DNA from: Stegostoma tigrinum
Taxonomy: Eukaryota
Assembly: GCF_030684315.1 (NCBI RefSeq)
Contig: NC_081373.1
Span: 25,459,989 to 25,523,988 of the forward strand
Length of the DNA: 64,000 bases
Direction: 5' to 3'
A model generated the notes under the pieces. It searched no databases, was not told the origin of the DNA, and saw nothing but the letters and a program-made list of their open reading frames with translations. Positions 1 through 64,000 of this stretch are shown here, one piece after another (position 1 is the first letter of the stretch; every line of letters begins with the position of its first letter). The position numbers and the translations under genes were made by a program.

Positions 1-550
1 CACTTGGAATATTGTGTCCAGTTCTGGTCACCCTGTTATAGAAAAGATGTGGAGGCTTTGGAGAGGGTACAAAGGAGGTTTACCAGGATGCTGCCTGGAC
101 TGGAGGGCTTGTCTTACGAGGAGAGGTTGCCTGAGCTCGGACTTTTCTCTCTGGAGAGAAGGAGAAAGAGAGGTGACCAGATCGAGGTGTACAAGGTAAT
201 GAGAGGCATGGATAGAGTCGATACCCAGAGACTTTTTCCCAGGGCAGGATTGTCTGCCACGAGGGGTCATAGTTTTAAGGTGTTATGAGGAAGGTATAGA
301 GGAGACATCAGAGGGAGTTTCTTCACCCAGAGGCAAGAGAGTTGTGAGTGCATGGAATACTTTGCCAGTGGTAGTCGTGGAAGCAGTGTCATTAGTGACA
401 TTTAAGCGACTGCTGGACATGCACATGGAGAGCAGTGAATAGAGGGGAATGTAGGTTAGGTTATTTTATTTTTGGATTAGGATTATTCCACGGCACAACA
501 TCGTGGGCCAAAGGGTCTGTACTGTGCTGTACTTTTCTATTTTCTATCTA
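1..550 (+). mobile_element. CR1 LINE 3' fragment (RT C-terminus and 3' UTR)
   Basis: LEYCVQFWSP..LERVQRRFTRMLPGL peptide; short tandem tail TTCTAT. Confidence 0.9.
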
Positions 551-1112
551 ATACTGGGATCTGGCTAATTAGTTTGTTACTTTTCTTGGTAATCTTATGC
601 TTAAACTTGTTGACCAAACTTTAATATGCCATGAACTATAGATTAGTATTGCTGACAGTAAATTACACAATGAATCACATCAACTTTGGAGCACAAAAAC
701 AAGCTATGCTACTGAAATAATCTATAACCTTGTTTAATATTGCACAGGAGCCTCCACCCATTCTTCACACAACTCTACTTTGCTTAAGAAAATAACTAGT
801 TATCTGAAGGAAGAGCATTTGATTTTACTAAAACCAACACAAAACTGAAGTTAAATAAGAAAAAATGTACTAAGAAAAGCTGTATGTAGCGTCATCATTA
901 CATGCTGAGCATCAAAAATTTCAGTGATTTCTGATTAAGTTGTTTGAAGATTCTTTTGTTTTCAATTAGCTATTTAAGCCATATGATATCAAATTGTGTC
1001 CAATTTCAATTTATTTTCCAAATCCAATTTTATTGTATTAAATCAGTTCCCCAAGTTTGACAATTTGACAATTAACCACTAAAATTTGATGCAATGAAAA
1101 CATTTGGAAGAA

Positions 1113-1690
1113 AATAAGACCATAAGACATAGGAGTGGAAGTAAGGTCATTCGGCCCATTGACCCCACTCTGCCATTTAAATCATGGCTGATGGGCATTT
1201 CAACTCCACTTCCCTGCACTCTCCCATAGCCCTTGATTGCTTGTGAGATCAAGAATTTATCAATCTCTGCCTTGAAGGCATTTAACATCTCGGCCTCTAC
1301 CGTGCTCCGTGGCAATGAATTCCACAGGCCCACCGCTCTCTGGCTGAAGAAATGTCTCATTTCCGTCTTAAATTTACCCCCTCTAACTCTAAGGCTATGC
1401 CCACAGGTCCTAGTCTCCCCACCTAATGGAGACAACTTCCCAGCATCCACCCTTTCTAAACCATACGTTATCTTGTAAGTTTCTATTAGATCTCCCCTCA
1501 ACCTAAACTCCAATGAATACAATCCCAGGATCCTTAGCCGTTCATCGTACATTAAATCTACCATTCCAGGGATCATCCGTGTGAATCTCCGCTGGACACG
1601 CTCCAGCGCCAGTATGTCCTCCCTGAGGTGTGGGGCCCAAAATTGGACACAGTATTCTAAATGGGGCCTAACTAGAGCTATATAAAGTCT
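1113..1690 (-). mobile_element. CR1 LINE 3' fragment
   Basis: LVRPHLEYCVQFWAPHLREDILALERVQRRFTRMIPG peptide; TCTTATG-type tail. Confidence 0.9.
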
Positions 1691-2319
1691 CTTTAAAATC
1701 ACAATGGTATGAAGAACTTAGTCCTATCAAGCTTTCTTCCTCCTTCCCTGAGTGACACAAGCAAACTGGCATACAAGTCTTGATTTTAAACTTTGCATAC
1801 ACCCTACCCAAGAGGTGGTGGGGAGTGGTGGTGAAGAGAAATACCCAAGACATTTATCAAAGAGCAGACCAACATCCAATAGCTTTTTTTTGTAAAATGG
1901 AGCTTACAAAGTATGAATAACTTAATTTTTGTACTCTTGGATTGATTTTTGATCAACAAGGTAGTCAAGGGTTGAGGCGGGATAGGAACCACAATCAGAT
2001 CAGCTACGATCTTAATCAAATGGCAGGGCAAGTTCAAGGAGCCAAATGGCCTTATACGCTTCTTAATTCGCACGTTTTTGTGCTCAGGAACAATTGTTCA
2101 TTCCTCAATCTGTTGCAAAACATGAAAATGGAGAATTTGCTCATATGTTTTCAGAATCAAATCCAAACCCATGTGTGCAATGGAGGTTATTTGACTGACA
2201 GAAAAGAACTGTTGAGTGGAAATGGATTCATGTAGAGAATAGAAAGTCATTTAGTGGGACTGGGATATTTTTGCCAATATACAAATTTGGAGAAATGTCA
2301 TTAACCCTACAAACCTTGC

Positions 2320-3360
2320 AGCATTCGTTAAAATCATGGCTCATCAGTTTGTGTTCCAAATTTCACATTCTCATCCATCCCTGATAACCTTTAATTTTTT
2401 GTCTAACAAGGATCTATCTCCACCTTAAAAATGCTTAATTGCCCCATGTTCACCATCTCCTATGGCAGAGAGTTCCAAAGCTGCACAAACCTCAGAAAAT
2501 ATTTCTCCATATCTTGGTCCTTAAAACTCCTTAAAGGAGGACAAAACTGCATACAGTATTTGAGATATAGTCTCATCAATGCCCTATAACTGTACCAAGA
2601 CATCTTTACTTTTATTTTCAATACTTCTGGTAAAGGATAGCATTCCACTAACCTTAATCATTTGTTGTACCTGCATGCCAATTTTGAGACTCAAACACTA
2701 GAGTACGTGGATCCCTCTGCATCTCAATTCTGCAGTCATTCGCTGTTTAAATAAGTCTTTTATTCTTCCTGTCAAAGTGAAGAACTTCATTTTCTTGACT
2801 TTGCCTCAGTCGCTCAACCTTCATCCCAGTTATGTCATCTTCACAAAAGAGCTTCCTACCTATAGCTTTGTCATTTGAAAATTTAGCAACATACCCTCAA
2901 CCAAGTTGTTAATATAAATTGTAAAAGGTTGAGGGTCCACCATAGATCTGTACAGGACCTCAATCATTCTGCAAATCTGACAAAGTTCTATTTATGTATA
3001 CTGTTTTCTGCCAGCCAGCCCATCTTCTACCTGTATTCAAGGAGGGAGGGAGGGAGGCAGGAATCTGAGGGCCAGTTAGCTTGCCGATTCTAACAACTAC
3101 TCCAGAGACAATCATTAAAAAGGTGGTTATTACGGAGGACTCGGAAATATCCAAAATAATCAGGAAGAGTCAGCATGGTTTAGAGAGAAATTATTTTGAA
3201 CCAACTTACTGAAATTTATTAAAATGGTGTGATAAAGCGAAGCATGATGCATTGAACTTGAATTTCCCGAAGGCACTTGAAGATTCCACATAATATGCTT
3301 ATCGCATAAAGGGGGGGCTTAGTGTAGGGGCTACATACCAGTATAGAGGGATTATATTTG
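2320..3360. mobile_element. Degenerate CR1 fragments (minus ~2320-3030, plus ~3050-3360)
   Basis: Decayed RT motifs (YLKYCMQF; RPVSL..; SQHG). Confidence 0.6.
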
Positions 3361-4266
3361 CTACTTTCCAGTCTGATAGAATGTCTTCAAAAGATGTGAC
3401 TAATAAGTTTATTACTACTAATGAGTTGGTATCATGTTATACCAAGCACAGCTTGCTTTCTGGTCAGTTCTAGAATTGGCTCCTTGAAAGAAGTCTCTCA
3501 AAAGTACACTTTGAGCTCACCAGGGCTACCATCACCAATCTAATTTTTCCAGTTTAGATGAAAAGTTGATGAAAATCATCCATAATTATTGCCAACCCTT
3601 AATCGCAAGCACCCAGTATTTCTTCTTTTATAACTCTTCCCCTCGTGGTGGTTACGGTTCAGAGGCCCGAAACGTCAGTGTTCCTGCTCGGCCTGCTGTG
3701 TTCATCCAGCTCTACACCTTGTTAGCTCAGATTCTCCAGCATCTGCAGATCGTACTACGTCTGATACTACATCATAATTTCCTGAACCTAAGGTCACCTC
3801 TGGCTATTGCACCAAACGATCTTTGATTATAAGTGCAACTGCTCCACCCTTCTGCAGCTTCCTGCTCTTGTTGATATCAATATCCTGAACTCAATCCTGC
3901 AGTTACATCTCTGTGCCAGCTATCAGACGCTACTTAGTAATCTCAAATGAGCATTATCACTTCAGTTACTTTGCTATGAAAGTTACTAGCTGGACAAAGT
4001 CAGTAGTCTCATGACACCAGGTTACAGTCCAACAAGTTTACTCAAAATGACAAGCTTTTGAAGCGCTGCTCCTTCATCAGAAGTCTAAAGGAGCAATGCT
4101 CCAAAAGCTTGTGATTTCAAATAAACCATTCGGACAATAGCCTGGCGTTGTTTGACTTCTTATATATGTTTGAATCATTTGCAGCAGAATTCTAGTTTTG
4201 GTTTACAAACAAAAAAAAACAAGCAATGCCATTTCATTAAATTGTAATACAGTCAATTTTACAAAC

Positions 4267-4432
4267 CGTTGGAGATTGAGGTGTCCAGTCAGCTGGACAA
4301 ACCTCTCCATGTGTTTCCACAAACTGGAAGGCTTTAACCAAACGTAGAGTCTCTTCAACACTGCGACCTACAGGCAGATCATTGATGCCAATGTGCTTGA
4401 TAATGCCGTTAGTATCAATGATGAAAAGTCCT
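4267..4432 (-). CDS. PRDX3: Peroxiredoxin-3 coding exon 6 ([55 protein letters not shown])
   Basis: ttgccag|...|gtttgt; 166 nt; resolving Cys motif GEVCPA. The terminal exon was not seen within the window. Confidence 0.97.
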
Positions 4433-6929
4433 CTGGCAAAAATAGAATTTTAAGAAATGAGTAAATCAAAAAATATAATTCCGTATATGTCTGTCAGTAA
4501 TTCATACATATCTTAAATTTATGATGTGAAGAGCTGAAAGTTACATTCAAGGATCCTTAAACTGAAAAATACAATTGTAAACATGCCTGAAGTGTTTCAT
4601 AGTGAGGAAAAAGGCATTAAATATTTTAAATTGTATTTACAGCAACAGGTAAATCACATCACTGGCACATGGCAGTTTTAATTCTGATTCTGGCGCTCAA
4701 GCCTTGCTTAAAATTAATACATTAAATCTTCTTAGGTGCCATTAGTCAAAGGAGTAGATGATTCTACTGGAGAAACAGCTACCCATAACTTAGGGCCGAA
4801 GGAAAGTTGTCAATATCAAATCACAGTGATTGAGACGGAAAGTTGCAATCGTGCAATTGAAGTTATTCAAGATCATAGGGTGAGGGATGTCACTGCTTCA
4901 CAAGATGCTTTACCCTATAATTGGCAAATACAAATCCTGCCATAAGAGCAAATTTCCGTTCAGCAAGAAAGTTAAGGCATATATTAAACAAATTTATACA
5001 TGCCACATACACACAAGGTTTGTCAGTACCGAAAGGAACTGCCAAGAACAAGTATTGGTTCCTTCTTTGGTAAGCAACTTTTAACTACCAACTTTTGATG
5101 AATGTGGCAGAGGTGGCCTTGTTTTAAGTGTCAGGTACAGATGCCAGAAGAATCAGGTTCTAGAAGACCTTGACAGGAGACTCCAAGCGTGCAAATCAAA
5201 TCTTCTCTTTTAAATGCCCCATTTCAGCCAATAGTCTCCATTTGAGGAACAGAAAGAGACATTGTGTATTCTGCCACTGCAGCCTTTATTCTGTTAATTC
5301 ATAGAATGTTGGAGAAGTAAACCTTTGAATCCAATATGCCCATACCACCACACTGAAGGAGCTACGCACTCAATTGCACTTTCCCCATCTTTAACCTTAT
5401 CCCAAAATTCACTTTTAAGTACACATTTAAATCCTTTTGGAAACATTTCCATCATTCTTCCACGTAGCGGATTCCAGATCATTAAGACTCACTACACACA
5501 AAAGGTTTCATCTCTTCATGGGGTATTTTTGCCAATGATCTCATGTCTGTATCCTCAATTACCATTCCTCCTGCTACTGGAAACAGTTTTACCTACCTAC
5601 TCCGTTAAATACACATGTTCTAGAAACTGCTTTAAGCCTGCAAAAAAGCACTCCTGTCCAAATGGTTTTAGGTGTAACACATTCAAGACTTGACTGCATT
5701 CCTCCTCGTTTCTGGGTTTCAGATGCATCAGATACACTTTCCCTTTCTATTGCAAAGTCACAATCACATTTACTCCTGAAGGCCAATCGTTAGGAGAACT
5801 GATCCTCCACAACCTTTTGCCAATAGAAAATTGACTCTCTTTCTCTCACTTTTGCTATATTGTTTCACAATGTCAGTTTGTTCTGCCAACCGCAACAAAG
5901 CAGTGTCCACAATTTTTTGAATAGCTTAAAGAATTAATTACACCAGTATCAAGGGGTCCAGGTGCACATCGCTCACGATCACGAGCAGATATAACGTGTG
6001 CACTTGGTTGCTGTGCTCTCATACATAAGACATACCTATAACGTAACACTTCCACTTGTGTGTAACCCAGACAAACACTTCTGAGCAGGGATGGATTAGC
6101 ACTGTGTGGCTGACAATGGGAGAGCACTATATAGTGCAAGGTCTTTCTTTCTTTCTTTCTTTCTTACTGCACCATAGAAAGTAGTCAGAAGGCATTAATT
6201 TCAATGCACATTGTTAAAAACAAGACTGGAAATTTCACTTACTTAAATGGGGTAAAACCACAATGTGCAGAAATGATAATCACATCTTTCAAAGTCAGAT
6301 AAGAACAGAACAGGAATAAAACAGCAGGCCAGAAACAGATGCCAATTAAAATTTTAAAACATTTTCTGCAAATTCTTATTGCATTATGTAGTTAGGAAAA
6401 ATTCATATCTTCTAGCAATTTGAGACATGGAAAAAGACTGCCAATCAGCCTGAGTGAACAGCTTTCATTTCAGTCTGCAAGCAAACAACTTAAAAATTCA
6501 ACATGTTCCATTAAATTTACATGCAGTAGGTGGCTGATTAAAATCCCTCTGAAAAGAAGGCTGATAAGCTCAGTTGACTCGTGGTTGAGGATAACGGTAA
6601 CAGCACAGGCTGAATTCCTGCTCTGGTTAAGGCAGAATGGGGGCATGCTTCCTTGCTCTGCCCCTGACAATCCACCATTAACAAACCTGCCAAGGAATGT
6701 GGCCGAGGATGAGCTATCAGTCGGAAATGAACTAACAACTTGTCTTCAGACGGGCCACAAACGGAATAGAGGTGAGGAAAACAACTCCAAAAAAAACTTG
6801 CACTTCTATTTAGTGCCTTTTAAATTGTCAGAAAATCCCAAAGCCCTATACAACAAGGGCACTTTTCAATATAGAGACAGACTGTTTTCATTGCACCACA
6901 TCACTAAGCCCTCTATCTCCCTTCTGTGT

Positions 6930-8690
6930 TTTGATTCGCTGTTGTTAGAGATCTGTCCCACTGTGGTCGGGTCATCAGCAAACCTGTAGACGGTACTCGT
7001 TCGGAATTTGGCAACTAAGTTGTAGGTGTACAGGAAGTACAGTAGGAGGCTGAGGACACATCCTTGGCAGGCTCCAGAGTTGAGTGTGAGAGGAGGTGCA
7101 GTTACCTATCCTCACTGATTGCAGTCTATAGGTCAGAAAGTGGATGATCCAACAGCAGAGGGTGGAGCTGAGACCAAGGTCTCAGTTTTGAGATCAGTCT
7201 CGGGGGGATAATGGTATTGAAGGCAGAGCTGTGGTCAATGAGCAGGAGTCTGACATAGGTGTCTTTGTTGTCCAGATGTTCCACGCATGAGTGCACAGCT
7301 AAGGATCTAGCATCTTCCGTGGATCTGTTGCGTCAGTAGGCAAACTGTAGGGGATTGAGGCAGGTTGGGATACCGGAGTTGATGTAGGTCATGACCAGTC
7401 TCTCGAAGCACTTCATGATTACTAAAGGCAGAGCTACTAGGCAGTAGTCATGAACGCACATTGCATGTCTTTTTTTGGGGTAAGGGGATGATGGTGGTCT
7501 TCTTGAAGCAGGTGGCGATTTTGGCTTGTGGGAGGGAGATGTCGAAGATGTCAGTGAATACCTCTGCAAGTTGGTCTGCACAGGATCAGACTGCTCGGCC
7601 GTGGACACCGTGCAGACCCTGGCGCTTTCTGTAAGATGTAAGATTGTAAGATTCCCTACAGTGTGGAAACAGGCCCTTCGGCCCAACAAGTCCACACCGC
7701 CCCTTGGAGCATCCCACCCAGACCCCTCCCCCTATAACCCACACACCCCTGAACACTACGGGCAACTTAGCATGTCCAATCCACCTAACCTGCACATCTT
7801 TGGACCGTGGGAGGAAACCGGAGCACCCGGAGGAAACCCACACAGACACGGGGAGAATGTGCAAACTCCACACAGACAGTTACCCGAGGCTGGTATCGAA
7901 CCCGGGTCCCTGGCGCTGTGAGGCTGCAGTGCTAACCACTGAGCCACCGTGCCGCCCCGTTTCCTTGGGTTAACTCCCAGGAAGATTAATCCGACTTCTG
8001 AAGCAGTGACAGAGGGTACAGGTGTGACTGGAGCCTCTAGGGCAGACATTACCACGCCAGTGGTATTCTGCTCAAACCGAGCGGAGAAAGCACTGACTGA
8101 GACAGGGAGGGATGAGTCATTGTCCACTATCTTACACTGTTTCATTTTGTATCCCGTAATGTTGTTTAGGCCTTGCCATAGACAGTGGGAGTCTGTTTGG
8201 TCAGTCTGGGCCTTTAACTTGGTCCAGTACTGCCTTGTGGCGTCCCTGGTGGCTCTGCAGACGTCATATCTGGATTTTCTGTATTAGTCCTGCTCATCTG
8301 AAGACCAGGCATGCAGCATTCAAATCAGTAGGAAGTGGATTTCCTGGCTCATCCAAGGTTTTCGGTTGGGGAATGCTCAGATTGATTTCTTTAGTACACA
8401 GTCCTGCATGCATTTGCTGACCAAGTCCATGACAGTGGTGGTATACTTATCCAGGTTTTCCACTTAACACATCCAGACAAGAGTCCAAGCAGTCCTGGAG
8501 ACAGTCCTCTGTTGCCCCGGAACAGTACTGAACTTTGTTTCGTCAAGGGTTCTACCATTTCAGCTTCTGCTTGTAAGCTGGGAGGAGGAACACGGTGCTG
8601 TGGTCAGATTTTTGGAAGTGCGGGCAAGGGATTGAGGTAAGCACCTTTGATGGTTGTGTGGCAGTGGTCCAGAATGTTCAGGCCTAATGC
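6930..8690 (-). mobile_element. Rex1/Babar-type LINE RT fragment interrupted by a SINE
   Basis: DYCLVALPLVIMKCFERLVM..CLNPLQFAY peptide typical of Rex1/Babar RT; frameshifted. Confidence 0.75.
7631..7957 (-). mobile_element. tRNA-derived HE1/V-SINE-like SINE
   Basis: Head GGCGGCACGGTGGCTCAGTGGTTAGCAC..GGTTCGAT (A/B boxes), V-domain core GTGTGGAGTTTGCACATTCTCCCCGTG, CR1-like tail with short repeats. Confidence 0.9.
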
Positions 8691-10067
8691 AACAAGACAC
8701 GTCATAGTTGTGCAAGAAAGCAGAATTGAAAATTTTGCTAATCTTTGGAACAGATTCGCTGAATGCAAACTAGACTGATGCAAAAAAATTTCAATGTAAG
8801 CAATCCCAGTGTACTGCTTAAGTTTCTAAATAACAACAGATTGGCCTGAATGTCGAGGACAGCATTCATCATCATTACTCTATGGTACGCATTGCAACAT
8901 CCACACATGCAGAGACAATTTGGAAATCCAGAGTTGCTCAATGATTCATTGCTCGTTTAAAGGTTGAGTTTATTGATAATGCAAAACAGCTAGAAAATCA
9001 ACGAATTAATGTAACCTTCTACTTTGTGTTATTACTCTTTTGTGAAATCCCTAAAACTCCCTTGTGAAGTTAAGTATGAATGAGTTTTTTTTTAAAAAAA
9101 CAGCATATTAATCCATAGCTTGCACAGATCAAGACCTCTGGCTTGAAAAATCTAACATTATAACCGTTGACCGTTCCATTTCTCAAGTCACGATATCACA
9201 GGTTTTATTTTTCTGTAACAAAATACGTCAGTCTTTAATTGCAAGTCTACGTCCTGATGTTTATTTTGTATTCAGCATGGTTATATAAAGTGATTTTAAA
9301 ATGTATTCATGGGACGTGAGCATTTTTGGCGAAGACGACATTTATTGCCCATTCCAATTTGCTCTTGAGAAGATAGTGGTGAGCTGCCTGTTTGAACCAC
9401 TTCCTGGAAGAACACCTACAACGCTGTTGGGAAGGGAGAGTGATAAAAGCTGCCTGTTACTTGCTGGTTTATCATGTGAAATTTTTTCACTATGACTGCC
9501 TGCTTAGCCTGCCTAATGGTCTTGCTATTCCTGGAGTCTAGTTTCTTCCTACATCTAGCATTAAATTAGCTTCAAGAAAAGCTAAGTTCATGACACCCAG
9601 CACATTAGATATTTGTGGGCAGCTCAAGGTCAATGATAACACATAGTGACTTCACTAGTGAGTGCTAGACCTGGGTCAAACTAAATACATTTTATGGTCA
9701 ATATCTAAACATATCTGTTCGCTTGAAAAGACAATCGGAAGGCAGACTTTCTGATCCATCTGCAAGCAACTAGTTCCAATACCATGATGTTGCTGTGTTC
9801 ATCCAGCTCGACACTTTGTTTTCTCGGATTCTCCAGCATCTGCAGTTCCTACTATCTTTGAAACAGTTCAAATACTACCACACATTAAAAACTGAAATCT
9901 AGTGTCCTTGATGATACATATTAAAATGCTTTATAAAGTGTCCTCAATCTCACCCTGTACCTCATTAATATACTCTACTAATTAATTCCACTACCACCGA
10001 AAAGGTCAAGACTGAAGTTAGACTACTACTTCAATTCTGCTTAACTGCAACAACAAAAACCTCTTAC

Positions 10068-10171
10068 CTCAGTGCAATACCAGCATTTTCCAATAATATT
10101 CCATAATCCCGAGAGATCTGCTTTGTTATATCAGACAATAGTGGTATATTCATATGCCCTAGACCTCCGCT
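10068..10171 (-). CDS. PRDX3: Peroxiredoxin-3 coding exon 5 ([35 protein letters not shown])
   Basis: acccag|...|gtaaga; 104 nt; GGLG motif. Confidence 0.96.
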
Positions 10172-10593
10172 CTGGGTTAAGAGAAAAAAAAAGTTACAAA
10201 CAAACTTGTTAAAGGAAAATTGACTTCAGAATGCTAAAAAGTTATTTATCAAAAAGCTTTATACCAAGTACAATTAATTGAAAATTCCTGATTACTATGC
10301 CAGACTGTCTAAACTTGGTTATTCATGAATAAAGTTATATTCTACTTTCAGACACCATCTAAAACATTTTGTTTTTGTCATCATTAGTGCTCGATAAGAC
10401 AAGACATTCTTGTCTTTCCAAACAAATTCGATATTCTGAAAGATTGAAACAGAATTGTTTAGCAATTATCTTATTCAAACGCTAACTTTATAGGACTACA
10501 GCAACTGAAACTCATCTGAAAACTAACTTTTTCTAGAAGACAAATAAACAACAGAAGGTCCAGGTGTATAAATCTTCATGCTTACTTCTGTAC

Positions 10594-10729
10594 CTTTCTC
10601 GGAGTATTGATCCAGGCAAGATGAGAGAAATGAGAGTCTACAGAAACACCGATTACTTCACAGTTCACATCATGGAACTCGTTTGCTTTGTTACTAAATG
10701 CAACGATCTCAGTTGGACAAACAAATGTG
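10594..10729 (-). CDS. PRDX3: Peroxiredoxin-3 coding exon 4 ([45 protein letters not shown])
   Basis: tttgcag|...|gtacag; 136 nt; peroxidatic Cys motif FVCPTE. Confidence 0.97.
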
Positions 10730-11019
10730 CTGCAAAAACAATTTTTTTTTAAAAGAAGTTTAAATGCAGACTTTTTAAAATCAAGTAATAATAATACTAC
10801 TACTAATAATAATACTAATCAGAACCTAGTTAAAAGAAAATCCATCATGTCTTACATTCTGGCAAATATTTAATAGGTTAAACACAAATACATTTGTTTT
10901 ACATGTACAATTGTGTTTTTAAAAATGGCTCATAAATTGCAACTTCAAGTCTGGAATATGTGTCCACATTTCTATCTGCATAAAATATAGTACTGGGAGA
11001 GAAGGAAATAAGCAATAGA

Positions 11020-11830
11020 CAAAGTTATGACAAATAGATTTCACTGTAAATGAATGTGCGTTCAACCACTTTGGGCCTAAAAGGTATTGTCAAAATAAAT
11101 GACCAGTCTGAAACAAGAGCGATCCAAAAGAGATAGTAGGACATGCAGATACTGGAGAATCTCTGAGCTAACAAGGTGTAGAGCTGGATGAAAATCTGAA
11201 GAAGGGTCTAGGCCTGAAACGTCAGCTTTCCTGCTCCTCTGATGCTGTTTGGCCTGCTGTGTTCATCCAGCTCTACACCTTGTTATCTCAGGGATCCAAA
11301 GAGATTTGGATCTCCATGCAGATAACTTAAAATTTTGTAGAAGTCGGAAGTAATCAAAAAAATTAGTATAAAGCTAGCACTTTTCAAAAAAATCCAGAGG
11401 ACTAGATGTTTCAGTATACCAAAGCATAGTTCTAGTTGGCCCATATCAGAAATATGAAAACAAGTCTGGGCATCGCACCGAAGGAAAAATATAGAGGCCC
11501 TGGAAGGAGTATAGGTTAAATTAACCAGATGATACCTTGAGTCCAATAGTTGACTCACAGGAGAGATTACAACTAAGATTGTATTCCTTAGATTCTAGAT
11601 TAGAGATGTTCTGAACAAAAAAGTTTTCAAAATATTAAGGGAACAGATTGAGTTCATTAGGAGGCATTAGTTTAAAAGTTAGCGCATACAAAGCATGATA
11701 GAAATTTAGACTTTTCTACTGGCAATTGATGCTTGATCATTTGTTGATGGATATGGGTCAAAAGCAGAAAAATGCAATTAGGACACAAAGCAGCCATAAT
11801 CCCATCGAAGGTTACAAAAGATTATGGGCA
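11020..11830 (+). mobile_element. Degenerate CR1 fragment containing a Penelope-type foldback insertion (11131-11291)
   Basis: Decayed CR1 3' motifs. Insert has inverted arms, a CTGAAGAAGGGTCTAGGCCTGAAACGTC core and an approximate flanking duplication GATCCAAA(A)GAGAT. Confidence 0.6.
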
Positions 11831-13101
11831 TCATGAGAAAAGAAAGACATTTTGTAGGAAAATAGAAACTGATAACGAGAGAATGAAAAGTACCCTGACA
11901 TCTCAACAACTGCCCAATTGAACTTTAGGAACTACATAACCTATGTTCAAAGCATTATGATGTTCAATTTAATGTTCAGTCATTCCTTTGCATTTATTAC
12001 CCTTAAAATGTTTGGCATATTTAGTACAAAAATTTAATTTATAACATTTAGAAAAAAAAAGTGTCCCAATATTAACAGAAGCGCTTATTTTAACATTTTG
12101 ACAAAAATGCTATTAAAATCTTAAATTCAATGGCTGTTGAAAATGAGCTATTTAATAAACTGGATTAGACGATCTAAAAGCTTTTTAGAAAACATACATG
12201 TACAATCCTTAGCAGGTTCATCTTCAAAAGAATCAGAAGTGTTTGATGTAAGCTAGCCTTCATGATTGCTCAAGCTTGAATAATAATTGCGAAAAAAGCC
12301 CAAAGATCAGAAAGCGATGTAACATTTACAACATCATTAAGAATGGCCTGCTATAGATATCTGATTTTTTTTATCTAGCATTTATAGTACCCTTCCTGAA
12401 TACCTTAAACAGTGGTTAAATACATTTAGCTTTGCATAAAGAACATAAAAATCTTCTGTGCTACACCACAAAAAGTATGGCTGGTGTGCACACCAGAAAT
12501 TACAACAGCTATTCTATCCCTTTAAAAAAAAAGATGATTCAAGCCCAGAAATTAAAAGCAGAAAAGTAGCCATGATTATTGTTCATTTGGTGAGGTTAGG
12601 GTTACAGCTTGTGTATAGAATGAGGATTCAGAATGAGATAAAACAACGTTAGGGGTCAGAGCAAACAAAAACAAAAGTAAAAGCTGATAAAGAAAGTAAC
12701 AGCAATAACAAAAAAGTACACACAAGCTAAAATCACAGCTGAAACGAACCCACACCCAAAGAATAGAGTGGGTTATCAAGATACGGGAGCACAACAGTAT
12801 TTCTCTGAAAGATGTACTCCACCCATCTTTCACCTCATATTTTTAGAACTGATAATACAACAAGACGTGTGGGCCACCTCCTACTTAACTCTGACCAAAA
12901 CAGAGTATTTCCATGCTGATTCTTTTTGAAACTTCCCTCAGAAAATACTTGAAACAAAATACTGTTTGCATGTATTAGAACTGCGCTTGAAACAGGTGTC
13001 AAGAGAGGAATTTAAAAGTACATAATCAGAGAAATATGGCCAAAAAAATTATTCATCTTAAAAAATATTCTAAGCAAATTTTAGATATCAATGTTACTTA
13101 C

Positions 13102-13243
13102 AAATCCAAAGGATAGAAGAAAATGACAAGATATTTTCCTTTGTAGTCATCCAAATTGATCTCTTTGAACTCACCATTGACCACAGCAGTGCCCTTGAAA
13201 AATGGAGCAGGTTGGGTGACAGCAGGAGTAAAGTTTGAATAAG
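13102..13243 (-). CDS. PRDX3: Peroxiredoxin-3 coding exon 3 ([47 protein letters not shown])
   Basis: ttttcag|...|gtaagt; 142 nt; typical 2-Cys Prx N-terminal motif FFYPLDF. Confidence 0.96.
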
Positions 13244-13849
13244 CTGAAAAGGTACAAAAGCCAATTATCCAGAGGCTACACTCTTTCTACTAACCTCACA
13301 ACTACACACAAAGAACATTTGTATGAAAATTCATATTCCCAGTCCGCCTGCACAGTGCATAGTTTTAAAATAGTTACACAGAAACATTAAATTTGCATTC
13401 TCTGGAATTGTATATAACTATGATCAGCACTATTAACCAAAGATAGACGGCATACAGTTATTAAGTTCAAAAGTGAACACTACTTATAACAAGAGATACA
13501 GACAACACACAGAAGGGTAAGCACAACGGTACCCAAACTCTGACTCACAAATCTGTGTTTATTAGAGAGGTACAGACTTAGAGGAGATTGTAGAATGACA
13601 AAGTTGATAGATTTTGACCAATTGAATAGGCAATTTGAAATTAATTGAGGTGATATCTTTTAGAGTATCTGTATTTGCAAGGGCAAAAAAGAGAGATTAC
13701 ATGGTAAAGGAATGCCAATTCAAAGCGTAAAAAGTTCACCGTGGAGTGGCTGATGACAGAAATCTTGAGTTACTATTGTCTCCAACAGCTTGTCAGATTG
13801 CCTTACACAGTCAGCGACTTACCTGAGGACTAAACTGAAGGAAGAAATC

Positions 13850-14075
13850 TTCTGAAGAAGGGTCTAGGCTCGAAACACCCGCTTTCCTGCTTGGTTCATC
13901 CAATTCTACACTTGTTATCTCAGATTCTCCAGCATCTGCAGTTCCTGCTATCTCTTGACTAAACTGAAAGTTCTGAGGAAAGGTCACTGGACCCAAAAAC
14001 ATAGACTGTTTTTTTCTCCTTCACAGATGCTACCAGACCTGCTGGGCTTATCCAGCAATTTTGTTTTTGTTACTA
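13850..14075 (+). mobile_element. Two adjacent short Penelope-type terminal fragments (families A and C) with decayed hammerhead cores
   Basis: CTGAAGAAGGGTCTAGGCTCGAAAC.. and CTGAGGAAAGGTCACTGGACCCAAAAAC.., each followed by family-typical 3' sequence. Confidence 0.6.
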
Positions 14076-14371
14076 ACCTTCTAGCATTTTGTGATAAAAT
14101 TGTCCAGTTTTATTCCTCATCTAGAGGACTAATACAGATTTGTATCATGACAGTGTCAGTTGCTGCATCAAACAATTTGAAATTCTTACTTGAAATATCT
14201 GAGCAAGATGTTTTCTTAATGTTATTTTAGAACAGTGCCAAAAAGAAGTGCTCCTCAAAACATGTTTTAGGCAATGTTAAATTTAACAGGCAAGTTATTA
14301 CTAGTGGCAGGTTTAGCTATAAAAATCAGTCAGCTTCTAACGCCGCACTGTCGGGCGAAAGGCTCTATCTG

Positions 14372-14646
14372 TTGATAATGAAATGTGAGGTTGGGTGAAC
14401 ACAGCAGGCCCAGCAGCATCTCAGGAGCACAAAAGCTGACGTTTCGGGCCTAGACCCTTCATCAGAGAGGGGGATGGGGTGAGGGTTCTGGAATAAATAG
14501 GGAGAGAGGGGGAGGTGGACCGAAGATGGAGAGAAAAGAAGATAGGTGGACAGGAGAATACAGGTGGGGAGGTAGGGAGGGGATAGCTCAGTCCAGGGAA
14601 GACGGACAGGTCAAGGAGGTGGGATGAGGTTAGTAGGTAGGAGATG
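14372..14646 (-). mobile_element. Penelope-type terminal repeat fragment (family A) with intact minimal hammerhead core at 14438-14465
   Basis: Minus strand CTGATGAAGGGTCTAGGCCCGAAACGTC; near-identical to the copies at 24441 and 30470. Confidence 0.75.
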
Positions 14647-14712
14647 TTAATGGTTTTTGCTCAAACTGGTTATGAGGTCGTTTAGAACACATCAGCTTCC
14701 CAGAGTACTTAC

Positions 14713-14836
14713 TTGTACTGAAGTTGCACTTATGACTTAGAGAGGTTGAACTCCGCCAGTTTGCTGCATTTTTGTGTCTGCAGTGCAGTCGGAGAGCCGC
14801 AGAAACTCCCCTGGCGTATAAGCATGCACGAGAAAG
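14713..14836 (-). CDS. PRDX3: Peroxiredoxin-3 coding exon 2 (LSRACLYARGVSAALRLHCRHKNAANWRSSTSLSHKCNFST)
   Basis: ttgcag|...|gtaagt boundaries; 124 nt; phase 0 to 1 fits exon 3. Arg/Ser-rich and free of acidic residues, as expected for a mitochondrial presequence. Confidence 0.85.
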
Positions 14837-15044
14837 CTGCAAATCAACAGAAACGGAGAAGATACAAGATCACTCCAAGTGAACTACGCTTGGACGAATG
14901 TTAAATTTATGTTTCTTGCAGACGTAAGAGAAGTAAAACCATAAATTGATAGTAGTGTGGCTCCCCAAACAAATTAAGTGAAATAATCAGAAATTCAGAT
15001 CGCTTTATATCTTTCAATTTAACAAAACAAAAATGTGTTAAGGA

Positions 15045-16066
15045 GGTTGGGGGGGAGGGGGGGGGGGGGGGGGGGGGGGAAGAGAGAAAGAGAAGTGGGG
15101 GGGGGAGAGAGAAGTGGTGGGGGGGGGGAGGAGAGAGAAGTGGTGGGGGGGGGGGAGAGAGAGAAGTGGTGGGGGGGGGGGGAGAGAGAAGTGGTGGGGG
15201 GGGGGAGAGAGAAGTGGTGGGGGGGGGGGAGAGAGAGAAGTGGTGGGGGGGGGGGAGAGAGAGAAGTGGTGGGGGGGGGAGAGAGAAGTGGTGGGGGGGG
15301 GGAGAGAGAAGTGGTGGGGGGGGGGAGAGAGAAGTGGTGGGGGGGGGGAGAGAGAAGTGGTGGGGGGGGGGAGAGAGAAGTGGTGGGGGGGGGAGAGAGA
15401 AGTGGTGGGGGGGGGAGAGAGAAGTGGTGGGGGGGGGAGAGAGAAGTGGTGGGGGGGGGAGAGAGAAGTGGTGGGGGGGGGGGAGAGAGAAGTGGTGGGG
15501 GGGGGGAGAGAGAAGTGGTGGGGGGGGGGGAGAGAGAAGTGGTGGGGGGGGGGGAGAGAGAAGTGGTGGGGGGGGGGAGAGAGAAGTGGTGGGGGGGGGG
15601 AGAGAGAAGTGGTGGGGGGGGGGAGAGAGAAGTGGTGGGGGGGGGGAGAGAGAAGTGGTGGGGGGGGGAGAGAAGAAGTGGGGGGGGGGGGGGAGAGAAG
15701 AAGTGGGGGGGGTGGAGAGAGAAGAAGTGGGGGGGGTGGAGAGAGAAGAAGTGGGGGGGGGGTGGAGAGAGAGAAGAAGTGGGGGGGGGTGGAGAGAGAG
15801 AAGAAGTGGGGGGGGGGGGTGGAGAGAGAGAAGAAGTGGGGGGGGGTGGAGAGAGAGAAGAAGTGGGGGGGGTGGAGAGGGAAGAAGTGGGGGGGGGTGG
15901 AGAGAGAAGAAGTGGGGGGGGGTGGAGAGAGAAGAAGTGGGGGGGGGGGGGTGGAGAGAGAAGAAGTGGGGGGGGTTGGAGAGAGAAGAAGTGGGGGGGG
16001 GGTGGAGAGAGAAGAAGTGGGGGGGGGTGGAGAGAGAAGAAGTGGGGGGGGGGGGGGGGGAAGAAA
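15045..16066. repeat. Purine-rich minisatellite (GAGAGAAGTGGT(G)n, then GAGAGAAGAAGT(G)nT) in PRDX3 intron 1
   Basis: About 22-26-bp units with variable G runs, visible directly. Confidence 0.95.
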
Positions 16067-16477
16067 GGTGACCTTCGCCAACTGGCTGCAGGAATTGAAG
16101 ACCAGCAGACAGATTGTCAGTTAAAAACTGTGGCCTCCTGATGCTGCTCCAGCAAAAACGTGGAGCCATATCGCCACGTGATTGGGGTAAAGCAGTCACC
16201 ACACGGGACGGGGTTAAAAACACAAACTCCAAGTCTCTTCAGAGAGGGAAAAGGGGGCAAGTAGACATTTCGTGCATCTAAAGGTATGGTTCACTGGGAC
16301 ATCTAGAGAGCGGCAAATGGCCACAGGCTGTCCAGCAAACATTGACGAGGCACCCGGTACTGACGAACAACGCCATTTGGGGGAGGTGGGAGAGGGAAAG
16401 AAAGCCACATTTCAGATATAACGAGTATTCACTACGACCGCGACACAAAGAAATGGAGAGAATTCCCCTTCACACAC

Positions 16478-16498
16478 CCGAGTCACAGTCGCCGCCAT
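16478..16498 (-). CDS. PRDX3: Peroxiredoxin-3 coding exon 1 (MAATVTR, start of mitochondrial targeting peptide)
   Basis: Minus strand reads taagATGGCGGCGACTGTGACTCGG|gtgtgt in a CpG-rich promoter. Phase 0 joins exon 2 in frame. The donor position is less certain than the others. Confidence 0.75.
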
Positions 16499-16726
16499 CT
16501 TAGTGTCCACAGCCCCGCCCCCTCCAGGGGGAACGCTGGGCCGCTGTTAAAAATGACCATCAGTTATCAAAAAACACACCGAATTCAATGCTCCGAAAAC
16601 AACACGCAAAGCCCGTGTTAAATAACATAGAAATAAAACAAACAAAATTAAACAGCGCCAGGACCCCGCCCACAGTCCATGCCGGATGTGATGTCACCAA
16701 ATGCGCGCAATTTCCGGAGGAGCAAG
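16499..16726. promoter_or_regulatory. Bidirectional promoter shared by PRDX3 and LSM1
   Basis: Divergent ATGs separated by 228 bp. GC boxes at ~16512-16522 and ~16664-16671. ETS-like CCGGAT (16682) and TTCCGG (16712). NRF1-like TGCGCGCA (16702-16709). YY1-like AAGATGGCG overlaps the PRDX3 ATG. Confidence 0.75.
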
Positions 16727-16772
16727 ATGAACTACATGCCAGGGACAGCTAGCCTGATAGAGGACATTGACA
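16727..16772 (+). CDS. LSM1: U6 snRNA-associated Sm-like protein LSm1, coding exon 1 (MNYMPGTASLIEDID)
   Basis: caagATGAACTACATGCCAGGGACAGCTAGCCTGATAGAGGACATTGACA|gtaagg; 46 nt; matches the recalled vertebrate LSM1 N-terminus. Confidence 0.95.
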
Positions 16773-17750
16773 GTAAGGGAATGTATTAAATATTTATCAT
16801 CGGCGAGTTGTAGCCAACCTCATGTGGGGTGTCGGTAGTAAAGAAGTGTATTTAATTTTCATTACGTTCAGCTGTAGTCAGTCTGGTGCAGGACGTTAAC
16901 AGTAAGAGAATATACACATTTATTGTTATGCCTGGCTGTAGGCAGTCTGATAGAGGACATTGATGGTAAGGGCATGATGCTCAATTGTCATCATGTAGAG
17001 TTGTAGTCAGTGTGAAAGAGGCTATTGGCAGCAAGGGAGTGTACTCTCACTACCTGTGCTCAATTGTCATCAGTTCAAGCAGTCGCCAATCTGAGAGAGT
17101 TACATTGTCAGTAAGGGAATATATTCAATTACTGTCATGACAGGCTGTGGTCAGTCTGATAGAGGATGTTGACAGGAATGGAAAATACTCAATTATCATG
17201 TTGATCTACAGTTGGTCTGATAGAGGACATTGATAGTAAAGGAAAATACACAATTATCATTATGTTGAGCTGGAATCACTTTCGTAGAGGACCTTTATAG
17301 TTAGGTAATACACTCAATTATCATCATGTCAAACTGTAGTCAATCTGATGGAGGACATTTGAAAGTAAGGGAATAGACTCAATTATTGTCATGTTGAGCT
17401 GTATTCTGTCTGAGAACAATGATAGTAAGGCAATATTCTCACACTGTAGACTCAATTATTATCATTATCATCATCATGTCGAGATATAGTCAGTCTGATA
17501 TGGGGCATTCACATTTGGGGAATAGACTCAATTACCACAATGTGCTGAAGTGATTCTGATAAGCAACATTGACAAGAATGGAATATGGTGTCATTCTCAC
17601 AGTATTCTCAAATATTGTCACATCGAGTTATAACCAATCTATTTGCATAATTTGGTAGGGAATATACTCACAATGGACACTCAATTATCATGTCAATCTA
17701 TAGTCAGTTTGCTCGAGGACATTGACAATAAGGGAATATACTCACATTGC
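16754..17750 (+). repeat. Degenerate ~64-bp tandem array (~15 units) derived from the LSM1 exon 1/intron 1 junction
   Basis: Approximate consensus CTGATAGAGGACATTGACAGTAAGGGAATATACTCAATTATCATCATGTTGAGCTGTAGTCAGT. Units begin near 16754, 16819, 16883, 16947, 17012, 17091, 17156, 17217, 17281, 17345, 17410, 17495, 17556, 17639, 17709. Confidence 0.9.
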
Positions 17751-17769
17751 ATCACTAAAATCAAAGAAG

Positions 17770-18430
17770 ATCTGTAAAATCTTTTAAAAGTGTTTAAAAT
17801 GTAAACATTTGGCTGAAATAAATATAGGTTCTTTACAGGCACAGTTGGAAGAATTTATACTGGGAAATAGAGAAATGAGAGAGAAGCTAAATGATAAAAT
17901 TTTGTCTGTTTCTCTGTGAACTTACCAGAAATCTCTCAGAAGTAGCGATCCTAGTGACTGAGAATGATAAGTTGAAAGAATTTAGAGTTAGTATGAAGAT
18001 TGTACTTGAGAAATAATGGATTCTAAAGTTGATAAATGGCCAGGACATGAAACACTACATCACAGAGTGTTGAAGGAAATGGTTATAGAGGTAGTCATTG
18101 CATTGATGGTTTTATTCCAAAATTCTGTAGATTCTGTAAAGATTGCTGCAAGTTTGGAAAGTATTGAAAGTCATCCCACTATTTAAGGGACAGAGAGAAA
18201 ACAGGGAAGTACATACCCTTTAACCTTACATCAGTAGTCAGGAAAATGCTAGAATCTAGTATAAACAATGGGATAAATAAACACTAGTTGATAATTACTT
18301 GGTTGGGCATGGTCCGGATGAATTTGTGATTGGAAAATTGTATTTCACAAGCTTATTGGCGTTTTCTGAAAATGGTACAATATGAATAAAGGAGAACTAA
18401 TAGATCTAGTATATGTAAATTAAAATAAAG
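17770..18430 (+). mobile_element. Old CR1 LINE ORF2 fragment
   Basis: Decayed ..GP(G)H..LHHRVLKE..IPLFK..LTSVVRKMLES motifs. Confidence 0.6.
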
Positions 18431-19649
18431 GGAAAAAATTGTTTACATCTTATTCAGGAAATATCAAAATGCATTGCATATTGTAGAACTCGTGTGAGCA
18501 AGTATATACAGACACTGAAAACTAATGAGCTATATTACCTGGTTAAATTATTGCCCATTATGTCAATTCATGGAATGGAACATGTTAGTCTTTTACACCT
18601 ACTGTCAGCATCAAGCAATTAAATCAACTGTAACACAGAAGGGTGTATACTTAAGTTGTGTGGAGCCAGGTGTAGATATCTTTTCTATTATCTCCACAAT
18701 GTACCCAATGATCTACAGTAAACTACACATGAGTTTAAATTTATGAATATGCCATTGGGCTGTGTTCATATTTAATTGTAATAATTGTAGGAAGTATAAA
18801 TATATACAGGGCTAGACATCAGTGCTCCTGAGACTAATTTCCCACATGAAATGTAAAACAACCAAGACAACAACCAGTGCATAATGTTATTTTGAAATTA
18901 TTTTTAAGAATTTGTATATTATAAATGTTGTCAAAATTTCCTTTTGCTGAATTTCTACATATGTTTGATTCTGTAAAATTAACAGACCACCATATCAATT
19001 GAAAATAGTAATGTATTTCATCGTTGTTTGCCATTAAAATTGTTGCACCACTATGAATATCATGACATATAAATATTCAATGTCAAATGAAACTTAAAAT
19101 AATTGAGAAATATATGTCTTATGAAGGAAAATATTATGGAATTTATAACATCTATATGTGTATATTTTGATTTACAGCACTAGAAACTGCGAGTATTGCT
19201 CCAGTGACCCCTTTTAGTATTTCTAATAGTTTCACTTTTGCTTTTAAAGAATGACTTTTTAAAACAGAACTTTAAATATCAAGTGTTTATTTTTTAATAA
19301 GTCCATGTCTTGTAAATCTTCCTCAAAGAAGAGGGCTGTTTTTCTCATGTAAATTTTAGATTAATTCTTTAGTTATTTGATATTGGATGAGGTGGTATTG
19401 TCTTTCTTTCCAGACCTGATGGTCGTGTTGGAAAGCAATTTTAAATAAACGAAGGATACACTAAACTTTGGTAACTGCATCATACGTGGGAATAATGATT
19501 TTTCAAACTATTTGTAGTACTAAGACTGGTTTCCAGGATTTGAAAGGATACTTGTCTTTGCTCCCACATGAAAGGAACTTACAGACTGCAAATTCTGTGA
19601 ATAGACAAATAAGCCTCAAGTCGTTATGCAGTAACATCTGTTGCTTATT

Positions 19650-20005
19650 TTTCATTCATTCGTGGGATGAAGGCATCGCTGGTAAGACCAGCAATTATTG
19701 CCCATCTGTAATTGCCCAGAAGGCAGTCAAGAGTCAACCACATTGCTGTGGGTCTGGAGTCACATGTTGGCCAGATCATGTAAGGATAGCAGTTTCCATC
19801 CCTAATGGACATTAGTGAATCAGGTGAGCTTTTTTCCCAACAATTAGCAATGGATTCATGGACGTCATTGTACTCTTAATTCCAGATTCTTTTAAAATTG
19901 AATTCAAATTCCACCATCTACCATGGCAGGATTCAAAGGTCCCCAGAACATTACCTGGGTCTCTCAATTAACAGTTCAGGGATAATACCTTAGGACATCG
20001 CTTGT
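19650..20005 (-). mobile_element. SacSINE1/DeuSINE-like SINE
   Basis: Deu-domain-like CCACATTGCTGTGGGTCTGGAGTCACATG..CCCTAA..GGACATTAGTGAA. Related copies at 48648-48980 (-), ~31400-31670 (+), 56262-56570 (+), ~58800-59005 (+). Confidence 0.7.
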
Positions 20006-20934
20006 CCAAGAGTTTAAAACTAAAGTTCCTATATACATATAAAGTAGATGAGAGTGTGTGTTTGAGCAAAGAATATTATTGAACGTCAGAGCTGTTATTG
20101 TCTTCCACCACCAATACCATCAAAATGCATTCACTGCCTTTAAGTCTGAAGCTAAAACTAAACAAAGTTAGAGAGGGTTTTGCCATACCCCATGGTCCAA
20201 ATCTGAACACAATTTAGTGCATGAATAGAGGAAACTTTGGAAGTCAATACTCTTTTCAGTCCAAAGATGCAAAAGATTCAAAACTCATTTGTAAAATGGC
20301 AGTTCAGCCAACATTAAGAAGAAACAGGATGCTTCTTCTCATTTGCTTTATTCACATCGCACTTTTAGTGATCTACTGCTAAAGTACACCTTCTGAGAAA
20401 GAGATTTTGTGTGAGAAATGACTTTAATGATATGATAATAGTATAGTAGGGATAGGATTCCTCCCCGCCAGTTCACACCACTTTTGACACATACTCAATC
20501 ATTTCATTTGTTAGTTTGTACTGTACTTTCTTGTGTTTCTCTGGGTTTATTTTGTAAAAACTCCTCACATCTAAAAACTTTCTGTTTTGGAACAAAGCAT
20601 AATTAGTCATATGCATAATCTGTCAGATTTAGCTGATAATGATCATTATAACAGAATTTATGCTGTAAATATTGCCATACCTTATCCAGTTGTTCCTTCA
20701 GCTGATTGGCACAATTATTGTTTGCTATGTCTGACTGCTACTTGCAAGATGGCAGTGTGCTCCTGAGATGCTGCTTGGCCTGCTGTGTTCATCCAGCTCT
20801 ACATTTTGTTATCTTTGCCTGGCTTGGCTGTTGTCTTTTTCCTACATAGGCAGAGATTGGTTACACCTTCTACTATCCATCATCCACAAGTGATTTAAAA
20901 CAAATTCTGGCTAATCCAACTCTGCCCAGCACTA

Positions 20935-22770
20935 AACGTGTGCTTTGCAATGCCCAGTTGACTCTTCCCTGCATACGTATGGCAGCTCATTCCATACATG
21001 CATTACCCTCTGTGTGGAAAAAAAGTTGCCCTTTAGGTCCCTTTTAAATCTTTCCCCGCTCACGTTAAACCTATGCCCTCTAGTTTTGTACTCCCCTATT
21101 CTGGGAAAAAGACCTTGGCTATTCACCCTATCCATACACCTCATGATTTTATAAACCTCTGTAAGGTCACCCTCAGCGCCCAACACTCCAGAGAAAATAG
21201 CCTCAGGCTATTCAGCATCTCCCTATAGCTCAAACCCTCTAACTCCAGCAACATCCTTGTAAATCTTGTCTGCACCTTTCAAGTTTAACAACATCTTTCC
21301 TATATAGCAGGGGGACCAGAATTGAACACAGTATTCCAAAATTTGTCTAACTAATGACATGTATGGCTGCAACACGACACGAATGCACTGATTGAGAAAG
21401 GCAAGCTATCAAACGCCTGATGAAGGGTCTAGGCCCGAAACGTCAGCTTTTGTGCTCCTGAGATGCTGCTTGGCCTGCTGTGTTCATCCAGCCTCACATT
21501 TTATTATCTATCAAACGCCTTCTTCCCTACCCTGTCCACCTGACTCCACTTTCAAGGAACTATGAAACTGTACCCCAAGGCAACATTTGGCAAAACACCC
21601 CAAGACTCTACCTTAAGTATATAAGCCCTGCTCTGATTTGCCTTAACAAAATGTGATACCTCATATTTATACAACTTAAACTCCAGCTGCCACTCCTCCG
21701 CCCATCTGATCAAGGTCCCATTGTACTCCAAGATTGCCTTCTTCACTGCCCACTCCACCACCAGTTTTGGTGTCATCTAAAATCTTACTAACTTTTCCTC
21801 CTATATTCACATCCAAATCGTTTATATAAATGACTAAAAGCAGTAGACCCAGCACCAATGCTTACGGCTCACTGCTGGTCACAAGCCTCCAATCCGAAAC
21901 CAATTTTCCACCATCTGTCTTTGTCTCCTACCTTCAAGCCAATTTTGGATCCAAATGGCTGGCTCTCCTCTGATTCCATGTGATCTAACTTTACTAATCA
22001 GTCTACTATGTGGAATCTTGTTGAATGCCTTACTGAAGTCCAATTAGATTACATCCATTGATCTGCCTTCCTCAATTGTCTTTGTCACTTCAAAAAACTC
22101 TATCAAGTTAGTGAAACGCAGTTTCCCACAGACCATTTTGACTGTCCCTAATCAGTTCTTGCCTTTCCAAATACATCTAAATTCTGTCCCTCAGAATCCC
22201 CTACAACAACTTACTCACTACTGACTTCAGGTTCAACAGTCTATAGTTCCCTGGCTTTCGCTTAAAGCTTTTCTTAAATAGTAGCACCACATTTACCACC
22301 CTCTAGTCTTACGGTGCTTCACCCTTGGCGGTTGATGGTTAAAATATCTTAGCAAGAAGCCCAGCAATCACTTCCCTTGCTTCCCACAAATTTCTAGGTT
22401 ACACCTGATCAGGTCCTGGAATTTATCCACTTTTATGCAGCTTAAGAGGTCTAGCACCACCCCTCTTAGACAGTTTTTCAAGATATCACTGTCTATTTCT
22501 CCAAGTTCTGTAACTTACATATGCTCCACTGTAAATACTGATGTGAAATACTAATTTATTATATCATTGGTTTCCTGTGGTTCCACACATAGACAGTTTT
22601 ATTAATTTTTAAGGGGCCCTATTCTCTCCCTACTTACACTTTTGGTCTTAATATATTTATAGCATCTCTTTGGATTCTCCTTAACCCTATTTGCCAAACT
22701 GCCTAATGTCCTCTTTTTGCCCTCCTGATTTCCCTCTTGAGTTTACTCCTATTGCCCTTATATTCCCATT
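20935..22770 (-). mobile_element. CR1 LINE ORF2 fragment (~1.8 kb, frameshifted)
   Basis: VLG.LLLVIYINDLD..DDTK RT motif and GDLTEVYKIMR..TRGHRF C-terminus. Confidence 0.9.
21417..21507 (+). mobile_element. ~90-bp hammerhead-core insertion (family A) with 13-bp TSD
   Basis: CTATCAAACGCCT duplicated at 21406-21418 and 21508-21520, inside the CR1. Confidence 0.8.
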
Positions 22771-24440
22771 TACTGCAGCTGATTGAGCATCTCCAACCCT
22801 TCTAATCTATGCAATAGTGGTCCACTTGATCTTTCAAGATGGCATGACCAGCACGTTGGAGATAGATCACTCACATTGGGGCCAATTTGACTTTGCACAG
22901 CCGTGTACAAGTGATTGCAAACTTTCAACCTGTTTTATGTCTTTCCTTATTTTCTTCCGTTGCCACTCTTAAGAACATCTTTGCAATATTTAGCTCCTTT
23001 CCTTCACTTACAGAGAGAAAGAATTGAAACTTTTGCTTAGTGCCCTGCAAAACAGAGAAGATTGTTGTGAAATGCAGATTTGCATTGCAGTCTTGAATAA
23101 ATCACTTCATGATCAAAACTTTTTTTTTGAAGGGAAATAAAATATACAGTGTCTAAACAACAACAACTGCACTCAGTGCTATGAGTTCAACTGTTCAATA
23201 CATAATTCAAGGAGCCCTATCATCTATTTCAACACAAAAACAAGAGTGTCCCTGCTGGAAACCAGAAATAAAAACAGAAAATTCTGAAACTTACAATAGG
23301 TCAGGCAGCACATGAAATATTAGTTGTCTATGAGGTTGTTGACTTGCTTATCGAGCTGTTTTGTTTCCGTTCAGACGTTTTGTCACGATGCTAGGTGACA
23401 TTATCAGTGAGGCCTTGGATGAAGCAATGTTGTTCTACTCTGCTGGGAATTTGTACTGTCCGGACTGTGGTGGTGAGTAGTGTCATTTCTGTTTTTGATC
23501 TGTATGAGTTTGTATATGGGGTCCAATTCTATATGTTTATTGATCAGAACTACGGGGTTAAAAACCATGCCTGTAGGAATTCCTGTGTGTGCCTGTATTT
23601 GGCTTGGGCAACTTTGGTTACGTTGTCCCAGTTAAACTGACGGCCTTCATTGTCTGAGTGTACTGATACTGAGGAAAGTTTGTTGTGGCAATTTGCTGCT
23701 AGCTGGTGTTCATGTATTCTGATGGCAAGTTTCCTTCCTGGCTATCTGATGTAATGTTTATGGCAGTCATTGCACGGTGTGTTGTAAACCATGTTGGTTC
23801 TGTATGTTGTGCGAATGGGTCGTCTTAATTCTTGGGAGTGTTTGTCCCCACAATATTCCCGCAACTTCATCTGCAGATGCCTACTAAACAGACAACAACA
23901 GGAGGAAACTGTGCACCCTAACACACTGGCCACACTGCCCTATATCAAGAACATATTAGATCTGGTAAAAGGACTCCTAAGACCACTAGGAATCATGGTA
24001 GCACACAAGCCCACTGCTACTCGGTGACAAACACTCAGAAGGATTAAAGACCCCGTTCCCACAACATGCAGAACCTACATGGTTTACAACATACCATGCA
24101 ATGACTGCCAGAAAAATTACATTGGATAGACAGGAAGAAAACTAGCCATCAGAATACATGGACATCAGCTCACAGCAAAACAATGTGACAAACTTTGCTT
24201 AAAATCAGTACACTTAGACAATGAAGGCCATCAGTTTAACTGGGACCATGTAACCATAGTAGCCCAAGCCAAACATAGACACACATGGGAATTCCTAGAG
24301 GCATGGTTCTCCACTCATAATGCTATCAACAAACATATAGAATTGGACCCCATATAAAAACCCACAGAGATCAAAACTGGAAATGACACTACTCACCACA
24401 ACAGAGCGGACAGTATAAATTTCCAACAGAGTAGAACAAC

Positions 24441-25166
24441 GTGTGGAGCTGGATGAACACAGCAGGCCAAGCAGCATCTCAGGAGCACAAAAGCTGACGT
24501 TTCGGGCCTAGACCCTTCATCAGAGAGGGGGATGGGGAGAGGGAACTGGAATAAATAGGGAGAGAGGGGGAGGCGGACCGAAGATGGAGAGAAAACAAGA
24601 TAGGTAGAGAGGAGAGTATAGGTGAGGAGATGGGGAGGGGATAGGTCAGCCCAGGGAAGACGGACAGGTCAAGGAGGCGGGATGAGGTTAGTAGGTAGGA
24701 AATGGAGGTGCGGCTTGAGGTGGGAGGAAGGGATGGGTGAGAGGAAGAACAGGTTAGGGAAGCAGAGACAGGCTGGGCTGGTTTTGGGATGCAGTGGGGG
24801 GAGGGGACGAGCTGGGCTGCATCCCACACCAGCCTAGCCTGTCTCTGCTTCCCTAACCTGTTCTTCCTCTCACCCATCCCTTCCTCCCACCTCAAGCCGC
24901 ACCTCCATTTCCTACCTACCACCTCATCCCACCTCCTTGACCTGTCCGTCTTCCCTGGGCTGACCTATCCCCTCCCTACCTCCTCACCGCGCCTCCCCCT
25001 CTCTCCCTATTTATTCCAGTTCCCTCTCCCCATCCCCCTCTCTGATGAAGGGTCTAGGCCCGAAACGTCAGCTTTTGTGCTCCTGAGATGCTGCTTGGCC
25101 TGCTGTGTTCATCCAGCTCCACGCTTTGTTATCTTGGATTCTCCGGCATCTGCAGTTCCCATTATC
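24441..25166. mobile_element. Young foldback Penelope-type insertion (family A) nested in the element above
   Basis: Arms ~24441-24794 and ~24817-25122 are reverse complements. 15-bp TSD ACAGAGTAGAACAAC at 24426-24440 and 25167-25181. Confidence 0.88.
25040..25071 (+). ncRNA. Minimal hammerhead ribozyme motif (family A)
   Basis: CTGATGA-A-GGGT(CTAG)GCCC-GAAA-CG-TC. The same core is on the minus strand at 24496-24523, 14438-14465 and ~30573-30600. Confidence 0.62.
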
Positions 25167-25199
25167 ACAGAGTAGAACAACATTGCTTCATCGGCAGCC

Positions 25200-25240
25200 T
25201 TACTGATGATGTCACCTATTTACGGTGACGAAACGTCTGA
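25200..25240 (+). ncRNA. Minimal type I hammerhead ribozyme motif in a Penelope terminal repeat
   Basis: CTGATGA-T-GTCACC(TATTTAC)GGTGAC-GAAA-CG-TC: conserved core, 6-bp helix II, palindromic ACGT helix III, 3-bp helix I. Activity untested. Confidence 0.7.
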
Positions 25241-27139
25241 ATGAAAACAAGCCAGCTCGGTGAGCAAGACAACAACCTCACCCACAACCCAAGCTACAAA
25301 TCTTAGCTAAAACTTTAAATTAGCTGTCTATCTCTCTATTTCCTATTTCACTTGTATAAGTTTAATGATTTCCATTTGAAGTTTCAATAGCAATTATTCA
25401 TTTTTATTTTGGGTGTAAGATATTTTGGGGCAATTGTTCCACATCTGCAAGAACATGGAATGATTCTGTCTGACTTGTAGAGCCAGGAGGTACTTGCTGT
25501 ATTTGTAGACAAAGTGGGAACATTTTCAGCAGCCTGTACTGTACTATAGACAGAGCTGGACAGCACATCAGGACAACCGTTATCAGCGGTAGAGCCCTTG
25601 AAGGAATGTTACCTCAGTGTAACTTATTTTTGAGTAGAATAATAACAAACAATGAACAAGCTAAATTTTTGTCTGTCAGTGGGCCATTTTACTCAGCTTA
25701 AATAAAATGCCTTTTAATTATCCTCCGAAATTCTTCTGAACCTGATGAAAGTTTGCCCTCAAAACCTGTTTCAAAACCTGACTGGTTGCTTGGGTCTCTG
25801 TTGCTATGTTCAGAACAAAATAAAGTCTAGGCCAGAACAACCCCTTGCAATATTATAGTCTACTTAATTAACAATTTAACTACCTTTCATTTTCAGTGCC
25901 TTTTGTGCTGAATATAATTTGCATTAAGCAAATCCAATAAATCTAACTTTTGACTTGAGATAATGCTCCTAGCCCTCTTCTGTTTAAGGACTCTCAAATT
26001 ATTGCTCCATTTACTCTTCTATATTCATCAGCTGATTGGCTCAAAATTAAAACACTCAAATAATAGAATAACTATTTTGCATGTCTTGAAATTTGAAATA
26101 TGATTGATTTATTAAGATGGTTGGCCTGAATCCTGCAGCTACATGCATGAGACTTTGCTATGTCAATTCAAGAGCATTTAACAACATACTTTTCAATCTT
26201 GTCCTCTGTCTTGACCCCATGTTAATACTGTTTTCTTCTAATATTGAAACCATTTGTATTTCATGAAAAATGTTTATTTATATTTATTGTAGAAAATGAT
26301 ACCAAAATAGTTCACAGATGTAATGCAAAATTAATGTTGAAGCAAAAGGAAGAACTTATAACCAGAACTAAGGAATTTGAGGGAGTTTAGAAAATGTTGT
26401 GTATTAGGAGACAAAAATAGCTTTAGGAATACGTAATCAGAAGGAAGGCTCTGTAGCTGCATGACCTACAAGTTCATTTCACAGATCATGAAATGTTTCC
26501 AAATCAACAGCCTTGTCAAGTTGCATTCCACATGAACATAGTTACCTCCACAACTCTGGTGCATGACTGTAGAGTGATCTCCCCAGGCTGGGTGGATTTT
26601 TTTTTATATGTGTGTCCTCTTTTAGAATCCTGTGGGGATTCTAAATCCTCTTTTAGATTTTCTCAACAAATGTAGGAAATTCCTCTCAAAATGTTGGCAT
26701 GCAGCATGCTGCTGGGTGCTTTAATCCACTTGAGGTTATTTGCAAACAAAAGAATTCTTCTGTTTCTTGTTTACTCAGTGAGAGTCAAAGGATCACAAAC
26801 GTTTAGAAAACTTTTTATTCAGGATAACACAAACCTAAGCTGCTATGTATCATTTTCATGATAATAGCCTTGATGTAAGTGACAGATTGCTGTATTTCGA
26901 TTTCTAAACTAAAAGATGCCAATTTTCATCTAGGCAATGCATTGATAGTATGTAGAACGAGACAGTTTTCAATAAATGTAGCAGCAAAAATGGCAACACC
27001 TACTGAACTGTGTGCTCAACCAATGTTCAAAATTCCAAAAGGATGCCTCACATCATAACATGACTGCTTTGTTTTTTTTAATGCTTGATAAAAGGAGGGA
27101 ATATTCTCAATTCATACTATTAATTCAATATTGAAAGCA

Positions 27140-28080
27140 ACCAATTTATTTTGCTAGAATGACTTCCATTTCTGTAGCACTTTTAAAGTGGTAAAATGGT
27201 GAAATAGTCAAGTCCAGACTATCAAAGGCATGCATGAGTGTTTCACGAGCAAACGAATTGAAACAGCTAAGAGTGAGATGATGTAAAAGGTGGGAATGGG
27301 CAGTTTTAGTGATGGCATGAGTCTGTGATTTGAGCCACATTTTCATATCAAACATGATTTCAAGCTTACAAAGTTAGTTCAGCCTCTTAACAGGTGCCAA
27401 GGAATTAATAGAACCAGTGCGAGGGGGTGGAGTTTGTAACGGAGATGAAAAACAATGACTTCAGACTTCCCAGCATGTCATTTTAAGCAAATTTTGGCAA
27501 ATCTGATATTGGATGTTAAAAACTCTCATAACTTAGAAATAATAGATGAGTCAAGAGAGGTGGTGTGACATGAAGCTGGATGTCATCAGTGCTGATGTGA
27601 AAGTCAGTGTTCTGCTTTGGGTGTTGTGTTTTTGGATGGGGGTTCAGGTAGATCTTTCAGAGACACCAGTGGGGCTCATGCTGGAGCAGGAAGGCAAGAA
27701 CAGCATTCACTACTTTAGTGGAACATAAATTGTTGAATTCTGAATTGTTTAGCCATTGTTATAGTTTGAGAGAGGTGATAACCATGGTATGTCAAAAGGA
27801 CAGGGTCATGGGTGAATAGGATTGGTTCAAACACCAAAGTTTTGGATGAATAGAAGGTGAAGCGGGGATGGGGGTGGGGTCAGGGGGCAGTGGGGCCATC
27901 GGGGAAAACGTTGGAACTGTTGATTTTGAAGATAATGAATGGATGTGGCTTGCAGTACAAGTACAGCAGTGATACATAGGCAATGTTACAAGGATAAAAG
28001 CAGTTGGTTTTCGTAATTAGCAGAGTATGAGTCTGGAATCTCACAGGTTAATGCCTCAGTTAAGATAGCAGTCAGAGGAA
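27140..28080 (-). mobile_element. Highly decayed L2 LINE fragment
   Basis: ..ITKTAHSHL..ETLMHAF..LD-like L2 RT C-terminal remnants. Confidence 0.45.
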
Positions 28081-28433
28081 TGTCAGACATTATGAGCTAA
28101 CCTTCATGCAGTAAAAGTTCAAGGTTTCAATAATGGTTTATTCGCAGACTTTAGAATTTACTGCACAGAAACAGGCCATCTGGCTCAAGTCTGAGTTGAT
28201 ATCTATGTCTACCAACTTATGTTTCTGTTGTACTCATCAATACTGAAGGTCCCACTATTGTATATTGTGGCTTACGGATGGAACCTTCAATGGTTCCAAA
28301 TTACAACTGTGTACTTGTGTTGAACTACAAAGCAAGATTTCCAACAGTTTGTTCCGATAAATTTCTGAGTGTATTTTTTCACAGGACCCTTATGATTAAT
28401 CGTATTATTTAAAATATTTCGTTTTATTTACAG

Positions 28434-28502
28434 AAAAACATTTAGTAGTACTTCGAGATGGGAGAACATTAATAGGATATTTAAGGAGTGTAGATCAATT
28501 TG
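28434..28502 (+). CDS. LSM1: LSm1 coding exon 2 (KKHLVVLRDGRTLIGYLRSVDQF)
   Basis: tttacag|...|gtgagt; 69 nt; Sm1 motif. Confidence 0.96.
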
Positions 28503-30468
28503 GTGAGTATTATTATAGGAACAAAGTAAAGTTATTTAAACATTGTGGTGTATCAATCATTTTTGATCATGAAAAGTTGCATTGATCATGTGATCGAAGT
28601 TGTTAAATATATCCATAGGCAATTAAAAGAATATGGTGTTCCTGTGATGATGGATTTGTATCCGTACAGTAATTGCAGAACACTAGAGTTAGGAGAGGTT
28701 TTAGCATTGAATTATGACCCATCACGGGAAGTATAGAATTGTACGCATTCAGGTTGCGTTTGTTTTCACTGAATTTTAATTTAATGCCGAAGCAGTACAG
28801 ATGTAATAGAGATATCATTATTACTTCTAGAAATTAAATAGATGCAAAGAGGTATGAATAGTAATTTTAAAAAAGATTAAAATGAATATTCTAGCATGTG
28901 ACTGCGTAGCACAATGCAGCTTGACATAATTGAAAGGAACAGCTAAGTAAAGAAATTGACATTTGTGGTTACAAGGAGCACCAAAAGATTTACATGTTAA
29001 TATACCAAGCCAATAATTTATAATGATCTGACATGTACTCCAACAAATGTATTTAAATAAGATCAATATTGAGCTTTCAAATATAAGAGGCGTTCCAAAA
29101 AGTAGGGGTCAATGCAAAGCTCTACAGCTGGAATTTCTGTGCATTTGGATAATTTGTGTTTTAAAATGTGTTGAGAGCAAGATTAATTAGTTGTCTCTTG
29201 AAAGTGTCCAAATATAGCCTTTTCCTCAAGTAGCCGTGTAGAGCACTGAAGTTTACAACTGGAAAAATTAAACTTAGCTTTTCAACCTTCTCAGTGAAAG
29301 CATTTTCTTTTCTTGGCTCTTTAGTAGTCAGTCTTTGGTGTTTACCAAACATTTTAGGAGCGTTTGTCGTTCACCTCAGAGAGGTGGGAGGTATTTTATG
29401 TCAACTTTGTCAGTCACTCTTCTCAACAGTTCTTTTTGATCTTGAATGTAAACCTATAATTTATTCATCCCTTCATAATTCTATCTCTATCTGCCTAACG
29501 TAGCTCAAGTCAGCAGGAGAGTTTATCACTCTATAAAGGAATGTTACTGTCAGTAGGGGAAAATAAAACTTCTGGATGCCATGCCCCACTTTGAAATTGA
29601 AAAATAGAATGGAGTCAAGATTTCCCTGAGGATCCTGTGCTAGGTGTTATGAAGGCAGGGCAAGTGCTCTGACTTGGACAATTGCTTTCATCATTTGAGC
29701 AATGGTTCAATTGTTTGACAGTTGTAACACACTCCATAATGTTTGGGAATTGCTTCATTTTTAGATTCTGAGTTTGAGAATGCAGCTAATTGTTAAGCAG
29801 ATAGCAGGTTATACTGCAATTATGTCAAAATAATCAAAATGTAGTTGATAGGGTTTATTGGTCTGCAAAGTTCCTTTCCACTGAAATTCAGTTGTCCAAT
29901 TAGTTTAAACAGAGAAGTGGTGAAAACAAATGTATAATTAGATCTTGAAGAGCCAGATCATAATAGAGCATATGAAGGTGATCTTTGGATGGAAAACTTA
30001 ATATAGCTCACATTTCCACTCACTGACCTCTCAGCAAGTACGTTAAAATTTCACATATCAGAGGAGCAGAATGTGACTCCTGTCATGACGTGAGGGTAGT
30101 GCACTGGAAATCCAGCCCCACTATTCTCAGAGATGTCACTAATATTAAAATTTCATTAAACCACCAAATTGTACAATTCTACCTAACTCTCTAATTCAGG
30201 TTCAAGGAATGTGCACACCAGGATTTCATGAACAAGAAAATAAGTGTTTATTGTAATAAGAATATCTTTAAACAATAGCATTAAGGAGACATGAATTATT
30301 AATGTACAAGTCAATAACTAAAAATCTACTTCTTTCTAAAATTTCTGTATACGCAGAATCTCACAAAAGAGACAAGGCAAAACACAAGTATTTATAGGCG
30401 TTAGGAAAGTCAAAAAAAAAAGGGTCAGAGAGGCACATTTCTGGCACCAGTCTGGATCTTGGATGTTG

Positions 30469-30700
30469 TATCAGTGATAATGGGAACTGCAGATGCTGGA
30501 GAATCCAAGATAATGAAATGTGAGGCTGGATGAACACAGCAGGCCCAGCAGCATCTCAGGAGCACAAAAGCTGACGTTTCGGGCCTAGACCCTTCATCAG
30601 AGAGGGGGATGGGGAAGGGTCTAGGCTGAAACGTCAGCTTTTGTGCTCCTGAGATGCTGCTGGGCCTGCTGTGTTCATCCAGCCTCACATTTCATTATCT
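30469..30700. mobile_element. Foldback Penelope-type insertion (family A) in LSM1 intron 2
   Basis: Inverted arms around ~30615; TSD TGGATCTTGGATGTTG at 30453-30468 and 30701-30716. Confidence 0.85.
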
Positions 30701-32506
30701 TGGATCTTGGATGTTGATGTGTTGTTTTCTTTTGGTCTTCTTTCAACTCCTAATTCTTTGCTAATAACACAAGATTGTGGATGCCCTAATTCAATGACTT
30801 TTGTTCACCGGTTGAGGATTTGCCTTTTCAGTGCCTCTTAAGGTGGCTTTTCCACTGTTTCTTTCAACAGGGGATTTTGCAGAGGGAGAAACTTAGAGAG
30901 AAAGATGAGGGACAGTAACTAACTGCTAGATATTTTCTTTTACTTCTCTACGCAAAAGGTAGGGAGAGATGGATGCTTTCCGTTTGCAGACCAGATATTT
31001 CTGCTGTTTTGTCTACACCCTTAGCTGTAGCTAGCTGCCCTGGAGCCATCAAGTGACTGTTACTATGCTGAACCCTCCCAAGCCCACAAAAACTGATCCC
31101 AATTGAAGTACAAATCAGAATGCTGTCTCTGGGTAAAATTGCCCTGACAGAAAGGTCATGCCTTTCTGTCTTGAATATTCGCTCTTTGTTTAAATAAGAC
31201 AACATTATACATACAACTCAAAATGTGTTCTAGTAAATTGTTTTTAAAACTGTAGATACCTTCTCACATAGTTGCTTTGGTTTAAATCAGTATTTTCATT
31301 TTTTGGTCCACAATCCAAAAACAAAGCGAATAAAAAAATGTAGTCTTTACACTACAGTTTTCTCAAAAGAATATGTGGAGTTAGATTTAAAATATGTGGC
31401 ATTACATCTGGAATATAAATCCGTTGTGACAACTGTGAAACGATTACTGTTTTAAAAACCCATCTTGCTCATTCATATCCTTTTCAAGGAAGAAAATCTG
31501 CTGTCTCACCTGGTCCAGCTCACGTGTGATTCCAAACCCGTGGTACTGCCGTTGATTGTAATCAGCCCTCTGAAATGGCTTTGCAAACTACTGAGTCCAA
31601 GAGTAGTTAGGAATGGCCAACAAATATTGGCCCTCCAGTGGTGTCCACATACAATGAAAGCATTAATAAAGACCCTGTGTTGAATACATGTTGACCATGC
31701 AATACCATCCAATGTGGTTTATCCAAAACCATGCAGTTTGAAATTGACTTTGGATCTTACCTTGGGTAATAGGGGGTCTCTTCTTGAAATAGAAATTTGC
31801 ATAAGTTAGCTTAATTTGTTTACTAATTCACTCAATTTTCTCAAATTACGAATGTAAATTTGTTTAAGTGATGGTTTAAATACCCCTGTGAGGGTGTGCT
31901 ATTGATGCATGCAATTGTGGAGAAGTGGTACTTTTCCTTTTGATGAAAAGCATCACAGTTAAAATTATGGTTGGTGGATTTCTGGAACTTTGGAACTAGC
32001 AGAAATATATCAGTTTTGACAGTAGTTCACTTGCCTGTTTCAACAGTTAACTATTCAGGGGTTAATTTCATTTCATACAACTCTGATGTAAAAGTTCAAA
32101 AAAAATATGAATTTTACATATGTTATAACAGTTGAAATTATCCTAGTAAAAATTGCTGTGTGATGTATTACATTGCCCCTGGGATGTAAGTTAGAGGTTA
32201 ATTCCCATGACACTTTGATCTTAACAGATTGAGGTTCATACTGTCATCTAATCTATTATGACTGAGATCCTTATTTTACATTACACTGTATGAACTTTAA
32301 ATGTAACCTTTTGCACGAGCTAGGTTGAGTTAAGAATTAAGTTTGAGTTAAGGTCTCGAACTGCAGTGCAATTGCAACACAAGAATGTGCTTTTATTGAT
32401 GATTGTGTAGTAATCTCCTTCAGGTATTGATTTAAAATTTCTTGAGAGTGGAGTTCATGCTGAACACCAAGGCAGTTATGCTTCTTCTTCCATCACTGTG
32501 TTGCAG

Positions 32507-32622
32507 CTAATTTGGTTCTTCATCGGACAGTGGAACGAATCCATGTAGGAAGAAAATATGGTGACATTCCCAGAGGGATTTTTGTTGTCCGAGGAGAAAA
32601 TGTGGTGCTTCTGGGGGAAATA
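32507..32622 (+). CDS. LSM1: LSm1 coding exon 3 (ANLVLHRTVERIHVGRKYGDIPRGIFVVRGENVVLLGEI)
   Basis: ttgcag|...|gtgagt; 116 nt; Sm2 motif VRGENV. Confidence 0.97.
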
Positions 32623-32769
32623 GTGAGTTTAGTTATTCTCTGATTTCCTACTTCGTTATTTTTGAACCATACTAATAAAAACAATAACAGAAAATTGGAG
32701 AATAACTTTAGTTTGATGTTTGGCTTTGCAAAAATTAATTAGCCATTGATTACACCACTTATTTCTACC

Positions 32770-33380
32770 TAGGTAGTATTGCCTGAGATCCACGTCTTGG
32801 GTCACCTTCTGGTGAAACCTTCATTCGCTCTTTCGTTACCTCTGGACTTAAATATTCAAAGGCTGATCTCTCCCACTCTAATTTCTGTAAACTTGAGGTC
32901 ATTCAAAATTCTACAGTTTGTATCTTAAATAATAGCAAATCCTGTTCCCCTTTCAGGCCAGCACTTACTGACTTACATTGGCTGTCAGTCAAGCAATATT
33001 TTGACTGTAAATTTGCATCCTTATTGTCAACCCACTGGTTGCCTTACCCCTACTTATCTTCGTAATTTCCAGCACCAAAACCCCTTCAGATCTCTGCACT
33101 CCCCTAATTCTGACCTTTTGTGCATCCTCAATTTATATTGCCTCACTACTGGTGGCTGCTCATTCAGTTGCCTAAACCAGACTTTTCAAATACCCTCCGT
33201 ACACCTCTACATTCCCTACCTTATTTTTTTCCTTTACACACACTCCTTTTTGACCAAGCTTTCAGTCATCTCATCCATTGTCTCCTCATGTGGTTGGATA
33301 TCATACTTTGTTTTGTAATGCTGTTGTGAAGTGCCTTGAGACACTGACAATGTTAAAGGCAGAATATAAATATAACCTAT
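32770..33380 (+). mobile_element. L2 LINE 3' fragment in LSM1 intron 3
   Basis: ETFIRSFVTSGL..LHWLSV remnants and an L2-type 3' end TGTGAAGTGCCTTGAGAC..AAAGGC..TATAAAT. Confidence 0.6.
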
Positions 33381-33502
33381 TGTCATGACAGGATTGACAT
33401 TTGTTGTACTTTTCCTCTCTTTCAGCAATCAAAATAATGGTCTCGTGGTGTTTAAATTTGTTATTCTATTACATTCCTTTAACGGTTGATTTTGCCTTAC
33501 AG

Positions 33503-33673
33503 GATCTGGAAAGAGAGACCGATACTCCCTTACAGAGGGTGTCTATTGAGGAGATTCTGGAAGCTCAAAGAGTTCAGCAGCATGAAAAACAAGAAGCAGA
33601 AAAGGCAAAAAGTGAAGCTTTGAGAGAACGAGGATTATCTATCCCCCGTACAGATACTCTTGACGAATACTAA
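33503..33673 (+). CDS. LSM1: LSm1 coding exon 4 (DLERETDTPLQRVSIEEILEAQRVQQHEKQEAEKAKSEALRERGLSIPRTDTLDEY*)
   Basis: ccttacag| acceptor; LSm1-specific C-terminal helix. The four exons total 402 nt = 133 aa plus stop. Confidence 0.97.
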   Translation, partial: DLERETDTPLQRVSIEEILEAQRVQQHEKQEAEKAKSEALRERGLSIPRTDTLDEY

Positions 33674-33933
33674 AAGAGCCACTTTTAAGAATACAATACC
33701 AGACTTTGCCACACCACCTTTTTAAGTGACTGAAGTTGTTAGATTTCACAGCTGAAATGGGATAGATTGTGTCTATAGTTGAATGAACTCCATATGTAAA
33801 AAAAAATTTTTAACAGACATTTTACAATGGACTTGCTGTGATTCTTTTCAAAACACAGCAACAAAACATTAGAAAAATTCATTGAGTTAATTTACGGGTT
33901 CTTGAAACCATCCTATTGGTCTGAAAATGTAAC

Positions 33934-34458
33934 AATAAAAGACCTTCACCACAATGAAGCTTTAGTCGTACATGATGGGCTTTCCATTCACCGAAAGGAT
34001 GTGCCATTGCAATCAATGTGTAGGTAGGTTTTTCTTACATAGATTAACTTGCTGTATATTTACCAAAAATAAAAATATCATTCATTTCATAAATTGCAGA
34101 GTCTCAACTCATATCTTTGTATGTTGTGGAGCCTTGTTTATGTACAAACTGGTTCCCTCGTTTAAATCTAAAATACACCAACTGAAGGTTGTGAGCAGTG
34201 ATTGAAAACAACAACTTTGTTAATCTATTATATGACAATCTCTCAATAACATTTGTTGACATGCACTCATCTATGACCTATTTTGCACTGTTCCTGGCTA
34301 CTTATTGGCAGAAAAGTAATATTAAGATATTCCTTTACATAGAAAATCTTATTTCTACTGGTACCTCTATGGAGGGTCAACCTATTTTGGTGTAGGCTTG
34401 TGAAAATGGCAAGTTTTTATTCTACTTTTTATTTCTTCTATTAGTTGCAACCAATAAA
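33934..34458 (+). terminator. Candidate LSM1 polyadenylation signals (AATAAA at 33934, 34068, 34453)
   Basis: Canonical hexamers in the AT-rich sequence after the stop codon. Which one is used cannot be told from sequence. Confidence 0.45.
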
Positions 34459-35169
34459 TTAATTTGCTGAAACTGATCCACTGTTGCCTGGTTATATCCT
34501 AGTTGGACATTTCTATTTACTTTGCAAGTCTTTATGTTGTCCTACTGCTGAAGGAATGTCTTCTCTATAGTTGACATGCAATATATTTTGCCCCATAAAT
34601 TACTTACTTCTCTGGGAGCAGCACCTAAAATGTCTTAGAAATGTACCTATATTGAAATTACTTCAGAAGAGATTGCTTGGTCCATCAATGGAAAGATTTT
34701 AGAAGCAAATGTGTTGAAGATAGGACTATCTAGTTCAGATCTCAAGGTACGAATATACTTTTTGCATTATATTATAAAAGTTATAATTCAAAGATCTCAT
34801 CATAGGAGCATACATTCGGTTCAGGATTGACAGTAACTCCTTCAATTTGCAAAGGCTTGAGTTTCACATAAAAAGCACAGAATAGCTAAGTGAACTCTTA
34901 TTTGCCAATGTTATTGCCCCTTGTTTCATAACACATATGCCAGGGCATATCCAGCTTCTTGTTTGTTGCTTTGCCTAAGCCTCTGAATGCTGAGGCCTTC
35001 TGTAAGCAAAAGACAGAGATCTTGTACCAACCTGCCCTGGTCACAAACTCCAAACCCCTACAGTCACAATCAACCATACACCCCTCAATTTAGTTCAGAT
35101 ATTTTGCAATCTTGATAGTATCCTCTCCAAAAACACCTGGTTGATGAAATCACCTGTCACTTGGCAATT

Positions 35170-35470
35170 TGGCATGGCACAGTTGTTAGCACTGCCAGCC
35201 TTGGTTGATTGGCTGTGTGGAATTTGCATGTTCTTCCTGTGTCCTAAACGGGTTTCTGCCGTGTGTTCTGGTTTTGTCCCACGATCCAAAAATGTGCAGC
35301 TTAAGTGAAATTGCCATGCTAAATTGCCCTGTAGTGTCCAGAGATGGGCAGGCTAGGTGCATTAGCTATGGTAAATGGGAATAGGGTGGGTTTGGTTGAG
35401 ATGCTCTACAGATAGTCAGTGAAGACTTGATGGGCTAAAAAGGCTCTCTCTACTCTAAGAATTCTATTAT
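35170..35470 (+). mobile_element. Degenerate HE1/V-SINE-like SINE
   Basis: GGCATGGCACAGTTGTTAGCACTG head and V-domain core. Confidence 0.7.
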
Positions 35471-37309
35471 TCAAATGCATTTGGCAGGCTTACCTACTAA
35501 TACGCTTTAGAGAGAGTAAGGAGTTTGTGTCAAAAGAAAGACCAAAGTTACCATGCAGTAGTTTGCAAATTTCTCAATGGCAATCAGGCATAGCTAATCT
35601 ACTGATGCCATGTGAAGCAACTTGATATATTCCACCTTCTCTCATTTAGGATCTATATGCAACACAAAGTTACAGGACAAAATTTCTAATATCCAAGTTC
35701 TTCCAAAGTGCAGCAGACCCGGTCTAGTGAGCATGCTTATAAAAACCTTGCTTTGTTGGGTCAGCCATGTGGTTCTCACGTAGCAAAGGCCGTATCCTAC
35801 AGCCAGCTGAGCACCAAAACCTATGTCATAAGGTGCCCAAAGCTCAAAAGCAAAGACACTGGAAGCCAATCTAAGCCTGTACATTGGATCCTGCTGCATA
35901 GGAAGTTTAACTCTGGAGAAATTCAAACGCAAAAGTCTCTGTCATGAAATAATCTCAACGTTTGAGAACAGAATTCCTACGGAATAAGTGAGCATGTTGC
36001 AGAGCCAGTGCCTTCAGCCACACCTCCAAGAGTGAATTCATATGTATAATTTTCAATTAGATCTGCAAAGATTTAGTGTAACTTTAAATATGGGATAACA
36101 CCAATCCAGACAGTGAATATTTCATCTCATTTCTGAACAATCATCCATCAGAGTAACAGGAGAACTCATCAAGTCAATTAGAACTTGAGTAATGAGAATA
36201 GGAAGCAGCGCACTGCCGGCTGAGAAACAAGTGGAATAGCAGCTTGGATATCCATGGTGGCCAGGGATGGTGGAACATGATCCGCAGACTGGGAAATACT
36301 TTATGTTCACAACCGACTCAGATCAGTTTCCGGTCAGTATGAGACAAAGGTCCAGTACAATCCTACTGTCTAGTGTAGCACCGAGTGACAGCCACCAGAG
36401 ATGTTGGAGACATTTATTGGAGTTTGTTGTGGATGTAGCAATCAAAGTGGTTGAAGTGCTGCCAGCAGTATTCCCTCTGAGCTGCTTGGCCACTGGGATG
36501 CAAAAACCGAAATTGCTGGCAAAACTCAGCAGCTCTGTGGTGAGAAAGCTGAATCAACATTTCTGGTGACTCTTCATCAGAACTGTTAGCAGCTCAGAAA
36601 AATGTGGTATTTATGCTGAAGATGAGGTTGGTGGGGCATGTGGAGCGGTGGAGATCTTGCCGAGAGAGAGAGAGAGATGTGAAAGGGATAGAGAGAGATG
36701 TGAAAGGGATAGGTGAACAAGGAGATTATGGATAATAGCCCAGGACTGAAGAAAAGCTGAACAATTGATAACAAGAGCTAATAGCAAGAAAGAATTAGAA
36801 TTAGGTTTTATTGTTACATGTGCTCAAGTACATGGATGATGTGGAGGTGCTGGTGTTGGACTGCGTTGGGCAAAGTCAGAAGTCATACGACACCAGCTTA
36901 TCGTCCAACATGTTTATTTGAAATCTCAAGCTTTTGGAGCTGAAATCTGAAGGGATATAGGAGTGTAGTGAAAAGTTTACAATGTCTCCATTGTCTGGCA
37001 CCATTTTAGGCACAAGAGCACCTAGATGTAAAATCTTGGTGACGCAGTGAAAAGTAAAGAAATAAAGCTAAGGTCGACGTTACAAATTTATGATGGGATA
37101 GCAAGTTGTAAGAAGGATGGAGGCCTGCAGAGGGGTGTAGACAGGCTAAAGGAGTAGGCAGAAAAGTTGGCAAATGGAGAATAATGTGGTAAAATGAGAA
37201 ATTGCCTACATTGGAAGGAATAACAAAAGGCAATATATTTAAATGGAAACTGTAGAAAGCTTTGTGACAGGGATCTCAGTATCCTCGTACATGAATCACA
37301 AGAGGTTAG

Positions 37310-37892
37310 TGTAGTGATTGTGACAAGGTCAGCCAGGTGGACCTCATAGAATATGAATTCCCTGATTGGGGCTGTTAGCCTGGTCCAATAAGGGAGCCCT
37401 ACCTGACAGGCATAAGCAGATATGTCAGGGGTTCTGCACACTCTGAGAGCTGGCTGTGAAGAAGCCGGACTAATAGATTAAAGCCAGACTTTTGGGGTGG
37501 CACGGTGGCTCAGTGGTTAGCACTGCAGCCTCACAGCACCAGGGACCCGGGTTTGATTCCGGCCTCGGGTAACTGTCTGTGCGGAGTTTGCACATTCTCC
37601 CCGTGTCTGCGTGGGTTTTCTCCGGGTGCTCCGGTTTCCTCCGACAGTCCAAAGATGTGCAGGCTAGGTGGATCGGCCATGCTAAATTGCCCATAGTGTT
37701 CAGGGGTGTGTGGGTTATAGGGGGATGGGTGTGGGTGGGATGCTTCAAGAGGCGGTGTGGACTTGTTGGGCCGAAGGGCTTGTTTCCACACTATAGGGAA
37801 TCTTAACTAATCTAATCCAATATCAAGTATAATGCACTTGTACGTAAAACGTAGCTTGGTGATGGAATACTGGCCTCTGTAGAGTTATTTCA
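37310..37892. mobile_element. Candidate solo LTR (TG...CA, 5-bp TSD GTTAG) with a nested SINE
   Basis: GTTAG at 37305-37309 and 37893-37897; termini TGTAG.. and ..TTTCA; removing it rejoins the CR1 sequence. Confidence 0.65.
37494..37818 (+). mobile_element. HE1/V-SINE-like SINE
   Basis: Full tRNA-like head, V-domain and CTAAT-type tail; close to the 7631 copy. Confidence 0.9.
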
Positions 37893-38811
37893 GTTAGCAC
37901 AGAGATATTCTAAGGAGCTCAGAAAGACAAATGAAATGTTGGCCTTTATTGAAAAGGGAAGATATTATAAAAGCAGTGACTATAGAGAGAATTAGTGAGA
38001 CCACACCTAGAGCACTGTGAGCATTTTTTGGACTCTATTCTTAAGGAGGAATGTCCTTGCATGGAAGGCAATTCAAAGAAGATTCACTCAGCTGATCCTT
38101 AGGTCTTATAAAGAAAGATTTAACCAGTTAGTCCTATACATATTGGAGTTTTGAAGAACTAGTGGTGACGTTATTCAAGATTCTGAGGGAATTGAGAGGG
38201 TAGATGTTCAGAGGATGTTTCCCCTCATGGTGCAAGCTAGGCACAGCTGAAAAATCAGGCATCTCCCATTTAAGATGGACATGTGGAAGACGTTTACTTC
38301 TCTCTGAGAGTTGCCAGTCTTTGGAATATCCCTCTCCAGAGAGCAGTTGAGGCTGAAACACACAATATGTCCCCAGCTCAGTTTTGTCTACAGGATTGTT
38401 GGGGCTTGTGGGGAACAGGCAGGAAAGTGGAGCTAAGGCTAAAGTCAGATTAGCAATGACATTGATGGATCTTGGAGCAATTCAGGGTGCTGTGTAGCCG
38501 ACTAATGCTGCTGGAATCTTCTGTCACATTTCAGTTCTCGGTCTGTGCTGATTTCCGTGGCTGTGAGGGCGCCTGTGTTTTATTTCCCTGAAAGAGAGGA
38601 AGTTTTGACAGCTGAGTAGGTTGTGAAGCTGGAGTTGCAAGAGTATTGGGAAGCAACAAATTAACAGCGTGATACGAAATTGCACTTTCAATGAGCCAAA
38701 AATATCCTAAGGTGCTACATGGGAGTGCTGCCAGGTTAAATTGAACACCAAGCAGGATGTTAGGAAAGTGATCAAAGAAGGGTTAGGCTTTATGAAGAAT
38801 AGTGGACAAGA

Positions 38812-38822
38812 GGGAGAGAGAA

Positions 38823-38856
<34 letters not shown>
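38812..38856. repeat. (GA)n microsatellite within an L2-like fragment
   Basis: Visible directly. Confidence 0.85.
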
Positions 38857-38914
38857 GCAGGGAGGCTTACAGAGGGAATTCCAGAGTTGAGGTTCCAAAA
38901 AATTGCCAGATCCT

Positions 38915-39212
38915 GTGGTGGCTCAGTGGTTAGCACTGCTGCCTCACGGTAGCAGGAACCTGGTTTGATTCCAGCCTTGGGTGACTGTGTGGAGTTTGCA
39001 TGTTCTCACCGTGTCTGCGTAGGTTTCCTCCCACAGTTCAGAGATGTGCAGCTTATGTGAATTGGCTGTGCTCAATTGTCCCGTAGTGCCCAGGGATGTG
39101 CAGACGTGGTGGGTTAGCCATGGGAGATGTGGAGGGAGTTGGGATGCTCTTTGGAGGCTTCAGTGCAGACTCACTGGACTGAATGACCTGCTTCCACACT
39201 CTAGGGATTCTA
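38915..39212 (+). mobile_element. HE1/V-SINE-like SINE (internally deleted)
   Basis: GGTGGCTCAGTGGTTAGCACTGCTGCCTCAC head and core. Confidence 0.8.
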
Positions 39213-40208
39213 CAAAAAGCTGAAGGTGTAGCCAGTGGCAACATGGCTGAAATGGGGAAGTGCCCAATTGTCTCGAAGAAGAGGAATGGAGAGAATTCAG
39301 AGTGCTGTAGGACTGGAGGAAACAATAGACACAGAGAAGCAGGGTGGGATGTGGAAACAAGGGTAACAATGTTAAAACGCAGGCTGCTGTTAACTGGGGG
39401 ACACCATGAAGGTCGGAGAATACAGGGGTGATGGCCGAATGCGAGGAATGTGCATACAGCCCTCCGAACTCCTGATTGTAGCTCAGTGTCAAGTTTTTTT
39501 GCTTGGTACCATTCCTGTGACTTGCATCAGGATGTTCGAATACATTAAACGCACTATGTAAATGCTAGTTCCTTCTAGCAATGACACACGGTAACCACAG
39601 TGTGTGCCATCCGCAGGATGTACTGCACTAATTTGCCAAGCCTGGCTCAACAGCACTTTCCAAACCCATGATCACCACCATCTGGAAGGACAAGGGCAGC
39701 AGCTACACAGGAACACCACCCTCTGCAAGTTCCCCTCCAAGCCACTTACCATCCTGACTTGGAAATATAGCTGTTCCTTCAGCGTCTCTGGGTCAAAATC
39801 CTGCAACTTGCTCCCAAACAGCAGTGTGTGGGTGTCCCTACACCACATGGATGGTATTGTACATAAAAGCAGCTCACCACCACCTTTCTAAGGGTGAGCT
39901 AAGGTTGGGGAACAAATGCTAGTTAAGCCAGTGATGCCCACACCCCCTAATGTGGAAATAAATAGTCAGAGTCTGTTGTCCCAAATTTGCAACTGTACAT
40001 AGCGCCTTTTCCTGCAGTACCCACAGAGTACTGATCGGAGGCAGGAGTTAAACTCAGTCAATATTGTAGCATCCCACCACTGGTCTGCTAACTGGGCATT
40101 CACTGCGATTGAGGGCCTTTGCAAACTGTAACTCAGTGCCCCAATGGGGACAAAGCACACAGAGAGGATCATGTTTGGAACTGTGTAACTGGCCAAAAGT
40201 GGCCAGTT

Positions 40209-40545
40209 GGGCGGCAAGGTGGCTTAGTGGTTAGCACTGCTGCCTCACAGTGCCAGGGACTCGGGTTCGATTCCACCCTCAGGTCTGTCTGTCTGTGTGG
40301 AGTTTGCACGTTCTCTCTATGTCTGGGTGGGTTTCCTCCAGGTGCTCTAGTTTCCTCCCACAGTCCGCAGATGTGCAAGCGAGGTGGATTAGCCGTGCTA
40401 AATTGCCCATAGTGTTCAGGGATGTCTAGTTTAGGTGGGTTATAGGGGGTTGGGTCTTGGGTGGCATGCTCTGAGGGTCGGTGTGGACTTGTTGGGCCGA
40501 AGGGCCTGTTTCCACACTGTAAGGATTCTAAGAATTCTAAGAATA
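40209..40545 (+). mobile_element. HE1/V-SINE-like SINE followed by a family A Penelope-type fragment (40550-40645)
   Basis: tRNA-like head, core and (ATTCTAAGA)n tail. Confidence 0.88.
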
Positions 40546-43500
40546 GTGTTTCTGAAGAAGGGTCCCAACCCAAAATGTCAAGCTTTCCTGCTCCTCTGAT
40601 GCTGCTTGGCCTGCTGTGTTCATCCAGCTTCACACTGTGTTATCTCTGGAATAACAGAATTTTAGCTGGAAGAAAGGCTGCTCCAGAATCAATGTAGCAA
40701 GCAATCATTATGTCCTGGAGATGTCAGAGAAATGTCCATCAGCACCAAGTTTAGTAAATGGCGTTTAGAAACTCTGGCACCAGAGCTTTATCAAATCTTA
40801 TTTCAAATTTTAAAGTAGTGGTGATATTGATAGCTTTAACCTCACATTTAAATAACTACCTCATCATCACAAATAGATATGATTATACAACTTGTAAGTA
40901 AACGGTAAAGAACTTACAGAATTTTTTCATTGTGGAACAGTAACATTTCAGATCTTATAATTTAGCATATTAAGCATACTGGGAAAAGTATTTTCAAGCA
41001 AAATATAGTTTACTCTGCCAAGCTGATAAAATTGTCTGTGAGCAGAGGAAAATAAAACCCAGACAAGAGTGCAAGTTTTTAAAATGATAGCTATCAGAAT
41101 TTTCATTGAAACTCAGATTAGAAAAGCTGTTGCACACTTTTAAGCATAATGTACTACCATGAGAACATAAGGACAAAAAAATACAAGCAGAATTAGGCCA
41201 TTTGGACCTGTCAAAGCTGTTTTTGCTGTTCCATAAGATCCTGCTTGATCTTTGGCTTTAAATCCATTTTTTGTCCTACTCTCCCTGTTCTTTGATACCC
41301 AGAGAGATTAAAAATCTATCTCAGTCTTAAATATATTCAACAATGGAGCATCCACAATCTTTTGGGATAGAGAATTCAAAAGATTCAATAGAGAAAGCCA
41401 ACTGGTGTTGAGTTTAACTTGAGGGTCACCATGCCTCAGAAAACGGGTGAAGTTGAGAAGATGGGACCTTCATTGCTACCTCGGTTGCTGCAGGAAATGA
41501 ACCCATGCCGTTGGCATCACTCTGCAAACCAGCCATCCAAGCTAATTTGCCCCCTATCATTGCTGATACTTGTTAAGAGAAACGTGGCATCTTCCTCGGT
41601 TCGTAGTATGCAAGTATATGTTTTACAGTTTGAATCGATTGTACCTGATCATAATTGCTCTCTACGTCTTCATCAATAAAGCAACCTAGAACTTTTTACC
41701 TTTATCAAATGTTTGGCTTCAGAGGACTGATAGATGCATGCATTTTAAAGACATGAATAGCTAGTTAGGTTATGTTGTTGTGCTGTTGGGCCGCATTATC
41801 ATACAAAGATACAGGGTAGTGTGAGTCACTGACCCCAAAATAAGACAAGCAGATTGTTTATGGAATAACTGATGTCACTGTATCCTTGAAAGTATATAAG
41901 GCAAGGTCCAAATCTGTTGCATCGAAGATTAGTGCTAATGAATAACACACTTCCCATTTCTGGTACTCATTGTCATTTCGAGCACTCTCTGGTCACATAC
42001 AACACAGTGAAATAGAAAGTAAAGTTCTTGATGTTCTGACCCTGTTACAAAGCTCAGAGCAGACTCAGAAGAGGATCAGTTCCTTGGCCAGTGTGGGTTT
42101 TCCCCTTTCCCCACACTATAACTTAACATCACTAATTCGTATAGAATTCTGTGCGTAGAGTCCATCTGCTCTCGGGGGTGAATTGAGACAATTCAATTCA
42201 ATTTCCTGGAGGATCATTCCAGCCAAAAGACGTCAGTTTGGGTTACATTAGAAGTAAATTCCTTTACATGCAAAGAAACTCTTCTGTTACAAGAGTAACT
42301 TCAGACCCTACATCTGCTGTTGGTAAATTAAAAAGCAATCTTCCCTTAATCAGATAACAACATAAAGAAAGAGTGGAGTTTGAAGGGAAGTAATTTTGCC
42401 AGAAGATTTATTGGCATTGAACATAATAGAATATGTCAGCTATACCCTGGCCTTCCTGATTGCTTTGTATAGTGGTGCACTGTTGCGCTTTCCAGTTGAT
42501 CAGATAAATATATATTCAGTATGCTGTGACATTAAGTAGGCTTATATAAATAAAATGCAGGATAACAACTTTTACCATGGTAACATGCTGTATTAATATT
42601 TGCAAACAAATGAGTTTGTATATGAAAATGTATAATTAACATCATATGTAATGCTGTTATGTTGTAAAGCTACAAGAATTTACCAATGATGGTTTGTATT
42701 GTAAGTGCAAAAATTCTACCCTTTTCTGTACTTGTACTTTGGCCTATTGCTCAGGTAATGTTAAACCCTTGACATGTAAACATCAGAAAAAAAGAGTAGA
42801 TCCTTGAGCCTGACGATGTGAAATAGTGCCATATTTGCATAAGTCAAATCAAGATGCAATGTATTAAGTGTTGCAGAATTGTTGAAATAAATTTACGATT
42901 TTAGTATAATAGAAGCGTTTCTAGTACATGAAGGATATTCATGGCATAACATTAAGTGTAGTTAGGTGAATTGTGGCAGATGCAGCATAGAATATTTAAT
43001 TATTAAACCAATTTTATGACAATATAAAATGGGATACAATACATCTGGGTGAAAACGCAATCTAGAAAATGTCTGTAACTTACAGATATAAATAAATTGT
43101 TACCTATTGCTTTGGATGCTTTTTTGTTTAATTGATAGTGGAGCGTCAAGTTACAGCTTGAAGCAAAGAAATTGCATTACAGTTGAAAACTTAACCTAAC
43201 TTAGGGAATTTATGCTGAGATGCAGATAAACAAGTTACAGATTTCCACTGTCATCACAGATTCCAGGTGTCCTGGTTCAGCAATTGATGGTTAACTACAT
43301 TTAGACTTCTATTTGCAAAGGCATTCAACAAATCAGGGCAATGCCCACAAAAAACTCAGGTTAATATTGATTGTTGTCATTAATGTGGAATTGGAGATGC
43401 TGCATCTTGCGCTCCTAGTATAAACATGACCTTATGGCTAAAATACAAGCAGTTCCCTTGGCAAGCCACTTGAAAGCTCAGCCATATGTCTTCGAAGTTG

Positions 43501-43849
43501 ATACTTAGGCCTTGAGTAGGCTATTTTGCAATAATAGTCTCAGGCTTTCTAGGAAATAAAGATTAATCTTCAAGTCACTGCTGTGAAAAACGGAAACAAA
43601 AATCACTGGGTTTATTTTAGAAATCATTTTCTTTTGAGCACTTCTGTGAAGCAGACGAAAAATGTTTAATCGCACAAGGTCATTGCAGATAGGAGGTCTT
43701 GTAATGAAACTTCCAGGAATAGGTCTAAGCAGAGCTGACAACCCTAATCTATATTTCTTTGGAATGTACTGAGTTTACGAAAAAGGATTTTTTTGCAGCC
43801 TTCTACACAGAATTACAATGATTTTTATTGGCTGTGTCAGTTTTCAACG

Positions 43850-44180
43850 AATCTCTACAGAATTGAAACAGGCCATTCAGCCCATTGGGTCTACATTGAC
43901 CTGACAAACAGCATCCCACCCACTGCCCTACTCTATCCCCACATTTCTCATGGCTAATCCACTAGCCTGTACATCCCTGGACACTACAGGAAAATTTAGC
44001 ATGGCTAATCCACCTAACCTGCACATCTTTGGGCTATGGGAGGAAACCAGAGCACCCAGAGGAAACTCATGCAGACACAGGAAAATTGTACAAATTCTCC
44101 ACAGACAGTTACTCAAGCTTGGATTCAAACCCAGGTCCCTGGTGCTTTGAGGTGGCAGAGCTAACCACCGAGCCACAATG
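43850..44180 (-). mobile_element. HE1/V-SINE-like SINE
   Basis: Reverse-complement head and core. Confidence 0.82.
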
Positions 44181-44764
44181 CTGTGCTTTTGAGTTTTATT
44201 GAGTCTTTTGGAGATTTCTCACTGTATCTTGCCAAACTCACCCTATTATCTACCTACCCTTTTGCACCTTACCAGTCCAATTCTATTGTCGTCTTACCAT
44301 GTGCCATTCCCAGAAGTTACCACTTAATGGATATTCGCCAAAATACTCCCCACCCCCCCCACCCCGGCACCCACACTGTACTTGAACAAGTTACTGTGCA
44401 CCTGGATGAACACTGGCATTCCAAAGTTGCTCTGCTTGGTGACAGCAGCAGATTCCAGGGAAGTGAAGATGGCACTGTGATTCTCTGGCAGGGTCTTGGA
44501 GGTCTTGTTGCAAAGCCAAGGCATTCCCCTTCTGGAGGATTGATCAGGGAGGCCATGGCACCAGATGCTGGAAGACTGGTGTGAATTTGTCAACTGGATT
44601 TCTGCAGTCTCCACTGTTCAGCTGAATGACCAGCAGTGCCACAAGAATCTCAATGACCTTGTCAGTTGTGCCAGGGTAAATGCCACACCCTTTCAGCTAC
44701 CTCAAACTTAAACTCTGCAAATGCACCCACCTCCCATCAAGGCTCATCCTCTGCCACTTCCACT

Positions 44765-45082
44765 ATCATAGAATCCCTACAGTGTGGTAATAGGCCATTC
44801 GGCCCAACAAGGCTACACTGACACTCAGAGCACCCCACCCAGACCCATCCCCTGTAATCCACATAATCTACACTTCCCTGAACACTACCAGCAATTTAGC
44901 ATGGCCAATCCACCTAGCCTGCACATCTTTGGATTGTGGGAGGAAACTGGAGCACCTGGAGGAAACCCACAGAGACACGGGGAGAATGTGCAAACTCCAC
45001 ACAGTTGCCCAAGGGTGGAATCGAACCAGGTCCATGGCACTGTGAGGCAGCAGTGCTAACCACTGAGCCACTGTGCCACCCT
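44765..45082 (-). mobile_element. HE1/V-SINE-like SINE
   Basis: Reverse-complement head and core. Confidence 0.85.
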
Positions 45083-48000
45083 TCACAATCTTCCTTCAGA
45101 ATCTCTTGTTTCTCCACACCACTAACCCCATATAGCCACTGTGCTGCCCACTCTTACACAGAACATCTCACCACCTTTCCCTCACATGAATCAGCTCTAA
45201 CAGCTGTTTCACCCACTTTCAGCTCATTCAATGCTTCCTTTTCTCTAATTCCAGAAGAAGACAGCCCACAATAGGGCATAAAGGGCCTGGACAGATGGAG
45301 GGATACATGACATTGGGTTCCTCACCCACTGTGAGAAAAGACTTCTGTATCTCACAAGAGAAGTCTGCTGAGTGGGGAATTCATTCCACAGCAACTCTAA
45401 ACTTAACATCACTGTCAGTGTCATTTATTGCACACCACTTCTATCCAATGGCTGTGTTTTGTGGCTACCAGTGGAATATTCATGACCTTAATGGAGGAAT
45501 GGCCTCCTCCATCAGAGGCTACCTCTTTGACCCCAACAGAGAGAGCACCAAGGCCTCAAAAGGCTGCTTCAGATATGCGTTATCTCCAGGCATCTCTTTG
45601 TCACCAGGAGACAGGGTGGTGTCAGGAGGTACCGAACCAGAGAGGGAACCACACACAAGGTCCCCTCAGAAGCCTCTTCGCAGGACCCTCCAGAAGTGGC
45701 TAGACCCTCCATGTCTGGTCACCTGCTCCATTAAGCCTTGGAACCTTAGAAGTTGAAGCTGAAGAATGTCTACTGAAGCCTCTCAGCATCCTGAGCTGTC
45801 CACACAATAATGTCCTTGTGGCCACTGACCTAACTTCAAAAGCCAAAGGTTCCACTATGGAGCAGATTGCCTTCAATATTCTGAACCTGGGATAACATGA
45901 AACCATTGTGGAAGGAACAGAAAGCAAAACACCTTCCAAGGGCATTTTGGTGGCACAGGTGTTAACGCACTGTGTATTAAGTATCACAGTTGGATAAATT
46001 TGGTTGGTTTTGCATTACATCAGTTTGAATCTCTGTGTAGCCCTGAATGTAATTATGCTGGCATGATGTATAACTTCAGGATATATTGTGGATTGATAAC
46101 TATGTTGAGAGCCTGCTGCAGTATGTGGAAATAAGGTGAACAAGGCAAATAACAGAGCAATGGGTTCTGTTGACACCTTTGCTCTTCATGGTCAAATATC
46201 CCAATTCTTTTGCTGAATGAATTGGCCAGCAATATTGTTGGGCAGGGAGGGGTAGAATGCTTAGGGAGCCAATGCAGTAGGATCGCCACAGGTTAGGACC
46301 CACAGATCAATGTCCTGCAAGTAATGTTGTTGCCCTCTGAAGGATCTCAAATTGGTTGGTCAGGCAGTCCCCTCCCTTTCAGGATGAGACACCAACATCC
46401 CTCACACACAGCCCCCTCCCCCCAACTCCAGATGTGGTCATTTGGTTCCCAATTACATGCTTTCAATTTCCAGCATGATGGAAGATGACAGTGTATGCTT
46501 TTTGAACTGTTGCTTTCCACCTCTATCTCTACATGTTAGTGATACCCAAACATCCAGATTCCCTTCCTATAAATCCCATAGGCTTTACATCTACACCACC
46601 CAACCCACCTACATTAGCCTATACCTAGGCGCCATCACCCCCACAGCCCAACCCCGGGCATAGGAGGTAACATTTCAGTATATGCTGTGCTATACTTGAA
46701 GGCGGAGTGCTGCTGACTTCACCCCTCTCACAATACCTCGTTCCCAGCCATGCTGTACTGGATTCCACCATCCCACTCCCCACGGTTAAAATATGGTTAC
46801 CTCCCTTCACAATGGTCGTTGCCTTTCGCCTCAGCCTGTAGACCCCAGTCACCACAATGACATTCCCAAGTATCGTCCCGAGGACGGCAGCCCTCTTTGT
46901 TCTCTTCCTGTCCTTTCCAGCAGGAAGTGCCTAAATCCCAGACTGATACCTGTATATGTTTCCGACTGCAATGTCCCCCCTCATCACCGGACTTCTGCTG
47001 TGGAGCTACAGGACTGACTGTGTGGCCACTCTCCAAACTGCGGAGGCATAGACCCCCTGACTGAAACCACCTCCACCAGATGCCTGAGCATGGTCAATCC
47101 TCTGGACTGGTACTGGAGGCAGATGTTAACTTACTGTCCTTGGATCCCCTGACGAGAAGTTTCTCCATGGACTTCAGTAATACTTTGAGCCCTGGCTGCT
47201 TGCTTGCTGCCCATGCTGTGTGTGTTTACTGTGTAATCTGCTGGCACCTGGTGCAGTGTGAGATTGATGTGGCATGGAGCATACAGCAATGTGTCTGTTC
47301 ACTTGACTGAACATTGCTGCCCAGCAAGGCAAGCTTGCTGATCGTGAGACTGCACTAATTAGTACCATAAGGCAAGGATGTTGTGAGTGTGTGGCTAAGT
47401 GAGAGAGCACTAAGAGAGCAAGCAAGCTTCCATGAGATGCACACTGGCCCAATCTGTGAGCTGGGTGACTGTCCATGCACATAAAGTGTCCTTGCAACAA
47501 AATTGCAATGCTAGCTGCTGGTGCACCCTGCTATGCAGCTTCCCAAATATCCTGCAAGTAGATTGAAGAGGTGCTCAGAAGACCCTGAGGGGTTGGCAAG
47601 TGTCAGATGCTAATACCTAGATGATGGTTGTATGCAGCTTGTAGCCATGGAGCTTGCCCTCCGATGTCATTTTGTACTGAGCAACACAAAGGCTATCACA
47701 GGCAGCAGTGACCTGAAGTTGCCAGGTACCAACTCTGACTTCAGGTTGAGAATTCTCAGTGGGTTTGCTTACAGTGGATGGCACAGTAGGAAGTTGCATA
47801 TTAGTGGTGAGATGTACAATTAATAAGTTCATTAACATGCAATAATCCCTCTTAATAGACAGCTCGCTGCTTCCTAATGAGAATCTCCGCTTGATGCCCA
47901 GAAATTGTTTAAAAGTTACAACAATTTGGTACTTATGCCAAGATTGGCCTCACAAAATTCTGATACATTTCTTGCTGTGGCCCATGTTGTCAGGCCCCTA

Positions 48001-48647
48001 TTAGGTACTGCCCATAGTAGTTTACCATTTTCCAATGGGTATGCCAGTATGTATACATTAATGTATAAATTTATCTATAAATATACGTGATGTATATAAA
48101 TTTTCATGCAGAATTATAAACTTACCAGTAAACCTATGAACTTTTCACAATATATAACCAGTTGTGCCTGGAAGAGGAAATGTGCACTAATCCAATGGTG
48201 AAACAATGTACTCTGGAACAAACTTTCCGTATTTTTCAGACTTAACTGAAATCTCAGGTAGTTCTGTCTAAAATTAGGCAAGAGTAATAGTTAGGAGAGT
48301 CTAGCATGGAAATAAAAACTGGCGATAAAACAAATGCATGTGTACATTAAAGCAGGGAAAGCCCAGCACATCTGGAAAGTCTGTAGACTTTAATGCTAAT
48401 TTTAATGCCCATGCCTCCTTCTTACTTTTCCTCTAAATTTTCCTGGAAAAGCGCCCGAACTCTGATAAATTTAAAAGTTAAAATAATGTTATAAGTTTAC
48501 AGACTTTTTGCCGATGTCGATGATGAAAGGAAATCATATAATTGTGTGGATGTCAGCTGAAACTGCAACCAAGTATGACCTATGTTCTTTCACGTATTGC
48601 ATTACTATTTTTGGTCATGATGAATGACGGCTAAATTTTTTTTTCCT

Positions 48648-48980
48648 TATTCATTCACAGGATGAGGATGTCGCTGGCTAGACCAGCATTTACTTCCCTT
48701 CCCTAAATGCCCAGAGGGCAGTTAACAATCAACTACATTGCTGTGGGTCTGAAGTCACATGTAGGCGTGACCAGGTAAGGATGGCAGTTTCCTTCCCTAA
48801 AGGACATTAGTGAATCAGATGGGCTATTCCAACAATCAACAGCGGTTTCATGATCATCATTCCACTCAAAACTCCAGATGTTTTTAATTGAATTCATATT
48901 CCACCATCTACCCTGGTGGGATTCGAATCCAAGTCCCCAGAACATTATCCAGCGATAATACCATTAAAGCCATGACCTCT
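48648..48980 (-). mobile_element. SacSINE1/DeuSINE-like SINE
   Basis: Aligns by eye with 19650-20005. Confidence 0.7.
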
Positions 48981-49729
48981 CCAACTGTCAAATAAATTAA
49001 CTCAAGAGTACAGTTTAACAGTGTAATTGTTGGGTTTATTGTCCATTGAAACTACTGTGGAGTATTAAATGATAATTTTATTTTGTACTTCTAAGATTAT
49101 AAACATTATTTTTAACTTTAGTTATTTTTATATCCATTTTTTAAGCTGACAGGTCAATATTATGCTGATAGGTTTTTATGGTATGATAGTACTTGGTGCA
49201 ATGCACACATTAGGATGTATTTGATGGAAGAATGTATCTTGCTCACTGGCTGTGTAGTTCACAGGAACACCTGCATTACACCCACCCGCCCCCCCAACAA
49301 CCTGCTTTCACCTCCTTTAGAGAAGGGCTGTATTAAGTTCCTCTCAAGCATGAGTCAGTGATTAGGACAGCAGAAATCTCACTCACCTTGAAGATGCAGC
49401 CAAACCTTTCAAAAAGCACTGCCGCTAAAGAGGGTGATTGCTGCTAGATCAACACCCATCCACATCTAGAGACATTGACAGATCCCAAGCACAGGTGAGT
49501 GATGGTGTGGGAGTTGGTGGAGCTTGGGTGATGAGCAAGTCGACAGCAAAGGGCAGTGAGCTGGCTCTCAGCAGCCCACCATTCTCACCATTCAGACACT
49601 GAGTATCACATGCAACTCTGCATGGGCCTGCTTCTCATGCTCCCCATATAAAGAACACCCTGCCTGCCATTGGGCTCAGACCAGTAACAATACAATGAAA
49701 TCCTAAATAGCCTTTAAAGATGTCAATTT

Positions 49730-50215
49730 GTGGGTGTACATGGCAATGGTTAGGCCACTTTTGGAATACCGCGTTTGATTCTGGTCTCCCTGCTGTAGGA
49801 GAGATGTTATTAAACTTAGAAGGAATCAGGAAAGAGTTACAAGCGTGTTGCCAGGGTTGGAGGATTTGAGCTACTGGGAGAGGCTGAATGGTCTGAGGCT
49901 ATTTTTCCTGGAGCGTTGGAGGCTGAGGGGTGACCTTACAAAAGTTTATAAAATCATGAGGGGCACGGATAGGGTGAATAGTCAAGTCTTTTCCCCAGGG
50001 TAGGGGGATTTAAAACTTTTTCACACAGAGGATGAAGGGTGTATGGAACGAGCTGCCAGAGGAAGTGGTGGTGGCTGGTACAGTTACAACATTTAAAAGA
50101 CATCTGGATGTCTGCAAGAATAGGAAGGGTTTAGAGGGTCATGGGCCAAATGCTGGAAAATGGAACACGATTAATCTAGGATATCTGGTCAGCATGGGCC
50201 CAGTAGGGTCAGTTT
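49730..50215 (+). mobile_element. CR1 LINE 3' fragment
   Basis: MVRPLLEY..FWSP..; WNELPEEVV..TFKRHLD. Confidence 0.85.
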
Positions 50216-53200
50216 CGTGTTCATCAAGGCTCAGACAGATCAACATTGAGAAATTGAATATTTCCACACATTTACGCATCCGACATCTTGGTAAGATTGG
50301 AGTGATTCAGGCATAAAAGGAAGGTATATGCAACTCCAGCAATGTACCTGAAGTGGAATCTCACTAAAGGACCCAAATGCCACAATGTGATTAAGCCATT
50401 TTGCAAACCAGTCTCATGACCTTGATGAATAAGATGATCAGTTTAAGACAACAAAAATGACATTCCTATTTAGTGGGCCCATGGCATTAGGAATATGAAG
50501 ATTTTGTAGCTCAGCGAGTGGCATTCCTTGTGTCTGTGGAAGCTATGGATTCAAGTCCCATTTTGGGATTTGTTGGTAAGAGCAGGGGAATTCCCAGTTA
50601 GATGGCATTGCCATTCCAACAGACACTTGACTCTGTCTCTAAGAGAGAGATTTATGGACTCTTGCAAACAATGGATAGTTATAGATAAATGATCACTGGA
50701 AGCAGGATGGAAATTCCTAAACACATTGTACGCAAGTTCTTCAGGCTTGGAGAAGGGTAATACCTGAAATGTTGGCTTCTCCTTGACTCCACATGCTGTC
50801 TAGCTGCTGTGTTCTTCCAGCCTCGTGGTTGTCTACCTTGGGTTCCAGCATCTGCAGGTTTTTTTTGTCTTACACACAAGTTACAGACTATGAAGATATT
50901 ATATATACATCCATCTGATAACATCTTCCCATTGTAGGGATTGACCTGGATATAGTCAAGTACTCTAATGGGTTTGCATCTGTGTAAAACTACTCGCTGT
51001 CCATAAAACAATGTTAACTGTAAAAAGACAGTTTGATATTTCCATTTAAAAGGGAATCAGATTCTTATGATAAAATGTATCATAAAATAAGAAAATAAAA
51101 ATGTTCAATCTAATCTTAAAATTTGATTGCTATGACATTAAAATTCAGGTACTGGAGGCACCAAATGTATCAGAGCCAATAATATGATATTTTTTTTGAA
51201 GAGCAAACAAGGCCAAAGAAACATTGCCATTCTGGCTTTTCTTTTAATCTTTTCTGATCTGCACTTCTGAAATTGTTTGTTCCCACAATTTTCTCGCATT
51301 TTTCTGTCCATTTTTCTCATTGTCACACTCAGCCACTGTGGCTGGAATTTTTTCCAATGGCACTAGTCCAACTTCAAGAGAAAAAGCACAGAGGGAGTGC
51401 CTCTGCTCACCCACGAGGCCCCAATTAGATTTTACGGTCGAAATGCAGATAACTACCTGATGTTCTGAAGAAGGGTCACTGGACCTGAAACGTTAACTCT
51501 GTTTTCTCCTCCACAGATGCTGCCAGACCTGCTGAGCTTTTCCAGCAACACTACCTAATGTCATGTCTGTGATTCCCACGCGGGAAAATGTCCTGCTTGC
51601 AAAGCTATTGGTGAATCAGATGACCGAAAGATCTCTAGTCCCAGCTGTGCCACTGGGAATGTCCTGTTTGTCCCCTTTAAGGAATCTTGGACAAGCTGGA
51701 AAATCGGTTAATGGTGTGGTTTTACCAGGGCCCAATCCGGCAGGCCCTGGATAGAGAACGGTGGAAATGAGTTGTGGATTGGCAAGCTGTGGGGACTATT
51801 TCAAATGGGATAGCCTCTGTTGGGTATAGGGTCCAGGAGCGACCAAAACACCAATCTCACTGCACACCACCCCCCCACCCCACGTCTCCTCTTTATTCCA
51901 ATTACTCCAAGTCCATAGTCTCCACATTGTGGCTTGGACATATTCTTTGCTACTAGTAAGATACCAACGGTGGTAAGAGATGACCAATGGGTTAGTCATC
52001 AACTGGCGACTCAAGGATCAGAATTGATGCTATGAAGTGTGGTCTGTCTGACCCCTATCACAGCTGGTAAAATACCAGCAGGGGCAGTGAGACAATGCCA
52101 TGGCATTCCCTGCCATGCCAATTATTTTATTAATAATTAATTTATTCCCAACTGACTCCTGGGCACATAGCAGGGAGACTAAAACTCCAGCCTGTACCTG
52201 TATAACAAGAATTAATACAACGCAGTAGAAAAGCAGCCTCTCTGGTGAGAGGCACAAGTTAATGTGCAGGATTTTCCTAGAGGCAGGGACGCTTCACTGA
52301 CCTTTGAAAATAATGGTAAATCCCCGATTTCAGGATTCCCAACCCCTCTTCCTGGCACTCAAATTTTGTTGCTGCAGGATAAGACCGCAGTCTGGTGGGG
52401 GTCAGGAGAACTCACTCTGCACTCTTGATCAGGCAGGCTCCATTCCAGGGAAAGGCAATCTCCGAAAACCCCACAACTTTGTGGAGACTGGCCATCTTTT
52501 GAAGGACTCATGCTAGTCAAGAATACATAGTGGGACACAGCTGAGAGTCCAAGCTTCCAATGTCTTGGCGAAAACACTGCACATAAAGAAAATATTGCTT
52601 TCTCTGAGGTTTATTTTTGTCAATTACATAATGTTTAATTATACACGATAAAGAGATGTCAAGTGCTCATAGTTTCTGCTATTGATAATTTTTCGGTCTG
52701 GATGATTGACACTTTTCTAGGACGGTGGTTAAAGAAGTTTCTCAAGAGAGTTATGAATGAATGATTCATTTTTAAAAGCACATGTCATTATTACAATAGA
52801 GCTCATTGTTTCTGTATTGAGCAAATGGACATGGAAATACCATAGGTTGAAATGGAATGAATGGAGGACGATTGGCAGAGAATAGAGGAGAATAGGCTGG
52901 AATGCAGGGCATGAGGGCCATTGGGAATGTTTGGAGGGGCATGTGTTTACATAGATGGGGCTGAGCAAGGAAGTTTCACAACTTTTATTGCCTGGCTTCA
53001 GGATGGAAATCCAGTCTAATATTTCACTTCATTTCTTGTTACCAGAGATGGGAAGTAAACAAGTTTAAACAAGCGCAGAGTAGAGAAAGTGGGTGAGGTA
53101 GGTACTTGCTTAAAATCTATTACATTGCCCGCCTTTTCTGCTTCAAAGTAAATGTTGTAACCCTCGGGCATTATTTTAACCACTTCGAATTAAAATCAGG

Positions 53201-54591
53201 CCTATTAATTCTGTCTTCTTTCTCCAGAGATTCTGCTAAGAGTATCCAGTATTTCCTGTTTTTATTTCACATTTCTAGCATGGGCAGTATTTCAATTTTG
53301 CATGTCTAACAATTTGGAACTTTGCCCCCTTCTATTAACCTACATCTTCAATTCAAGCAGTCTTGATTCATTAGTTTTTACGCCTACCAATCTCTTGAAG
53401 AATAGGAACACATTTCACATCTAATTTTTAATATTCCATCACAATAAGTGTTCCTTTTCTGTTTGTTGTTTTATTCTCTGCCATTTGTACAACTGATCAG
53501 TCAGTCAATGGCAGAGAACAATATCCATGCCCTTCCCTGGCTGACAGAGTTGCAAGGTGTACCAGAACATCTGAAATGCAGGAGTTGTCAAACTTTAATA
53601 ACTATGAATAAAATACCTGCATAAAATGTTTGTGATAGGCATCAGAAAACTTGGAAAACCAAACACTTATTTTGGGTACTGGGCAGAATATTTAAGCCTC
53701 TGTAATAGATTGTCCAATGTTTGGAAATATGCCTGATTGGCCTGATTCATATGGAGCATTGTGAGACACAGCTTGGAGCCAAATGCTCTACACACAAAGG
53801 AAAAAGCCTCTGCAGGCTTTTCTTGTAACCCTGTTGGGTACTGTCTCAAGATCACCATTGGTGAGGATCTGGAAGAATACACAGTTGCTCATTTTTTCAA
53901 AATGGAAAGTTGGATCGTACCAAATGCCCTGTAGGCCTGGAAGAAGTAAAAGCCTGAAAGTAAGTGAGTTGGAGAGTTTCATGCATAAAAATAAATTTTA
54001 AGACATTTCCAAAGCAGTGTGAGACTACTGAACCACTTTGGTTCTTCTCTTCTTATAGAGACATACAGCACTGAAACAGACCCTTTGGTCAAAACAATCC
54101 ATGCTGACCATAATCCCAAACTAAACTAGTCCCCACCTGCAGCCTCTTGTTTACAATGTTAATAATTGGAGTCCTCTTTAAAACTGAACTCTTTGGGTAT
54201 TTCATATTCAATATTTTCTCTGCAGTTGCTGAAAGCTGAAATGCTACCACCAGATGTTCTTAGAGCATTTATTTACAAAACATTCCAGAAATATTTATAG
54301 CAATGAAAATGTATTTATCCTGTAAAATAAATTGTACAATCTTTCAATCTGATCTTCTCATTTTGGCTTTTAAAGATTATTTGGCACAACATCTTAAATT
54401 TGATTCTTAACTTAAATACACTTTCATAAAGTATCAAAGCTTGAATTTCCCAGCCATTTTGGGGTTGAGGACGAAACCAACAGAATCTAGCCAGGTGATG
54501 GAGGGACTTAGTTAGGCCAGGTTGATTCTCATCTTGTGGATCATGCAAAATTCATCCAGAAAGGGCTGTGATTAGTGAAATAGCAACATCT

Positions 54592-54922
54592 GTAGAATCC
54601 CTACAATGTGAAAAGAGGCCATTTGGCCCATCGAGTCTGCACCAACCCTGCAAAGGGCATTCCACCCAAACTCAGCCCCCTATCCTATTCCCATAATCCT
54701 GCATTTTACCATGGCTAATCCATCCAGCCTACATGTCCCTGGACACAGTGGGCAATCCACCTGACCTGTCTGTGTAACCTAATCTGTCTTCGGACTGTGG
54801 GACGAAACTGGAACACCCAGAGGAAACCAATGCAGAGACAGGGAGAACATGCAAACTTCACACAGACTATCACCCAAGGCTGTGAAGTAGCAGTGATAAC
54901 CACTGAGCTATGATGCCACCCC
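54592..54922 (-). mobile_element. HE1/V-SINE-like SINE
   Basis: Reverse-complement head and core, degenerate. Confidence 0.75.
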
Positions 54923-55699
54923 ATAAATACCAGCAAGCGGGGAAATCTTGTCTTGCCCAGATAATGTGGGAGCATCACTGTTTCTGCCCAGTTTTGAACC
55001 AAAAACATTTTGTGTGTTAAGTGAAAGTGATAACCACTACAGTACAGAGACACAAAATTTACTGCAATTCCCACAATTTCTGTTTCCTTTACTCCTACTG
55101 TTGTGGATTCATACACCATGTAATCATACTGATATGCCTGACCCTGTAAAAAAATTAATGTAAAAATTAATTACACAGATATTGATCCTTGTTGGGAAAT
55201 CAGAAAATTCTAAAATGAGAAATTTTGAAACTATAATGTAGGATTACAGCTTATCAATTTGTCACAGCTATATCTATCTTCCTCCCTCTCAAGGTAGTAA
55301 CCTGGAGCCTGTAATCCCACAAGTTGAGGCAGGACAAAGATAAAATTATGCAGCAGACGGAAGTTCCAGTCTTCACCACAACCATCCCAGTGAGCTGCCA
55401 CAAGAATGGCCTACTACTATTACTGTATACACTAGAATTTCTACATGTTTAGCTTGAGTGGACATAGTAACCATTTAAAGTTTACAATTGTATTTCTATA
55501 TCAACAACTAAGGTTGCATAAACCTCTAAAAGAATTGTATAAATTTTATACATCTTTGCCTTATTTTGTACAGTATAGATTAATATTTTGAAATACACAT
55601 TTTTTTCAATGCAGTGTACAGTAACCTTTCTAGGCGAAATTTGCCACTTTAATACCATTTTATGATGGGAGTCCTCACCTCAAGAAGAGCTGGTCCTTG

Positions 55700-56225
55700 T
55701 GTCCTTGGGCCATTAATGGTCTTTGAGACACTCCTGCCCAAGGGGATTATCTCCTAGGACTTAATGTCACCATGGCATTTCTTTACGTTGACTTTCAACA
55801 TGTCTTTGAAGTGCTTTTTCTATTCATCTCCTGTGCATCTGTCCTGAGTAAGCCAGGATAAATTAACTATGTGACCAACACAGTGAAGCTGACTGTGGAT
55901 GATCATAACATCGATGTTCGTGGTGCCTGTTTGTGAGGAACACTGTTGTTAGTTGTTGGGGCACCTATCCACCCACTTTATTCACACGCAGTGTTGATAA
56001 TATGACTTCAGTGCTTTGATGTGCCTCCTGTATAACTTTCATGTTTCAACTCCATACTGTAAGTTAGGGATCACGACTGCGTGGTGGACCACAAACTTGG
56101 CTTCACATTTGTTGCTGTGTACCTCAAGCATTTCCTTACTCAGGTAGACAAAGGCTGAACCAGCAAATTTCAGGAAATGCTGGATTTCTTTGTTAATCGC
56201 AGCCTTCTGATAGATAACTTTCAAG
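55700..56225 (-). mobile_element. Decayed RTE-clade LINE fragment
   Basis: ..INKEIQHFLKFAGSAF..VHHAVVIPNLQYGVET resembles the RTE RT C-terminal region. Confidence 0.55.
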
Positions 56226-57289
56226 GCACTGAAAGTGTTTCACTTTCTAGGTACTTACTGGGAGACAATGGCCTAGTAGTAATATTGTGGTGCTGTTAAT
56301 CCAGAGACCCAAATAATACTCTGTGGATCTGAGTTTGAATCCTGCCATAGGTTATATGTGGGGGGGAAAAAATCTGGAAGTAAGGGCAATTGTTGGGGGA
56401 AAACCTCTCCCTGGTTCATTAATCCCTTTTAGGGAAGGGGCCTGCCAACCTTACTTGATCTGCCCAACCTGTGACACCACAGCAATGTGCCTCAGTCTTA
56501 GCTGCCCTTGGGGCAATTAAGGATGGTAATCAATACTGGCTGAGCCATCCTGTCAATGAATTTTAAAAAAATCAATGGGCCAGATGCATTTTAAGTTGGC
56601 TGATGGAGGACTTAGGTCTTCTAAATGTTGAGTGTAAGGCCCATTTTCTTATAGGCCTTATTATAAATGTCAAAGATCTGTTTCTGACACTGCGCGTATT
56701 ATGGCATCTTTGGTCTGTTGGAGCTTAATGGCTAAAGTTCCTCAATGCAGTCATCTGAGATTAAATAATCTGCAGTTCTGAAGAAGGGTCACCGGACCCA
56801 AAACAGATGCTGCCAGACCTGCTGAGCCGTTCCAGCCGCTTTGTTTTTGTTGTCGTTGTTGTTAAATAGTTTACAGTCCATGTGATCCTGAATAGGGTTG
56901 AACAGCCATTTCCATACTCATAGAAGACAACTACCTTTGTCTGCAAGGAAATAATAATGTATTTAAAATTATTCCAGCATGGCTTTTGTCACAATTAGTT
57001 ATTTTTGACAAATAAATCATAATTTTCCATAATTCCCTAGAGACTACAAGCATATATATGTCTCTCTCTCTGTTAAGGGAGGGCCAGTTAGCGACATACA
57101 GCTTGAAGGACATGCCTGAACAAGCACAGAGCTGGGTGAGAGGCAGGACTCTGTGAATTACCACTGTTAGTATAGAGATTGAACTGACTCTAATGGTATG
57201 ATTTTGCATCAGACTTCAGCCGTATAACCAAATGAGCTAACCAACGCCCACCATATGTTTGACTAAAGCTTAGTTTGTATATGATAAAA

Positions 57290-57830
57290 TTAGCACCACA
57301 TCCACAAACATTCACTCCCTTCAACACCGACACTCAGTAGCATCACTGCATGCCAGCTACGAGATGCACTGCAGAAATTCACCAGAACTCCTGAGACAAC
57401 ATCTTTCAAACCATGACCTCTAGCATTTGGAAAGATAGGGGCAGCAGAAATGTAGGAACATCACCTCCTTCAAGTTCCTCTCCAAACCACTCACTAATCT
57501 GACTTAGAAATATGTCACAATACGGAGATGCTGGTGTTGGACTGGGGTAGAAAAAGTCTTCACCTGATAAAGGAGCAGTGCTCCAAAAGCTTGTGATTTC
57601 AAATAAACCTGTGGGACTATAACCTGGTGTTGTGTGACTTCTGGTTCAGAAATATGCCACCATTCTTTCAGTATCACTGGGTCAAAATCCTGGAACTCCC
57701 TCAGCTTTTGTGGTTCAACCTACAGCAAGTAGACTGCAGTGGCGCAGAACACACTACCTTCACAAGGGCAACCAAAGAGGAGAAACAAATGCTGGTTGTC
57801 CAGTAATGCCCATATCCCATGCGTGAATGT
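57290..57830 (+). mobile_element. L2-like 3' region with a nested family B Penelope-type insertion (~57520-57645)
   Basis: Shares sequence with 39600-39960. The insert is flanked by AGAAATATG(T/C)CAC and carries CTGATAAAGGAGCAGTGCTCCAAAAGCTT. Confidence 0.6.
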
Positions 57831-58199
57831 TAAAAAATGTCCTCAGAAAATTTGCATTTTCCAAAATGCCTCTGCTGACAAAATTGATTTTAACAGTCAT
57901 TGAAATTCATGTTTTCCTGATGAATTATTTGACATACCTCCACAGATTTCATCCTAATTTTGAATCCAACAGCAACTTTTTCTCGCACCACTTTACAATT
58001 AGTAGTACTGTTACGATGATGCTGCAACAATCACAAATCAAACCTTATAATCTAATAGTTGTTTCTTTAAAATAATTTTCTTTCCATTCCCCCAATAAAT
58101 ACACAAAGAATGTACAAGATTCTTTATTGTTTTGTGTCACTTGGAATGGACAATTAATGCTGGCACGTGCTGTTCTGTACACTGAACCTTCTTTATTGG

Positions 58200-58400
58200 A
58201 GCAAGAACAGAAATAGCTGGAAAAGCTCAGCAGGTCTGGCAGCATTTGTGGAGAGAAACCAGAGTTAATGTTTCAGGTCCAATGACCGTTGCTCAGAACA
58301 CAGTTTGATTAGTCTCCACAGATGCTGCCAGACCTGCTGAGTTTTACCCACAATTTCTGTTTTTGTTTCTGATTTACCGCTTCTGTAGTATTTTTGTCGG
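58200..58400. mobile_element. Foldback Penelope-type fragment (family C)
   Basis: CTCAGCAGGTCTGGCAGCAT..GGAGA and its reverse complement TCTCCACAGATGCTGCCAGACCTGCTGAG. Related copies at 51463-51550, 56775-56850, 36500-36600. Confidence 0.65.
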
Positions 58401-58566
58401 TTCTTCCTTATTGGTGTCTGGTGAGTATTAAATATCCAGTATTGACTATTATTGGAAGCAGAGAGTTACAACTGATTAATAGTACAGTAACTGTAACACA
58501 GAGTGACATGCAAGTTATTGTGCATGTTAACAATGACAAGTGGGTAAAAGCAGGAGATGATATAAT

Positions 58567-58782
58567 GTGAGGTAACAAGATGTAGAGCTGGATGAACACA
58601 GCGCGTCAAGCAGCATCAGAGGAACAGGAAGGCGGTTTTTCTGCAAAAATGCGTTTCTGAAGAAGGGTCTAGGCCCAAAACATCAGCCTTCCTGCTCCTC
58701 TGCTGCTGCTTGGCCTGCTGTGTTCATCCAGCTCTACACCTTGTATATCTCAGATTCTCCAGCATCTGCAGTTCCTACTATC
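58567..58782. mobile_element. Foldback Penelope-type insertion (family A variant)
   Basis: Inverted arms; TSD AGATGATATAAT at 58555-58566 and 58783-58794. Confidence 0.8.
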
Positions 58783-59039
58783 AGATGATATAATTCGTCA
58801 TCTAAAGACCCAGGTTCAAAATCCTTGGTAAAAATCTGGAATTATAAGCTAGTTCCTGTTGATTACTGGAAAAACTCATTTGGTTTACTAACATCTTTTA
58901 GTGAAGGAAATCAGTCATTCTTATCTAGTTTGGCCTATGTCTGACTCCAGACCCTCAACCATACAGTTGAATCTTAAATGCAATCTAACAAACCACTCAC
59001 TCATATCAAACTGCTGTCAAAATTGAATAACATCAAGTG

Positions 59040-60150
59040 TACCACCCGTCATTGGTCACAGGCAACAGAAACATCAATGGCAGGTCTGATTCTTAATAAG
59101 TCCTCCTCCTTACTAACATTGACTCAGGCCAAAATTTGGGAATAAGTTAAGCAACAGCCTAGCATTTTCATAGTCATATTCAATGAATAATGTGTTACTA
59201 ACTACCATGTCGATGTGAAATGGGATGGACCGACCAGAGTTGGCAGCATAGTGGCATACAGTTTGTGGGGAACTGCCCAGAGTCTTCAAGTTTGATTCCA
59301 GACTCAGTGAAGTCTCATGACATGAGGTCAAACATGGACAAGAGGAACCTTTTGCTGATAAATCCCTTCATCAATTTGATAACTCAGATGGTCAGTTCCC
59401 CTCATATTGAAGACTTACTAAAAGAAACACTAGACATGGCAAGTGAATAAATTGTAATGTTGTTGGAGGACTTCAATATTCACCATTTAGTGTGACTTGA
59501 GAGCACCACTACTGACCAAGGTTTTACAGTATGTTTTTGAGATAGTTTCTTAGAGTAACATGTTTTGGAAGCTATCTTAAAGTTAGTACCAAGTTATATT
59601 AAAATTGGTATTGTGTAGCATGTCATTCATAATCTCAGAACAACAGCACCACTATGTAGCATTGGCAGCAATATGATTTCATTTTTCAACCAGTTGCTCA
59701 GGAAGAATATTGGGCATAAGACTGGTAAACTTAAATAAGTCCAACTATATGGGCATGAAAGCTATGCTGGCTTAAATGAATTGGCATTATCGGTTAGTGG
59801 AAAATTAATGAAGACACAGTGACAGATGTTTAAGGGGAAATTTCATAACATTTAGAATAAGTATGTTCCTACTATGAAGAAAAATTCTGAAGGGAGGACC
59901 CTTGTTAAATAAAAAAAGTTAGGGAAAACCTCACATTTAAGGAAAAAGCATATAATTGCACAAAAGTGAGTGGCAAGTCAGCTGTTTAGTCAGACTAAAC
60001 AGAACAGCAGAGAATGTCTAAAAGATTAACTGAGAAGAAGAAATTAGTGTAAGAAAGGTAGCTACAAATTTAAAAATAGATAGCCAAGACCTTCTACAGG
60101 TACATTAAAAAGGAAAAGAGCAAGAAAGTGAGCATTGGTCCTCAAAAGTA
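59040..60150 (+). mobile_element. Old CR1/L2 ORF2 fragments (endonuclease-proximal region)
   Basis: Decayed ..LEDFNIHH.., DSFLE.HV and LNKSNY.GM motifs. Confidence 0.5.
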
Positions 60151-60924
60151 TACAAGAAATATTATAGCTATACCTGCAGGATTTGAACTCAGGTTCCCAG
60201 AACATTACCATTGGGGCAGCGAACTCCATTAAATGACAAGGTTACACATTAGATCACTGCGAAAGAAGACAAGGATGAGGAAGTACAGGAAACATTTCCA
60301 CTCAGAGTGGAAATGGCATGGAGAAATTTCTGAGAAAATAACTGAAGTTGTGAGAGAAATGTTCATGAGGGACGTTTTGGATCCTCAGATTGCTGAAAAC
60401 TTTCATTCAATCCAAACAAATTCTGGATGCTCTCAGGCGCATGCAGGCTCAAGATTTTCTGCATCACACTTTCAACAGGAAAGACAGATCTATCTAAACA
60501 AGTGTTAATGTGCAGAATCTCAGCTACCATTAGCCAAATTAAACACAAACAGCTGAAAAGCGACTAGCCGATTGGTTCTCTTCTAAATGGAAATTGATGA
60601 AGCAGATGAAGTTAAAAAGTTTCCATTCTGTACATGTTTGAATTTTTACTTCAGCTGACATTCTTATAATTCAAACTGCATGAGTAAATTTTAAGTGACA
60701 GATGATTCAACTTTCCCTGCTCCCCAACTTGCTTCTGGATGATATTTCTGTTGTATCAAAATGCTCTTTAGTGCGTGTGCTTAAACCCAGCCGAAGAAAT
60801 CAGTGAAACTTGCAAATGATGCGTACAATTCTGACTTGTTTTGTCACCGCACAGTCCCAAAAGAAAAGGTTCTTTAGGTTGAGAAAAGTGCTCCAGTACA
60901 ACCAGCAGGTTAAGTTCCTAGTGT

Positions 60925-61045
60925 GAGTGATAATGAGAACTGCAGATGCTGGAGAACCCAAGATAATAAAATGTGAGGCTGGATGAACACAGCAGGCCCA
61001 GCAGCATCTCAGGAGCAGAAAAGCTGACGTTTCGGGCCTGGACCC
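60925..61045 (-). mobile_element. Family A fragment truncated inside the hammerhead core
   Basis: TSD TTCCTAGTGT at 60915-60924 and 61046-61055. Confidence 0.78.
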
Positions 61046-61158
61046 TTCCTAGTGTTCCGTTTTTTCATAGATTTTTCTCCCCTCTTGTAGTTAAGCACAA
61101 TAATTTTCAATGCACTCAACCAGCCTTACCTTAGAGATTATTAAGAAGTTCTTAGTAA

Positions 61159-61478
61159 TGTGGTGATGCCAGTGTTGGACTGGGGTGGACAAAATCGGAA
61201 GTCACACAACGCCAGGTCATAAATCACTTTGGAAGCACTGCTCCTTCTTCGTGTAGCACTGCTCCTACCTCATGTGAAGCCCTGCTCCTTCCTCATGTGT
61301 AGCACTGTTCCTACCTCATGTGAAGCACTGCTCCTTCCTCATGTGTAGCACTGCTCCTTCCTCATGTGTAGCACTGCTCCTTCCTCATGTGAAGCACTGC
61401 TCCTTCTTCATGTGATGTGGACTATAACCTGGTTTCATGTAACTTTGTCCACCCCAGTCCAACACTGGCATCTCCACA
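61159..61478. mobile_element. Family B foldback element with an internal 23-bp tandem repeat
   Basis: 35-bp terminal inverted arms TGTGG(T/A)GATGCCAGTGTTGGACTGGGGTGGACAAA; about 8 copies of AGCACTGCTCCTTCCTCATGTG(T/A) at ~61234-61415. Confidence 0.8.
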
Positions 61479-61779
61479 TAATGGCTATCATCGACACCAC
61501 AAACTGCCGGCTCAGAATGGAAAGGGTCTCCAAGACGATTGTGCAAGTTGACCACTTCACCTCATGAAGGAGCAGCACTTGAAAGCTTGTGATTTGTGCC
61601 TTCTGCAAGAAAGGTACTATAACTGGGACAAATTGTGGACTTTATCATCCAAACAGTTGCAAAACTTTTGGGAGTAAAAGTGGCTGATTATTTGATCAGC
61701 GTACTTGGCGCCTCACTTGATTGTGCTACCTCTTTCATCACTCAGGGCACTGCATTGATGAGTTCTGAAGTGGCCCAGA

Positions 61780-62194
61780 CAATGGGACTACAATTCCCAG
61801 AATGCCGGCGGAGGTCGCGGCTGCGCAGTGGCTGGCGCTGAGGTGTGGCTGTCAGGAGGGTGGATTGGGAACCCCCTGCAGGCCGGGAGGGTTCATGGCA
61901 GCTTCCGCTCCCCTTCCCCACCACCCCCCCCCCGCCCCCTAGAGGAGCCCAGAGCATGGGGGGCGGGGGGGAGATCGGTCGCCAGTCGCTCGCAGTCTCT
62001 GTGTGTGTGATGTCCCGGTGCCCTGGCTGTCTCCAACACAGCGGGGGAGGACAAGGCGAAAGGGAATCGGGAGAAGTGGCAGGCAGCCTGGCTCAGCCGG
62101 CAGCCTGAGAAAGCAGAGACAGCGAGGTTTGACAGCAGCAGCAGCAGAGGGAGAAGAAGAGAGCATTTCCTGAGCCGCATTTCTCCCCAAGTCC
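61780..62194 (+). promoter_or_regulatory. GC/CpG-rich GRK5 promoter and 5' UTR with ZNF143/Staf-binding motif
   Basis: ACTACAATTCCCAGAATGC at 61787-61805 matches the extended SBS motif. GC boxes near 61930 and 61960; short (CAG)n near 62133. Confidence 0.7.
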
Positions 62195-62246
62195 ATGGAG
62201 CTGGAGAATATAGTCGCTAACACGGTCTTGTTAAAAGCCAGAGAAG
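62195..62246 (+). CDS. GRK5: G protein-coupled receptor kinase 5, coding exon 1 (MELENIVANTVLLKARE)
   Basis: tccATGGAGCTGGAGAATATAGTCGCTAACACGGTCTTGTTAAAAGCCAGAGAAG|gtaatg; 52 nt; GRK4/5/6-subfamily N-terminus. The GRK5 call rests on adjacency to PRDX3. Confidence 0.88.
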
Positions 62247-64000
62247 GTAATGCACACACATAGAGATGTGCTGGGGCTCTGTCTTTTACGTTTGCTGGAG
62301 AGGAACGTTCGGAAAACAGGGGAAAATAAGAAAATAAACTGATTTTGCAATCAAGAGAGGGACGGAAAAGGGAAAGGGGGAAAAAAGAAGCACTTTTTTC
62401 ATGACTTGTTGAGAAGGGCTGAGGGATTTCCTGGTGAGATGTAAATGTTTTACTGCGGGAGCTCGGAGTTAATAGATTGAGTGCGAACAGTAGAAGGGGC
62501 TGGCATATACGGCAATGGCAGATTTTAGTGAAAAGACACAATCCATGCTGTACATTTTCACCCCTCACTCCATTTTGACCTTTTTTTCTCGTTTATGATG
62601 GAGGGGGCTGGGTGGGTTGTTGGTGGCGGTGTTTGATGGCGAAGAGGCTGTAGGTGTGCTGTTATTTAAATTGAGATGTTGTGCATTGACATCACGTACT
62701 GATTTCCCAGCCTAAAGAACCTTTTCTTTCGGGACTGTGCGGTGACACAGGGATTTAATGCAGTGGAAAAGACCCTGACATATTACGTCCAACTAGTGAT
62801 ACTGGATCTGTCAGAAATAACGCGTCTGTTTGCGTTTAATATGTATTTCTGTGTGTAGACTGTCCAGACCCAGTTTGTATTAGAGATGTGCACATTATCG
62901 ATTTACTGGGCAGCCTAAAGGGTGCTAAATGACTGTGTATGTTGTTTGCGAGAGGGTACGGCGTATGGGAGCCTCGCTTCACACTTGGCATCTCTCGATC
63001 GCCCTAAGCTCCCTGTTAACCATCTTATTCAACGGTTGGTTTGCATTAGAAGTTGGGGGTGGGGGTATTCATCGGTGTAATCTTCGCGCCACTGATTTCT
63101 AAGAAATGTTCTGTATTTGCATTTCATTTTTTTAAAAAAATGCAAAACCACCTCATTAACGAGCTGCAGTATGCCTGAGACCGAGAAGAGCTTTTCCTTG
63201 CATTGAACTATCTGCACATCAGTGCCCGTCACATCAGGACAATCTGAACTACACTGGGTTCTTGTCTTATTCTCTTTTTTTTTAAAGCGGGGTCGTTGTG
63301 TTTCATATCAATGCCCTTCAAAACAAAAATTAAAAACACAGTAGTGAATCCATTTGGCAATTCCTGCAGGGAAATCCGATTCAATGTATAGTAGTCACTT
63401 TATCTGGTTGTAATGCGAACGTAAGCATGTTTGTGTTTATTTTGTTGAGGGGGTTACATTGATATGACCGCGGTGGACTGTTAACTGAGGCTTTATTATT
63501 TCCCTTATGATAGCATTTGTTCCTGTTGGACACATATGAAAGCGCAGCGTTTTAATACCGCTGAAGATGCGTTGAATTTCAAGCTAATATTTTGCATTGC
63601 TTCGGCTGTTAGATTTATTTTCCCTCCGTGAGTGTGTTCTGGCCATTTGGAAATACGCAGTGCTTTGTGTAAGCAGAATTGGTCAGGAAAGATTGGCATG
63701 AGCAGAGGCTGAATCGCTGAACAAGAAAAGCCCGTCTGTTACGTTTATATTCACATAACATTTTAGCACATTACAGTTTCTCTATCTGACGTTAGAGGGC
63801 ACAGGTCTCCGGAAACTCCGATGGAGAGAGCTCAGTGTTTTACGCACGTTTCTGTTTTTGCAATGCTAAAGGTGAAAGCATGAAATTTGCATTGCTTTTG
63901 GGGATGGTGGGTATGCAAATTAGAGGGACATGCAGACGATCGTATGATAAATCGGCAGTACACACTGGTATTGAGTTTGTATGAAATCCTCCTGGCCTTG

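Follow-up and report, generated by a model that had tools for sequence, protein, structure and literature searches.

The boundary between exon 1 and intron 1 of LSM1 in the zebra shark Stegostoma tigrinum has been copied into a tandem array of 15 head-to-tail units, the first of which holds the true end of exon 1 and the authentic 5' splice site. The array is real and very old, and we regard it as most likely a neutral fossil, a series of latent 5' splice sites with occasional leaky use. The initial annotation of this DNA had noticed about 15 units at a period of about 64 bp starting at the true LSM1 junction, and had proposed a decoy-donor or U1-loading cassette that tunes LSM1 output or promoter directionality, with neutral slippage debris as the fallback. 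The array is borne out by a profile and by autocorrelation, and the fallback proved to be the best-supported reading. The window, that is, the whole stretch of DNA analysed, has 64,000 nucleotides (RefSeq assembly GCF_030684315.1, contig NC_081373.1, positions 25,459,989 to 25,523,988, forward strand), and all positions below are counted from its first letter.

LSM1 is intact on the forward strand, where its four coding exons join into a 133-aa frame, and PRDX3 stands head-to-head with it on the reverse strand. The parts of the two genes are as follows.

16478-16498, reverse strand: candidate coding exon 1 of PRDX3, with its ATG at 16498 and a deduced donor position
16727-16772, forward strand: coding part of LSM1 exon 1, 46 nt, phase 1
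16773-16778, forward strand: authentic LSM1 5' splice site, ACA/GTAAGG, of moderate strength
28434-28502, forward strand: LSM1 exon 2, with its acceptor at 28434, 69 nt, Pfam LSM match
32507-32622, forward strand: LSM1 exon 3, Pfam LSM match, best PDB matches being Lsm1 chains
33503-33673, forward strand: coding part of LSM1 exon 4, including the stop

The peptide of exon 4 is identical to that of the named LSM1 proteins of the zebra shark and the whale shark, and the acceptor at 28434 had been placed correctly. An upstream in-frame ATG at 16679 would add 16 residues (16679-16726, forward strand); this extension is the annotated start in LSM1 of both Stegostoma tigrinum and the whale shark, and it may be plain 5' UTR. 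Intron 1 measures 11.7 kb. The later PRDX3 exons were located on the minus strand by motif and Pfam, and the likely PRDX3 start at 16498 lies 229 bases from the LSM1 ATG, across a CpG-rich stretch, which bears out the shared promoter anatomy described earlier.

The surroundings of the two genes hold further features. PRDX3 intron 1 contains a 1-kb, nearly pure purine, G-rich tandem (15049-16055, period about 23, 40 copies) some 450 bases from the promoter; it has G-quadruplex or triplex potential, and the assembly there is perhaps unreliable. At 62195-62246 (forward strand) lies the first coding exon of a G protein-coupled receptor kinase, which we take to be of the GRK4/5/6 type, giving the order PRDX3 (reverse), LSM1 (forward), GRK (forward). 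Human PRDX3 adjoins GRK5 and human LSM1 lies on another chromosome; the PRDX3-LSM1-GRK order may represent an older linkage. A stretch of about 300 bp (61169-61468) has the look of a small mobile element: inverted repeats of at least 17 bp bound it, and inside lies a 23-bp tandem of 8.1 copies. A dispersed repeat of about 310 bp, presumably an HE1-type SINE of sharks and rays, has copies at 7643-7958, 37494-37805, 40209-40535, 43849-44176 and 44766-45081.

The array occupies the beginning of LSM1 intron 1 and reaches back into the exon.

16745-17765, forward strand: tandem array of 15 head-to-tail units of 64 bp, of which unit 1 (16745-16809) spans the exon 1/intron 1 boundary

These limits replace the 16754-17750 given by the initial annotation, and the homology with the exon possibly extends to position -28 instead of -19. 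The base equivalent to donor position +1 falls at 16773, 16838, 16902, 16966, 17031, 17111, 17175 and 17236 in units 1-8 and at 17300, 17365, 17425, 17514, 17575, 17655 and 17728 in units 9-15. Ten of the 14 spacings between units are 60-65 bases and four are 73-89; insertions of 10-25 nt occur in units 5, 11, 13 and 14, and unit 15 breaks off after a similar variant. As had been read before, GTAAG is present in units 1, 3, 4, 6, 10 and 11, GTAAA in units 2 and 8, GTTAG in unit 9 and GTAGG in unit 14. The consensus donor of the array is identical to the authentic LSM1 donor.

The period stands out as an autocorrelation at lag 64 (z 7.1), which ranks third among the rows of the window scan. A profile made from 10 units found 14 units at E <=0.007, four of them outside the seed, and a 15th in part at E 0.11; over the 64-kb window it gave no match outside the array better than E 0.62. 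Tandem Repeats Finder, suggested earlier as a check together with an alignment of the units, detects just 2.9 copies (17216-17401) owing to the divergence of the units (among units 2-15, pairwise identity averages 0.67 and peaks at 0.80), and the alignment recovers 15. At positions -28 to -20 the exon and the consensus differ at five of nine bases, all by transitions, so either the unit extends into the exon beyond 19 bases or the look-alike sequence there seeded slippage. Units 5, 11, 13, 14 and 15 (within 17031-17765) have a longer variant in common after +15, which suggests that the unit had a second length and was amplified in more than one round; on the core columns these five are not a clade (of 2002 random sets, 1528 share as much). 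Units 2, 6 and 14 share more than random sets do (2 of 364), a set that was however chosen by eye.

The exon came first, and the array derives from the LSM1 exon 1 junction, as the initial annotation held. Of 48 named LSM1 proteins from outside the chondrichthyans, 18 show a recognisable form of the peptide that closes exon 1, and these range from hagfish to birds and marsupials; no dispersed copy of the unit lies in the window. The other named non-chondrichthyan proteins have different predicted N-termini, and 24 unnamed matches were left out of the comparison.

The description of the units as strongly diverged, and of the array as old, also holds. Units 2-15 differ from their consensus by 0.197, which corresponds to about 0.23 substitutions per site from the ancestor after correction. 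The tree of the units is star-like, with 11 of its 12 inner branches unresolved, a bootstrap that had not settled and weak traces of substructure. The available text of one study gives a dS of 0.061-0.111 for the zebra shark compared with the whale shark over about 50 Myr (PMC13100897), and that of another reports low mutation rates in sharks (PMC10587355). On this shark synonymous clock the array would be roughly 205-373 Myr old, a figure that gives an order of magnitude because introns may change faster than synonymous sites. Carpet sharks and ground sharks split about 170-200 Myr ago, and it is plausible that both lineages share the origin of the array.

The copies downstream of the authentic junction have decayed uniformly, and their donors have not been under array-wide selection. 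The 14 downstream units retain GT in nine cases and GTAAG in five. Conservation of the GT and AAG positions above the rest of the unit, proposed earlier as a check on function, is not found in units 2-15, where 22 of the 28 cells in the GT columns agree with the consensus (0.786) as against 0.789 over all 64 columns. Donor windows of 2, 5, 6 and 9 columns show no excess conservation in these units; among the 64 windows of two columns 40, and among the 64 of nine columns 38, are as conserved as the donor or more so. A neutral simulation of 20,000 runs, with substitution rates taken from the non-donor columns, predicts 8.78 GT dinucleotides and 4.27 GTAAG words where 9 and 5 are observed, and 3.36 sites at or above the ancestral strength where 3 are observed; the best score (P 0.12) and the summed scores (P 0.27) also lie within it. 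The columns do not differ in their rate of decay (heterogeneity chi-square 58 on 60 df, p 0.55). A block at +7 to +20, mostly outside the U1-pairing region, is somewhat better kept, at a level that is not significant after scanning (P 0.084).

The same method detects selection where it is present, namely at the exon end and donor of unit 1. From -19 to +6 this unit shows no departure from the consensus (25 of 25 positions), where the other units agree at 13-23, and its intron part from +7 to +36 agrees at 22 of 30 positions, within the 20-28 of the others. As to power, if 2, 4 or 7 downstream units had been protected, the chance of seeing nine or fewer GT would be 0.48, 0.30 or 0.07. Protection of at least 10 units is thus excluded outright and that of seven is unlikely, and the test is blind to selection on a few units.

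This limit bears on the possibility that the array has been co-opted as a tuning element, in which a few downstream donors (those of units 4 and 10 at best) are maintained and divert LSM1 pre-mRNA into unproductive or N-terminally altered isoforms, the remaining units being debris. We consider this unlikely. Units 4 and 10 are indeed the best preserved (56 and 57 of 64 positions) and also have the strongest predicted donors, scoring above the authentic site on an approximate frequency matrix. The sites concerned, with the stop that precedes them, are as follows.

16787-16789, forward strand: TAA, first in-frame stop on read-through of the authentic donor, codon 21
16963-16971, forward strand: latent donor of unit 4, ATG/GTAAGG, strongest predicted, score 9.2 against 5.9 for the authentic donor
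17362-17370, forward strand: latent donor of unit 10, AAA/GTAAGG, second strongest predicted, score 8.4 against 5.9
17422-17430, forward strand: latent donor of unit 11, ATA/GTAAGG, predicted about equal to the authentic donor, 6.2 against 5.9

Against such tuning, the best and summed donor scores do not leave the neutral range given above, and the premature stop offers little help. The initial annotation had located this stop and stated rightly that splicing from any downstream array donor would include it (codon 21, or 37 from the upstream ATG). The stop was considered as a sign of design and rejected, since translation of the consensus unit runs into a stop shortly before the following donor, a consequence of its length (64 = 3n+1). 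Intronic donor-like sites mostly have a preceding stop, according to the accessible part of one report (PMC3510495), and mammalian NMD is weak in a start-proximal zone (PMC12776119). The LSM1 stop lies far upstream of two later junctions, yet in or near that zone as mammalian data define it, so that decay would be inefficient if sharks are alike. This would weaken the model of splicing plus NMD for the array, and sharks may differ from mammals. The peptide read through from exon 1 has no match in the PDB. The maintained decoy-donor cassette of the initial annotation is not supported by these results, its donor positions having no excess conservation and its stop being automatic and start-proximal. 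In a titles-level listing, our literature search gave no paper centred on LSM1 autoregulation by unproductive splicing.

The LSM1 isoforms of other sharks give the argument for use of the copies its main substance. We compared 23 named chondrichthyan LSM1 proteins and tested nine alternative N-termini against the array. The predicted isoforms of such protein entries would normally rest on transcript evidence. Four of the nine N-termini fit array units, so use of such copies in other sharks is, on these matches, probably not negligible. In isoform X2 of Scyliorhinus canicula the residues TSLIGDID are added where exon 1 meets exon 2, and 22 of 25 bases agree with the unit; the 24 bases of this peptide are exactly the span from an AG at -26/-25 to the donor, and its first residue is not the one that read-through of the GT would give. 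It reads as a copy used as a micro-exon. In Scyliorhinus torazame, X3 begins with MGDID (14 of 16 bases of the unit) and X4 with MEDID (15 of 16), both ending at the donor, as would be expected from copies with an in-unit ATG like that of unit 10 of Stegostoma. Outside the array, none of about 13,350 positions equals any of the three Scyliorhinus matches. X2 of the epaulette shark Hemiscyllium (MGSYSRS) agrees with the unit's intron-derived part at 18 of 22 bases, equalled at 1 of 13,345 positions. A doubled or bare form of the exon end occurs in none of 49 named non-chondrichthyan LSM1 proteins.

These matches point to similar copies in other sharks that are probably spliced at times, and indirectly to donors of the array type being spliceable there. 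They also count in favour of tuning; weighing against it, the isoforms that fit array units differ between species and none is common to several, and a single Stegostoma LSM1 protein is among the matches, in its normal form. In-frame forms that could arise from the in-array ATGs of units 2 and 11 are absent among the protein matches. The catshark peptides cover the exon-derived part alone, and so attest downstream copies of the exon end, not necessarily this array. The remaining five N-termini (MAKCL, MGIL and those of P0014, P0018 and P0023) were rejected as array products, having no match to it.

Two other observations concern these isoforms. MAKCL is an identical alternative N-terminus in Hemiscyllium and Carcharodon (P0004, P0011) that finds no placement in 14000-28433; should the two be homologous, they would represent a conserved alternative exon, with a stronger claim to a regulatory role than the array has. 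Annotations from three sharks, a caecilian, a wallaby and a mormyrid fish (P0001, P0002, P0013, P0025, P0039, P0088) include an LSM1 form that skips exon 2 in frame; this loss of part of the Sm fold turns up repeatedly among vertebrates.

Towards the end of exon 1, the Scyliorhinus LSM1 proteins (P0013, P0016, P0017, P0019) carry a Gly at a site that is Glu, Asp or Gln in other vertebrates. The base behind this Gly is also G in some downstream copies, and 2 of 14 Stegostoma units have the same base by mutation alone. The change from Glu to Gly in both exon and copy of the catsharks could reflect gene conversion. Extending this line of thought, the array may be a galeomorph-wide relic more than 200 Myr old that serves as a reservoir of donors, start codons and a 24-nt micro-exon, recruited differently in each lineage, with some products selected and gene conversion back to the exon. 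We hold this to be improbable.

A U1-loading cassette, in which the repeated donors bind U1 snRNP without splicing and suppress downstream polyadenylation signals, would ease elongation along the 11.7-kb intron or tilt the shared promoter in favour of LSM1. Protection by U1 from premature cleavage is established, and the array lies in the first kilobase. Polyadenylation hexamers are also frequent just behind it: five A(A/T)TAAA fall within the 1.2 kb of 17766-19000, compared with 12 in the next 9.4 kb, in a stretch that is AT-rich (32-35 percent G+C). The first of them is the following.

17817-17822, forward strand: first AATAAA hexamer after the array

The predicted density of GT sites scoring at least as high as the authentic donor is about twice that of the rest of intron 1 (four in the array, or 4.1 per kb, against 21 in the remaining 10.7 kb, or 2.0 per kb). 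This density is nevertheless within background on the approximate matrix, since 26 of 128 equal-sized windows hold at least four such sites, and the antisense strand of the array carries three against the four on the sense strand, with 7 against 7 and 10 against 10 at lower thresholds. The U1-pairing positions are not conserved, and for 13 of the 15 units the predicted pairing with U1 is weak (-1.5 to -5.2 kcal/mol, against -11.1 for the exon 2 donor). Nor does control of directionality fit the locus, as both directions lead into protein-coding genes; the opposite one is PRDX3, a real gene whose transcript lacks the array. The U1-loading proposal of the initial annotation is not supported, and we judge a U1 cassette very unlikely.

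Selection could instead have acted against the copies, silencing harmful downstream donors by faster loss or by a hiding hairpin. In the consensus, an imperfect stem of nine pairs, with 72 percent of its cells paired, can fold over the donor, and among the 15 donors the authentic one is the most accessible (0.116, the others 0.001-0.079), a one-in-fifteen result. GT loss, however, was not faster than neutral (P of nine or fewer 0.65), and the stem shows no covariation in 11 of the 15 units (250, 270 and 351 of 500 shuffles do as well as the real units). RNAalifold, run on 11 of the 15, gives just -1.75 kcal/mol, for a different stem, and folding is no better than in shuffles for the consensus (z +0.38), with single units at z +1.1 to -2.2. 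For the array as a whole this explanation is largely refuted and seems to us extremely improbable.

We give next to no credence to the unit being a dispersed repeat or a cluster of small RNA genes (antisense, C/D-box-like) that resembles the junction by chance, since words that we take to be C-box-like and D-box-like do occur once per unit on the antisense strand and a snoRNA model scores 16.6 bits (E 9.1), but this is far below the gathering score of 43, no copy lies elsewhere in the 64 kb, and the unit shares 19 bases exactly with coding sequence for a peptide that is conserved among vertebrates. Rfam gave no match at gathering scores over the whole 64-kb window and four chance-level matches by E-value over 16600-17900 (best E 0.96), and the antisense C/D-box idea was dropped.

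The LSM1 array belongs with a described class, the junction-spanning minisatellites with 5' pseudo-sites: its first unit spans a real boundary, the donor is reiterated in the intron and the unit is 64 bp long. In the closest member, the 37-bp minisatellite of human F7 intron 7, the first unit likewise spans the exon-intron boundary and the authentic donor is followed by tandem copies; the accessible text reports that the functional donor lying furthest upstream is chosen even over stronger downstream copies, which stay silent even when strengthened (PMC1557585). F7 differs in having 5-9 identical, polymorphic copies, whereas LSM1 has 15 copies in intron 1 that are about 20 percent diverged from the consensus and apparently hundreds of millions of years old. 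The same text lists human 6-16 intron 2, CBS intron 13, lamin B2 and PDGF intron 4 as junction minisatellites with reiterated donors, comprising 10-26 copies with units of 81 bp in PDGF and 100 bp in lamin B2, and reports two downstream donors used in 6-16 and CBS and none in lamin B2 and PDGF (PMC1557585). These are human loci with transcript data, whereas the LSM1 array is a decayed shark fossil. An active VNTR was considered and rejected, as the units are not near-identical.

The array also resembles latent 5' splice sites as the accessible text of one paper presents them (PMC3510495), in that donor-like intronic sites lie downstream of the authentic LSM1 donor with an in-frame stop between, and such sites are normally unused; it differs in that its sites arose together by tandem duplication. 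With regulated unproductive splicing and decoy sites it shares an RNA-processing gene, a competing donor and a premature stop, and it departs from AS-NMD and poison exons in that its donors are not conserved and its stop is start-proximal. Poison exons, AS-NMD and intronic decoy elements are typically strongly conserved, and latent 5' splice sites are unused normally and activated by stress. Tandem repeats often affect splicing, and the available text of that work offers no closer match to the LSM1 array (PMC10078293). Our literature search found no description of the LSM1 array or of a shark example, most subscription papers lying outside its reach.

The neutral-fossil reading can be put as a sequence of events. 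A 64-bp stretch across the exon 1/intron 1 boundary would have been duplicated in tandem to about 15 copies in one main episode, by slippage that a short look-alike sequence 64 bp away may have seeded. The two length classes and the substructure of units 2, 6 and 14 hint faintly that a single burst is a simplification. Expansion probably preceded the split between carpet sharks and ground sharks, after which turnover would have stopped; only the first copy, with the real exon end and donor, was kept under selection, and the other 14 decayed uniformly. The nine GT-bearing copies would then be latent donors, three of them predicted to score at least as well as the authentic one. They are presumably passed over in the manner that the accessible text describes for F7, with the most upstream functional donor winning (PMC1557585), and this choice may be helped a little by the authentic donor being the least folded. 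Occasional leaky use, to judge from the other sharks, would yield 5'-extended or micro-exon isoforms that are tolerated noise and not regulation.

As it stands, the array has little import for LSM1 biology, and it adds to the class described from human F7, CBS, 6-16, lamin B2 and PDGF. If the reservoir idea were true, the array would amount to a natural experiment in the origin of new exons from junction repeats over deep time. On the neutral-fossil reading it is a clean natural control, with 14 replicate donors freed from selection beside one under selection in a slow genome. The known examples of the F7/CBS type are young human arrays, and the LSM1 array of the zebra shark shows the fate of such a junction minisatellite long after its turnover stops.
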